This document shows positions 1 to 64,000 of a DNA stretch of 64,000 nt, piece by piece. The notes beneath the pieces are model-generated. The model saw nothing but the letters and a program-made list of their open reading frames with translations. It had not been told where the DNA came from and made no database searches. Source of the stretch: Podarcis cretensis (Eukaryota). Position numbers and translations under genes: made by a program. The stretch covers positions 21,886,001-21,950,000 of the forward strand of contig OX638152.1 of NCBI GenBank assembly GCA_951804945.1. Direction: 5' to 3'. Position 1 is the first letter of the stretch. Every line of letters starts with the position of its first letter.

Positions 1-494
1 AAATCCCCATGACTGCAGTCACTACTTCATCCAAAAAACTCTCTTTAACTCTTGGGTGGGTGGCAACTAGCAGGCCAGCTAGTTGCAGGGGCCAGACTTT
101 GCCTGGATAGCCTCATTTCTATGATTTCCCTTTAGAGCACACCAACACAAAAGTGGATTTATTGTTGTGGTTTCTGCAAATGAAACCTGGAAACTGTAGT
201 TTTGTGAGAGTGGGGCCCAAGCTCTGGTGCACAAGTTGTCCCCTGAACACTAGCATTGTGGCATAATTGGGGGGGGGGGGGTAATGTTTTTGTTTGTTAG
301 TATGTTGTGTTATTTTTGGGCCTTGATATGTAAACCACCTTGTGATCCTTGGATAAAGGGCAAAATAGACATTTAAGAAATTAATAAATAAATTTTGATT
401 TTATGATCCACTCTACCTGCTCAAAGTGTCATTCAGTTCCCATAGGAAAGAAAACTCATATAAGCATCATGTGATTGCAGGTGCTTCCTTTATT

Positions 495-499
495 ATAAT

Positions 500-553
<54 letters not shown>
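495..553. repeat. (AAT)n microsatellite, probably a LINE tail
   Basis: Direct AAT repeats abutting tttatttataccctgcccatctgg, an L2-like 3' end seen elsewhere in the window. Confidence 0.85.
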
Positions 554-554
<1 letters not shown>

Positions 555-1558
555 TTATTTATACCCTGCCCATCTGGCAGGGTATATTATATTATCTTTA
601 TATTATCTATATTTATCAATTACATTTATACCCCCCCTTCTCCTAAATAACCCATTGGCTTATTCCATGTCATCTTTCAAACAACCCTGTGGAGGCACTT
701 AAAAGCTGAAAGAATCCCAGTGCCACCGAAAGGAATGGCCTGGTTCAGTAGGGTTTTGATTTATAGACCTGGGGACACACAACATACTGTGCTCTAAGCA
801 CAGCTTTTTAATATTTTTTAATGAAATTTGTAGGCCACTCTCCATCACCAAAGGATCCCACCCATAACATAAACATCATGACGCAACGAAATTAAATAAA
901 AATCAGTTTAAAAGTATAGCAGCAATCAGTGCAGCATAAAATAACGTTCAGGTGTCAGCCATCTTTACCAACTTCCTCTAAACACCCAGCGGAATAATCA
1001 GGTCTTTAGTTGGTGATATAAAAACTATCAAGGGTGTTGCCATCCATACCTTCCATGGAGAGGGAGGCAGCTATATCCTCCCTGCTTACTGAAATATACA
1101 ACAATAGGGAGGCCCATCCATACTGGTGCGCATTGGGAGCCTAAACAGATTTACACTGAAACAGATCCTACTCAACCTCATGAAACCTACTTCCCAGCTT
1201 TGGTCTGCCACCTAAATTGTTCAGTTGATATTTTGCTCAAATGTCAGGCTAGGTGAGTTTGAGGACAACAGATAGGCAGTCTGGTAATCTGGTGCTTCCT
1301 TGCTTAGACATTTTTTTTAAAAAAAAAAAAGTGGAAACATTTCCAACATCTGGTTGAGTTTTATTGGTCGGCCACTGAATGTCGGTAAAAGCCAATAGTT
1401 TTGGGTTCACAGTAATTGCACGCAATTTTTTCCCAAGCCTTCCCCAGCAGTATGTGCCCATTACCTGAAGCGATGGAGCAGGTCCCAGTCGTATGTCTGT
1501 CTCTAACCCTGTGCACGACATAAGCAGCCTCTGTGGCCTCCGCTCCGTCACTTTGCAA

Positions 1559-1778
1559 NNNNNNNNNNNNNNNNNNNNNNNNNNNNNNNNNNNNNNNNNN
1601 NNNNNNNNNNNNNNNNNNNNNNNNNNNNNNNNNNNNNNNNNNNNNNNNNNNNNNNNNNNNNNNNNNNNNNNNNNNNNNNNNNNNNNNNNNNNNNNNNNNN
1701 NNNNNNNNNNNNNNNNNNNNNNNNNNNNNNNNNNNNNNNNNNNNNNNNNNNNNNNNNNNNNNNNNNNNNNNNNNNNNN
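1559..1778. other. Assembly gap (220 N) inside GRIA4; may hide a flip/flop cassette exon
   Basis: Run of N. No flip/flop peptide (e.g. KWWYDKGEC) is visible in the called sequence upstream of the TM4 exon. The content of the gap is inference. Confidence 0.9.
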
Positions 1779-2124
1779 TGTGTTCACGAGGGAGCTAATG
1801 TTCACGTAGGAATGGAAATAAATGAGCTATTGAACAGGCACCGTGCAGAAGGCGCTTATCCTTTCCCTCCCAACCCCAGGGGGGCAAGATGAAGTGGTCG
1901 CTTGGATTCGTAAACCCTGCATGAGAAAGGCAACACATGGTCAAAGCATTAATTAAATTAAAGCCCTTCAACACCAGCTTCATCCCAGGCATGTCTCCAA
2001 ATGCCAAACCCTTAACTCTTTTAAAAAAAAATGCTCTGGTTTATACAAGGCATGGTGGCGCCTCAGTTATGGAGCACTCACTGAACATGCTTTTCTAAAA
2101 GGTCTTCTGTTGATGGACTTACAG

Positions 2125-2247
2125 TCATAGAATTGTAGAGTTAGAAGGGAGTCTGAGGATTATCTAGTCCAACCCCTGCAATGCAGGAATATACAGGAAC
2201 CGAGCCTGCAGCCTTGGCGTTATCAGCACCACGCTCTAACCAACTTG
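2125..2247 (-). mobile_element. tRNA-headed SINE with CR1-like tail
   Basis: Reverse strand reads ttggttagagcgtggtgctgataacgccaagg (tRNA-like A box) and ends in a ctacaattctatga CR1-type tail; related copy at 41284-41424. Confidence 0.6.
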
Positions 2248-3067
2248 AACCACTTAGGTTCAGAATGGTCCTGTTGATCAGTCTTAGAAATGATAGCAAG
2301 ATCTGAAGATGATATTGCATTGTGTTATATTTAATATACTGTAACCCTGATCATGTCTGGTGGACCTTCACCTCACCAACATCTGGCAGTACCTCCATGT
2401 CAACTTGACTCCCGCCACTCCTCATTTTAAAAAGGAAGGCTATCTCTCTTGACGGTATTTTGCAAATCTAACAAGTTTGGAGGCAGATTAAAATGTTACG
2501 TTCCTCGCTCATCCCCCCCCCCTCCCCGCAACATGAACAACATGGAAAGATGTTCTTCCTACACCTGCCCAGCCATTAGTTGGAACATTGAATAATGCAT
2601 CTTTAAATTAAACTATTTCAGCAACTGAACTCGGCGCTCATCATGGTGTGCGAATTCCACATAGCTCAGAATTTTAAAAAAATCAAGTCTTACTCTCAGC
2701 CCATTTTTAAAAAAGTGTTTATTACTATAGGCATGCCTGGATAAATTGCTTAATTAGGAGTATAGCAATGGGAGGAATAATGTCAAATCCTTTTAAAAAA
2801 AAGGCTGAAGTATTATGATGTACAATTACATGCATCTTTCTGAAATCCTGAAATGTCAAGTATGCAGTCTCGTGTTCATGCCATTCACTCATTCAAATCA
2901 GCAGTGAATTGTGGCCGCACGAACTCGCAGGATGGAAAGCATCCACTGATTTGAAATGCTTACTTAACACTAAGATTAATGCCTTAAATTAAAAATGTAA
3001 TGGATTTTTAAAAAAATACGTATCTAACAATTTACCGCATCAGCACTGCAGTCCCTTAGTGAGAAGA

Positions 3068-3242
3068 GGTCATAGCTCATTGGCAGAACATCTGTTTTGC
3101 ATGCGGAAGACCCCATGTTAAATCTCTGCCATGGTAGGACTAAGAGAGAGTCCTGTCTGAAACACCTGAGCACGGCCAATCAGTGCAGAACACTGACCTA
3201 GGTGGACCAAAAGTCTGAATCAATACAAGGCAGCTTCCTCTG
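3068..3242 (+). mobile_element. tRNA-derived SINE (degenerate)
   Basis: ggtcatagctcattggcagaacatctgttttgcatgc head and ggcagcttcct tail; similar copies at about 10490-10635(-), 26500-26650(+), 38150-38310(-), 44110-44235(-) and 55990-56330(+). Confidence 0.65.
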
Positions 3243-4087
3243 ATAGTAACAATAAGTACTTTAAACAACAACCCTGAGAAAACCAGGCAAGCCAGTGGTC
3301 CCGATCCAGAGAATGCTGCTACGCTTGTTTGTGGACTTGTGCAGATGCAGCAAGATTGTTCCCTGAATTTCCAACGCTCCAGGCCCCTCTCCCTCTCCAC
3401 CATACTGAAGTGCTTCACAAACCAGGCCTCTTTCTCCTTTAACGGTATAGTAGGAAGTGAGAAGGCTGTTCTTCGTGAGGAAAGACTCATTTGTCTCCTA
3501 GCTCACATCCTACATGAGGCTCGGGAGCTGTGACAGGAAATTTGTTTGCCTGAATTTTAAAAAGTGATTTAAATGTAACGGACATTTAGCCTTTTATTTA
3601 ACCAGCAGTTGGAAGACCGGTCTGGTGTTTTCTTTTCCAAATAAATATATTGGAGCATATTTATCCTAAAAGGAGCCATGCCATAGATCACTTAGGCTAC
3701 TTAATGATCCTCTAACGACCCCGTGTTCAGGCCACCATTAAACATCAAGTCGAGAGAGGATAGATATGCTTTATTGACGCTGCGGTTAATTGTGGTAGAC
3801 TATTTCACCGCCGTTCATTACCGAGGGGCTAATTTCATCCGAAAGTATTGGTTAAGCACATGTAATCTTTTGTAGCATTTTGCTTCTGAAAACAAATTGT
3901 TTGCTTATATACGTATGTTTGTTTTGCAAGCCAGGGCAGGCCAATTATCTCGGAAGACGTTTGTCAGTGCCTGTCTTCCCCTCCTCCCTTTCCCCGTGTA
4001 TTTCAATGAAGCCGTCGCTTATGCCTCTGTACTTGTACATACTGTTTTGTTTGTTTGCTCTCCGGCCGCCTCGCGCCTTTGATCTGA

Positions 4088-4249
<162 letters not shown>

Positions 4250-4362
4250 NNNNNNNNNNNNNNNNNNNNNNNNNNNNNNNNNNNNNNNNNNNNNNNNNNN
4301 NNNNNNNNNNNNNNNNNNNNNNNNNNNNNNNNNNNNNNNNNNNNNNNNNNNNNNNNNNAGGG
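4250..4362 (+). CDS. GRIA4: GRIA4 alternative 113-nt exon extension encoding the short C-terminal tail (GluA4c/short); mostly N
   Basis: Counting 45 codons from the Arg codon at 4226 ends exactly at 4360, where the gap closes with 'ag' (fits TAG), followed by GG|GTAGGA. This matches the known 36 aa + stop + 2 nt architecture. Confidence 0.7.
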
Positions 4363-5044
4363 GTAGGACTTAGGGCCCTACTACAGTGAGTGGCTGGTGC
4401 ATCATCATCTGTCATGCGGTCTTGTGCCCTGTCTGTCCAGTGGTGGTAACTGCTTGCTTATCGAGAGAGCTTCCTCTTTTGGAAAAACAAACAAACGGTT
4501 CGGTTAATTTTGGCTGCAGATGTTTAGTATACTTTCCTATATGTTGCTAATAGACATCTGCATTGAAAGGGGTGGGGTTTTTTGGTGCTTTTTTATTTTT
4601 AAAAAATGCATCAAGATATATAGAGAGAAATAGAAATATATTGGATACAATGGGTTCTAAATATATATATATTTTAAAAATCTGCAGGGATGTCTACAGC
4701 CGCCCAGAGTGACTGGGGAAACCCAGCCAGATGGGCGGGGTATAAATAATGAATTATTATTATTATTATTATTTGAAATTTTAGATTTCATGGTGAACAT
4801 TTATATTTCTGGATGAAGGATGAGGCCAGGCAAGATCCTAGGCAGACATAAGAGAAGATGGCTTTTCCAAAAATAATTCTAGGTGCTTTATATATGAAGG
4901 AGGATCAAGACTCAGGCTTGGTGCACCTGGTTTCTTCTGTTCTTGGATGTTCTCTGTAGATAGTCTGTTTAGTTAGTTCTGGCGCAATCCTTTCCCTACT
5001 TGTTTGGGAATACGTTCCATTGGAATAAGTTTGTAACAAATTTG

Positions 5045-5355
5045 AGGCAGGTGATGCCTCAGGATGTGGTGACTGCCTCTTCATCGGACGGCTTTAAAAG
5101 ATTAGGCAAATTCACAGAGGATAAATCTATCAAAGGCTACTGGTCAGTAAGGCTGTATGCAGCCTCCAGGATCAGAGATAGCATGGTTCTGAAGACCAGC
5201 TGCTTGGGAGCGGCAACAGGAGAAGGCTAATGTCTCCATGCTGTGCTTGTACATATCCCAAGAGGCAACCGATTAATAAGGGAAATAGCATGCTGGACTA
5301 AATGAACCTTTGTTCTGGTCCAGATGGACCATTGCTTTGATCCAGCAGGGCTTCA
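5045..5355 (+). mobile_element. CR1 LINE 3' fragment
   Basis: gatgtggtg...ggctttaaaagattaggcaaattcacagaggataaatctatc ORF2 end and ggacta...gatccagcagggc tail; similar fragment at about 21765-22065. Confidence 0.65.
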
Positions 5356-5946
5356 CAATGTTTTTCTTTAAAAAAACAAAAGCATCTCCTTAATAAATGT
5401 GGCTTACTTCTGAGTCTACATGCATATGATTGTGCTGCTAGTTAGTTTTACTGCATTTGCAAGAAGACTTTCCCTCCAACGAGCTGAAACTGATGTGCCT
5501 CACAGCATGCAGTTTGGAAGGCCACGGCAAAATTCTTCAGTACAGGGTGACAAGCAAAACTGCAGTTTTTGCTCATGGAAAAAGAGTGCCCTGTTTGTCA
5601 CAAGCAGAAGAGCTACTCAGGACTGAAGGAAAGAGAGTGGCTGCTCTTAGGAAAGCATGCAGGTGCACTGATTGTCTTCTTTCTTATCCCCCTTCATCTT
5701 TGAGCCAGAAATATGTAGGATTGTCAAAACTGTGGTAAGGTACAAATGCTCAAATCCTACATACACATTCAGCTGGAAATACGTTCCATTGAAGTCAATG
5801 GGGCTTACTTCTGAGTAGATGTGCATAGTAGGGTGCTGATCATCAGAAGGTCCCAGGGCAGGTTACAACAATTTAAATTTCAGGATTTAAACAGTTAAAG
5901 CAAATCACAGGAATAGGGTGGGTCCTAAAACACACACATCTCAGTA

Positions 5947-6098
5947 CAGTCATACCTTGGCTCCCAAACGCCTTGGGAGTCGAACGTTCCGGCTCCCGAA
6001 CGCTTGAAAACTGGAAGTGATTGTTCTGGTTTTTGAACATTCTTTTGGAAGCCAAACGTCCGACGGTGCTTCAGTGGCTTCCGATTGGCTGCAGCTCC
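5947..6098 (+). mobile_element. Tc1/mariner-Tigger-type MITE, one half only
   Basis: TA|CAGTCATACCTTGG terminus with repeated CGAACG subterminal motifs; truncated at the SINE. Confidence 0.5.
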
Positions 6099-6108
6099 AC
6101 TTGTGCAA

Positions 6109-6463
6109 AGTAAAGGTAAAAAGGGACCCCTGACCATTAGGTCCAGTCGTGACCGACTCTGGGGTGCGGTGCTCATCTCGCTTTATTGGCCGAGGGAGCC
6201 GGCGTACAGCTTCCGAGTCATGTGGCCAGCATGACTAAGCCACTTCTGGCGAACCAGAGAAGCAGACGGAAATGCCGTTTACCTTCCCACCGGAGTGGTA
6301 CCTATTTATCTACTTGCACTTTGACGTGCTTTCGAACTGCTAGGTTGGGAGGAGCAGGGACTGAGCAGCGGGAGCTCACCCCGTCGTGGGGATTTGAACC
6401 GCCGACCTTCTGATCGGCAAGTCCTAGGCTCTGTGGTTTAACCCACAGTGCCACCCGCGTCCC
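6109..6463 (-). mobile_element. Sauria SINE, full length
   Basis: 5' gggacgcgggtggcactgtgggttaaaccacagagcctagg; ACCTTT-type tail; TSD a(c/t)ttgtgcaa at 6099-6108 and 6464-6473. Confidence 0.9.
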
Positions 6464-8728
6464 ATTTGTGCAAGGTGCTAAGCCATTTTTAACGCACGGC
6501 AGCAAAAAGCACACAAACTCACTTGGTGTTGGGGGGGGAATTATGTGGTGAAACCCAGATATTTTTCACGAGGATTTTTACATAGAGGACACTGGGTAAT
6601 GTAGTGAATGACATCCTTCATAACCATTTTACATGAAGGCTGTTCCAAAGGCAGCTTCTTAAGAGTAGCTAGACAGAAAGGCAGAGGGCAAATTGATTTT
6701 GGTCTTGCAAAACAAGCTGGCTTCTGCCCAAAATCAGACTTTTTGCAATAAGGAGAGTGACAGAGCACACTATCTAACCCTCCTGCAAACAGTTCAGAAC
6801 AAATACAAAGACAATGTCTTCTAATCTCCTCACAAACCTCATCTAAACAATTCAGGAAGAACGCCCAATGAACAGGCTGTCTGGAAGCAACCTTTGTCTC
6901 ATATAACCTCTCTAATGAATGAAACAAAAAGCACTTTAAACTTCCACCCCACCCCTTGCTTCAGGATTATGTAGAATTCACTTGTCCAGTAATGAATGGT
7001 TGGGTGATTCCATCCTTTAGCAGAAACATGTCAGTTTCCTTAGTCTTTCCCTGGTTAGTAGCTCTCTATCTTTCCATGTTCCTCGTGATTCGGTGTTTCT
7101 GTTTTAAATGGCTTTCAATCTGTTTGCTTGTTTTCACCTTTGTACACTACTTTGAGATTTGTGTTAATGTAGGTGATTATAGAAACACCATAAAACGAAT
7201 ATAATAAAGCTTTACTCAGCTCTCAGGCAAGAAAAGGGTGCATCTGCAGCCAGGTCCAGAGGTTCCCCTATCCCTCAAAAAGCAAAGAGATATGTCAGCC
7301 ATGTTCCTTTTGTCCCACATCTTTGTCAACTATCCGTTTTCGCTCTGTTCCGTTTCTCAAGGTCGATTCAGGAGGCTTCCCCCAGAAGCTAAACGTTTCC
7401 CTCCAATGCTCTGCATGCAAAGTCAAGGAGGGTCACTCGCTCATTTGTAGGCACCACCCAATGCAAAAAAAAAACCCCTTATAGCTGGTGCTCTCAAGAC
7501 AATCTCAGTGATTGCATAGGGGTGGGATTGTCTTAATCCACCATAAATGTCCTGCTTTGGGCCTTGTGTGTTTGTGTGTGTGTGTGTGTTGCTCTTGTCC
7601 CATAATATGCCACGTGTAGCCATGTTATTGCCACAATTTCAACAAATAAACTTATTTTATTGGAGAGTTTGGCCCTGGCCCAACAAAACTTAGTGGTGCC
7701 AATGTCCCGTTTCAAATCAATGGGCCTTTTAAAAAAAAGAAAAAGAAATTGCAAACAATGAGATGCTTCTTTCTAAAAGAAAGCCTGCCATGGATTTGGC
7801 ATTCTGAAACCTCAAACCTCACCCCCAATAGGATTCCAGCCCTGGAGTGCAATTCTATGCATGTTTGCTCAGAAGTAAGTCCCACTGAGTTCAGAGGAGG
7901 GCAGTTACTCCCAGGCAGGTCTAAACCATTTTTTTTTTATTTAAACAGGCCTTTGAGACAGATTTTGAATTCTTCACATTATGTATATACATATTTTTTT
8001 TTACAGCTGTTGTTTTTATTAGCCTTTTAAGTATTTGCAACTTGCCTTAATTTTAACTGAAAGGAAATCAAGGTAGAAGTGGAAAGGGAGGGAGGAAGAA
8101 TTCGGCTAAAGTCAAACACTTTTAAGTCCCATTTATTTCTGTGGAGATAAGCATATATTTGGATTTTGTATTCATTTAAATCAATGGGGCTAAAAGGGGC
8201 TTAACTTTGGCTGGATTTTCATTTAAATATACAGAAAGCCTGTAATTTTTTTTTATTCAAAAAATGCAGTAAACTAGATGATATCAGCTTGACAAGACTT
8301 CAGATTTACGAGCTAATTTGTGAGACAATTCCGAGCCTTACTGCTATCACATATACATGAAAATGGATTTGGAGGGATGGGGAGGAACATGAGATTGATT
8401 CCTAGGAAAACTGGGCAACTGAGTAACATTTTACACTTGCCCACAGAGATTTGACTTTTACTAAATTTTAACAGAACTAGAATCTCCAGTTTGATCTCTT
8501 TTAGAGCTTTAATTTGATTATTATTATTTAAAAGAGTGTGTTAAATGCTCTTATATCCATATTATTATATAAACAGTTAACGTGATAATGCAGATGTCTA
8601 CACCTAGATATTTTTGGTGTTTGCTGTGCACTGGTTTTATTGGGGAACAGAAATATTGTAACACTTCCTTTCTGCCTCCTCCTTTCTTCTTCTCCCTCTC
8701 CCTTTCTGTCCTTTCTCCTGCCTCCCAG

Positions 8729-8893
8729 CTGACCTTTTCTGAAGCCATACGAAACAAAGCCAGATTATCCATCACAGGGAGCATGGGAGAAAACGGACGC
8801 ATTCTGACTCCCGACTGCCCAAAGGCTGTACACAGTGGAACTGCAATTAGACAAAGTTCAGGATTGGCGGTAATTGCATCAGACCTACCATAA
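8729..8893 (+). CDS. GRIA4: GRIA4 terminal exon, long C-terminal tail
   Basis: Long polypyrimidine tract and cag|CTG; [54 protein letters not shown], near-identical to the mammalian GluA4 C-tail including the RLS PKA motif. Confidence 0.96.
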
Positions 8894-11800
8894 AAACCAA
8901 AAAAATATCTGAGTGCCTTAATTAAACTGTGTCAGTGACTGACGGGAATACAGCATGGACTGTAACACGACACGGGGAAATGTCATTGATGAACTTAGAA
9001 ATGGGCTGAGCATGGGAAGGGCATCCTGGCATGCCAGACATCAGCAGCGGCAAATGTGTGTGCATGGTCTCAGCTCGGAAACCCAAATTCAGATTTTTTA
9101 TCAGGAAAAAAAAATCATAATTTAGTTTTGTTGGGGGGAGGCGGGGTTGGGACAGGAATATTAACAGTGACAAATTTCACTTGAGCGGACTTTAAAAAAA
9201 AAACAACCACCAACTAATAGGACTTGCCAATTTAGCGCATTAAAACTGTGAAGAATACACAAGAGGAAAAGGCTACCTTTTGGTCTTTGTCTAGGCAACA
9301 TGGAGAACCAACTGCTATAGAAGTCAATGAACATGCTTACCTGTGTTTCCCGACGATCAACATTATACAGTGGGAAGACTGTCGGGCTGTGGAAACAAGT
9401 CACTAAACTGTGATAAGAAAATAAATATGTAAATCCTGTGAAAAAATAAAATAAAAGAAATTAATTACTTTTTTCTTTGGGGGAAAAAAGAGGAATATTG
9501 AAACATGCTTGCTTTTTAACGGATGTAAATTCAGTAGAGGACAACACAATTCTTTTTTCTAACCATCTTAGGGAACAATTCATTGCAATAATTGATATAA
9601 AATGTCATCACTGTAATAAAATTCAGAGACTTTTTTTTATAAACATTGTTGGTCATCCTCATTCTGTCCCATCATTCCGTGTTCCATGGATTTGCATCTG
9701 TCTAACTACAAGAAACCAACAAATAAGTTTAGAGAACACCATCAGTCTGCAGTATAGAATCAAAAGAGACTACGGGTCACTCATGTTACCGATATTATTT
9801 ATAATCTTGTTCTGTGTAAGAAACTGTGGTTTTTGTACCCACCAAAAAAGAATAAAACAACAACCGTTCTTTTAATACCTGCTGACCTGGAGTTGTTTTC
9901 TGACTATCAGGAATGCCATTCCCAACAGGTCAATAGAGCTGAGGGCAAATTGTATTTGAGACAAATTTGCATTCTGATGCCAAGAAGTGTGGCCGGGCTT
10001 GAGTTTCTGGCCAGAGAAGCAATGGACTGTTCTTGACTTTGCTACTGGTTCACTCCAGCATAATAATCCTGTGTACAGCAGGCAGGGATATATGTATCCT
10101 GTGCTTTAAAAATAAATCTCCTCTGAGGGAATCCAAATCCCGCAACAGCAAAAATGTGTGATTCTGTATCTTGCATACATTATGCAAGTTATGCTTGTGT
10201 GCTTGGTGACTCAACTACTGCATAGTCTATTCAGCTTTTTGCTTTCTGTTTTGCATAATATATTCTGCTTCTGCTTGTCATGGGGGAGGCTTTGTAAGGC
10301 ACTGAAGTCCACCACCAAGCACTGGAAACTATGTTCAGCAATTTCCCTGGCTTCTGAGATGTCACGAAGCACAGTCCACAACCTGCTGAGGATCTGGTCC
10401 CTAAACCACTTTCTTGGCTTTTGGTTGCACATGTGCAGGATTTCATCATACGCAAAGCCCCAACAGAAGACAGGCAGTCACAAAGTAAGACTTCTAAATG
10501 GACTCTTGGTCTGTTTAACCCAGTATTGTCTACACTGGCAGGCAGTAGCTCTCCAGGGTTTCAATCATGGGTCTCTCCCAGCCTTGAGATGCCAGGGATT
10601 GAACCTGGAACCCAGGTGCTCTACGGCTGAGCTGTGGCAGGCAGGTGGCAGCTACTAACAGCCAGGGACTGTTGTGAAATTTTGGATTTACGTAAAACAT
10701 TCACAGTTGATGTGTGGCCCCTTGGTTGCTTCTATCCAAGACTCGGGGGGGGGGGGGGAAGAATTTTTCACTTTCCTGAGCTATCTTTCTTTCTGGCCAC
10801 ACAAACACTGCTTATTAATGGAATGGGTTGGTTGCATTTGTCATTTATCCCAAGACAAGCATGCATGCAAATTGGGACCGGATCCATATTTCCCCCTGCT
10901 ACAGTTTGAGCTCAGCTTCCCTTGCTATCACAACCTACTTGATGGACATATTGGTCAGACTCAAATACTGATTTGGTAGTCTGTCTTGATTCCCTATGGT
11001 TCAGAAGGGCTACTTATCTTTTCTTTTTTTAAAAAGGACCAAAGGTACCTTGATTCAATTAAATGTGCATTCTGCAACTTATAAAAACACACAAAGAGAG
11101 ACTCAGTCTTAGGGGAAGAAAGGAAGATGGGTTAGTTGTCAGTCAATCAGCAATATGAGCAGCCAGATTTTGCTGGAAATTGAGAACTAGCTTCCCCTGA
11201 CCCCAATCCAGGAAGGGAAATTGTACATCTAAACAACATGCACTTCTGCGATGGATTTACTACTCAATTTGTGTACATCTGCATGCAGCGTTTTTGTGTT
11301 CTATTTGTAACAGTTTCCCCCTCTTCTCACCAGCAAATCCGTAGCTTAAGGAAAGGCTGTGCTATGTCTCTCAGCACAAAATGTAGGTGCCACCTAATTC
11401 TCTTATTGGATTATTGGGGTAGTATGAATGCCCTCTGCCCTTTCAATCCCTGCCACCTGGTCTAGCAGAAAAAGAGCATGGGTTGAAGGGGATCCATGCC
11501 TTTCTTTCTTTTCCCTTTGTGCAACCCAAGGAAGAACTGTGCTGTTAATAAATCCTGCATTGGGCTAGTAATTGATACATCCCTGCAAGAATATTGGAGT
11601 ATGAAAAATATACTCTGATGCCCAATTCAGGATCTCCCCACCCCTCCGTTTGAAGAATATAGAACCAAGTTTCTTAGGAGACCCACATGGTTTTAGATTT
11701 CCAATGCTAATTCTCCAAGACAACTAACAGCAAGTTTTCAGTCCTTACATCCAAGCCAAACCCCCAGCCATTTCTGCATGTCGTTGTTGGTACATCTCGT

Positions 11801-12820
11801 AATGTCCAAAGGAAAAAACTTGTGCAGACTGTAGGTCTTCATGCTGTTTGTGGAACCCTCTGCAGGTTGGAATGCTACGTTCCAAAATGCCGAAATGACA
11901 ACACATTCAGCTAGAAGTACTTCTTAGAAGCACCCAAAATTACTCCAAATTCTGTCATCCCAAGACATACAGAAACATACAGCAGTTCTAACAAGGGACA
12001 CTGAAAAACAAAACTTTGGGGCTGTGAAAAACGTTTAAATGCGTAAGATTCCACTTCTCCAAGACCTCTACTCCCTTCGCTTGCGTGGATAGTTGTCTGT
12101 AGGCAGAACTACACCCTTACACCAAGCCAGGTTGGTCAGAGGGATGGGCTTCATTGAAGAAAAAAGCAGTTTGGGAAACAGATATGGAGAGCAGCATGAT
12201 AGGCAGCACTACACAGTACAGGAGTGGAAGAACTTGATACAGGCATGCCATTTTTGGGCTCCACGTAATAACCAACTGTTTTGGTAGCATCATTAATATA
12301 TTTTTATTCAGATCACAAGATTGCAGTGTCACACGAGCAAAGTCCATAGCAAGCCAACTTACAGACACAAAAGTTTAGAAATTATGGTTATGATCTATTT
12401 CCATAATGTCAGTCCAATCAGGTAATTAGTTTTATTTTTACTCAACAAAATGTGAGTTCTCTCTCTCTCCACTCCCCCCTCCCCCTGTGGAAACCCATTC
12501 TGGAAAATGTTTGTGGATGACAATAGTTCTTTCATGTTTTATTGTAAAGATGTATGAAAGTAACAAATGAGGCAGATCTTCTGCTGCTCTCAGCACAAAC
12601 ACAGTGCCTCAAATGTCCCTCTAAGGCCACCGCTTGCAACATCTGAAAAAGCAAAACAGGACATGCCCTTATCAAAGTCTTTGGGTCAGAGAAACACTCC
12701 TCAAATCCATGCAGCTGCTGATATGCACACATCAACAACTTTGGAATTAAAAACTGCCTCTAATGCTGCTATTTTGTATTTCTGTACAGTGCTGTAAATT
12801 TATAACAAAAGTTGTTTCCA
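8894..12820 (+). other. GRIA4: Probable GRIA4 3' UTR (end uncertain)
   Basis: Follows the stop codon; AT-rich and repeat-poor, with UTR-like TGTA-rich blocks at about 11240-11320 and 12760-12820. The 3' end is an estimate. Confidence 0.45.
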
Positions 12821-14477
12821 TTTTGAGCTAATTCTTCCTCACCTTCTTTACACTGAAGGGTGAAAGGATATGCTATGAAATTCCTTGGAAAATGGGACCG
12901 AAGTACTTTCTGCATTTGCAGTATAGGTCAAACATATAGCTGCTACCATTCCAGCTACTATTTGATTTTGATATACCGTAACATTAATAGTGTTCTAAAC
13001 CCTCCCTGCAGAGCAGTCAAGTCCTTGTTTAGGAGACTTACAATCTGCATTAGACTGAAAAGAGATAGCAGAAGTTAGGGAATTACAAGTGCCAGGTAAT
13101 ATGTTGCATGTACCACAGATATACTGTCCAAACTGGGGTAAAACTCTGCAGCAAATCTTTCCTTCCTGGTACAATGGTTAGGATCCCTTACCACAAGATG
13201 ATCTGGGTCCATCAGCGGTTCCAGTTTGGTCCATGAGGCCATTTTTTTTCACCTGTCAATCAGCTGAGGTTACTCCCATGAGTGGGTGCTGTCAGCTGAT
13301 GGGCTAAATTCAATTCTGTGTGGGCTGTGGATGCAGCCAAAGCAACAGGATTTAATTCCCCTCCACCCAGAGGGTTAAACCCTGCTCAGCTCAGCAGGAG
13401 TCAGTACAAAACCTTTCCTAAATCAGAAAGCCCGTGAGGCCAAAAGTTTCCCCACCCGTGCCTTATTCCATAGAGCAATTTATGGGATGTGAAATCTGTG
13501 GTTCTCCAAATGTTGCTGCACTATGACTCCCATCAGCACCACCCAGCATGATGGGGATTATAGTCCAAAAGCACATTCCCTGTTTAAAACCAGCTGCATT
13601 GTTTGCCAGTTGGTTTCTGGTTCAATTCAAGGTGCTCACCTTACTGCTTATAGCCCTAAGCAGCAGAGGAGACCCTCTTAGTAGTTCTACCCCCCCCCTA
13701 AGAAGTTCAGGAGCAGCATCCCTCCGTTAGAAGATGCAATGTGTAGCCTGGGTCCTGGGCATGGTACAAAATAAGAGATATTATATAGTGGAGATATGGG
13801 GAAGATGAAGGAGAGTGACTCAACACAAGTGGATGAGGAAAAGACTGAGGAGGACGACTTGGGGAGGATAGATCTGGAGACATGTAGAGAACATCATGTC
13901 AAACATCACAATGTGCTTGTAGTTTGTCCAGCTTGTTTTATTTTCATTTGCTTTATTTGTATATATAATTCTGTGTATCTGTGCATTATAATATTTGTAA
14001 CATACGTGTTCTGTCAAGCAATATGTATATATGGGGGGATGTGATTTTGGGGTGGGTGGGGAGGAGAGGGCACAAGGCAGTCATTTCATTTCACTGCAGC
14101 AAGATCCCTCCCCACAAAAGAAATGTGCAGTTTAACATATTTCAGGTCCTTATGCCACTACCTAGTTAATGACACAGACAGTGGCGTGAAGTGAAGAAAG
14201 CTCCATGTCAGGATGTCAGGAACAAAGCCAAACTGAACGACACATTGCAGAGGTGAGACAGGTAAAACTCAAGGGCTACCTTTTTCAGTTAACTTCTAAT
14301 GTTGACTCCTATATAATAATTTCCTCGGATTGCATGCTAGATTTAAACTTTTGGATAAATCCAAGCAGAGCCTGATAGGGAAAGGCTGCATTGTTTCGAG
14401 CCTCTCTGGACAAGAGCTCTGTTCAGCTCAAAAGCCTGCTAGTTTAACACTACCGAGACAAGTGCTTATAATAAATA

Positions 14478-14864
14478 AGGTAAAAAAGTAAAGGTAAAGG
14501 ACCCCTGGATGGTTAAGTCCAGTCAAAGGCAACTATGGGGTGTGGCACTCACCTCACTTTTCAGGCTGAGGAAGCCAATGTTTGTCCGCAGACAGCTTTC
14601 TGGGTCATGTGGCCAGCATTACTAAACTGCTTCTTGTGCAATGGGACACCATGACGGAAACCAGAGCGCACGGAAACACTGTTTATCTTTCTGCCATAGC
14701 AGTACCTATTTATCTACTTGCACTGGTAGGCTTTGAACTGCTAGGTTGGCAGGAGCAGGGACAGAGCAACAGGAGCTCACCCTGTTGTGGGGATTCTAAT
14801 TGCCAACCTTACAATCGGCAAGCCCAACAGGCTATGGTTTAGACCACAGCGCCACCCACATCCG
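14478..14864 (-). mobile_element. Sauria SINE, older or different subfamily
   Basis: Same head and ACCTTT tail as the other copies, with a divergent, longer 3' body. Confidence 0.85.
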
Positions 14865-17800
14865 CTAAATACAATAAATATAAAAAATACCACCGTAGTG
14901 AAATATTTGTATACAGACTTCTAGGGTGCTAGCAAGACAAGGACTGCTGTGTACGCTGCCCAGAGTTGAATTAATTTGGTTTTGGGGTAGAGGAAGTTTG
15001 CATTAAAGCAGAAGTGGACACATACAATGCCAATTGTCACACTAAGGGGGAAACTGGTGAGAAGCAACATTTACCCAAGGAAAAACATTTCCTAAAACTG
15101 GGAACGGCTGTGAGGAGCTGGGATTTGCATCTGTTTAAAGCATGAATGTTTTACATAGCAGTTCTGGCTTTAGAAAAATTCAGTTCCCCTAAAGGCTCTG
15201 GGATAAGTTAACCGATTATGAAGGTATTGCATCAAATGGGCCTACTTTGTACTCACACTGTGGGGTTGCCTTGTGTGCTACTGCATCTTTGGTTCATAAA
15301 TGCATGAACTCTCTCCATCCTACCCAGCATGAGTGGGTGCGCTAAATCAATATGCTGGATTCATAACTCGCTCAGGTGTAAATGTCGTATTACATAGTCC
15401 TGCTCCAGATTGACATGGGTGCTTGAGATGTGAGTTTCTCCCACATTTCCTTAGACTTGAAAGGAAGCTGGCTGTCAGAATGCTGCAGACAAAATACCTC
15501 TGCTGTCAGCTACTCAAAGTCTGCTCTGTGAATAAATAGAGGAGTTCAGGCTCCAGGGCAATCTAAGACATCAGCATTCATTAGCAGCAAATATTAAAAT
15601 GTAAAGACTTCTAAGATTGGCTCTCCAAGGTGATTTATTTTTCACCAAGATGAAAGGGCTTTGAAAGGGTTGATGTTTTCAACAGGATTATAGACACCCG
15701 AGTTTTAAAACAAAAAATATAGCATAGTGCACATCAGTTTAGCTCTTGGGCCCAATGTGTGAAGCAAAATATTATTGGTGGTGAATTACCTCACTAAGGA
15801 GCTATTCTGACACACAGTAGTTCCATTATGTGGATGATCATCTGATGTGCTTCTAGCAGATAGTGTTTTGCAACAATAAATACTGGAGATGATGTGTATG
15901 GATTGCTTATATTTTTGTCCCATCCACTGGGGTTCAGGGGCTCGGGGTAGTGCAGATTTGCCCCCCCCCCCATTTTCTCTTCAGATCTAAGAGATGAGGT
16001 CAAGAGATAGCAACTAGTCCAAGTTCACATGTTTCATGTTTGTTAGTAATAGATGGGCTCCCATGTTGGAGAATGGCTCAGAGTAAACCAAGCTATTCCC
16101 CATCTCAAAAAATGGGGAAACAGCTCAACATGAGCCTATACAATCTAAATCAATTTGGACCCTGCCAAGCCAACAGACCCCACAGTCTGATGGACTTTAA
16201 AACTTCTTCGGACTCATTCTTTTTCCCTCCCACCCTCTTGCTTTGCTATTGTTCTGGTAGCAAACAGGAGAAAGGAAAGAAGGAAAGTTGTTTCTCAGTT
16301 GGGCACCTGCAAGGTAGAGAACTCCCTCCTTTCACATACTATGCCGGAGCATCAATCTTGGGATATGAGTGTCTGGATGGTGGATAGCAGGAATTGTGTG
16401 ATGAGTATATTAGAGAGAGAAGGAACTGCATTTTTCTCCAGCTTGGAGTCAGAGAATAATCAATGTTCACCTGTTTAAATGGTAAAAGTCCCTGAAATCA
16501 AAATTTATGGGCCACAAAACACAAGTCTCAGTGGCATCTCAGCCTTCACTCTATCCATCACACCACACTGGCTTACATTGATAACTGGTGGCATATAATT
16601 GCCAGTGTCCATATATGAAAATATTTGGGCATGACTGAATATCCCATCCACCATGGCAGTTATAACTACTATTAGCAAATTATTATTCATATAAGGCCTT
16701 ACGTTCTTCATGGACTTGAACCCTGTTTGCCTTTAAGTCATTGCTGGGTTTATCATGCCCTGGGAAATCTACCGCTTAATAATTTGCCTAGGGTGGCAAG
16801 AGAAAACAAGTTGCAGAGATCCATCCATCCATGGCTAGAGACAGATGTTTCCATCGTTCTACTGGTAAGGATATATTCTGTTAACATAAAAATTATGATG
16901 TAAACTCACCCCGTACCACTCACTTGAAAACCAAGTAATGGCAATCAGCAGGCTCCAATGTAAACATCAGTGGAAATGCCCAAACTGCTACAAAGGACCA
17001 GAAGCCTATGCACAAGCCTCATTGAATGGCCACTTCATGGCCAGATTATTTATCTGAACCACCACTCCAAATGGGAGACAGTTGCAATCAGGTTGAAAGT
17101 GTATGATGATTCCCAGCTAGGATTATATGGCTTGTTTATGACAGAATGAATTGTGTTTCTATTAAACATGGATTTTCATTTGTGAAAATGATCACCTAAC
17201 AGCACTCTTAACTAGAACTTTAAAACAGCTAAATTAACTTTTAGAGTGTGAAACTCTGGTAGTTCTTATTCCCTTAATCTTCTTATCCAGCAGATAACTA
17301 TCCCACTGAAAAGCAGTGTTCAAACTCCTAAACAGAAGAGTCAAATTAAAATTGTACTCTTTCCCCATCTCATTCTAGCTCTTCTGCTCTCCTTGATGGT
17401 GCTATCCATCAAGAGCAAGCTATCTCAGGATGGATCATAAGCCTTGTGTAATGTAATTACAGACTTTAAAGCATTGCATTACACAGCATGAAATGAATTG
17501 GCAACTCTACGCCTTATGATCCAACTGACTAATGATTGAGTAGTACAATTATAGGGTGGGGTGGGGAATGGAAACCAGGCACAGTATACCACAGCCCAGT
17601 TACTCAAGGAATTAAAGCAGGTTCAAAGAGTAGCAAAGGCCCTCAAGACAACAGTGGTAATTCATGGAGGAGTGGTGTAATACGCTGTCACACCAAGTAA
17701 CAACCGAGGGGCAGAGAAACCCCTTCACCATACCCCTATTCCAGCATGCATTGCTGGAAGGCAGAGTAGCACCATCTCAGTGCACAACTGGTGAAATGTT

Positions 17801-18642
17801 GCCTGTGTGTGCAGCTTGTCATTCACCAATTGTGTGCCACTCCAGCAATCTTCAGCTTGTAAGGGTATGGACACATCTTTCTCGTTGCTCAGTGACAGCA
17901 GCGAAGTACTACATTCCTTTAACACCACCCTGTTACCAGTGAGCAGTCATTGTTTTTTTGTTTGGATATAAACTTACCCAAAATTAACTAATGTTGGTTG
18001 CACCTACCAGAGCTCCCATCAACACAGATCTAAGTTGCCTCAGAAAAAGAGTCCATCATCTTAAGGTTTTGAAGAGGATTGCTAAACCAACGGAATTTGT
18101 TGCCACTTGGAAAACTTCTGTTACATATGGGAACACTAGGATAAGTGGCTTCATATACTGAAGTATGACTTTATTTGGTAATACCTATGACATACAACTT
18201 TGACCGATTAGTCCAATTCTTGTTGCCTTCACCTGGGACCCACTTTTAACCCAAATGTATATTTGAAGACCCATTTCTTAATCTCTTGACATGGTGACAG
18301 TGCGCCTGTTGTGAGCCACCTTGGATCAGATTACGACCCACTAGTGGTTTCTGACTCATCAGCTGAAGGTCACGAATACAGATGGCAGAAGCAACAGTGA
18401 AAAGCACACGGCCTCTGTCCCACTCCTCATCCAGCTGTCACACCAACTACGCAGGTTTGCTTGTGTTTTGGTACTGGCCAAGCACCAGCCAGATGAAGTG
18501 GATGAACTTTAATATTACCAAGACTCAAAGCCTTGATTCTTTAAAATGATTTGATTAACAGGGAATAGGAACAGGAATCTGCAACACACCCAATTGTCCT
18601 CCCACTGTAGAGTCACACGCTTATTTCACTAAGAAAAATAAG

Positions 18643-18648
18643 TTTATT
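18643..18648 (-). terminator. MSANTD4: Candidate MSANTD4 polyadenylation signal AATAAA
   Basis: tttatt on the + strand about 820 nt past the stop codon. Confidence 0.5.
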
Positions 18649-19467
18649 TGCAAAATAAAAGGAATTACATAGTGATATAAATAAACTGACATGTACAAAT
18701 AATCTATGTAAATCCCACAAGATATATTTCTGCTCAAACACTTCAATGTCAAAGTGGGCCACCAAAGCTATCTACAGAAGCCAGAGGTTCTAAAGTCTGG
18801 CTTGGAAATAAATGGTGAAATCTGTGTTTTCATACATGAAGCTTCATTTATTCTTTTTTCTACTAACAAACATAGTTGAGTAGGAAAACTACTGAGAGCC
18901 TCAAAGTCTGACCTTTCAACATTTCTCTAGAGAAGAACACACCTCATTTTAAAGGCATTACTTTCATGGTTAACACTATGTAAAGCATAAGGCCTACTTT
19001 TAATCTCATTCCTTTAGATCAAATGCAAATTTGTGTTGAAAGCTCCTATGGATTTAGAATAACACTCTTAAGAAGGACAGGATACAGCTAAGCCTTGATG
19101 CTTAATGTGGAGGCAAATCTATACAACAGAGAATGCAAGAGGACATTTAACACTTCTCTTACACTGAAATGCAATTTCACACATAAGCTCCATTTACACA
19201 GGCACACTGACTTACTGAGCACCATTCCTTAGCTTCTTTTAAACTTGAACACATTAATGTTCAACTCTGGCAATGGAAAAAGAAGTACTGTCAAGATGTA
19301 AGCATCACAGTATCAAAGCAATGGAAAGCAGGATTCTCTTGGATGATGAAACGCTTTGACAACCAGACTATCCAACACTTTTACTGAAACCAAGCTACCC
19401 TTTCAAAAAGAAAAAAGGGAGGAAGAACAAACAAAGCACAGCATTGTTAATCATGGTTTCTCCAAGT

Positions 19468-20043
<576 letters not shown>

Positions 20044-20550
20044 CTAAGAAAATTAATTAGCAATTTAATGATGTTCTGCACTAGGTAAAGATACACCTAT
20101 CAGCTGTAGGAAACGCAAGGCAGAAACTTTATATAGCTTCTGAGAGAGGCCCTCAGACTAAGATTTTTGTGAGCCTTTGGAAGAGCACATTAAGATCTCA
20201 CCTACATGTTTCATTGTTATCCAAACTTTGTGCAGATTGAGCAATGGACAGAGCAATCCTATCTTGGGGTGGGGCCCTGTAGTGTTCTGCTACTTCCTAA
20301 ACCTGCTGGCCCTTTTTAGGGACAGGTCTAATGGACAAGAGGTCTGAGGATATTGCAGCTCTTTAGCTACCCTGACTTGCCCTCTTGTGGTCTCACCACT
20401 GGCATAAGACTGTTGGCACAACATCTATGCCTGCAGAGTTTTCCTCATGGGGGCTCCAATGCCATAAATGCCATCCTGCCAGCAGGCCTCTGAGTGGCAC
20501 TTACACTGCTTCCAATGACCCATCAGTGGGCCTTCAGTCAGATTTTAGTA

Positions 20551-20670
20551 TAAGGTTACCAGATTTTTTCAATGAATCCAGGGACACTTTTCACTTCAAT
20601 GGATTTTGTATGGGGATTGATCTGTAAATCCAGGGACTGTCCCTGAGAACAGGGACGTCTGGTAACCTTA
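20551..20670. mobile_element. 120-bp hAT-type MITE in the MSANTD4 intron
   Basis: TIR taaggttaccaga/tctggtaacctta; perfect 8-bp TSD ttttagta (20543-20550, 20671-20678). Confidence 0.88.
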
Positions 20671-20777
20671 TTTTAGTATTGCTCTGTAAAGGTGATTTCG
20701 CTTCAAATCTAGGAGACAACAGAGTGAGTTGTCACTAAGGACTGGAAATTATACAGTAGCTGAGCTAGGAAATTTTA

Positions 20778-21302
<525 letters not shown>

Positions 21303-22465
21303 TCAATGTACTTCTTCCTGTAGCAGACAAGAGATTAGTGATTTGCTATGTTCCTTAACAATCACCCCCGCAATTCAGCTTGTTCCTGCAGTGAGATCTT
21401 GTTTCAGTAGTTCAGCTTTTCCTCTTATCTTTCATAAATGCAAGAAAGTAAATGCCATCGAGAAATATGCAAAGACTGAATTTTAACCAATGAACTAAAA
21501 TCAGTTCAATTAAATAAAAATAAAAGCATCTAATAAAGGAACAAAAGGGGAGGAAACCTTAGAGGTTTAGACAAGACAACCAATTGCGTAATAATATTTA
21601 CGCAATAGTATGGAAGATACTATTGGTTTCTCATCAAAATAAGTGTTAGTGGATGCTATTTGTAAAAAAGATATAGTACTTCAAAGACATCAGGCAATCA
21701 ATTGTCTAATGTGAATCTTTGAGGTATCCAGTTTTTATTTATAGAATGCAAAAGCCACCAGGTTTCACAAGATGTGGCAATGCTCACTGGCCTAGATGCC
21801 TTTAAAGGGGGATTAGTCAATATCAATGATAGATTTATCAATGGCTTATTCACCACAACAGCTAAGGGAAACTTCCAGGTAGCTTACTTTTAAATAGCAT
21901 TTGCTGTGATATATAAATACTCAGTTTTGGGACAGTAGGGAAAGTCCATTGCCTTCATTACCTGGTTTTGGGCTTCCCAAAAGCACTTGGTGAAACACTG
22001 TAGAAAACAGGATGCTGGACTACATGGTTCTTTGGCTTTACCCTGAAAGGTTCTTCTGCTGTTCTTAGCTTCCATATGCCAGTTGCAAATGTGGCAATAG
22101 CCTGCTCTGAAATGTGTACATTTGTGTGACTGTACAATTCAAGTTTGCTTCTCAAAAGCTCTTTCCCATTTTGAAAATCACTGAGGAGAAAAATTTGTTT
22201 AAAAGCTAAGGACCAAATGATCTATGGGGAAAGCTTTTATTTTTAAATTTATAAAACCTTTCTCCTGGTATTATGCTTTCTTCCAAAAAAAATACCAATG
22301 CTGATGATTTTTAGAAATGAAGAGAGGTTAATTCAGAAGCAGAGACAGATGCTGCATATATAGAGATGAGCTATTTCCACATCCTGTTGAAGCTTCTTAG
22401 AATTCCATCCCCCGCCCCAAATGCAGCTCCTTGCATTCCATTTTCTATCATGAATTTTCTATCAC

Positions 22466-23128
22466 AAGACCTTGGTGTCATAGTGCAGTGTTTTTCAACC
22501 ACTGTTCCACGGCACTCTAGTGTGCCGCGAGATGTTGCCTGGTGTGCCGTGGGGAAAATTGAAAAATTCGAAAGATTAAAAAAAAAAAAAGTCAAATTTT
22601 CGCCCACTAGGCGGGCGCCGGACTGTGTCCACCCTATTTTCCATCTGTCCTGGGTGGGGATCAGATTGGATGGGATCGGATGAGAGTGGACAGGCGGTCC
22701 GCTCTCATCCGATTCCCTATAGAGAGCAGCAGGGCTCTGACATCTCACTCTCCACACACAGTGCGGAGACGGAGCTGTCATCCGCCGGCTTAGCAGGGAT
22801 CAGCGGATCGATCCCCGCTGAGCAGAGAACGGTCCACAACGTTTTTGTTTGCCATTAAAGAAAAAAATATTAAACATTTTCTAATGGTGGTGTGCCTCGT
22901 GATTTTTTTCATGAAACAAGTGTGCCTTTGCCCAAAAAAGGTTGAAAAACACTGTCATAGTGGATAGTTCGAAGATGTTGACCTATTGTGCAGCAGCTGT
23001 GAAAAAGACAAATTCCATGCTAGGGATAATTAGGAGAGGAACTGAAAATAAAGCTGCCAATATAATGCTGTTATACAAATCTCTTGCATAAATGCATTTG
23101 GAATACTGTGCAGAGTTTTGGCTGCCTC
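22466..23128 (+). mobile_element. CR1 LINE ORF2 fragment interrupted by the hAT element
   Basis: After removing the hAT element it reads DLGVIVDSSKMLTYCAAAVKKTNSMLGIIRRG...HLEYCAEFW, a CR1 post-RT motif. Confidence 0.75.
22486..22954. mobile_element. Non-autonomous hAT element
   Basis: Perfect 15-bp TIR cagtgtttttcaacc/ggttgaaaaacactg; 8-bp TSD tcatagtg (22478-22485, 22955-22962). Confidence 0.93.
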
Positions 23129-25049
23129 AATATTTTTTCTATCCATTCGTGTTCTTCAGTCTGTCCTCTCTTAAGATCCTAATTGCAAAACTAAAGACTG
23201 ACTTCACAGCCTTTCCTCAAAACCAAAAAGTACTTTTCCAGATTTACAACAGCCAATGAAAACTGAAAAGTCTGTACACACATTATGTAAAAGCTTTACA
23301 TCTTTCCAAGGAGCTGTCCACAGCAATTCCAGCACCTCTCTCTTGGGTAGCAACAGCTAATACAGAACACAATGTTCTGTAAATATACCTGGTGTTCCTT
23401 TTCTAGTATATTCCACCTGTCAATATTGAATGTCATCAACAAGTTTTATTTCCAACTTGTTTATGCTGCAAGATCCAACAATAATCTTCACAGTTTACCT
23501 TTATCCCACTACCAATAGTCTATTGATCAGTGTGCAAATACCAATAATTTATCCTGTGCCCTCTGTACACTTACAGAGGGATGCATCACAGAAACCTGAG
23601 AATAAACCGATGATGTCAATGAAGTCTGGAAATCCCAGATTTTAACCTTGGGTTTAGGGAGAGGGTAATTTGTGGATCCATTTTGGATTGCATCTCAGAT
23701 TGCCCTGGTCAAATCGTAAATTGAACTGGAGGTTGAATTATTATTTTTTTCAGACATCTAGAAGAGGGATGAGCAGCCTGTACCTGTTAGCCTCATTTAA
23801 TGTGGCTGTCAAGAAGGTGGTAAATGGGGCTAACAGTGAGAGAGAAGTGTTGTACCTTGCCTACTTTGGGTTCCACCTCTATCCTCCACCCACATATAAA
23901 GCACCCAGCCAATTACCCCAAAGGAATGTAGCCCTGAAGGTCATCAGCTGCAGGAGAATGCCTGACTGGGCAGGAGAATCTAGTGGTTCCATATGATTTT
24001 AAGACTGTACCTTGTCCATGCACCTTCAGTGTTAACTACATCACACAGACTTCTTTGTAAACAGAACCGGGCAGGTTTTTCTTCTCCATGAGTTAATTTA
24101 CTCTCCAAATGATTACAAGAGGCAGTAAGGGCTGCAGCTGATACTGTTTTGAAGAACACTGAATAACAGGTGACCAGCAATACTATCCTATGTTGCAAAT
24201 ATGATCAGAAAGATGGGGAAAGCACATGATATATATTTAAAGTGTCTAAGGGGGAAGAGAAAGCACAACATCCATCCTGTATGAGCTACCCTTCTTCACC
24301 ATACAACGCCTGGGCTTTGATCAGCATATGTTCATATCATGGCCAACACAATCCTAACTCCACTCAAAAAGTCCCACTGAGATCAACGCTGCCTGTTTCC
24401 TATGTTAGCTGACTGCATCACACTTATAAAGTGGCTTTTTTTCTTTATAAAAAAGAGATGCTGGATCTTGACCACCTTTTTTTAGGGGGAGCATCCAGCC
24501 AAAGTTGTTGAGTGACAGAGAGCCTTTGTATGATTGGAACAGGGTGCCCAGAGGAGGATGTTTTGAAAACTAGCTCTAGGTGCCGTTGATCAGGAAGTCG
24601 CCACCTCAGCATAGCCCTAATGGCCAACTTTCTCCATAAACTTGTGATGCAACCACTAATCTACTTTTAAAGGACACCCTTTTAAAAAAAAAAAAAACCC
24701 ATCTCATTGTAAGGAGAAAACAAGCACTGTGGGTGAGAGTTTGGCCCAGAACCTATTGTGCAATTTCCCATCTTGCAGCAGTTTACAAACAGGTATGTAG
24801 GAATAATTCGAAAAAGGAATATGGGGGAGGAACAAGAAGATGAAATAAGAAGATAAGGTATCAGAAGGCAACCCTCCTCAGCTGCCCTAGGAAATGAACT
24901 CTTGCTCTCCAGCGGGGCTGTTGCTTTAGCTTTCGAGTAGGCAGTCCTTGGTGCAGCCACTGTGTTTTCTACACGTCGCACACCACTCCAACGGCTCTGG
25001 TAGGAAGAATGGGGATTTAAATCCAACAAAACAGCAAAAACACAACGAC

Positions 25050-26200
25050 AATAGCGACGGCAGCATCCCTCACCAGGAGCGGCGCGGCCCATTCTCCCAC
25101 CTCGGGGCTCCTTCGGGGGACGAGGGAAATGAGGGGCCGCCGCGGTTCACCTTCACACAAGACACACACATACACCCCGCTTTGAATTTGAACGTGTGGA
25201 GATGTTACGAAGCGTTGTCGACGGCGAATATTCTCCTCGGGAAAACGGGTGGGGCGCGGGGAGGCTGCGCACCTGGCGCCCCCCGGCCACGCCACGCGAT
25301 GGCGGAAGAGGGGAAGGAAGCCCGTGAGGGAAACGGAGGCAGGGGTGGGAGAAGGCGGAGGAAAAGAGCCGAGCTTCCCCCCCCCCCCACATACACACAC
25401 ACCATAGCCAGGGAACTGGGATCTACCCCGGCGCTCCCTCACAGGCGGACGCGGCTCCTCCCCTTCCTTCCTTCCTTCTTCCCTCCCTCCTTCCCTCAGC
25501 AGCGCAAGAGCGACTCACCTGCGCGCACCGCTCCCCCTTCCGAACAGCCGGCCTTTTGACCCAACCCCCACCCGCCTGCCGCGGCCGCCGGCGAGGCCGC
25601 CTGTCACTCACCCATCCACGCGGCGCTCCGATTGGACGGCGCCGCGCGCTCGCCACTCGCTCGCGCTCCCCAACGGTTCCAACCGCCTCCTTTCCCCAAC
25701 TCGCGCAACTTTGCCCGCCACGCCCCTAGCGCCACGCCCCCACTCGCTCGCTCTCGCGTTCTGACCCGTCTCCCGCCTATTGGTCCCGGCGGCTGCTTGT
25801 CAACGAGCATGGCTTCCGTCATTGGTGGAGGGGGCGAAAAGAGGCGGTTGTTTTCGCGGCGCCTTCGGAGGAGAGGGAGAAAGGGCGGGTGAGGGGGCGC
25901 AGGCGAGGCGGCGGGTTGAGGAGGAGGAGGGAGGGAAGTCGGTGGGCCTTCCCTAGGTACGGCCGCAGAGGAGGAGTCGGTCTTCGCCCGTGTCAGTCCT
26001 CACCGGGACGGAAGGGGGCGGGCAGAGGGCGGTGGATTCCGTTTGCGATTTTTGGGATACCGCTGTGGAAAGGATTGGATCACCTCAGAGCACGCGCAAG
26101 TTGCGTACCGCTGCCCGCTGCGTTGCCGCCTACCTGAGCGGCGCAGCGGGAAGGGTTGGGTGCGATCCCCGCTTCTGCAGCTTCAAAGAGAGGGGACATC
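25050..26200. promoter_or_regulatory. MSANTD4: CpG island / MSANTD4 promoter and non-coding first exon
   Basis: GC- and CpG-rich; ATTGG (CCAAT) boxes near 25631, 25779 and 25821; minus-strand donors GTGAGT at 25513-25518 and 25606-25611. Confidence 0.8.
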
Positions 26201-26967
26201 CAAAAGGGGGGAACATGCTTTATAAACTAACATTTTTTTAAAAAAAATAGCTTCGTGCACGCCACATTCGTAGTTTGCAAAGTAGCCAGTTGTTGCTGGT
26301 GTTTGCATTTCCCTGCGCACAGCTGCTTCCACTGCAGCACGCACACCCCATCCCGTACAGTATTGGGTGATGACATTTGCCTCCTACGATCCTCGGCAAT
26401 GGAAAAGTCCCAAACCTTTGCAGCATGTGCCGTGTTGGGGTGTTCACTTTGCTCGTGTGTAAACGACCACTCAGTTCGGGAGAGTAGTGGCAGGGGCATG
26501 GAGGAGACAGGGAAGAGCATCTGTCTTGCAATGCAAGAGGTCCCAAGTTCAAGCCCAGGTATAGCCTGGAGGGATTTCTTCCTGAAACTCTTGCAGAGCT
26601 GCTAACAGTGCTGAGCAAGGTGGGCCAAAGGTCTGACTTGGCAGCTTTCCGATGTCTTTGCATTGGCTGGGAGCTGGGAAGACAACATCATCTTGGAGGC
26701 CATAGATAAGTCCCCCATCCTTACTGTTGGCAAGGCAGTAGCAGCAGGCCCATGCTTCTCCCTCCAGAAAGAGGGAGGGTGAACAAGTGGAGAATTCCCT
26801 GTAAAGAGCAGCCACAATTTCTTCCTCTATTTCATCCTGGCCCAGCCCTCCTTACCCTGACAGCAACCTTGTGCAAAGAGAAGGCAAGCAAGGGGTTGGT
26901 AGACCCACCCCCTCAGAGGGAGGAGGCCGGAAAGTCTGATTTTAACAGTATCCCAAGGGTTTAAAAT

Positions 26968-27289
26968 GGGATGTGGGTGGCGCTGTGGTCTAAACCACAG
27001 AGCCTTGGGCTTGCTGATTGGAAGGTTGGCAGTTCGAATCCCCGCAACAGGGTGAGCTCCCGTTGCTCAGTCCCTGCTCCTGCCAACCTAGCAGTTCAAA
27101 AGCACGTCAAAGTGCAAGTGCAAGTAGATAAATAGGAGCGGTGTTTCTGTCCGCTGCTCTGGTTTGCCAGAAGTGGCTTAGTCTGCGGACAAACGCCAGC
27201 TCCCTTGGCCAGTAAAGCAAGATGAGTGCTGCAACCCCAGAGTCATCCGTGACTGGACTTAACGGTCACGGGTCCCTTTACCTTTACCT
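26968..27289 (+). mobile_element. Sauria SINE
   Basis: gggatgtgggtggcgctgtggtctaaaccacagagcc head; cctttacctttacct tail followed by a 21-bp tandem duplication. Confidence 0.88.
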
Positions 27290-27598
27290 AAGGGTTGTAA
27301 AGCATTTTATAAGGGTTGTAAAGCATTTTATAAGTGATCAACACTATCACTTACTTCACTCAGTGCAGGCCAGAGATAGAGGGTGAGCAAGCAGAGGGAG
27401 TGGCAGTGGCTGTCAGTTTCCTTATACTGGTCCTGGGCGTTAAATAGGAAGTTTTTAGAGTTCATACTTGTTTTGATGGTTCTATAGCTTTCCTAGGGTT
27501 TTAATTACAGATAGGTAGCCATGTTGGTCTGCCATAGTCAAAACAAAATAAAAAAAATCCTTCCAGTAGCACCTTAAAGACCAACTAAGTTAGTTATT

Positions 27599-27638
27599 GG
27601 TATGAGCTTTCGTGTGCATGCACACTTCTTCAGATACC
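27599..27638 (-). ncRNA. Minimal type I hammerhead ribozyme motif (mirror copy)
   Basis: Exact reverse complement of 27650-27689. Confidence 0.65.
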
Positions 27639-27649
27639 AGGTATCTTCA

Positions 27650-27689
27650 GGTATCTGAAGAAGTGTGCATGCACACGAAAGCTCATACC
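27650..27689 (+). ncRNA. Minimal type I hammerhead ribozyme motif
   Basis: GGTAT-CTGAAGA-A-GTGTGCATGCACAC-GAAA-GC-TC-ATACC: stem I GGTAT/ATACC, CUGANGA and GAAA cores, hairpin stem II, palindromic AGCT stem III, UC cleavage site. Confidence 0.65.
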
Positions 27690-30600
27690 AATAACTAACT
27701 TAGTTGGTCTTTAAGGTGCTACTGGAAGGAATTTTTTTATTTTGTTTTGACTAGGGTTTTAATGTAGATCTTTCACACTCCATTTGGGGCTAAGAAGTGG
27801 GAATGCCATCAGGCAACATTTCTATGACTTCCAAAGCTTATATTATTCTTTTGAACATTGATCATAACTATTTCTCACCTTTGATTTTTACACCCAAATC
27901 CCAAATACATTTTCTTGAAAGTTTTGATTACAACTGAACTTACTTTCAGGTAAGTGTTAAACCAAGAGCTTAATCATTTATTCAGAAGGAAATCTCTGCA
28001 GCATTCATTCTTCATTGTAAGGAAAGTGCTAAATGAAGGTATATGGAGGTGGTTCTTCATTGTGAGATAGAGCAGAAGCTTAACATACTACAGTAGTTCA
28101 ACTGCTCAGTGTTTTTATTATGCAGATTAATGAACATTCCAGCACTCACACAGGTACAGGCATATTTCTGTCACTTCAAGTGGCTTGTAGCACAGTTACA
28201 AATACTTTAAAGATTTTTTCCTTCTGCATATCAACGGCTAACCAGGGATGTCACTTCCATATGTCACTTCCATAAGGGATTTTGGGGATAATTACAGTCA
28301 AATGCCCAAGAACACTCCTGTGTCAAAATAAAGCCTTCCCCCACACCTTCCTGCCTCAAAATGGCAGGTGCCCAGTATCCCCCAGAGCAAGGAAGTTAAA
28401 GAACCCCAGTGACACCTGTGGGGCCATTTCCTCTGGCAAAAATTGAAGGCAGCTGTGATTCAGATGATCCAGTAGGAAGCTCCAAGAGGAGGAGCAGAAT
28501 CCAATGTGGCAGCAGGAAATTGCAGGAAGTTCAACAATTTTGCTCTGGACCCTAGAAACACCCTCACCCAACCTCAAAAACTGGGTGGAGTAAAAGTACC
28601 TCAGATGTAGAAGACTCAGAGCAGCAGCAGAAAGAGGTAGCAACTAGTACTCTGGGAGCAGGGAGGAGTGCTTAGCAACACGTAGTGCTCAACTCTCAGG
28701 TGTGGTGGCCATTCTCTACCACTGATGAGTAGTGTTCAAGGAGGAGCAACAGGCACCTTTGCAGCAGGTGAGCTAGCAGGAAGGGACTGATCCTCAGCCT
28801 TCGTCTTCAGGGTGATAATAGATGTCCCAAATTGAGGGGGTGGGCTGACGGGGACCCCTCACTTCAGGTGCCATGAGGGAGAAGGATAACAGTCCCACCT
28901 CCTCCAAGGACTGTAGATGGGGAGCTGGAATTTGTGCCCGATGCAATAATTTTTTGTGTGACAGCTCTCCAAATCACTGAGCCCTGGGTCTGCGAAGGGA
29001 CTAAATATTTTTCCCCCGGGTGTGGGGAATAGATTACAATTGCTAGGGTGCTTTGAGGAAAGCTATAATAATAGAACATGATTTAAATCACTTTGTGTAG
29101 ATGTGCCCTTTCCCATACTATGTGCTACAGCAAAATCTCTTACTTTGAATGTCAGTTATTTAGCAATCATCATTTTTTCTGCCTTATCTAACCCTTTTCC
29201 TCAGGGTAATACCAAAGTTTCCGTTAACATTTTTACAGCAAGGAGAACTAGATTGACTGTTCTGATTCCAATACCTTTAGAGGTAGACTTGGTCATAGGT
29301 GCCGTCTCTCACTGAAGATTGCTCCAATGGACTTGGCAGAGGAGTGTAAAAGTGAAAATAAAAAACACAATGTATAAAAACAATGCACTGCATTTTGACA
29401 CTGACATTTGTGATACAGTAATTGCAAAATAATATCTATTGAACTAGTGACCACTTAGCAATAGTTCAATCAATTAACTGACCACAGGAAGAAATTACAT
29501 ATATTAAATGTTCATTAGCTCATGCCATATTTTACCTTTACTGATAATACAATACCAGAATAATAGAACTGTTTTGGTGTGGTTACATTTTTAGTGCAAA
29601 TAAATTCATATACGTTGGCATGCAACTCCTTTCTACATTATAATGTAGGCTGGGATCCGAAGAACTGCAACACTTGTTTCTCATGTCCAGCATACCCTAG
29701 TGACTGTGTTTCTTGAACAATACATCTCCCCGTGGCATACAGCAAATTACTTTTGAAACTTGAGTGAAGGGGACTTTCTAAAGCTGTTTGATATGTCATG
29801 AAGATCTTGATCTTCAAAGGTTGCAGGGAAGTAAAAATTCCACTAGACTTGCCCAAGTTCTTGGGCATGTCTAAAATACCTCTTTGGATCCCAGCCACTA
29901 TCAGGTAAGACTACTAGATAATACGTACTCCTTAAAAGTGCATTTGTACAATTAATATTTTGGCCTCTAGTTTGTGTTTTGTGGTCTAGTTTTTGCAAGA
30001 TGTTAAGCAAACATCTTACAAAATGTTTACTCAGGAGTTAAACCCCACTGAGCATGCATAGAAATGCAGCCTTAGAAAACTAGCTATATCCTTCTCTTAT
30101 ATCTAATGTATTGTAAGTACATGAGATGGATGACAGAAGTAGGTATGTGCAACTGGCATGCCCTTAATCAACTTTATACAGATCATCAATCCAGTTACAA
30201 TTTAAGGAAGAATGAGGAAATGCAAAATTAGGATCCAAACAGTCATGAAAGATACTGCCTCAAAAATACAAGCTGTGCAGTATAATCCTTAGCAGGTTCA
30301 CTCTGGAGTAAATCTCACTGAATTCAAATGTACCTACTCCCAAGTAAATTTACACAGGCAATGAAACTTAATTTTAAATAAATATAAATTTTGGCCACCT
30401 TCCCCAATCTGGTGTCTTCCAGAGATTTTGGGATCCAAACTTCCATCATCCCTAGTCAGCATGGGCAATGATCAGGGATGATGTGAGCTGTAGTCCCAAA
30501 AGATATGGAGGCATTCAAGTTGGGGAAATACAATTACACTGATCTATTATAACCCCTCTATGATTTTACACCAGACTGATGAGATATAACCCGATGCAAT

Positions 30601-31717
30601 AAGCACAAGTAAAACATTCCTATATTGTTTTGGACAAAGGAAATAAAAACTTTACTGCACACTTGCTACCACAAGCATAAGCATAAAGGCACTTCCTTGG
30701 GCTGTGTCTGTTACCTATGGCTATCATAAAGAGAAAAGCACAGCCAACAGCATTGAAATGACAGACCAACTTAGGACCTATTAGTAACATCAACAAGCTA
30801 CACCACTTGAGATACTGAATACTCAACTGAATCCACTACTGTCTTTGCTTAAGCCATTTTAGTCTATCAGTGAGTGCAGTTCTTTGCCTACTCAAAAGTA
30901 AGTCCTATGAGTTCAATGAACATACTCCCAGGTGAACAGAGTATTGCAGCCCAAGTTAATAAAAGTTGTTTGTGAAAATTATTGTGTGCAATGTTCCTAT
31001 CAAAATAGTTGACATTTTATTTAATATCTAATAGAGAAAAATGCTAAATTAAGCTTTAAAAAATCCAGAATTGAGTAACTTACAGCAAGCCTACACATTT
31101 TTACTCAGAAGCCCACCCCACTGAGTTCAATGGGGTGTGCTTCCTGGTAAACAGTTAAGCCAACATCCAGAAAGCAACTAAATTCAGCCTATTTTACTTT
31201 ACTACATATTATGGAAAACTTCAACTTTTAACTCCATTTTTTTCTACTGGCAAAACTATGATTGATCCTGGTTACTCTTACTTTGGGCCTAAAAGTGCAT
31301 TAATCTGAAAACTTGGGCCAGGATGTAAACTGCTACCTAGGCTCAATGTAATTTTTGATATTTTTTTCTTTGACCAGTTGACCCCAAATCATACCATAAA
31401 TTGCTTTTCAACATATTGTAGGGTTGACTGGGGGAAAGGGGAAAAAAACCCTCACATCATCTACATTACTCTTTAGTTCACAAAGCTTCTGGTTCTAGTT
31501 GTGGTCAATCCCTTTTTTTTGGGGGGGGGGTTGCTACTGAAATTTAAAAAGAGGTGTTTGAATATATTCAAACAATCAAGCCCTGCTCCTTATTAAAATA
31601 AAAAGTGGCTGCAAACCATGTTAGCAGATTGGGCCTCTAATATATGGGGCTTTTTGGCAAATGAAAAGCAAACAGAACCATAAAACTTGTGCAGCTTCTT
31701 ATAACTGATATACTGGA

Positions 31718-33323
31718 CTACACTGCTATTGCAAACAACCATGGGTCCCTATATTTATTAAACTTAATCACCTGACAATAGAACTCAGTTAGGGCTCTTG
31801 GCATGGGTGAAACCTCCTCCCATTCAGACCTACTGCTATGGTAGACTTGTACTTCATCAGTGATTTCATCAGGAGCATAATCTCCACCGAGGATGTAAAT
31901 TTTATCTTCTATTCCAACTGCTCCTGCATTAAAACCAGCACATTCAAAAGACCCTTCCCCTTTCCAGACATATGTCTCTGGGCAAAAACTATAAACCTTG
32001 TAGGTGGAAAGGTCACAGATGTACAATGTGCAGTTCACTGGAACAGCTTTGATTAAGGTGGCATGAAAGAACTGCCCAAATTCTGCTACCAGCTCAGACC
32101 ACTGATCAGTTGCGGCATTATATTTAAAGAAACAATCAAGAGATGGGTTAAAGGCATCAGTAATTTCTACTTCAGAACCAAGCACATAAATTATATTCTG
32201 ACATGCACTTGCTTCTGGATAATAGATACCTCTTGGTAAGGGACTCACAGATTTCCATTCCCCAGAGAGAGGACTGTATGCCTCCACATCTAAAAGACTT
32301 TTGATATCCTTAGATGCCCTTGTCTTCCCCCCTATTACAAACAGTTGATTTAGGGTCACAACAGATGCATGCATTGTCCTTGGCTTCTTCATGGCTGATA
32401 CCGATGAGAAGCTGTCCTTCACCGGACAATAACACCAAGTTTGGTCAGTGGCGTCATGATACGTTTCGGCAATATGAAGTCTAATTGTCCGGAAACAGTT
32501 CCCTACACATCCGCCAGTTATAAACAGCTTTTCACCATAACTAGATAAACTTGATCCTGGCAGATCTGTTATGTGCGTGTGCATCAGTTCTTTCCATTGA
32601 TCGGTTTTAATATTGTAACAAAACGTATGTCGATGTACTCCGTCTTCCTCAGTTTTGTGAACAAGTATGTACTGTTCTGTTGTTGAAGGGCGAGCGTCTG
32701 GAAACAAACCGCTAAAAGTTTGCACACTTTTAATTGCCTCATTGATTATTACTAAGCAACCAGCGCTTTCAAGTAGTTGTTCTTCAGAGTGCAATACTTC
32801 CTGCAGTGTCTTCTCCGATAACTGATGTAACCTTATTTTTTTCATCAAGTGGGGAAGATGCTTCTGTCTTGTTTCTAAGTTATGTTTCGTCCACCAAAGG
32901 GCAGCTTTTAACACAGATTCCTCATCTGGGACATTGAGCTCATCTGCTTCTATACATTTTAGCAGTATCTCGAAATTCATTTCCAGAAAATCATTTGACT
33001 GGAGCAGCAAGGAAAAATGGCGCTGGGCATATTTGAGGGTATGGTCAAACAACTGAGTGGACCCATAACTTTCGGAAATGGATAATAGCTGCAAACAGTT
33101 GACAAGATCAATGTTCTTAATTAGAAAGTCACTGCAAGCTTTTGAAAGAGTGGAAACTTGAAGAAAGGATGAAAGCTGAAATAACATTTCTACGTTATCG
33201 TTTGTTATCTCTGTTCTTCCAGTGTAGGCATAATCAAGAAATGCCTTCACTGCCTTGGGTGATAAATTACTAATAGTAACACTCCCATCATCTCTTTCTT
33301 TCATGTTAACTTCAAACATGGCC
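31718..33323 (-). CDS. KBTBD3: KBTBD3 large terminal coding exon (BTB-BACK-Kelch)
   Basis: Acceptor ctgcag|G GCC ATG restores R-AMFEVNMKE; BACK domain and Kelch repeats with GG motifs; spliced product is 609 aa. Confidence 0.95.
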
Positions 33324-34777
33324 CTGCAGTTAAAATACAGAAGATGAACACACAATAAATCATCACTGATATCTGTTCCATCTGAATATAATGTAGAACC
33401 AAAACCACACAGCTTAAGGTGAAGGGAATTATTTTCAATAAACATCTTTTGGACATTTTAGGTAAATTATTTGTAGAGTGAATAAATGCAAAACTAATGC
33501 AGTATAAAGCACATTTAAGAAGAAGCAGGGTTTTTCTATGAGGTTTTCATTACTTTTAAATAGTTCGGCATGATAAATTCAGGCATCATTCCAATCAAGG
33601 TATGATGAGTGTATATCTTAAAACACAAATTAGATCAGTTCATAGAATAGGATCCAAACTACAGGCTTACCTAAGGCAAGTCCACTGGAATTTTGGGATT
33701 TGGTTTATTTCTTTTAACAGCTACATCCACTCTCAGATTCAGATTGCTTAGAATCTTTAAATTCTTAAAAGCTCAGAGTGAGTAAAAGAGCATGATGTAT
33801 TGCCACAGGATTTCTGCTTCTGTACATCCACTTAGCCAATGTGGAGCCCACCTGATGCTGTTGGGCTATAACTTCCATCACCCCTGACCAAGAAGCCAAT
33901 GAGAGTTGCAGTTCCAACAACATAAGGTGGGCACAAACCAAGGTTCAATGGAAATGCAGCTCACCCTCCTGGAAGATAAGGGATACCCATGTTAACAGTG
34001 TTCTTGTTTTCATAGATAGCTTGTAATTTCTATTATACCCAAAGTCTGGAATGTATTATGGATGTATCTAGACCCGTTTTTGTTTCTGCTTCGATATCTT
34101 GTACCAGGTTTCTGTGATTGTTCTGTTTTATGCTTGATTTTGTATTTTAATAAAATTAAAATTATTTGTATGTCTTCTCTGAGATCTTCAATACTAGACA
34201 CTGTCAAACAGAGGATATGAGCCAAGCAATTTGATTTGAAATGCTATACTGTGTTGCATCATAGAGTATCCAAACAACAACAAAAATACTCATTGAGAAA
34301 CAGTTATTAAATATTCCTACAGATAAATAATTTTATTATCGATTAATGTTATCAATACACCCAGCAAAGGTGGTTTGCATATAGAAGCAGTATCTGTAGG
34401 TGCATGCCCTTCTGCATTGTGTTGAATTGGCTGTGTATAGCATTTAAGGCAGATGGTAATGCACATCTCCACCTGAAACCTACATATGAAGTTGTACACA
34501 GTGAATGGGTTGAAGTCATGCTATCTAACAAAAACAAATGATTTTAAAATCATTTCATAGCCATTTCATAGCTGACTGGATCTACTAATCTACTTTTGAA
34601 GGTCAACATAGGATGAGAATTACTTCTATGTTTTGAGTAGGGGGGTTGTGAATTGAATAGAAGAATGAATTAACTACATCACATATGTAACAGTGATATA
34701 TATATATATCTCCATGTTTATAGTCATATATATCTATATCTATATCTATGCACACAAGAACTACATCATAGGCTTAC

Positions 34778-35001
34778 CTGAAAAAGTCACTACATGCTGC
34801 CAATACGCAACGGTGACATGGGATCACTTCATCTTTCACAAGTATTTTGAAGTCAAAAAAGTTGTTTTGATCTCTGAAGCTTTGCAGTACATTTAAGATT
34901 TGTTGGCCATGGCCTTCAGCCACCAAGGAGCTGGCTTTCTGCTCACGAGATGAAATTCCATTGCAAGTTGGGGTGCTAATGAAATCATATTGGTTGTCCA
35001 T
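34778..35001 (-). CDS. KBTBD3: Kelch repeat and BTB domain protein 3, first coding exon
   Basis: MDNQYDF...HGQQILNVLQSFRDQNNFFDFKILVKDEVIPCHRCVLAACSDFFR (BTB N-terminus); donor AG|GTAAG at 34778; acceptor tccttcag| at 35025 upstream of the ATG. Confidence 0.93.
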
Positions 35002-35800
35002 GGTTTCTGCACTCTATTCTTATTGCTGAAGGAGATAATATAAAAGTTAGACACATACAACAAAATTACTGACCAAAAATGACTTCATAGGTATGGTATG
35101 CTAGGTGTGGTGATCCAAGGAATCTTTATCCATATTGGGAAAGGTGTATAAATATTTAAAATAATAAAAATAGCTAGAAATGCCATCCAAATAATACATC
35201 ACAGGTCGGAATCAAATCAGTAACTTGCCTCCGGGTATACTTTCAAAGCAAGTGATGAAGAAATCCATGCACAGAATGATGCTTGTATGCTGGTTTGCAG
35301 TGAATATATTTCACTGTAACCACCATGAGTTCCTAAGGCTTAAATGTTTTAAGTGACTTTGTTACTAAAAAAATAAAAATAATCTGGGGTATAAACTGTA
35401 ACTATTACTGCATTGCTTTATTTGTTTTTTTGAGGGAAAACAAGGTCCCAAAGAATTATATCCAAACCTTGCTATATAAACAACTGATTCATATATTCGA
35501 ACAGCGAGAGTTTGCCCACTTTCTTACTTGTTTGTGTTTTGCTGGTCAATGGTAGCCATTTTGGGCAGAAACCATGGGGGTAAAGAGAGAGATCGGACAA
35601 ATCAGTTTTTCCTCTTTGGCTTTTGCTGATTGGCTGCAGCAGTTTCAGGCAAAAAAGCATGGAGGGAGAAAACCTGGATTAGAAATGTTCCCACAGGAAA
35701 TGAAGGATATAATCTGCTCACTATGCAAACTTGTCACTCTGAGTAAAGGTTGAATACCATCCTAACAAATGTATTATGATACAAGCTTTCATGGAATATA

Positions 35801-37950
35801 CAGTATGATCACATCTTACACGGGGTTGCATTCTGGGGATAGAATGTAAAGCCAGAATACCATATGGTCAATACAACCCTTTAAAAACCAGGTAAATGGC
35901 CCATAAAAAGCACACCAGCATTTACCTGTGCACAATGACCGTGTTGCTTAGTCTTCCTCATCCTCTTCAGGGCTTGAGGTTGCTCCAGGAGATGATGGGC
36001 CAGGCCTGAGCAACAGATTGCGAGTTGCAGGCAAAGTGGTTGGCTCTGTTTCAGCTTCAGAAGTTGATTGTGTGGGCTCACTTGCTACCGCTGCGTTTTT
36101 TGTGAGAAACATGGTGCTTGGCAACTGTCGCTGTTGTCTCTTGAGCTGTTCAAACATTTCTCGATACAGTCTCAAACTGTCTGTGATACCCTGTGTGATT
36201 TTGAGGCTTCGTTCCATAGAGGGATCAAACTTAGCGATCAAATCATTCAGGTGTTTTGCTGTTTGGAAGACTTGAGCAAACTTATGCAGATTCCAACTTG
36301 CTGGCTCATCCTGTTCATCCTCCTCTTCATCTTCTGTACTTGATCTTAGCAGTTCCTCCAGCTCTTCATTAGTTAACGTTCCTCCATGGCCATCAATTAA
36401 CGCTTCAACTTCTTCCTCAGTGAGGTCAACAAAGCCATCACCACCCATTTGTCTGGCCATCTGGACAATATGTTCCACTTCATTGTCAATGGTTGGGAAA
36501 CCCTTAAAATCATCCACACATTCTTTCCACAACTTGCGCCAGCATGCATTCACCGATTCGGGCTTGATTGCATCTACTGCTTGCTTAATGTGAGTGATGC
36601 AACTGGCCATGTTAAAGGACTTCCAGCACTCAATGACATCAAAGTTGGGATCAGTATCCATAGCGTTACGTATCCATGAGAAGGTTAGCCTTGTGTAAGT
36701 TGCCCTGAAGCACCGAATCACACCTTGGTCGAGAGGTTGGATGATGGAGGCCGTGTTGGGCGGGAGAAAGACAACTTCAACATCATTATGTGCAAAGCAG
36801 AGTGCCTCGGGGTGACCAGGAGCATTGTCCACAATCAGCAACACCTTAAAGTTCAGTTGTTTCTCTTCAAGGTACCGCTTAACTTCCGGAACAAAGCAAT
36901 TGTGGAACCAATCTTGAAACGTTGCTGCAGTTACCCAAGCCTTTCTATTGGGTTGCCAAAACACAGGCAGGAGATTTTTGTTCTTGCCTTTCAGGGCACG
37001 GGGGACAGCAGACCTGTACAGCAAGCCTGGCTTTATTAAGTGCCCACCTGCACTGCCACAGAGCAACACAGTCACACGGTCGTTAGCTGCTTTGAAGCCA
37101 GGGGCTTGTTTTTCTGATTTGGAGATGTACGTCCGCTCAGGCATTTTTTTCCAGAACAGCCCCGTCTCAACAGCATTAAAAACTTGCTCAGGAAGGTATC
37201 CCTTTTCGTCTAACAGTTCCTTTAATTGCTTGGGGTAGGCTTTTGCTGCCTCTTTGTCTGCAGATGCAGACACTTCACCAGTTGTGTGCACATTTTTCGG
37301 TTTGAAGCGCTTCCTAAAACTAGTAAGCCAACCGTGACTGGCTTTGAATTCCTTCACAGGCTGGCCATCCTCGGCAGAAGGTTTGAAGAGTGCATAGAGG
37401 CTGAGAGCCTTTTGCCGTAACATCACGCCATCAGTAGGCATGCGTTTGCGGTTCATGTCTTCAAGCCACAAGTTTAATGCCTTCTCAGTCTTTGCTAAAG
37501 CCTCGTCGTCCACCTGGCTTGTCACCTGAGCAGTTATTGGAGCACTTGCTGCCACAATGTCATGGATTTCTCTCTCTCGAACCTGGATGGCATGGACGCT
37601 CGATTCGCTGTAGCCATATTTGCGTGCCACACTAGAGACTGACATGCCATCTCTCAAGCAGTCCAGCGCCGCTACTTTTTCTTGCCGTGTTGGAAGCAAA
37701 CGTTGTTTCTTGTGTTGCACGCCAGCAGAGGGCCCTGGCTTGCGTTTGGGGGCCATGTTTTCTTAATCACCAAGGCTACTCTCAATCGCCAACTGCACCT
37801 CCACACGTTCTCCAACGCTGCTGGCACTGACTCCACCTCATCACCCTTTCCTAAGCTGTACAATGATGGGTGGGATGTCGATGAGGTCCCCACCCCCCCG
37901 CCCGTCACGCACACAAATTTGGAAATTGCCTATGTTAAATGTGCATAAGC
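35801..37950 (-). mobile_element. Decayed Tigger-like DNA transposon body enclosing the ORF
   Basis: TA|CAGTATGATCACATCTTACAC terminus at 35801; only a partial counterpart (gtgcataag) near 37940. Right boundary uncertain. Confidence 0.55.
35948..37756 (-). CDS. Intact Tigger/pogo-family (TIGD/CENP-B-like) transposase-derived ORF, 602 aa
   Basis: N-terminal PKRK basic signal, psq-type HTH, CENP-B-type HTH (FKASHGWLTSFRKR), DDE_1-type domain with VFNAVETGLFWK / LLIVDNAPGHP / IQPLDQGVI (D310-D343, 32-residue spacing), acidic tail; Kozak aaaacATGG; no stops or frameshifts. Confidence 0.9.
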   Translation of the reverse strand: MAPKRKPGPSAGVQHKKQRLLPTRQEKVAALDCLRDGMSVSSVARKYGYSESSVHAIQVREREIHDIVAASAPITAQVTSQVDDEALAKTEKALNLWLEDMNRKRMPTDGVMLRQKALSLYALFKPSAEDGQPVKEFKASHGWLTSFRKRFKPKNVHTTGEVSASADKEAAKAYPKQLKELLDEKGYLPEQVFNAVETGLFWKKMPERTYISKSEKQAPGFKAANDRVTVLLCGSAGGHLIKPGLLYRSAVPRALKGKNKNLLPVFWQPNRKAWVTAATFQDWFHNCFVPEVKRYLEEKQLNFKVLLIVDNAPGHPEALCFAHNDVEVVFLPPNTASIIQPLDQGVIRCFRATYTRLTFSWIRNAMDTDPNFDVIECWKSFNMASCITHIKQAVDAIKPESVNACWRKLWKECVDDFKGFPTIDNEVEHIVQMARQMGGDGFVDLTEEEVEALIDGHGGTLTNEELEELLRSSTEDEEEDEQDEPASWNLHKFAQVFQTAKHLNDLIAKFDPSMERSLKITQGITDSLRLYREMFEQLKRQQRQLPSTMFLTKNAAVASEPTQSTSEAETEPTTLPATRNLLLRPGPSSPGATSSPEEDEED

Positions 37951-38449
37951 AACTCACTTCATCAGACACATAAAGTACTGTCCTCATTTACAGATGCATG
38001 TATATGTACCGGATCGGTCGTGGGTGGGTGCGATTGTAAAAGTTGCAGAAAGTCACTTAGGCCAAAAGGAAGTGCAGCAAATTAATTAACAGTGGTAAAG
38101 CAGAGCATGCTTGACGACATCTTGGCATCGGTAAGCCACTTAGGAGCAAAGGAAGCTGCAGGCTGCTGGTACATCTAGCTTGCTAGAACAAGCAACAGCT
38201 CTCCAGGGTTTCAGCCAGAGGACATTCCAAGCCCTACCTGGAGATGCTGTGGACTGAACCCACGACCTTCCGAATGCAAAGCAGAAAATCTGTCACTGAG
38301 CTATAGTCTTTCCTCTTCCACATATGGGGGGGGGGAGTCCACTATCACTGAAACTCTCTGCTGCTTTTCCTGCAAAAGGCCAACAAAACTGCCCTTCGGG
38401 AAACAGCAGCACTTATTCCTAGCATCATTCAGCTTGAATATCATCGCCT

Positions 38450-39720
38450 TACTGTCTATAGAAGCCTTCGCAGCTGGGAGGAACGCCTGGGAACTAAGGG
38501 CACACGCTACGTAACAGCTTCAGTGGCTGTTCTGCGCATGCCCCACGCGCATGCTCATCACCAGAGACGCCAATCTAAAACACGGCCCGTTCTATAGCGC
38601 TTTCCCTTTTACCTCAGACAACCCAGTTCAAGCTGCCAGGCTGGCGAGTTTAACACCCCTCGTTAGGAACGCGCCGCCTATAACCCAGCGGAGGTCTTCC
38701 ATTCTGTGGTTTCCCCCTCGGTGCGCGCCGCTAACCACCCACCTGCATCCAACGCAGCCACTCGGAGACCATCCGCTACGGCCTACATCTGCAAAAGCCG
38801 ACGCTGTCCTCCCATTGGCTCTTCCTGCTGCCCATCGATCGCGTCTTGTGTTGTGAGTGGCGCAAGTCCGTGTCGCTAAGAAAGCGCAAAAGCCCGCCTC
38901 CTCGTAACTGCCGGTGCCGCCGACGTTGTCAAGAGCGGGGACCGCCCCTCGCTCCCAAGAGCCATGAGCTCGATGAAAACAAAGAGACGCTTCAGGTTAT
39001 CAATTGAAAGTGAGCGTCGGGGAGGGGGGGAAGCAATATAAATAATATAGGACAGGGTTCTATATGGAAATTCAGATTCTCCCCCCGCTTCGCCCCGTAT
39101 TCTATGCAATGCTGTTGCCTCGCATGTGGCTGCTGTAAAGCAGAACTCAGAATGAGCACCGCGCGCAACCTCCTTTTTTTCTTGTTATACCTCTATGTAC
39201 TCTCCGGAGGGAGCTGGTGATTGGTCTGCCGTATTTTGCATTTGGCTCCCGATTGGCTGCTGCGTTTCCTCTCCCTCGCTTAACCTCCGCGAGTCCCTCC
39301 TTCCCTCCTCCTCTTTTTCGAACCTTCCTCGAAGGGAGCGAGCAGAGGGGAGAGTGAGCCACGCGCACTGCGGAGCTTGCACTTTATTTCCCCTCCAGTT
39401 TTGCTGCTGCAGTTCTGCAGCGCGGACTGCTTCGCCTGATTACTCGGAAGCAAGTCGCGTTGAGTCCAGCGGGGCTTCCTGCAGCCTTGGAGTCTCCTGG
39501 CTTAAAAAGTTTTGGGTGCAGTCCTAAACCACGCCTATACTCTGAAGTAAGCCCCGTTGAATTCGGCGAGGCTTACTCCCAGGTAAGTGGGGTTAAGAAT
39601 TGCAGCCATCTCTACGCTCAGTGCCCAGCACTTCGGATGTTCGAGTCCAGCCAGCCCCGTTCCCTCCTGGAAGCAGCAGCAGCGCTATTTCTCCACAGGA
39701 GAGCAACGCGTTCTCCCCTC
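38450..39720. promoter_or_regulatory. CpG island, bidirectional KBTBD3/AASDHPPT promoter
   Basis: CpG-rich between head-to-head genes; two NRF1-like GCGCATGC motifs at 38533-38555; CCAAT/ATTGG boxes near 38570, 38814, 39220 and 39252; minus-strand donor GAG|GTAAAA at 38613 (candidate KBTBD3 exon 1 end). Confidence 0.8.
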
Positions 39721-40298
39721 TCCTTAAAAAAAATCCTGCCTAGATTGCTAGCAAAAGAAGGGAAATAATTTGTCTATTCGTGTACATTTTGGCCCATTGT
39801 CAGCTGCAATGTCTCTAAGTAATGCCAAGAGGAGCAGGTTTTGAAAACTGCAAGGTGTCCCACTTGAAATCCAGTCCTTGAGAGAAGACTTTTGGGATGC
39901 ATTTGCATTTAAATCCTTTATTCCCTTTCCTCAGTACAGTAGTTCCTAATCCTAAACACACCTGATTGGAGGTAAGCCCCACTAAATTGAATGGGGCTTG
40001 CAGAATTGCGGTCTGGGCAGAGGAGGCGTTTGTTTACGCTGGAGTAAAGACAGAGCATCGTTCTATTTATATGATTCTGATCCTGCCCCTTCCTTCAATG
40101 ACCTCACATGGAGAGGGGCTTAATCCATTTTGCATTGACAACAACCCTGCGAGAGACTGAAAGATGGTCATTCACGCAACAGCCTAACTTGAGTAGGGAT
40201 TTGAACCCAGAACTCACTGGCCCAAGAGTTCTGTCAGCCTCCTATTTCTCTCCCCATTCCGCCACGTGTGTACCCCTCGGGCTGATGTTTTAAAACAT

Positions 40299-40481
40299 AT
40301 GTTCCGGTGTGCTGTGGCTTCCTTGGAGCGTCTTGCTATGGAGAGAGTACGTTGGGCCTTTTCCTATGGCACCTGGGTCCCTTGCCGTGAGGATTGGTTG
40401 CTGTCCATGTGCGTCGTACAGCCTGAAGAAAAAGAGCGCATCGAACAGTTTGTCTTCCGTCGTGATGCCAAGGCTGCAGTG
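40299..40481 (+). CDS. AASDHPPT: 4'-phosphopantetheinyl transferase, coding exon 1
   Basis: MFRCAVASLERLAMERVRWAFSYGTWVP...QPEEKERIEQFVFRRDAKAAV|gtatat; alternative start at ATG 40338. Confidence 0.88.
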
Positions 40482-40654
40482 GTATATACATATGTTTATG
40501 CTCCTATTTTAAGATATACTTTGCTGAGATGAATATCTCTCATCTCCTAGTTGTTTTAGCATAAAGATGGTGCTTCTAGACAAAGACTTTTGCAAGTGAG
40601 AGATGCATTGAACCAATAGAGTCTGTGCCCAGTCTCCTATGCTGATAACTGCTG

Positions 40655-40663
40655 TAATAATAA

Positions 40664-40694
<31 letters not shown>

Positions 40695-40970
40695 GTTTAT
40701 TATTTCTACCCCACCCATCTGGCTCAGTTTCCCCAGCCACTCTGGGCAGCTTCCAATCGAGTGTTAAAAACAATACAGCATTAAATATTAAAAACTTCCC
40801 TAAACAGGGCTGCCTTCAGATGTCTTAGCTGCTTATTTACTTCACATCTGAAGGGAGGGCGTTCCACAGGGCGGGCGCCACTACCAAGAAGGCCCTCTGC
40901 CTGGTTCCCTGTAACCTCACTTCTCACAATGAGGGAACCGCCAGGAGGCTTTCGGCGCTGGATCTCAGTG
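40655..40970 (-). mobile_element. L2-type LINE 3' fragment with (TTA)n tail
   Basis: gggagggcgttccacagggcgggcgccactacc..gaaggccct L2 ORF2 end motif, ccagccactctgggc stem and AAT microsatellite tail. Confidence 0.7.
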
Positions 40971-42829
40971 CCAAACTGCCCCATCAGCATAGCGTTGGCT
41001 CCAGGGTATTGGGCGTTTGGGCCTTCATTGAGTTTCCTTAAATGGAGGGTTCTTTTAGCCTGCTTTTGATCTTGAATACTTGCAAAATGAAAATGACTGG
41101 ATGGTGGGTCCTCTGTTGTCTATTGCCACTCTCTAGAGCAGGGGTTGGGAACTGTTTTCAGCCCCAAGGGCCACATTCGCTTATAAGCAGCTTTCTGGGG
41201 GCCGAAATCAGTGCTGGTCAGGGCCAGAAGCAGATGCTGGAAGAGCAAAGAATGCTTAATTTTGCCTTCGCACATAAAAGAGATCATAGAGTTGGAAGGG
41301 ACCATCTAGTCCAAGCCCTTTCAACAGGAATCTTTTGCCCCACGTGGGGCTGGAACCCACAACCCTGAGATGGATGCTCTACTGACATGCTCTCAGTCAT
41401 GCTCTACTGACTGAGCTATCCAGCTTGCTAGTTTCTACAAAAACTGAAACACTCCTCTCTGTATCCTCCATCCAGACAAGCAGGAGCGAATATCAGAGTT
41501 CAAGGACACATTCCAGCCTGGCAAAATACTCAAGGAGGGTACTAAGCAAGCCCAGTGAGGGCTTTGGCCTGGGGAAAGGGATGTGGCCTGGAGAGCATTC
41601 TGAGGGCCAGATAGATCCCCGGAGGGCCACATTCAGCCCTTAAACTTAAGTTTCTCTAGCCCTTTCCCAGTTGCCACCTCCCACTTGGCTATATCAAAAG
41701 GATGCAGAAGAAACTAACCATCTCTTTCCATCATCATTTTTATTTTTTAAATTAAATTTGATGGTCAGTTTATCCTGCCCGGGGCAGCACAAAGCGACTT
41801 ACAACCCACCAACCAAACAGACAGACAAACCCTCCCACAAAGGTATATTAAAATCAAGAGGAAATAGAAATACATTAAAAACACCCCACCCACTTCTAAA
41901 AGGCCATACCAATTAAAGGCCAAAGGCCTGGTTATAAGAGAAAGTTTTTGCCTAGAGATATATAATTATGGCTCCAGGTGAGCCTCATCTTGGCTGGGAC
42001 CAGCTTTCATTTAGCTCCTCTCCTCCCAGAACTGCCCCTACAATGGTAATGTCTCCTGGTCGTTTTATAACTTTATTATGTAACGGAATAAAAGAGTTGA
42101 AAGGAGGAGGAGACGTAGATGCCAGGCTCTTCGGTGGCATCCATGCATGCTCTGTAACGTCTACTTCCAGCCGACGTTTTAAAATAAATGAAATGTAAAT
42201 CGGCTTGAGTCACTGCAGAACTGTGTGGTATGATCCATTCTAATCAGCTCTGTAGGCAGATGTGAAAATGGGATTTCTGTTTGCTGCTTGTATTATCCCC
42301 TGTGCTATAGGTGGTGCTGGTGCTCAGCGGATAATATATGAGTGCAATCTTTCTAATACTTTTCTAAATCATAAAAATAGCCCTGGGAGGGGTGTGTGGA
42401 GTACAAACTCACTGCTAAATCATAGAGAGCAATGCCTATGAGTTCCTCATTAAATGCATCATTTGAAAATGTAATAAAAGTGAACCATTTCCTGACAAAC
42501 TAAGGACCAGCCATTGGTTTCTCCTGTTCATGTGTATAGACAGTAAGTTCCATCATTGCTACCATTCTATTTCAGTGTATTAATTAGAGCAGCTTCCCCA
42601 ACCTGGTTCTCTCCAGATATTTCCATCATTCACTGTCAGCATGGCTGAGGGAGTTGTAGGCCGAGGCATATGGGGGCTGGGTTGGAGGGTATAGGACGGA
42701 TGAGAGAAACATGGGTTTAAGCCAAGCCTACTTCTCAGGGTTGCTGTGAGTATAAAGTAGGACAGCCTCTGTTTCCGTCTTTCTTGCAGGAAGAGTGGAA
42801 TGTGTGTGTGTGTGTGTGCGTGTGTGTGT

Positions 42830-42858
<29 letters not shown>

Positions 42859-42862
<4 letters not shown>

Positions 42863-43100
42863 GGTACCTCGGGTTACAGACGCTTCAGGTTACAGACGCT
42901 TCAGGTTACAGACTCCACTAACCCAGAAATAGTACCTTGGGTTAAAAACTTTGCTTCAGGATGAGAACAGAAATCGTGCTCCAGCGGCGTGGCGGCAGCA
43001 GGAGGCCCCATTAGCTAAAGTGGTGCTTCAGGTTAAGAACAGTTTCAGGTTAAGAACGGACCTCCGGAACAAATTAAGTACTTAACCCGAGGTACCACTC
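42859..43100. mobile_element. Tc1/mariner-Tigger-type MITE (CAGTGGTACCTC family), copy 1
   Basis: TIR cagtggtacctcgggtta/taacccgaggtaccact; flanked by (CA)n and (TG)n. Confidence 0.9.
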
Positions 43101-43107
43101 TGTGTGT

Positions 43108-43146
<39 letters not shown>

Positions 43147-43309
43147 GATATATAGATATATTAAGACCCCTCAAATGTATATGTGTGTGTGCATTATTAT
43201 TCTGTTCTGTTCTATTCTATTCTATATTCTATTATTATATTATAAAGTAGCTGTAATATTTGGCCCAAGTTGTAGTAATAATAATAATAATAATAATAAT
43301 ATAATAATA

Positions 43310-43340
<31 letters not shown>

Positions 43341-43694
43341 TTTTATTTATATCCTGCCCTCCCCAGCTGAAGCTGGGCTCAGAGCAGCTAACAACAGCAA
43401 AAATAACACAGTTTACATAAAATCACAATCAATCAATTGAAATACATTCTAAAATCAAATCATTCTAAAATCAATTCAGAATCAAATTAATGGCAACCAT
43501 TGGACTAGAGTTCTATGAAGATTACCAGAGTTGTGTTTTAATTCTGTTTTTAAAAGCATATAAAGCATAGCTGTGCTCTATAATGAACTGTCAAAACATT
43601 TTTGAAGGCAAATGGTATCTTAATATAATACCCCTCCGCCCCTTTACACAGAACAGTTACTTGCTGTGCATTATTTGTTCATTTTGCCTCATAG

Positions 43695-43920
43695 GCTGGC
43701 CGGCTGCTGATAAGAAAATTAATTGCAGAGAAGCTGAAGATTCCTTGGAATGAAATAAAGTTACAAAGGACTTCAAAAGGCAAACCTGTCCTTGCAAATG
43801 ACTTAAGCAGTGCCCATTCCAGCTTCAGCTTTAATGTCTCCCATCAAGGGAATTATGCTGTTCTTGCCGCCGAGCCCGACTGTCAAGCTGGCATTGACGT
43901 TACGAAGACGAGCATGCCAG
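43695..43920 (+). CDS. AASDHPPT: AASDHPPT coding exon 2
   Basis: catag|GCT GGC CGG...; AGRLLIRKLIAEKLKIPW...GKPVL...FSFNVSHQGNYAVLAAE...GIDV; donor CAG|GTAAGT. Confidence 0.95.
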
Positions 43921-44631
43921 GTAAGTGTACTATAGTCACTCTTAAAAAAAATAAATTAATAATCTACAGTACGCTAGGACAGGAAAGAGAAGCCACTTTG
44001 CTCATTTATTGCAACACACACTGTAGAGGGATTTTTGAGGTGACAGCGATTGGCTGAGCTTTCCTTCGTTCACAGTCTCTGACTGCCATTGGCTGAATTG
44101 TTCCAATCTTAGGAATGCAGGAAGCTGACTTATATACCAAGCCAGACCATCAGTTCATCTGGCTCAACATTGCCCACAACACTGTGTGGCAGTTGCTGTC
44201 CAAGGTTTTAGGAGGGAATCTTACCCAGCCCTTCTTAGTGTTGGCTATTTGCAGATTAGTTGTGCTGCACATGACAAGGAACACAAAATAACTTTAGCTA
44301 GGTTTTAATAACAAAAACAAAAACTCCTTTTACATTAATTATAATATATCAATAAGCATGACCCAGCCACCAACCCAACCACCAGGGTACTGAGAGAGCT
44401 AGGTGCTGCTCTTTATATACTATACCCAACTGCTGACACAGCTTAATTAACACAACTTAACAGCACCTGCTATACTGCTTCACAGCTGTAAAACTAGGTC
44501 ATGTTATTTGCTCTGGCCCTTAAAGAAATACACATCTTGTGAAACAATAATGAACCTTCAAATTTAAAGAGTCCATTCAACACTTCTAATTTGGTTTGAC
44601 ATGTTTTTATTGAATGTATGCTTGTACGTAT

Positions 44632-45311
44632 TGTTACAGAAGTTGGGCGCCACCCGCAGTGGGTTCCAGGCGCTCACCCAGGGTTTGTGCTGCTTTGGAG
44701 AATTGAAGACGTGGTGGAGATGTCGAAGCTTTAAGAAATATGATTTATTCACATATTCACACCTTCAGTCTATGTGGAGGAAGTCCAGACCTTACAGGAG
44801 GCATCCCCAAACTCCACCCTCCAGCTGTTTTGGGACTACAATTCCCATCATCCCTGACCACTGGTCCTGTTAGCTAGGGATAATGGGAGTTGTAGTCCCA
44901 AAACAGCTGGAGGGCTGAGTTTGGGGATGCCTGTCTTACAGCATGGTCATTTCAAGAGGGGCTGGTCCCCCACAGCCATGGAGTCAAAGGCATCTCTCCC
45001 AGCCAGCCTGCCCAAGATGGATCCCAGTCTTTGTTCTCCCCCTTCCTCTTCCCAGCACACCTTGCTCCAAAAACTCTCTTTTCTTGTCACCTCAAACACA
45101 CACCCCATCACCATGGCAACCTCTGTCTGCCTAGGCCCTCTCAGATGGGCCATCAACACTTTTTGTCACATTAATACCTCTAACCTAGGTGAGGCCCTAG
45201 CTTGGAACAGAAGCTTAGCTTGTGTTTTTCCACTTGACTGCAATTTTCCCTTCAGTACTCCAAATATTCAAAATCCTGCCATTTATAATTTCTAGGGTTT
45301 AGTCCCTAACA
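44632..45311. mobile_element. Probable solo LTR containing a hAT MITE
   Basis: TGTTA...TAACA ends, 4-bp TSD gtat; internal MITE at 44798-44933 with ggcatccccaaact TIR and 8-bp TSD (c/t)cttacag. Confidence 0.6.
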
Positions 45312-47110
45312 GTATTTATTTGCCCATTTAAGGTATTTCTACCTCACCTTTGAGCTGAAAAAGCTGGGGTGTGGGAAATATCAGTACTAAGATGGTACCT
45401 GGCAACAGGCTTATAATCTAAAAAGACATGACAGATGAGGAAAAAAAAGAAATGGCAGTGAAAAGTAATCTCAAGCACCAAGTTTTTATAATACAGTTGT
45501 ATGTACCCTGCCTTGGGCTAAGCAATTCATGTAAACAAACAACCAAACGATACCAATATGATTCTCTGGAAAACGAAAGGCTGGGCTGAACCCCCCCCCC
45601 CCCAATTCTGTGGAATGGTGTGTGTGTGTGTTTTTCCTTCCAGAAAGGAAAGAGGCTTTATGTTCCAAAAATTAGAGTTACAAGGGATTTGTATTTTTCT
45701 TTATCTTAGGAGCAGCCACAGGGTGGCACTATTGATCTGTGGAAAATCTTTCCATCTGTTCTGATATTCAGATTCCAAAACATTAAGCACTTGCGGATGA
45801 AGCCATCTGCAACATTTAAACCGCCACATTGAAAAGGGGATTCTCGTCATGATATGTGAAAACCATTTTGGCACCCAAATATGCTATAATAACCAATCCA
45901 TTTTCTCTTCTATAAGAGCTGTATCTCTGTCAGAGAATGAATAGACATCTCTAACAGGAAATTCTCAGCACCTTTGCTACACTACAGCTCCCAGGATTCT
46001 TTGGGGCAAACCATGATAATCTAACTAGCAGGTATTTTTGTAGTGTAGATCTGTTCTTCAGACTAGGCTCCTTAATTACTTTGTTTTGTCCTTATCTCTT
46101 TTTAGTAGGGGGTGGATAAGTATACGACATGTTAGTTTTCCAGTGATTCTATACTGTTCTCAATGCCTCGCCAACACTCAATAACTGCTTTTATTTACAG
46201 AGTGCTGGTAAGATCCTGTGGAGATTGGTGATAATCTAGCGCCTTGCCTTATGCAAAGCTATAAGAAATCGAATCAGGAACCTAAAAATTCATTAAAAGT
46301 AAACATTTTGGGTGAAACCCTCTAAGTAAGAGCTGCTTCATAATGTTTAAAAATCAGCAGGTATGGAAGACCGCCAGGAAAGATAAGCTTTAACTGCATT
46401 CTAAAAGGCAGGCTAAAATGGTGCAGAGATTGTTCCTGAATGGTCTGCGGCCATCAACTTCCAGCGTCACCTTGAATGTCCCGGCTGCAGATGCAACACT
46501 ATATCTCCCTTTCTGCAAAACTTTGGATTGCAGTCTAAAGGGATGAATGACCAAGGCCAGCTCTGATCATTAATGTCCTTGTCCCTGCCAGATTACTGTT
46601 ACGTGCTGTCGGAGGGGCTGCCTTTGGTAACCTCAAAATCTGCTCTGCAAGGTTAGGTGGGCTGGAGGCCCTGTGGATTTCTGTTGCACAAGCAACTGCA
46701 CATCCCAAGTTAAGCACTATTTGAGTCCTCTAAATAGCGGCGAGAGTTGAGCACGGGGGCTGCTTGCCTCCATTGAAACAAACGCAACTTAAAAGTAACT
46801 AACATGGCGAAAATAATGTAAATGGCTTTCCGGTGCTTAAATGTACAGAGAAGAGTTATCTGCATCTGTATAATATGCATGCTGCCATTTCCGCTCACTT
46901 TTTGATTAATGGGCTTTTCAAGGTTCTGCTGTGAAAAAGCTGATAATGGAAGCAGAAAGTATTTTCCTAGGGGAGAGAGAGTAAAAGAAATTTCGACTCA
47001 GATCCAAACTGCTTGCTTATCTAGCATGCTACTGTTGTAATAGCCTTGCATAACTAGCACAGGAAGCTGGCATCATGCAAGCCAGTGTAAATTAAGCCAG
47101 AGTAAAGATA

Positions 47111-47449
47111 GGGACGCGGGTGGCACTGTGGGTTAAAACCACAGAGCTTAGGACTTGCTGATCAGAAGGTCGGCGGTTCAAATCCCCGCGACGGGGTGAG
47201 CTCCTGTTGCTCATTCCCAGCTCCTGCCCACCTAGCAGTTCAAAAGCATGTCAAAGTGCAAGTAGATAAATAGGCACCACTCCGGCAGAGAGGTAAACGG
47301 CATTTCCGTGTTTGCCAGAAGCGGCTTAGTCATGCTGGCCACATGACCCGGAAGCTGTATGCCGGCTCCCTCAGCCAATAAAGCGAGTTGAGCGCCGCAA
47401 CCCCAGAGTCAGCCACGACCGGACCTAATGGTCAGGGGTCCCTTTACCT
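47111..47449 (+). mobile_element. Sauria SINE, full length
   Basis: Canonical head and tail; 8-bp TSD taaagata (47103-47110, 47450-47457). Confidence 0.92.
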
Positions 47450-50400
47450 TAAAGATAAACCAGAGCCAAATTCTGATCAGCAGTGAGGCTACAGCTGGAT
47501 GAGCCAGCCTAAGCATGGCAGAGAGAAAGCCAGCCTTCAATATTGTGTTTGAGTTACACCACCCTTTTTGCCGGCTTAATTTATACCAGGTTGCCAGGTC
47601 ATGTGACTCAGATGAACCAGGCTTAGGATCCAGCCTAATTCCCCCCTGCCATGGTCTCGCCCCCGCTGCAACCCCCACCCCACCCCTTTCAATGCTTACA
47701 CTGGCTGAAGATTGAAGATCTTCTGGGCTCAGTTCAGCCAGCTAGGTCCTGGCTGAGCCAGGATGAGAGAGATATACCAGCCAAGGATGAGGGAGTTTCA
47801 TCAGTATAACCCAGCTGGATCCTAACCCATCCATCTTGCCAGATAGGATTGTTCCATAAGTCCCTCTTCGGTGCAATTAAAGCATTTTACGTCCTATGGC
47901 TACTGCTGCTTTTATTTTTTTCCATTTTCATTTGCATCATGATCCCACCAGCATATTCCATCAGAGGTCTAACTGAAGTATGTTCAGTCACAGCATGAGA
48001 ACATTTCCAGGTTGTTGGTTTTTTGCATTCATTTATGGGAATAATTGCATTAAGATTATTTTCTGTGAGTGGCAGGACATACAGAATATTATTTTTAGCT
48101 GTGAAGTGTGGCATGGTGGAAAGTTTCGGGCTAGTGCGTATTATCCTGATAATATTCAGCTGTACTTTTTTTTTGTTTTGTTTTTTGTTCATCAGTGGAG
48201 CTTAAAGTGCTTTACTGTATAGATTTCAAGGGAGGCCTCCACAGGTGTCATGCAGAGATGTGGTTTTTTATATATAAAAACAATGGGGGTAGAGTAGAGA
48301 AAGAGTTAAACTCAGGCTCAAGCTTCCCCATGGCTGTCGTTGGGAAGATGGGAATGCAGTAGTGAAAAACTATGCCTGTTGAATTGCCTGTTGTGCACTT
48401 GGAAATACTGCAGGACACCTGTCAAAAGGGAGGGGGAAAATAGCAGAGTCATGCCCTATTGCTTCTCAAAACTGCTCATGAATACCACCCTACCTGTAAG
48501 AATAATGTGCTGACAGGTTCTGCAGTGATTTATAGAATTCATAGCTGCACGCTAAGGACTGATACTTGGAATGCCCTGAATGGTATTTCCTTTTCTAAGT
48601 ACCTGAGACATAGATACCTTTTGTGGTGTGTGTTTTTTTTAAGATGTACTTCTGAAATGTGGGCCTAGAGCAAACCAGAAACTGCACACCCCTCTCTCGG
48701 TGCCTTCAAAATACTCTTCACTTTCCCCCTAACATTTTTTAGCCGTCATTAACATTAATGTTATCATCCGTCCTCAGGGCTTATCCTACCCCGTCAGTTA
48801 ACAGTTATCATCTATCCCTTGCCAGGGGAAATCAATTAAAAATAAGTTAAAACTAATTTTACAACTGCTGACGCAAAGCTGGATTGTCTGCTCCCTGAAA
48901 TGAACACTCTAGAGAGGGAGCGAAGTTCAGATACGATTCATTCAGAAGGAAATTAGACATGAAGATTCTAGCAGCCAATTATTCTCTTCCCAGACAAATC
49001 CTGCGCATGAATACTTAGAAAGTTAAGTTCTGCTGTTTCACTGGGTCTTGCTCCCAGGTACATGTGCCTAGGATTCCTCCATTTCAGAGATCTAAAGCCT
49101 TTGTTTAGTGCCCTGGATGGTGATAATATTTGACTTATTCCCCCACCCCGCATAAGAAAAAAAGTGTTTGTTGCTTCTCTGTTTGAGGGGAGATAAGAAA
49201 CTGTTGCTTTCAATTATGAACATAAGGAGTATGAGCTGCACAACAGCTTTTTTAATCTATTCATAACAGATAAAACATTAATTACGTTTATGTTGCTAAT
49301 GAGATATTTAGCAGCACAGTTGCTGAAAAGATTTTTTTCTGTCACTTCATCCCATTTTATAAATAGGTACCTCATGCCTAGGTTTTTGTGACCCAGAAGT
49401 CTGTATCTAACCTGCAGGATTACAGATAAATATGTTTTTTTAAAAAAAAACCCAAAGATAAATATGTTAGCTTTTTATAAGTTTTATTTGAAATTAAAAT
49501 AAAGCATTTATTATTCTTGGGAAGTTGCCCTCCCTCCCCCCACTCTGTTGCCTCTGTTTAAGTGCACACTGAAAAGGAGAACGATTGTTTATTGCTGAAA
49601 GGGTTTAACATTGGAAAATTCCATTTTAGTATATACTAAGCTACAAGACAGCTCTCTCTGAGCTTTAGTTGGATTGACCATTAGCTGTTGCTGTTCTCTG
49701 CTGGTTTACACATGAGCGTTTAACCTTAGATCATGTGATTAAGGTATTCAATTGCAAATCTCCATTTTGAAGGAAGTTGCCTGTTAGTCTCTCTCTGGAC
49801 GCCACAGATAACAAAAGAAAGAAGTTATGGGAGAAACATAGATTTGATTTTTACTCTGATCATAATTACATTATATATATTTAAGAAGAACCTATGCTTG
49901 GATATGCATATGCCTTATGGAATTATCCGGCTGTATCGTTGATTGTTTTGTACTTGTTTTTGAAGAGGTTCTAGCTAGTAAAGCTTTGAATAATAATTAT
50001 GGGCCTGGACCATTTTGCTTCCAAAAGGAGTCAGCTTTTATGCATCCAGTATTAATATTTGCAATATTCTCATCCTGTTTCCAAGAAAATCTATCACATT
50101 TGTAAGGTAAAGATCTGCCAAAATTGTCAATATCCTTACTTTCAAACGGATGATGGCAGAACTTTTGGAGAACCTGTGGTCTTCTAGATGTTGCTGGACT
50201 CCATCTCCCACTATTCCTGACCATTGGCCATGCTCACTGGGGTTGATGGGAGCTGGAGTCAGGCAGCATCTGGAGAGGTACATGTTTCTGCTGCAAGTTC
50301 TAATCTTTTACAAAATTTCATGGTATTATATAGTTAATCAGATACATTAACAAGGCAAGATGGTAAGAACTTGGCCTTCCAAAGGAAAAGGTTGCTTCTG

Positions 50401-51033
50401 AAGTTGGCTTTTTAAAATCCCCCTCTCTTTAAATGCAGTTGGTAGGATTGTAATTGCTGTTATTTTTTTTAAAAAGGAGAGAGATGTCTTTTTTTCCAGA
50501 TAATGAGCTTGCTAATAATTTCCCAGTATGCTTAGCTTTGTAAGCTAAAACCAGAAATCTACAAGGCCTTGCTTAATAATGAGTATATGTCTTTTGGTGA
50601 TTTCTCCAGTAAACTGATATTATGCCTCCATCTTCATTTCTCTTATTTAGTTTTATTTATTTTTGCCAGCTACCCCAATGGATTGGGAAGCATGGATTCA
50701 TTTTAATTTAGTGTACTATTGCCTTGAGAATTCTCTGGTGTATTTCTAAAGATTCCGGCTTTCCTGTTTGCTTCTCTGTCCACCTTATTCCACACATTTT
50801 ACTTCAAACACTTTACCTAGACAACAAGAGAGCACAAAAGTTCTGTTGTAGAAGTACTGGACCCAAAATAAATTCTTTCTGAATACTTCCTAAAATTAGA
50901 TTTTCACAGCAACTGTTTCCAACATTTTTCTTTTACATTTGTGAAATGAAATGACTGATTTTTGCAGTGATTTTATTTTACTTTTCTTTGCTGCTCTGTA
51001 AAACATCTCTTGTTATATACTGCCATCATCATC

Positions 51034-51506
51034 TGTCAGGGACTGTGCTGAGGAGGGCTGCACTGAGGAGGAATGGTGGAAACCTCAGGATCCTGAATCT
51101 TCCTAGGAGCAGGAGGACAGTATAGATTTGGAACAGTGGTTTGCAGAGGGACATAGTTCAGAAGGCAGAAGCTGGGAAGTACGGATGGGGAACAGCTAGG
51201 AGGAGGAGAACTGGGAGAGAGTTAACAGACTCACTGTCACTTGAAAGCGTTCATCCACTCAGCTTGAGGTCAAGAAGAACAGATAAGGTGGCAGCATAGA
51301 AAGCACAGTGATTGTGAGATCAGGTTACAAGACTATGGAGGAAGTGGGTAGAACCCTTAATTGGGAGCACCTTCATTCCTAGAAATGGATTTTTTGTTCT
51401 CTTGCTGTGATCATTAAAATTTCTAACTGGTAAGAGACTCCTTTCTCTTTGTTCTGCTTATTTACTGCCAAAGGAGGGCGATGAGCCAATTCCCTGAAGC
51501 CTGACA
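51034..51506. mobile_element. Solo LTR
   Basis: TGTCAGG...CCTGACA termini; 5-bp TSD tcatc on both sides. Confidence 0.75.
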
Positions 51507-52156
51507 TCATCATATGATGATGATGCTAAATGGTGTAGCTAAATCCAGATTTTGAATGTTTTTATTACTGGCTGAACTTGTTTGTGTGGTTGCGACCCAA
51601 GAGGAAGTGTGGTCTAGAAATATGTTCCATCATAATCATGGTTTGTATACATTATCATAGAATCGAGGAGGCTATCTAGTCCAGGAGCTGCCATTGTGGT
51701 TCCCAAAAGTGTCTCTGTGCCCTTCTCTGGCACCTGTGAAGGTTCTCCAGTGGATTGAGCAGACGAGATCAATAATGGGTCAATAAGACAGTTTCTGCAC
51801 ATGCTGTAGAAGAAAGCGAGAGGCAGATGGGGCCTGTCAACCTGGGAAGGTAGCCCATCTATAGGAGGAGAAAAACTCTATCCTCAATTTCTGCCTTGTG
51901 GGATATCTTCAGGAGAAGAAAAGGCTAAACCCTACACAAATCCAGAGTGGAATCCCTAAGGCAGTTGGATGGCACCTTATACCTCCTCTCTCAGCAACTC
52001 CTGCAGCCAAGCTGGTGCCAAATATATTGTTCTGATTTCCTTTGGACCACACCAGTGAGGCCAAGAGGGGGCCTTCTTGCCTGGGCAGCCCTGGACCTCC
52101 AGACACACTGCCCAGGAGAGTGTATGTCTAATTTGGAAGAAACTGGCATACTGAAT

Positions 52157-52729
52157 CAGGGCCGGATTTAGGTTTGATGAGGCCCTAAGCTACTGAAGGT
52201 ACTTGAGCCCTTTATAAGTCCAGCTGTCCTTTGTCAACAGATTGTCGCTGTTTTTTTGTGATGAATATACAGTGGTACCTTGGGTTACAGATGCTTCAGG
52301 TTACATACGCTTCAGGTTACAGACTCCGCTAACCCTGAAATAGCACCTCTGGTTAAGAACTTCGCTTCAGGATGAGAACAGAAATCGTGCAGCGGTGGCG
52401 TGGCAGCAGTGGGAGGCCCCATTAGCTAAAGTAGTACCTCAGGTTAAGAACAGTTTCAGGTTAAGAACGGACCTCCAGAACGAATTAAGTTCTTAACCCG
52501 AGGTACCACTGTATGCTATATGGTAATTTATGCACCTAATAAGTATCTGAAGCCATTTGCACATAACAAATAGGAGCCTATACAACATAAAACACTGTTG
52601 CTGTATCTAGGTTTTATTTTTATTTTTTTTAATCTTATATTTTGGAAATGTACATCGAGTTTGGGGGGCGGGCAAGAGAGTGGGGCCCTAAACTATGGCT
52701 TGTTTAGCTTATACATAAATCCGGCACTG
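52157..52729. mobile_element. Non-autonomous hAT element hosting a MITE
   Basis: TIR cagggccggattta/taaatccggcactg; perfect 8-bp TSD tactgaat (52149-52156, 52730-52737). Confidence 0.9.
52270..52511. mobile_element. CAGTGGTACCTC-family MITE, copy 2
   Basis: TIRs with TA duplication on both sides; nested in the hAT element. Confidence 0.9.
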
Positions 52730-53594
52730 TACTGAATAGAGCAGAAAGTTGGCTGAGAGGAGGTTTGTTCCCTGTGGTATGTACACACCTGTGTCTTTAT
52801 TCTGTCCCACAACTGCTTATCAAAAGACTTTTCCCCTCAAGTCTTAAACTGAAATTTGGAACACGTGAAACGTATTTTGCTGGTCAAAGTAGGATGGATT
52901 ATCAGCAGCAGCCATCCCTCTTCCAAATTGCTATTTTATTTTCTGAAGGGGGAAAAGAACTGCTGATAGCCTTAGCCTTCTATGTGAAAGAGAAACACCT
53001 TATTGAAATCTAGGGATAAGAAAGGTGACAATGTCATCAGCAATAAATTCCCCTTTGAATATGTGTCATCCTGTGATCTTGTGGGAAATCACTTGACCTT
53101 ATGGCTATTGGCCTTTTTATTTATCCTTGTACAGAAATCTCTTTTTAGTTGAGATCAAGGCTTCTTAAATGCTTTTTGTAAAAGCCACCGCTCATACATT
53201 CACTGCAGCCCTTCCAAGAAGTTGTCTTTGTTGTCGTCCCCCTTCCCCCCCCCCACCCGCCATTTGCAGCTCTCAGTTAAAAGTGTCTCAACTTGGATGA
53301 AAAAGCATTATATATCAATTTGGGCCTTTAAAATATGACCTTCTGTCTCTCTTCCCGTCCCACTTGAAACAGGCATATCCAAGTGTGTTTGAATGCAGCA
53401 CTTAAGGTTAAAAAATGCTGCTGGAAACATAAATGAGGGTCAGTTGAAAATTTGTACATTGTATTATAGTGCAACATTTCAGAGCTAAACATTTCGAAGC
53501 ATCATTCACAGAATTAGACCACAACACCAGGCAAAGGGTTAAAACCCCTCACTGATCTATATAGGGTGCACCAGCACCATTCTCACAATCCCTT

Positions 53595-54240
53595 TTTTTA
53601 AAAAAATAAGTTTTATTAGGCTTTCTAGAGAAAAATTCAAAGGTTAATATCAAATTTCTTTTCCCATTTTTATCTGAACTAAGACTTTGATCTAAATTCC
53701 ATTAAAAAAAAAACAACCATAAAAAGGGAGGACAAAGGAGTAGAAAAAGCTAAAGAAAAAGAAAAAAGAGTAGAAAAGAGGTTAAAAGAGAAAGATAGAA
53801 AAATAAAATTAGGAAAATAAAGAACTTAAAATCCTTCATTTGTCTATATCTAAATGATATTCGCTTTGTCCAATCCAATATAACACCCAACAAAGCCACT
53901 TTCTGCAAACAAACATCTTCAATCATCTAATCCAAATATCATTATTACTTTTTTCTTTTTCATGCAAAAACTCCACGAGAGGTTTCCAATCTTTAACAAA
54001 CGTTAACAATGACTTTTCTCTACTTGAACGTGTCAATTTTGCCATCTCTGCTAAGTTCATTCGTTTTAACAGCTGTTCTTCCTTTGTTGCTAATAATGAG
54101 CCCTTCCATCTTTGTGCATATAAAAGTCTCACAGCCGTAATCATATATTGTAACAAAGTTCCATAGTCCTTTTCTAACTGTATATCCATAATCCTCAGCA
54201 GGAAGAGTTCTGGCTTCAGTTGAAAATTCCATCCTCACTG
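53595..54240 (-). mobile_element. L1-like LINE 3' fragment
   Basis: Degenerate ORF2 C-terminus (LLQYMITAVRLLYAQRWK...MAKLT...KDWKP), T-rich UTR and AATAAA/poly-A end; similar fragment at about 57250-57890. Confidence 0.6.
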
Positions 54241-54391
54241 ACCTTGGCTCTCCAGATTAACGTGCAATTGACCATATGTGAATTGCCCCATTCCTTCAGT
54301 ATGTTTGATGTTGCCCTTGCCTGAATTTGTAACTCCTCACCTAAGACAAGGGTCGGAAACCTGTGACCTTTCAGATGTTATTAGATTACAA

Positions 54392-55240
54392 CAGGGGTCA
54401 GCAACATTTTTCAGCTGTGGGCCGGTCCACCGTCCCTCAGACCATGTGGGGGTTCGGACTATATTTTTTTTTTGGGGGGGGGGGGGATGAACGAATTCCT
54501 ATGCCCCGGAAATAACCCAGAGATGCATTTCAAATGAAAGCACATATTCTACGATACGATACGATACGATACGATACGATATCTTTATTGTCATTGTCCC
54601 TTGCGGAACAATGAAATTGAAAAACTACATAAAAACTACATAAAACTACCACGAAACTACATAAAACTACATAAAAACTACATAAAACATTCAAAAACCC
54701 CTAAAAACTCTAAAACCCCATTTTAAAATACACTATATACTACAGAGACCCCTTATGCTGTGTTTAGAACCAGAATTGCATTAGCGTAGAAACTGTTTTT
54801 CAGGCGGCTAGTCCTGGCCTTTAGAACCCTATACCTTTTTCCAGAAGGCAGAAGCTGAAAGAGATAATTTCCGGGGTGCGTACTATCATGTGCTATCTCT
54901 GCCGCTTTCTTATGGCACCTGGCAGCATAGATTTGATCTAAGGTGGGAAGAGTGCACCCAATAATTCTCTCTGCAGTCTTTACAACCCTGGATAGCATTG
55001 TTTTTTCCCTGGCCGTGCAGCTCCCAAACCACACGCACAGACCGTAAGTTAGTACGCTCTCCACAGTGCAATGGTAGAATGTAAAAACACTAGGCAGGCC
55101 CCACAAATAACCCAGAGATGCATTTTAAATAAAAGGATGCATTCATGTAAAAACACGCTGATTTCTGGACCATCTGCAGGCCGCATTTAGAAGGTGATTG
55201 GGCCGCATCCGGCCCCTGGGCCTTAGGTTGACTACCCCTT
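54392..55240. mobile_element. Non-autonomous hAT element hosting a LINE fragment
   Basis: Ends caggggtcagcaac / gttgactacccctt; 8-bp TSD gattacaa (54384-54391, 55241-55248). Confidence 0.8.
54550..55100 (-). mobile_element. Rex1/Babar-type LINE 3' fragment
   Basis: FYHCTVESVLTYGLCVWFG...VVKTAERIIG...DSTHPGNYLFQLLPSGKRYR...TSRLKNSFY, characteristic Rex1/Babar C-terminus; AATAAA then (TATCG)n tail. Confidence 0.85.
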
Positions 55241-55438
55241 GATTACAACTCCTATCATCTTTGGTGGTGGGCTTTGCTGACTGGGCGGCTGATGGGATTT
55301 GAAATTTAGCAGCATTAGGGCAGCCACGGTGGCTTAAATTGTCTTTCTCTCCTCAACCTCTGTGAAGACACAACGAGCTGCCAGAGAGGGACAGAGCACA
55401 GAAGGTTCAATCTCCACCATCACTATTTTATATATATA

Positions 55439-55680
55439 CAGTGGTACCTCGGGTTACATACGCTTCAAGTTACATACGCTTCAGGTTACAGACTCGACTA
55501 ACCCAGAAATAGTACCTCGGGTTAAGAACTTTGCTTCAGGATTAGAACAGAAATCGTGCTCCGGCGGCGCGGTGGCAGCAGGAGGTCCCATTAGCTAAAG
55601 TGGTGCTTCAGGTTAAGAACAGTTTCAGGTTAAGAACGGACCTCCGGAATGAATTAAGTACTTAACCCGAGGTACCACTG
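55439..55680. mobile_element. CAGTGGTACCTC-family MITE, copy 3
   Basis: Perfect TIRs; (TA)n on the left and (TG)n on the right. Confidence 0.9.
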
Positions 55681-56077
55681 TGTGTGTGTGTGTGTGTGTG
55701 TGTGTATGATTTTTATTGGTTTTACATATAATCACATTATGTAACATCGCACCCTCCTATTTTATCTCTTTGGCTCAACTGAGCTTCATTCCCTCCTGTC
55801 TGATGGTTTACAAAATTAAACTTTACATCTTTACATTTCACTTTACATTTCCTATCCTTGTTATATCATTACCTAAAATATTATATTACTCAGCCCGAAT
55901 AGGTAGCAATTTCATCTTGCAAATCTTCAGATAAGCCTGCTAATGATGATAATGGCTTGCAGTTGTCTTACAAATATCATATAAATTTGTTCCAGATCCT
56001 TGCCATCTCTAGACAGGGCTGGGACAGTCTCCCTTTACAAAATCATGGAGAGCTACTGTCACTCTGTGTAGACAGTA

Positions 56078-56295
56078 CAGTGGTACCTCGTTTTACAGAC
56101 GCTTCAGGTTACAGACTCCACTAACCCAGAAATAGTACCTTGGGTTAAGAACTTCGCTTCAAGATGAGAACAGAAATCACGGTGCAGCGGCAGCGGGAGG
56201 CCCCATTAGCTAAAGTGGTACCTCAGGTTAAGAACAGTTTCAGGTTAAGAACGGACCTCCAGAACGAATTAAGTTCTTAACCTGAGGTACCACTG
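56078..56295. mobile_element. CAGTGGTACCTC-family MITE, copy 4, inserted in a SINE
   Basis: TA TSD at 56076-56077 and 56296-56297; the flanks rejoin to the SINE motif gtagacagTActgagcta. Confidence 0.9.
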
Positions 56296-56390
56296 TACTG
56301 AGCTAAAGGAACCAGTGGTCTGGTTCAGAATAATCCCCACAGTTCCTAAACAATCTTTTTTCTCCCACTCATTTTGCTTTCTAATTGCAG

Positions 56391-56512
56391 GGAGTGGTTC
56401 AATTCCAGACTTCTTTCGAATTATGAAGCGGCAGTTTACAGAGGAAGAGTGGAGAGCAATCAAGTCCATGAACAGCGAATGGCTTCAGTTGGATATGTTT
56501 CATAGGCACTGG
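56391..56512 (+). CDS. AASDHPPT: AASDHPPT coding exon 3
   Basis: ttgcag|; GSGSIPDFFRIMKRQFTEEEW...QLDMFHRHW; donor TGG|GTAACT; phase is consistent with exon 2. Confidence 0.95.
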
Positions 56513-56943
56513 GTAACTGACCATTTTTATTTTTAACCGTTTATCCATAATCCATCAACACAGCCTCTCTTCAAATATTGAGTGGCTTTGTTTGGAATAA
56601 CTTTTATTGCATCGTTTATATATTTGCTTTGAAAGCCTACAAAGAAGAATCGGAGGAGGGTTTTGTTTGGCCTGCATTTTGCAAAACAGTTGTGTTTAAA
56701 TGTATCAAATGTACAAAATGCCATAATGTTAATATATAACATAGAATGCACAATACAAATCTTAAATACTATAATGCACTATAATCATATTTCATACATC
56801 ATTTCAATATTTGCTGCTATGATTAACAATCAGTCTTTATGTACCATCTCCTAAAATATATTTAATTAGTGGGGTGACATATTTTTCACTACTTCCAACA
56901 CATCCATGGATTACATTTATCTTTCAGATTTCACACACCTCCT

Positions 56944-57181
56944 AATTTTAAATTACCAATCTCAACTTTAAAAAATGTACCAAAGTGCATCGAAAGTAGT
57001 ATTTTAGGATGAAATACATTTTAAATTTTAAATTACCGATCTCAACTTTAAAAAATGTACCAAAGTGCATCGAAAGTAGTATTTTAGGATGAAATACATT
57101 TTAAATTTTAAATTACCGATCTCAACTTTAAAAAATGTACCAAAGTGCATCGAAAGTAGTATTTTAGGATGAAATACATTT
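56944..57181. repeat. Tandem repeat, 3 x 80 bp
   Basis: caaagtgcatcgaaagtagt recurs at 56981, 57061 and 57141; units nearly identical. Confidence 0.95.
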
Positions 57182-58337
57182 AGAAATGTGTTCACCAAGT
57201 TAAAATACTATTTTGTGATAAAATATGTATTTTCATATGTATTTCTTTTTTAAAAAATTTTTTAATTAACTTTATTAAATTTCTTCATCAACTACATAAG
57301 TTTCATACAATATTTTTCACAATAATGGTCATAATACATGCATATCATAAATGAAGACACAAACATTATTCATACAAATACCCACTTATTAAACTGTCAG
57401 TAAATATTAAATATTTTATAATTCATTAATCTGCTCTTTTGAAATTCTCATTATTACATTAAATATTAAATAAGAGAATATGAATTCCCTCCATCTTCCA
57501 TTATTCCTCCTTTCTTACATATTGCTCTGCTAATTTCCAGTCTTCCTGTTTTCCTCTGTATCCTTCCACTTCTTTAATGTGATTGTTCATGTAATAATTG
57601 ACATTTCTTTCCCCTATTTTTCTAATTACTTCTTTTCCAAACCCAGCTTACATTTTTCTTCAACATTTTAGCATTCACAATCCTTGTCAGGGTTGAATTA
57701 TACAGTATCTTGAGTCCAGATTTATTTGCAATTCTGGGGGGGGGGGGGTTCACATAGTTTGGGAGACATAATAGAAAATATTCAGTTATTATCTCCTTAA
57801 TTTTTTCATTTATAACTATTAGCACCGTCCTCCAATATTGCTTCACCCTTGCACACTCGCACCATGAATGGATACAGTCTCTCTTAATGTTATTACAGAA
57901 CTTCAATTATTTGCTTTGTACAACACTGAAGCATTTCCCCTCTCATCTCTTCCCTGCCAAACAATTGATGGGCAGGTGGATTCCCGAATCCTGTTACAAG
58001 TCACCTTGCACTTTCTCGTCCCAAGAAAAGGCCCATGTATTGAGGTTTCTGGCTGGGGTTCCATTCCGATGTCATATAAACCCTGTTTTATTTATTACTT
58101 CTTCTTCTTATTTATTTATTTATTGGGTTTATATACCGCCACCCATCATAAAATCTCAGGGCGGTTCACAGAATAAAATACAGGATGAAAACAAGCAAAT
58201 AAGTAGAACAAGACAACAAAACAACAACACACTCACCCCTTCCCACTGACACATTTAAAAGGCAGTAGAATATTAATCAGGTTTGGTTGAGGAAGAACGT
58301 TTTCACCTGGTGACTAACACACGCACACACACACACA

Positions 58338-58378
<41 letters not shown>

Positions 58379-58395
58379 ATGGTTACATATATATA

Positions 58396-58810
58396 TGTAA
58401 TGCGTAAGTCGTCGCCACACCTGGCTGAGTCACCTGGGTGAACCCTTTCTGTCCGGACAGCCACCCATCCGTGGCTGTCTCAATCGCTGGCAGAATCCGT
58501 CAGTGGGCGTTTCTTGAACTTCTTCCAGCAAAGAAGTTCTTTGATGCCAAGTCTCCTCCTACTCTCCCTGCGCGGAAGTCTTCTGCACAGGGAGGGAGTG
58601 GGTAGCGGAGTACCCGTGCTCTCCCTGCTGGTCTCTGGCGAGGAGTCATGGAGCCACCTCACCGATTCCCCCATCTGCCCCCCTTCTCCACTGGTGCTAC
58701 GCTGATTTCCTTCCCCCACAGATGGGCTGCCTCTCTCCCTCCTGGGACGCTCTCCGGCATCCCTCTGGAGCCCTCCCTCCTCCTCTGGCTCCGATGGCAT
58801 TTCCCTGACA
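58396..58810 (-). mobile_element. Probable solo LTR inserted in a (TA)n tract that splits an L2 fragment
   Basis: TG...CA ends; reverse strand begins tgtcaggga like the 51034 element; L2-like sequence continues on both sides (58110-58310, 58870-58930). Confidence 0.55.
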
Positions 58811-58858
<48 letters not shown>

Positions 58859-59249
58859 ATTATATAAAGGCACCCGGCGAACCTCCCTGGGGAGAGCATT
58901 CCACAAATGGGGAGGCACTGCAGAAAAGGCCGAATGCAGAGTCTCGGACAGTTTATATGGGGAGAGGCTTTTTTTCCCTAAAATAATGTTTAGGGGTCCT
59001 CTTATTTTGACTTGAGAAAATCAAAATTTTATAGTTCAATTTGGGAAAAGTAAATATAGTAAATGGACAAAAGGCTGCCATCGGGGGTAGCAATGGAACT
59101 GACAAGTCCCTGTGCTGGGGAACAAATGATTTTTTTTAAAAAAAAAATTAGTTTATTCTCCCATTAGATTGACAAAATGTTTAGGGGTATGTGTACCCCT
59201 GCACACGCACACCCCAGGAAAAAAGCACTGGGGAGAGGTATTGTGGTCC

Positions 59250-59680
59250 TGAGATACACTGCTTGCCAGTTCATTTCCCGATTAAGTTTGAGGTTTAAAT
59301 TGGTGTTTAAAGCCCTAAGCAACTCTGGCTTGAAATATGTGAGCAATCACCTCCTTCGCTACAAACCCTCTTGAATGCTGATATCGGCAGAGGTGGCACT
59401 CTTGGTAGCTTTTCCACACTCAGAGGTTTGGCCCAGGAGAGTGGCCTTCTCTGTGGTGGCCCCTAAGCTGTGGAACTCCCTCCCTACAGAGATGTGATTG
59501 GCATCTTCATTATACAGCTTCATTTTGATAGTAGAAGTGAATATTTTTAGAACCCACTTTATTTTCACGATTGCAAATTGTTTTAAACAGTTCTTAACGT
59601 TATGCTTTAACGTTGCAACATCTGCCCTTGCACCCTTATAGTGAAGGGCAGGTAATTAATTAATTAATAAATAAATAAGA
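59250..59680 (+). mobile_element. L2-type LINE 3' fragment
   Basis: cactgcttgccagtt...tttaaagcccta...gccttctctgtggtggcccctaagctgtggaactccctccct (degenerate LHWLP..FKAL..AFSVVAPKLWNSLP) with an aataaat tail. Confidence 0.7.
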
Positions 59681-60218
59681 ATAACATTTGATCAGTTTAA
59701 TCATTCATTAAGCATAGAGAATGGCTTGGTGGCACAATTCCACTAAAGCTAAACAAGGAAGATGCTTTGCAAGGTGTTATGGTGGGAGACTGCCTAAGAG
59801 CCATATATAAGCCACTTTGAGTTACTTGTAGGAAGAATAAACAGATAATCAGTGAATTGAATGATCAGCTAAAACCTTCAGGTTTCGTGACCAGTTCTTA
59901 TTAATGCAATGGGCATTTTGACAACTCGGGTATCTGCAAGAAGGCTTCTGTGTTGTCCCATGCTTACTCCTGCCAATTGTACTCGCAAGATATAACCGTG
60001 GAAATTCTCTATACATAACAGGCAGAAGAAAAAGACCTGGGATTTGGCCCCGGTTTAATCGTGTATAGGTGTGGAAGAATTGTAAATGTAAGTGGGGGAC
60101 ACACAATATAGAATCTTGTGGTGCCTATTAGGCGGAGATTCAGAAAGCCACTCTGCATATAGTGATTGGAACCATACATGGGTTGACCACCTGCATTTTG
60201 ATTTTTTCTTTCTTTTAG

Positions 60219-60380
60219 GCGCTAAAAGAGAGCTTTATAAAAGCCATTGGTGTCGGGATAGGTTTTGACCTTCAGAGGATTGAGTTTAATGTATCCCCAC
60301 TGCAGCTGGAAGTGGGGAAAACGTATAACGAGACAGTTATGCTCTTGGATGGCGAAGAAGAGAAGGAATGGAGTTTTGAG
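60219..60380 (+). CDS. AASDHPPT: AASDHPPT coding exon 4
   Basis: ttttag|GCG CTA AAA GAG: ALKESFIKAIGVGIG (completes the WxLKE PPTase motif)...DGEEEKEWSFE|gtgagg. Confidence 0.95.
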
Positions 60381-60551
60381 GTGAGGCTGCAACCTACAAA
60401 CTTCTCCCTAAAGTTATACTATATACTGTCTTGAAATACCATAAGATGTTGGTGTAACGCTTAAATTGCCTACTCGTGAGCCCCTGCTTTCTTGGGATCC
60501 CTATTTGTGAGGGTGCAGGGGTAGGAGAAGAAAAGGAGCTTGCCTAGTCGG

Positions 60552-60996
60552 TGTTAGAATTCCTGCTCCGTGACTGCAGTCATGGGATTGTTGTCTATCA
60601 CATGACGGTGTATGTTTTGACTCCACAGAGTGGGAAGTGAAGACAGGATGTTTGTGTTACTGTGTTCCGTGAAGTGGGACTATTGTCCTTTGTTCTTTAT
60701 CTCTTTGCTGTCTGATGCTAGAGAGAGAGGGAGCCATGTTGCAGTGCTCCATGTGTGTTTATATGTAAATAAAGTAGATTAGCCAAAATGCTGTGTTACT
60801 GAGGTCTATCACGCAAACTGCGCAGACTCTGCAGATCCCTAAGTGTGCGGATGTCTGTTGGCATTGGTCGCTGTGATGTATGGGCTGAAGAAAGCTTATG
60901 AAGCTCCCGAACGATTGACCAGGAGGTAGAGAACATGCCAGTCGGGCATGTGTCTCTGCCAGAGTCCTACTCGAGTGTAGGCTGAACACCTGACCA
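60552..60996 (+). mobile_element. Probable solo LTR
   Basis: TG...CA ends, internal AATAAA, imperfect 4-bp TSD tcgg/tcag. Confidence 0.5.
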
Positions 60997-62264
60997 TCAG
61001 TTGCATGGACAGTGTTTCTGGGTCCCCTCAAAAATCCATTGGCCCGCGGGAGACCATCGTTTGTGCCTGATTGATTTTAAGGGCAGAGGGCAGACTCGAG
61101 GCAGAACTTCCTCCCTCAGGGAGATTTTTTTGTGCATTTTTTGGTGCCACCCTCTCCACCCACCAAAACCTCTCCTCCCCCCCCCCCCCCCGCTTGGTAT
61201 TTGTGCTGTGTCTCAAGGAGCAATCAAAACAACATTCACGTTTTGCCTTTAATCGCCAAATTTGCCCATGGCTTTCAGGAGCGATTGTGCTGTTGCTTTG
61301 TTGAACTCTCATAAAGAAATTTGCTGGTGTTTGCAGAGAAGAAGGAAAAAACCCGCTTTGTCCTCTAGCAATGCCGCACAACCTTATAATGCACCCAGTT
61401 GGAGCACCCGTAAAGCTTTTAACGTCTGCAGTCTGGGGAGACCTCATGCCAATAGTGGCAGTAACTAACATTTAGACTCCTGTGTTTGCTTTTCGAAATG
61501 GGAAATGATGTTAATATTAAGTCACTGAGAAATAACCTCTTAACTTCACTTTAGGGAACTCAGTTTCTGCTTTGATAATGTATGAAAGGGGGGGAAGGGA
61601 TCAAGTATAGTAGGTAAAAAAGAGACTTATTTTTTTACCACCCACAGCGAACAGAGTAGAAATTGTCAAAGCACTGGTCTTCAAGCTGATGAGTTAGGAC
61701 CTCCCAGTAGGTCATGCACTGACAACTAATGGCTCCATTGCTGTTTTCTTTGTTTTCTGTTTCCTTTAAAATAGGGAGAAAGACAATCCAAATGATGGGG
61801 TGGAAGAGGGTTAAAGGGTAACCAAAGGGTAGGCTACTCTTCTGTGGTTGTGTAGAAGACAATGCATTAACAGCTGTGACTTTTTTCAGCACCGCTTGAC
61901 AGATTTGCAGCTACCAAAATCCTCATTTCTGCGGACAGAGGGGCTTGGTGGAGTGGATTTTGCCCCTAGACAGGAGGTTCCACACCCCTTCCTTAATATT
62001 ACTTGCTGCAAATATGCTCTAGAGCAGATCCACCTTTGCAATATTGCACACGTGGAACAGGAAGTGTTACATAAGAGGGTTGACAGGCCAACAGGTTAAT
62101 TTACCTAGGCTGTCACATCACCGGACTTCCTGAAACATGGAGCAACAATGGGGAAATGTAGGCAGTTTTTCCTGTCCGTACTATCTAATCTTTTACTCTC
62201 CTACATTTGCTTTCTATTGGTGTTGGTAGTTATTCAGTACACTTTCCCCCCTTTTGCCATCTAG

Positions 62265-62342
62265 GAAACACGGCTAGATGATTGTCACCATGTTGCAGTT
62301 GCTCTGGGGAAACCAGGAGTGTTTGGAGAGAAGCCTGCTGCG
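62265..62342 (+). CDS. AASDHPPT: AASDHPPT coding exon 5 (last exon lies beyond the window)
   Basis: ccatctag|ETRLDDCHHVAVALGKPGVFGEKPAA|gtaaga. Confidence 0.88.
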
Positions 62343-62781
62343 GTAAGATGTTCGGGTAATTTTCAGTATCAAGCAGAATTGTTAGTAGTGTTGTGATATT
62401 TTGTCGTCTTCCTTGAGATGGCTCTATGCTAAATAGCTGTTGAATTTTTAAATACACAATAGCACTCTTGACTGGAATACAATTCCAAGCAGCTGTTAAT
62501 AAAAACCTAGAGTAGAAAATACCGTCCACCTGTATTCAGATCCTAGAATAAAGTAGAATACTTGGGATATGATATTGGAGATCATCTAGCCCAATCTGCT
62601 GCTCAGTCCAACAGTTCCTGGACCTGCTCCGCTTTGCCACCAGAAAACTCCATGGTGGGGCTCTCTGCTGGCTGCTGCTAGTAAAGAACTTGCTGGCAAC
62701 ATTTCCTCCCCCCTTCATTTTGGTGGGTGGAAGGGGGAGCTTCACAATAATATGAGAGCCTTATGGACCAGCCCAGTGGCC

Positions 62782-63736
62782 TGTCAGGGGTTCAGTCCCC
62801 AGCTTGATCACACAGTAAGCGTAGTTGATTAAAAAGGATGATTTTACTGTCAAAACAACAGATAGCTCCGGAGAGCTTAACACAGCCTCCGCCATCATCA
62901 ATCAAGATGACCCTTCTGAAGATCCCTTCCGGTTACAGAAGATATTGAACTTTCTCACTTTGCTTGCTTTGTTTCCGGTCTAACAGCCCTCCCCTTAGCC
63001 GACTCTTAGGAGGGATTGGATCAGCTCCAATCTGTTCCCATTCTGACAAACTGCTTCCTTCTCTGTTTGTGCCAGTTTGCCCCTCCCAAGAGCGTTGTCT
63101 GGCTTCCTGCCAGCTCTCAGCCATTCCCTTATCAACTGGCATTCCAAGGAGTGGGGGAGTTGGCACTGTTGTTGTTGTTTAGTTGTTTAGTTATGTCCGA
63201 CTCTTCATGACCCCATGAACCAGAGCACGCCAGGCACTCCTGTCTTCCACTGCCTCCTGCAGTTTGGTCAAACTTATGCTGGTAGCTTCGAGAACACTAT
63301 CCAACCATCTCGTCCTCTGTCGTCCCCTTCTCCTTGTGTCTTCTCTTCTCTTGATGTGGCCAAAGTATTGGAGCCTCAGCTTCACGATCTGTCCTTCCAG
63401 TGAGCACTCAGGACTGATTTCCTTCAGAATGGAGAGGTTTGATCTTCTTGCAGTCCATGGGACTCTCAAGAGTCTCCTCCAGCACCATAATTCAAAAGCA
63501 TCAATTCTTTGGCAATCAGCCTTCTTGATGGTCCAGCTCTCAGTTCCATACATCACTACTGGGAAAACCATAGCTTTAACTATACGGACCTTTGGCACTT
63601 TGGAGTTGGCACTAGCTGATGCTCATTCTGCCTGGCAGTTAACCCTCTCTGTTCCTGGCTGATTTCTTCAATTGTCTGCAAACCTTCCCTGAGAGCTGGC
63701 TGCAAACCATCACTGGGAGCTGGCTCATTCATGACA
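62782..63736. mobile_element. Solo LTR (about 510 bp net) interrupted by BovB
   Basis: TGTCA...TGACA termini; 5-bp TSD tggcc (62777-62781, 63737-63741). Confidence 0.7.
63168..63601 (-). mobile_element. RTE-BovB LINE, 5'-truncated
   Basis: KVRIVKAMVFPVVMYGTESWTIKKA...RIDAFELWCWRRLLRVPWTARRSNLSIL; (CAA)n tail; 12-bp TSD ggagttggcact (63156-63167, 63602-63613). Confidence 0.93.
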
Positions 63737-64000
63737 TGGCCCTTCTAACCCAGCATCCTGTTCTCCCCGAGGCTCGCCAGATCTTGCGGTGAAGTGATGC
63801 TGGTGTCACTCTACAGATGTCTAGCAGGAGGTGGTGTAACCCAGCAGGTCTGGGCAGAGGGACACCTCCTCCCAACCAACCCCACTCGCCCCAGCCTGAT
63901 GTGAAGGGTGTTTGCATTGTGCTGTTAATAGTAAACACATAAAAAACAACAGAAAAGGGAGACTTAAAAATCGATATCCCACAGCTGACTTGCGTGGTTT

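Follow-up and report, generated by a model that had tools for sequence, protein, structure and literature searches.

A Tigger-derived transposase gene as a probable optional 5' exon of KBTBD3 in lacertid lizards

The locus and its features

The window, a stretch of 64,000 nucleotides from Podarcis cretensis (contig OX638152.1 of assembly GCA_951804945.1), carries on its minus strand the gene KBTBD3 and, ahead of its coding exons, an uninterrupted 602-codon transposase ORF (Table 1). The four splice signals that the preliminary description had placed around this ORF are all present, and its reading of the minus strand agrees with ours. The CpG-rich region likely forms a two-way promoter shared by KBTBD3 and a plus-strand gene, coding from about position 40340, which we take to be AASDHPPT from its motifs. 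The KBTBD3 protein is 98% identical to that of Zootoca over 534 amino acids and is therefore still needed.

Table 1. Features of the KBTBD3-transposase locus (window positions)
Feature	Position	Strand	Remarks
CpG-rich region	37001..40000	.	likely two-way promoter of KBTBD3 and the plus-strand gene
Alternative candidate donor CAG/GTGGGT	38737..38745	-	sequence only; 8/9 consensus positions
Candidate exon-1 donor GAG/GTAAAA	38607..38615	-	sequence only; last exon base 38613
Approximate 5' end of transposon	37906..37980	-	terminal repeat decayed beyond recognition
Candidate acceptor before the ORF	37856..37880	-	ends TACAG; first exon base 37855; sequence and X1 hint
Transposase exon, 1930 nt	35926..37855	-	3' boundary from joint 35025/35926 (X1, X3, X13); 5' boundary hinted
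Upstream ORF, 19 codons	37782..37841	-	out of frame; ends 25 nt before main ATG
Tigger-derived ORF, 602 aa	35948..37756	-	HTH_Tnp_Tc5 aa 91-153; DDE_1 aa 226-406; Val196
Donor CAG/GTAAAT	35920..35928	-	last exon base 35926; 22 nt past stop; inherited from transposon
Decayed 3' terminal repeat	35799..35825	-	ends 35801, then TA (35800-35799); fossil comparison
KBTBD3 first coding exon	34778..35025	-	ATG 35001; joints and sequence
KBTBD3 last exon	28100..33323	-	coding to 31718; long 3' UTR; AATAAA 28119

Judged by its HTH_Tnp_Tc5 (E 3.7e-11) and DDE_1 (E 9.7e-39) domains, the ORF product is a Tigger (pogo) transposase. Its first catalytic Asp has changed to Val196 in all eight orthologous sequences, whereas relatives keep Asp. 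The ORF is intact in five named lacertid species; its orthologues show 91.0-95.2% identity to the window protein, have every indel in frame and form one clade (support 100/100) whose tree follows the genera. That they occupy the orthologous site is indicated by KBTBD3 naming in two species and by adjacent accessions in P. lilfordi. The gene is single-copy, the next-nearest copy showing 66% protein and 72% DNA identity, and stops interrupt 25 of the 26 loci of the same family that were examined (no match for the 26th). Among the 35 listed ORF differences from one relative (X1, whose piece carries 62 differences), silent changes make up 18, roughly double the neutral share; omega in this partial sample is 0.33-0.43 (p 0.001-0.01), an indication of moderate purifying selection. 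On this comparative record, the ORF is a domesticated gene of lacertids. A young active transposon, which would have an intact triad and paired terminal repeats, is rejected on the single copy, Val196 and the lack of a repeat pair among the 25 longest inverted repeats.

Homology with the fossil copy L036 stops at 35799, and L036 and L039 likewise terminate in CTG-TA; no terminal-repeat pair was found among the 25 longest inverted repeats. The donor at 35926 is also present in fossil copies of the transposon, by comparison with which it is transposon-derived. The window holds 23 copies of its word [AC]AGGTAA, both strands counted, a chance of about 0.9% for any 50 nt, so that the downstream donor, which is also used in relatives, is beyond chance. 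Gene models of a KRAB-Tigger paralog (L002) break at the equivalent position, and this second gene from the same family thus seems to use the same donor.

Scored against the nine-position donor consensus, the candidate at 38613 fits six positions and is one of nine such sites within 39400-37860; its alternative at 38743 scores higher. The tract of the acceptor at 37855 is C-rich (13 pyrimidines, 5 of them T, per 19 nt, compared with 14 pyrimidines and 10 T in both KBTBD3 acceptors), and its AG is absent from the fossil copies alignable there. The main ATG lies 99 nt past the acceptor boundary. A leader of this length is expected to hold one ATG, so the short upstream ORF is at chance level; its ATG is missing in the fossil copy L038.

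The transposase stop precedes the donor, and in-frame TAA and TAG codons precede the KBTBD3 ATG within its exon, that ATG being out of frame with the transposase ORF. In agreement with the earlier proposal that no protein fusion is made, a fusion protein through acceptor 35025 is impossible because of these in-frame stops. A TIGD-KBTBD3 fusion, excluded on the same ground, is also absent among 15 longer matches, which is weak evidence.

Splicing of the transposase exon to KBTBD3

Spliced contigs come from four aligned runs (X1, X3, X8 and X13) of 23, all from relatives of P. cretensis. The runs are assembled contigs whose RNA status is presumed, none of the 23 being on record as RNA; we accept the label because the contigs skip two GT-AG introns. 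The joint 33322/34777 is present in all four runs. The joint 35025/35926, with CT..AC ends, occurs in X1, X3 and X13, which represent three studies (P1, P2, P4) and two organisms (A, B), and corresponds to the junction 35926>35025 for which the preliminary description had suggested a search. A single X1 contig of 6370 nt joins 37858-35926, 35025-34777 and 33322 onwards, and so runs from the ORF leader through the KBTBD3 coding exons; a contig spanning two genes does not by itself prove one molecule. A processed retrocopy behind the joined contigs is excluded in the genome of the window, where the KBTBD3 exon has one match and the ORF has no close second copy.

In X1, X3 and X13 exon 35025 is reached by a contig out of the transposase exon, in line with inclusion of the latter as a main form. 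X8 has separate contigs for the two parts: that of KBTBD3 starts at 35028 and that of the transposase ends at 35926, so that both break off at exon boundaries, the pattern expected from a branch point. Contig depth over the transposase falls below that over KBTBD3 in X3, X8 and X13 (X1 gives one figure); we draw no inclusion level from it, because parts of one gene cannot be ranked by contig depth and an RNA of 7.4 kb would show 3' bias. None of the nine joints in the four runs is 38613>37855 or 38613>35025; contigs drop rare forms, so the absence of these junctions from the cell is not implied. The outcome named beforehand as contrary to a cassette exon, namely skipping only, no cover over the ORF and no conservation of the splice sites, is not what these contigs give.

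An arrangement of two independent genes, with the transposase ORF transcribed from a promoter of its own, usually to a 3' end of its own, and with the joined RNA arising as read-through noise, would agree with the separate TIGD1-like gene in some NCBI annotations and with an AATAAA at 35422 in the downstream intron. However, the exact junction recurs across the two organisms and three studies, the 3' end of the transposon contains no AATAAA, and the KBTBD3 coding start lies just 900 nt downstream without a CpG island of its own. We regard this as the least probable of the alternatives, and very improbable in itself. RefSeq also joins the two: the entries called KBTBD3 isoform X2 in Podarcis muralis (XP_077783161.1, XP_077783162.1) and Zootoca vivipara (XP_034971626.1) are the orthologous transposase protein, and they are accompanied by 609-aa KBTBD3 models, three of them in P. 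muralis. Several such models per species also exist in non-lacertids.

The upstream side of the exon is less uniform. The alignment of the 6370-nt X1 contig ends at 37858 and leaves eight letters unaligned, the result expected of a splice at 37855 and a weak hint of the use of that acceptor. On the other hand, contigs of X8 and X13 extend beyond it and reach 37887 and 37876, respectively, within the supposed intron; an X3 contig (38338-38772) is unspliced across donor 38613; and 37856-38772 is covered piecewise by X1, X3 and X8. Over 38607-38796 contig cover is found in X3 alone among the four runs. The cassette exon envisaged earlier in the KBTBD3 5' UTR thus stands in part: the ORF is exonic and its 3' donor is joined to the KBTBD3 acceptor, but unspliced forms cross the upstream side, and a clean cassette exon is not the sole form.

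Retention of the upstream intron could even be the main route, as is known for the expression of ZBED6, the sequence from the promoter to 35926 forming one unspliced first exon and acceptor 37855 being minor. The piecewise cover, including the contig that runs unspliced over 38613, and the C-rich, T-poor acceptor both point this way. The end of the longest X1 contig argues for splicing at 37855 instead; low cover would equally be given by nascent RNA near a CpG-island promoter, and a retained leader would carry a SINE-like repeat and extra upstream ATGs. As the principal route, retention therefore appears improbable.

Two proteins from one locus

On the joined RNA the KBTBD3 ATG is preceded by 43 other ATGs and by the 602-codon ORF, which poses a puzzle: a conserved protein must be made despite a long ORF ahead of it on the assembled RNA. 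Two answers present themselves: a splicing switch between the two proteins, or translation that resumes behind a long ORF on a cellular mRNA of a vertebrate.

In the second case, the exon would nearly always be kept and KBTBD3 produced by reinitiation 46 nt past the transposase stop. Inclusion is the assembled path in three of the four runs, and both ATGs have A at -3 and G at +4. Against this, the 46-nt gap differs from the overlap of the two ORFs in the best-known cases, and TGGGA, the TURBS word, is absent from the final 130 nt of the ORF. The break of the X8 contigs at both exon boundaries also speaks against it, as do the multiple 609-aa models per species, though these are shared with non-lacertids. 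The layout itself appears immune to nonsense-mediated decay in the sense of the available part of PMC3951408: the first stop is 22 nt from the junction (less than 55 nt), and the second ORF spans the sole remaining junction and ends in the last exon. Reinitiation after long ORFs usually requires special elements, according to the portion of PMC10275272 at hand. A true bicistronic mRNA is thus unlikely, but it is the strongest of the alternatives, ahead of intron retention; if true, a housekeeping gene has become a two-protein mRNA, with the transposon donor so placed that the RNA escapes decay.

Should KBTBD3 not be translated from the joined RNA, the junction 34778>33323 would sit 270 nt past the stop, beyond the 55-nt rule of the same source (PMC3951408, available part), and the exon could be a poison exon lowering KBTBD3 through decay, with the transposase protein incidental. 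Such an exon would not need an open frame of 602 codons, yet all eight orthologous sequences keep the frame intact and silent changes are in excess, and the joined RNA is frequent enough to have been assembled in three runs. We consider this explanation very unlikely.

The reading that we favour, with a probability of about 0.6, is that the Tigger exon is an optional 5' exon of KBTBD3 on the KBTBD3 promoter: when kept, it would give the transposase protein, and when skipped, KBTBD3. A Tigger ORF without its first catalytic Asp lies ahead of the KBTBD3 coding exons and has been kept intact in lacertids, the inherited donor being spliced onto the first KBTBD3 coding exon and transcription presumably starting from the shared promoter. 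Entry into the exon may be through acceptor 37855 or, where the upstream intron is retained, without splicing; both likely occur. RNAs that keep it would be translated into the transposase-derived protein, possibly a non-cutting DNA-binding or scaffold protein, and host-only RNAs that skip it into KBTBD3; exon-skipping RNAs are the most likely source of the latter.

Comparison with known systems

The preliminary description had compared the locus with PGBD3 in ERCC6/CSB, but ZBED6 in ZC3H11A is closer. As described in the available part of PMC2268245, PGBD3 serves as a 3' terminal exon, carries a poly(A) signal of its own and is fused in frame to the host protein. What the two have in common is an intact transposase within an intron of the host gene; alternative splicing of RNA from the host promoter expresses PGBD3 and probably also the lizard ORF. 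The lizard exon differs in being spliced on into the host coding exons, with fusion impossible via that acceptor; it is thus no terminal exon of the PGBD3 type, the element also lacking AATAAA at its 3' end. ZBED6, in the accessible portions of PMC2780926 and PMC5834713, is likewise an intronless, single-copy domesticated DNA transposase in a 5' intron of its host gene, which shares an RNA with the whole host coding sequence and makes a separate protein from a common promoter (in the lizard, the separate protein is putative and the promoter probably common). As in ZBED6, a transposase ORF and host coding exons lie on one spliced RNA, the junction being present in three of four runs at contig level. 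On the same sources, ZBED6 differs as a hAT element of placental mammals expressed with introns 1-3 retained, compared with a Tigger of lacertids with its own donor 22 nt past the stop; moreover, the ZBED6 protein and its targets have been demonstrated, whereas the lizard case is known from sequence and contigs.

ZBED6 is the one clear precedent that we found for a non-fused transposase on a host mRNA, and the locus extends this layout to a reptile, with a tamed transposase carried on a host mRNA but left unfused to the host protein. The route differs: a transposon-borne donor after the stop codon turns a whole gene into an internal exon. Among titles and abstract starts on KBTBD3, transposase and AASDHPPT and on Podarcis or lacertid Tigger elements, we found no paper describing the locus; supplementary tables of the bioRxiv fusion survey (10.1101/2020.05.07.082677) and of PMC7386202 could list the gene or its paralog.

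With the SNURF-SNRPN bicistronic mRNA, in the available text of PMC3951408, the locus shares a first ORF that ends less than 55 nt before a junction and a second ORF that covers the remaining junctions; the lizard first ORF, however, has 602 codons, and its dual translation is putative. TIGD2-7, JRK, JRKL and CENPBD1 are, in the part of PMC7386202 at hand, similarly full-length HTH + DDE_1 transposases with a damaged triad under purifying selection; the lizard event is independent of them and lacertid-restricted. Selection looks weaker in the lizard (omega about 0.35-0.45 in a partial sample) than in three rows of that pogo/Tigger survey (0.055-0.21), which excluded TIGD1-like sequences as akin to pseudogenes. 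In host-transposase fusions of the KRABINER type (bioRxiv 10.1101/2020.05.07.082677, available part), the splice site tying the element to the host is also supplied by the transposon, but eight of nine such sites are acceptors that precede the ORF, and a fusion results, whereas the KBTBD3 case has an inherited donor after the stop and a two-ORF RNA. The lizard paralog L002, which combines KRAB and Tigger, is itself such a fusion.

Genomic layout

The preliminary description treated the transposase ORF as a possible cassette exon in the KBTBD3 5' UTR, and its five elements (two donors, two acceptors and the ORF) were all recovered on the minus strand where it had placed them. The donor behind the ORF is strong, the chance of such a site being ~1% per 50 nt; the candidate exon-1 donor is weak and one among nine candidates. 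Upstream of the ORF lie a CpG-rich region and a plus-strand gene, which by its motifs we take to be AASDHPPT; the Myb/SANT-like gene 3' of KBTBD3 is presumably MSANTD4. The high-copy repeats flanking the Tigger element draw many unrelated contigs.

Features of the KBTBD3-linked Tigger locus (window positions)
Feature	Position	Strand	Remarks
Candidate exon-1 donor	38613	minus	6/9 consensus positions
High-copy repeat	38190-38260		one side of the element
Tigger element 5' end	near 37950-37980		decayed
Candidate transposase exon acceptor	37855	minus	AG at 37857-37856
Transposase ORF	37756-35948	minus	602 aa; HTH_Tnp_Tc5 and DDE_1 domains
Transposase exon donor	35926	minus	8/9 consensus positions
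Tigger element 3' end	35801		followed by TA
High-copy repeat	35480-35660		other side of the element
KBTBD3 first coding exon	35025-34778	minus	downstream of the ORF
KBTBD3 second coding exon	33323 onwards	minus	downstream of the ORF
KBTBD3 3' UTR	to about 28100	
Myb/SANT-like gene	20775-21290	minus	CpG island 25001-26000

Transcripts

The KBTBD3-linked Tigger gene is a real feature. Transcript data were contigs of four runs, presumed to be RNA, from related organisms (X1, X3, X8 and X13). The joint 35025/35926, with CT..AC ends, was found in X1, X3 and X13 (studies P1, P2 and P4; organisms A and B), which bears out the proposed splicing of the transposase exon to the KBTBD3 acceptor, and the KBTBD3 joint 33322/34777 was found in 4/4 runs. 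A single X1 contig of 6370 nt spans 37858-35926, 35025-34777 and 33322 onwards, and two X8 contigs end at exon boundaries (35926 and 35028). An X13 contig extends to about 28135, near AATAAA at 28119, and therefore the KBTBD3 stop lies in the last exon. RefSeq labels the transposase protein of P. muralis and Z. vivipara 'KBTBD3 isoform X2'.

At the upstream end, alignment of the 6370-nt contig stops at 37858 with 8 letters remaining, a weak hint that a splice at 37855 from a CAG donor (e.g. 38743) fits better than one from the GAG at 38613. In X8 and X13, contigs continue beyond 37855 into what would be the intron; one of X3 spans 38613 unspliced.

Translation of the joined RNA

Joining of the transposase exon to the KBTBD3 first coding exon allows no fusion protein, as had been anticipated, since the transposase stop precedes the donor and the KBTBD3 ATG, 46 nt after that stop, is in a different frame with two in-frame stops ahead of it. 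The context of the transposase ATG is strong, and 43 ATGs lie ahead of that of KBTBD3. The latter protein is 98% identical to Zootoca KBTBD3 and hence still needed. We infer, with a probability of about 0.6, that RNAs keeping the exon would yield the transposase-derived protein and those skipping it KBTBD3; host-only RNA (KBTBD3 without the transposase exon) was not seen in the contigs of the four runs. True bicistronic translation, giving both proteins from the joined RNA, is improbable: the layout agrees with that of known bicistronic RNAs that are immune to NMD (available part of PMC3951408), and reinitiation may protect an RNA from NMD (PMC9661723, in part), but reinitiation after long ORFs usually requires special elements (PMC10275272, in part), none of which is visible here.

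Domestication of the transposase

The transposase ORF is a domesticated, immobile Tigger gene. It is single-copy in the genome; its next relative, the locus L002, is 66% identical, others being decayed or distant, and 25 of the 26 same-family loci examined contain stops (the remaining one gave no match). Orthologues of 600-603 aa are recorded in Podarcis lilfordi, P. raffonei, P. muralis, Lacerta agilis and Zootoca vivipara, with 91.0-95.2% identity to the window protein and every indel in frame. Between X1 and the ORF, 18 of the 35 listed differences, a partial sample, are silent (26-31% expected; omega 0.33-0.43, p 0.001-0.01). Same-species records (P0124 and P0126, P0003 and P0125) differ by 2.5-2.8% in protein, which is high beside 5% between Podarcis species and reflects either relaxed constraint, polymorphism or assembly error.

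In a tree of 27 sequences picked from the top matches, the lacertid orthologues form a 100/100 clade with the window protein among Podarcis; sister to this clade (92/94) is the lacertid KRAB-Tigger fusion, followed by turtle sequences. Judged by annotation, the gene seems confined to lacertids, because no other squamate protein exceeds 52% identity among the 120 best matches listed.

All eight orthologous sequences carry FNAVETG, with Asp at that Val site in relatives and as the most frequent residue in fossil copies. The protein is likely non-cutting, and retention of both HTH regions with loss of the catalytic Asp makes a DNA-binding or scaffold role likely, although variable columns are not rarer in the HTH regions (21-28%, versus 14% in the DDE domain).

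Splice-site origin

Both inner splice sites, the 37855 acceptor and the 35926 donor, fall inside the transposon. The GT of this donor is the same in 6/6 aligned sequences, the donor reads GTAAGT in three of four fossil copies, and the ORF shares its stop codon surroundings with the Tigger loci L036 and L038. In L002, two RefSeq isoform groups split exactly at the homologous GT, one going on into an exon visible farther along. On this comparison the family had a donor just 3' of its stop, likely used by two lacertid genes. The AG at 37857-37856 is absent from the four fossil copies aligning there and thus probably arose in the window copy.

Inherited sites in host-transposase fusions are acceptors in 8/9 (bioRxiv 10.1101/2020.05.07.082677, in part), unlike the donor here. 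Nor does the suggested likeness to the PGBD3 exon trap hold (cf. the available part of PMC2268245), the Tigger exon being neither terminal nor fused. Closer is ZBED6, an intronless transposase in intron 1 of ZC3H11A, expressed from a promoter shared with the host, as a splice variant that includes host exons (PMC2780926 and PMC5834713, in part); the Tigger ORF probably works in a similar way, although it leaves via its own donor, whereas several introns are retained in ZC3H11A. The gene is absent from the 12 domesticated pogo genes in the available part of PMC7386202, and the main text of PMC9219625, as available, mentions neither Podarcis nor Lacerta. Automatic annotation has already picked up the locus; no description of it was found, by title and abstract, among the papers listed in the literature searches.

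Related Tigger sequences

L002 (G000:C2:118802032-118806807) is an intact paralog of the same Tigger family, joined to KRAB exons (the protein records P0005 and P0006 have Pfam PF01352; its 22 lacertid records form two clusters). Gly stands in place of its first catalytic Asp, and the inherited donor is also where its gene models break.

Outside the lacertids, the closest relatives come from turtles (P0004, P0007, P0016, P0019, P0034 and P0051; 65-76%, short branches), nearer to the lacertid protein than any other squamate match among those listed, reflecting either horizontal transfer or slow evolution in turtles.

A young Tigger-like family distinct from this one (L004-L020, several contigs) shares 35% identity with the KBTBD3-linked protein; many of its frames are open, and its copies are 89-99% alike. 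On contig C2, a stretch within 150 kb holds four of these (L004, L005, L010 and L011), which are 99% alike, flanks included, and resemble a tandem duplication.

What the first reader, a model, noticed from the sequence alone, without database searches (positions are those of the whole stretch)
35948..37756. Candidate domesticated Tigger/pogo transposase gene nested in the 5' intron of KBTBD3
Seen: a 1.8-kb uninterrupted ORF with both HTH DNA-binding modules, a basic N-terminus and strong Kozak context. Every other TE-derived coding remnant in this window is truncated or decayed. The first catalytic motif reads VFNAVETG instead of xFNxDETG (GTT at 37169-37171, V196), while D310 and D343 are retained. 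Only one recognisable terminus survives. Known: pogo transposases were domesticated repeatedly (CENP-B, JRK, TIGD1-7), often keeping DNA binding and losing catalysis; I know of no such gene between KBTBD3 and AASDHPPT in mammals. Inference: an intact ORF with decayed TIRs and a dead triad fits purifying selection on a host DNA-binding function in this lizard lineage.
Basis: partly seen in the sequence, partly recalled or inferred. Interest (0 to 1): 0.85.

Follow-up and report, generated by a model that had tools for sequence, protein, structure and literature searches.

The report
Retained dead Tigger transposase gene in lacertids
A jumping-gene enzyme that landed in the first intron of the lizard gene KBTBD3 has lost its cutting activity and its mobile ends, yet wall lizards and their relatives have kept its reading frame intact, so it is probably a young host gene under weak selection, of a kind already known from other vertebrates.

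Summary
Window 35948-37756 (-) is an intact 602-aa pogo/Tigger transposase ORF in the 5'-UTR intron of KBTBD3, on the same strand. The first catalytic Asp is replaced by Val (V196), and no inverted-repeat termini remain.

It is not a young multi-copy element. One full-length (600-603 aa) orthologue exists in Podarcis lilfordi, P. raffonei, P. muralis, Lacerta agilis and Zootoca vivipara, at 91-95% identity. RefSeq names two of them 'KBTBD3 isoform X2'. Contigs of three further lizards join the ORF to the same unique flanks. All orthologues share V196. Zootoca and P. raffonei have each lost another triad Asp.

Selection keeps the frame:
- 131 amino-acid changes have occurred without a stop (about 7 expected, P~8e-4).
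- There are no frameshifts (12-18 expected).
- Replacements are more conservative than chance (P=0.002).
- The ORF core diverges 1.1-1.5% against 2.9-3.3% for the intron.

Constraint is weak overall (rough omega 0.3-0.7). It lies in the dead DDE core, not in the HTH DNA-binding modules, which evolve almost neutrally. Expression is unproven: ORF contigs in a possible RNA run are no deeper than intron contigs.

Verdict: a plausible lacertid-specific domesticated Tigger gene, already present as an automatic RefSeq model. The claim that selection acts on DNA binding is not supported. Codon-level dN/dS could not be run.

The parts
35948..37756 (-). Intact 602-aa Tigger/pogo transposase-derived ORF, stop codon included
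37691..37756 (-). Basic N-terminal tract (aa 1-22, net charge +6, same charge in all orthologues); NLS-like by inference
37532..37690 (-). HTH module 1 (aa 23-75, CENP-B N-type); the most variable region among orthologues
37298..37486 (-). HTH module 2 (aa 91-153, HTH_Tnp_Tc5)
36539..37186 (-). RNase-H-like DDE core (aa 191-406; Pfam DDE_1 covers aa 226-406); the least variable region with the most conservative replacements
37169..37171 (-). GTT = V196 at the first catalytic Asp position (FNAVETG); shared by all lacertid orthologues
36827..36829 (-). D310, second triad Asp; retained here, replaced in Zootoca (IVADAPGH)
36728..36730 (-). D343, third triad Asp; retained here, Asn in P. raffonei
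36287..36439 (-). Acidic patch (aa 440-490, net charge -19 to -22 in all orthologues)
35920..35928 (-). Donor-like site CAG|GTAAAT 22 nt after the stop codon (cut between 35926 and 35925); use not shown
37856..37875 (-). Acceptor-like site (pyrimidine-rich tract, then ...TACAG| with the AG ending at 37856), 100 nt upstream of the ATG; use not shown
35799..35812 (-). Only candidate element end (...CATACTG|TA); no matching 5' repeat exists
34778..35025 (-). KBTBD3 exon carrying the start codon (ATG 35001-34999) and the start of the BTB domain; one mismatch in 251 bases in organism H
31718..33452 (-). KBTBD3 main coding exon (BTB-BACK-Kelch); acceptor near 33452
38400..39200 (.). CpG-rich stretch (CpG observed/expected 0.8-1.1), the presumed KBTBD3 promoter and exon 1 region; inferred, not mapped

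Best explanation
An old Tigger (pogo-superfamily) DNA transposon inserted into the 5'-UTR intron of KBTBD3, in the same orientation. This happened before Podarcis, Lacerta and Zootoca diverged.

Shown: the copy lost its terminal repeats and its first catalytic Asp (D196V), so it can neither cut nor be cut. Its 1.8-kb reading frame has since been kept open in every lacertid examined.

Shown, but only roughly quantified: selection on the amino-acid sequence is weak. It is concentrated on the inactive RNase-H-like core and the region just after it. The invariantly charged N-terminal tract and the acidic patch are also kept.

Inferred: the protein is made from an alternative KBTBD3 transcript that starts at the CpG-island promoter and includes the ORF as an extra exon. 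This rests on the acceptor-like site 100 nt upstream of the ATG, the donor-like site 22 nt after the stop, and the RefSeq name 'KBTBD3 isoform X2'.

Inferred: the protein acts as a non-catalytic nuclear protein whose conserved dead core and acidic region serve as an interaction scaffold. The fast-changing HTH modules would give at most loose or shifting DNA recognition.
For: Family: DDE_1, Tc5 HTH and CENP-B-type HTH.

One full-length orthologue per species: five other lacertid species each have one protein of 600-603 aa at 91-95% identity. Nothing lies between 91% and about 70%.

Orthology:
- RefSeq names the protein KBTBD3 isoform X2 in P. muralis and Zootoca.
- The host chromosomes are 100-108 Mb in all five species.
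- In organisms E, F and G, single contigs join the ORF to the window's unique flanks. The only gap inside the ORF is 3 nt.

Dead triad: V196 is present in 8 of 8 sequences. D310 is lost in Zootoca and D343 is Asn in P. raffonei.

Selection:
- 131 amino-acid events with no stop, against 7.1 expected (P=8e-4).
- No frameshift, against 12-18 expected (P of 7e-6 or less). The only indels are three in-frame ones.
- Mean BLOSUM62 of replacements is +0.07 against -0.36 under neutrality (P=0.0017).
- ORF core against intron: 1.12% vs 3.30% in E (P=6e-4) and 1.54% vs 2.87% in F.

Family contrast: in turtles the same family exists as many truncated copies. No lacertid fragment was found.

Termini: no TIR pair.
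Against: - No codon-level dN/dS was possible.
- The indirect omega is high (about 0.4 for the whole ORF in E, about 0.7 in H). In H the ORF is not significantly slower than the intron (P=0.3).
- The KBTBD3 exon next door is about ten times more conserved (1 mismatch in 251 bases).
- The HTH modules behave almost neutrally.
- In the one possible RNA run, ORF contigs have depth 3-7, like the intron contigs. The KBTBD3 exon has depth 33, and no splice joint was reported.
- Gnomon models can be driven by protein homology alone.
- Orthology in L. agilis and P. lilfordi rests only on sequence similarity and chromosome size.
- The copy number in the window's own genome was not measured.
Confidence: 0.65

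Rival explanations
1. The reduced divergence reflects non-coding constraint, such as a promoter-proximal regulatory element of KBTBD3 or AASDHPPT. Alternatively it reflects a protein function that has since lapsed, so the ORF is now drifting towards a pseudogene.
For: The ORF starts about 700 bp from the CpG island. Overall constraint is weak, and in H the ORF is not distinguishable from the intron. RNA-contig depth is at intron level. Radical changes occur in HTH1 (L31P and R35G in P. muralis).
Against: Regulatory constraint does not prevent stops or frameshifts. It also does not favour conservative amino-acid replacements. All 8 sequences, plus organism E over the whole ORF and organism G over 35948-37262, keep the frame.
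Confidence: 0.15
2. The ORF matters mainly as an alternative exon of KBTBD3. Including it puts a 602-codon ORF ahead of the KBTBD3 start codon and so lowers KBTBD3 output. On this view the encoded protein is a by-product.
For: Same strand. Acceptor-like and donor-like sites bracket the ORF. RefSeq names it KBTBD3 isoform X2. An earlier scan note, s1-839512, raised the same idea.
Against: Such a role would need neither a 1.8-kb open frame nor conservative replacements. Any short upstream ORF would do the same. No splice joint was seen.
Confidence: 0.1
3. Neutral relic: the frame has survived by chance in a slowly evolving region.
For: The amino-acid divergence is high for a gene (5% within Podarcis, 8-9% to Zootoca).
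Against: P(no stop) is about 8e-4 and P(no frameshift) is 7e-6 or less. Replacements are biased towards conservative ones. The core diverges 2-3 times more slowly than the intron.
Confidence: 0.05
4. A still autonomous or recently active Tigger copy.
For: The ORF is full-length. Other diverged or deleted copies of the family exist in lacertids. The scan noted a near-intact Tigger elsewhere in this genome (s1-839642, not checked).
Against: V196 sits at the first catalytic Asp in all species. There are no TIRs. The ORF is fixed at one orthologous site, and no near-identical paralogue appears in the protein databases.
Confidence: 0.02

Closest known systems
Stationary pogo/Tigger-derived genes of vertebrates (TIGD2-7, JRK, JRKL, CENPB; Gao et al. 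2020, PMC7386202)
   Same: It derives from a whole transposase and keeps the CENP-B-type HTH, the Tc5 HTH and the full DDE_1 fold. The triad is degraded, there are no TIRs, and it is fixed at one locus.
   Different: It is restricted to lacertids rather than shared across mammals or vertebrates. It is not orthologous to any of these genes: the best named TIGD1 match (Dasypus) is 41% identical and lies far away on the tree. Constraint is much weaker (rough omega 0.3-0.7 against Ka/Ks 0.055-0.21). It is nested in a host intron.
'TIGD1-like' lineage-restricted sequences that Gao et al. 2020 set aside as 'akin to pseudogenes'
   Same: It carries the same automatic name and has a narrow taxonomic range.
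   Different: On the evidence available it is a single copy per genome at an orthologous site. Its frame has been kept through 131 amino-acid changes, so it is not pseudogene-like.
Lacertid KRAB-Tigger fusion gene (P0004, P0005, P0126; 846-854 aa)
   Same: It is the sister clade on the tree, from the same Tigger family (SH-aLRT 93). It has also lost the first catalytic Asp (FNAGETG) and evolves at a similar protein rate.
   Different: It is fused to an N-terminal KRAB domain and lies on another chromosome (121-127 Mb). Identity is 65-66%.
Host-transposase fusions born by alternative splicing (KRABINER, SETMAR; Cosby et al., bioRxiv 10.1101/2020.05.07.082677)
   Same: A transposon in a host intron, in the same orientation, with splice-like sites at its edges, modelled as an alternative isoform of the host gene.
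   Different: No host domain is joined. An in-frame stop lies 9 nt before the ATG, the ORF has its own stop, and all orthologues are about 600 aa.

Membership tests
pogo/Tigger transposase superfamily | DDE_1 (RNase-H-like) domain | tested here: met
   PF03184, E 9.7e-39, full profile length
pogo/Tigger transposase superfamily | Bipartite N-terminal DNA-binding region (CENP-B_N HTH plus HTH_Tnp_Tc5) | tested here: met
   Tc5 HTH E 3.7e-11. HTH1 is sub-threshold in Pfam. A family profile aligns positions 19-152 to CENP-B 1HLV, E 3.9e-8.
pogo/Tigger transposase superfamily (active element) | Intact D,D,D catalytic triad | tested here: not met
   V at the first Asp column. D310 and D343 are present. 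The assignment of the first Asp rests on the alignment column and on the known DE(T/S) motif of Tc1/mariner/pogo; no structure was used.
pogo/Tigger transposase superfamily (active element) | Terminal inverted repeats with TA target duplication | tested here: not met
   No inverted pair above shuffle level
Domesticated (stationary) transposase gene | Single copy at an orthologous locus in several species | tested here: met
   One full-length protein per annotated lacertid. Contigs of E, F and G join the ORF to the same flanks. RefSeq names it KBTBD3 isoform X2 in two genera. The genome-wide copy count in the window species was not done.
Domesticated (stationary) transposase gene | Purifying selection (Ka/Ks significantly below 1) | tested here: inconclusive
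   Indirect tests are positive: no stops or frameshifts, conservative replacements, and a core slower than the intron. No codon-level Ka/Ks was possible. The rough omega is 0.3-0.7, about 0.1-0.4 in the core and 0.6-0.9 at the N-terminus.
Domesticated (stationary) transposase gene | Expressed as mature mRNA and protein | tested here: inconclusive
   ORF pieces are present in contigs of a possible RNA run at depth 3-7, equal to the intron pieces. The KBTBD3 exon is at 33. No joint was reported.
TIGD1 orthologue | Orthology to mammalian TIGD1 | tested here: not met
   41% identity to Dasypus TIGD1, which lies outside the 32-row clade on the tree
Host-transposase fusion gene | Transposase domain joined in frame to a host domain | tested here: not met
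   In-frame TAA 9 nt upstream of the ATG, own stop codon, and all orthologues 600-603 aa without a host domain

The most novel reading that the evidence does not exclude
Lacertids kept two genes from one Tigger family: this stand-alone dead transposase and the KRAB-fused paralogue. The two might work together, or in parallel, as a lineage-specific control system for cognate Tigger elements and MITEs. The near-neutral or rapid change of the HTH modules would then reflect a recognition arms race, and the conserved dead core would serve pairing or recruitment.
Probability: 0.1. Interest if true: 0.7.

Novelty: new member of a known kind. Interest (0 to 1): 0.45.

Why it matters
Transposase domestication is well documented, but mostly for old, strongly constrained genes. 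This case looks like an early or weakly constrained stage. The copy is still nested in its host intron and is probably expressed through the host promoter. Its catalysis has been lost several times over, and selection is visible on the dead catalytic fold instead of on DNA binding.

If confirmed with codon models and expression data, it would be a useful natural example of what is actually retained first when a transposase becomes a host gene. It would also show that 'TIGD1-like' sequences dismissed as pseudogene-like can include real lineage-specific genes. It does not open a new category.

Tried and rejected
I therefore could not fetch orthologous DNA, and no codon-level dN/dS or direct synteny alignment was possible.
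- Read laying (single call allowed) printed only 40 of 443 differences. Only three fell in the ORF (36232, 37444, 37668), so a codon-position test was impossible. I used the per-contig mismatch counts instead.
- No raw-read runs were offered, only Logan contigs. Read depth, copy number, strand and a read-level check of 37170 were therefore unavailable. The Val is instead confirmed by its conservation in the orthologues.
- The possible RNA run gave no splice joints, so there is no verdict on expression.
- TIR search by inverted repeats and by local alignment found nothing above shuffles.
- A sequence search of solved structures reached only the CENP-B and related HTH domains, not a DDE core with a mapped active site.
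- The search of earlier findings by sequence was blank.
- Literature searches found no description of this gene. Zv817 of Zootoca (PMC10058329) is a different locus.
- I considered and dropped structure prediction and complex prediction, because neither would change the verdict.
KBTBD3 exons were examined one at a time.

Full report
**Observation**

An in-frame TAA lies 9 nt upstream of the ATG, and the start context is aacATGg.

Pfam finds DDE_1 (E 1e-38) and HTH_Tnp_Tc5 (E 4e-11). The first HTH reaches only a sub-threshold HTH_23 match. A profile of the family does align positions 19-152 to the CENP-B DNA-binding domain 1HLV at E 4e-8, so both HTH modules are present.

V196 is GTT at 37169-37171. 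D310 (36827-36829) and D343 (36728-36730) are retained. The V196 column carries Asp in most relatives. Pfam's DDE_1 model starts only at residue 226. Calling V196 'the first catalytic Asp' therefore rests on the alignment column and on the established DE(T/S) motif of Tc1/mariner/pogo transposases, not on a structure.

No second copy lies in the window. None of the other ORFs of 110 aa or more that I scanned has a TE domain.

**Context**

A proper KBTBD3 exon lies at 35025-34778. It has an acceptor (...ttcag|), the ATG at 35001-34999, the start of the BTB domain, and a donor (CAG|gtaagc). The BTB-BACK-Kelch exon follows at about 33452-31718, on the same strand.

The first exon is presumed to lie in the CpG-rich stretch at 38400-39200.

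A donor-like CAG|GTAAAT lies 22 nt after the Tigger stop (cut 35926|35925). An acceptor-like pyrimidine tract followed by TACAG| ends at 37856, 100 nt before the ATG. One AATAAA lies at 35422. An earlier scan note (s1-839512) had pointed to such signals. I could locate them but could not show that they are used.

**Orthologues**

The protein search gave one 603-aa protein in Podarcis lilfordi (95%) and a cluster at 91-95% identity. The cluster holds P. raffonei, P. muralis (two assemblies), Lacerta agilis and Zootoca vivipara (two assemblies). The next hits are at 70% or less.

Two of these records are named 'kelch repeat and BTB domain-containing protein 3 isoform X2', in P. muralis and Zootoca. 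NCBI therefore modelled the ORF inside KBTBD3 in two other genera. The host chromosomes are 100-108 Mb in all five species.

Logan contigs of three further organisms (E, F, G) join the ORF to the window's unique flanks on both sides. In E, four overlapping contigs cover the whole ORF with only a 3-nt gap. On the tree the window groups with Podarcis.

The element is thus fixed at one orthologous locus across Podarcis, Lacerta and Zootoca. From my own knowledge, not tested here, that is a divergence of tens of millions of years.

**Catalysis**

All eight orthologous sequences read FNAVETG. V196 is therefore ancestral and not a sequencing error.

Zootoca has additionally replaced the second Asp (IVADAPGH), and P. 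raffonei the third (PLNQG). Catalysis is not being maintained.

**Is the frame kept by selection?**

- Parsimony counts 131 amino-acid changes among the eight sequences. With the window's codons and the transition bias seen in the flanks, unfiltered mutation would have produced 7.1 nonsense changes alongside them. None is seen (P=8e-4).
- The flanks show about one indel per 8-12 substitutions, so 12-18 frameshifts would be expected. None is seen, only three in-frame indels (P between 2e-8 and 7e-6).
- Replacements are more conservative than the single-nucleotide neutral spectrum. Mean BLOSUM62 is +0.07 against -0.36 (P=0.0017), and radical changes make up 15% against 27%.
- Per-contig mismatch counts put the ORF core (36197-37263) at 1.12% against 3.30% for the intron in E (P=6e-4). 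In F the figures are 1.54% against 2.87% (P=0.065, or 0.016 against all flanks). In G they are about 1.6% against 2.35%.

Neutral decay is rejected.

**How strong is the selection, and where does it act?**

It is weak. If synonymous sites are assumed to move at the intron rate, the whole ORF in E gives omega of about 0.4. In H the ORF (3.1%) is not significantly slower than the intron (4.2%), while the KBTBD3 exon differs at 1 base of 251. Accepted pogo-derived genes have Ka/Ks of 0.055-0.21 (PMC7386202).

The constraint is uneven:

| Region | Events per site | Mean BLOSUM62 |
|---|---|---|
| HTH1 | 0.34 | 0.0 |
| HTH2 | 0.21 | -0.23 |
| DDE core | 0.16 | +0.5 |

The HTH modules are more variable than the DDE core (Fisher P=0.012). 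The first 522 bp of the ORF diverge at about 3%, roughly the flank rate. That figure is approximate, because it comes from a mixed contig and the region is CpG-rich.

The charge pattern is invariant: a basic tract of +6 and an acidic patch of -19 to -22. The dead catalytic fold is the part being kept.

**Family**

The orthologue clade (SH-aLRT 100) is sister to a lacertid KRAB-Tigger fusion gene (93). That gene has independently lost the same Asp (FNAGETG). Both nest in a family that is multi-copy in turtles (99).

A search with the 255-aa core found many truncated turtle copies (149-441 aa, 73-82% identity, several per genome) and no lacertid fragment.

Joints inside the ORF in E, F and G (36160>36421, 36841>37641, 37413>37643) and a fragment with 20 mismatches in 156 bases show that diverged, internally deleted relatives do exist in lacertid genomes. 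The family was once mobile there, but nothing suggests near-identical intact copies.

**Expression**

No raw-read runs were offered. In the one possible RNA run (organism H), ORF contigs have depth 3-7, like the intron contigs (2.4-5.8), while KBTBD3 exon 2 has depth 33. No splice joint was listed. The tool warns that contig depth cannot rank parts of a gene. Expression as a mature mRNA remains unproven.

**Termini**

There is no inverted pair: the best local score is 22, and the shuffle maximum is 32. Only a lone ...CATACTG|TA near 35803 remains, directly next to a high-copy repeat at 35400-35800.

**Literature**

No paper in the library links KBTBD3 and Tigger in reptiles.
- Gao et al. 2020 list 12 stationary pogo-derived genes. 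They set lineage-restricted TIGD1-like sequences aside as pseudogene-like.
- Cosby et al. catalogue fusions only. This ORF is not a fusion.

**Limits**

- The read laying difference table was truncated, so codon-level dN/dS could not be computed.
- The copy number in the window's own genome was not measured.
- AASDHPPT was not verified.

**Verdict**

This is a real, orthologously retained, catalytically dead Tigger-derived ORF under weak purifying selection. It is a plausible young lacertid-specific domesticated gene and a new member of a known kind, already present as automatic gene models. Its mode of action is uncertain, and the evidence goes against the proposed DNA-binding rationale.

Noticed in passing
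not in the window; proteins P0004, P0005, P0126-P0145: Lacertids carry a second retained gene from the same Tigger family, fused to an N-terminal KRAB domain (846-854 aa). It has Gly at the first catalytic Asp (FNAGETG). It is the sister clade to the KBTBD3-intron gene and evolves at a similar protein rate.
   Followed up: partly
not in the window; P0003, P0006, P0015, P0018, P0022, P0146-P0151 and others: The nearest relatives outside lacertids are multi-copy, mostly truncated Tigger ORFs of turtles (70-82% identity). Other squamates reach only about 50%. This patchy distribution suggests either horizontal transfer or differential loss.
   Followed up: partly
window 38190-38400: A tRNA-derived SINE (Sauria/Squam1-like by eye) lies between the Tigger ATG and the CpG island. 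Contig depth there is about 140-400 times the single-copy level in three lizard runs.
   Followed up: no
window 35400-35800: A high-copy repeat directly abuts the candidate Tigger 3' end. Many contigs show variable internal deletions of 37-128 bp (joints 35477-35680). Its family is not identified, and it could be a MITE related to the element's terminus.
   Followed up: no
window 36160-37643: Joints inside the ORF in organisms E, F and G (skips of 260, 799 and 229 bp) and one fragment with 20 mismatches in 156 bases point to internally deleted, diverged copies of this Tigger family elsewhere in lacertid genomes.
   Followed up: partly
window 20775-21290 (-): An ORF with a Myb/SANT-like DNA-binding domain (Myb_DNA-bind_5, E 1e-23). 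By memory of the mammalian gene order this fits MSANTD4 downstream of KBTBD3. A GC-rich stretch (54.5%) lies at 24-26 kb.
   Followed up: no
window 34687-34756: An (AT)n/(ATAG)n microsatellite begins about 20 bp after the donor of the KBTBD3 ATG exon. Contigs of all the runs laid break there.
   Followed up: no
proteins P0123 vs P0125, and P0002 vs P0124: Two assemblies of the same species differ by 17 (P. muralis) and 15 (Zootoca) amino acids in this protein. This is a high within-species difference. It fits deep intraspecific lineages combined with weak constraint.
   Followed up: partly
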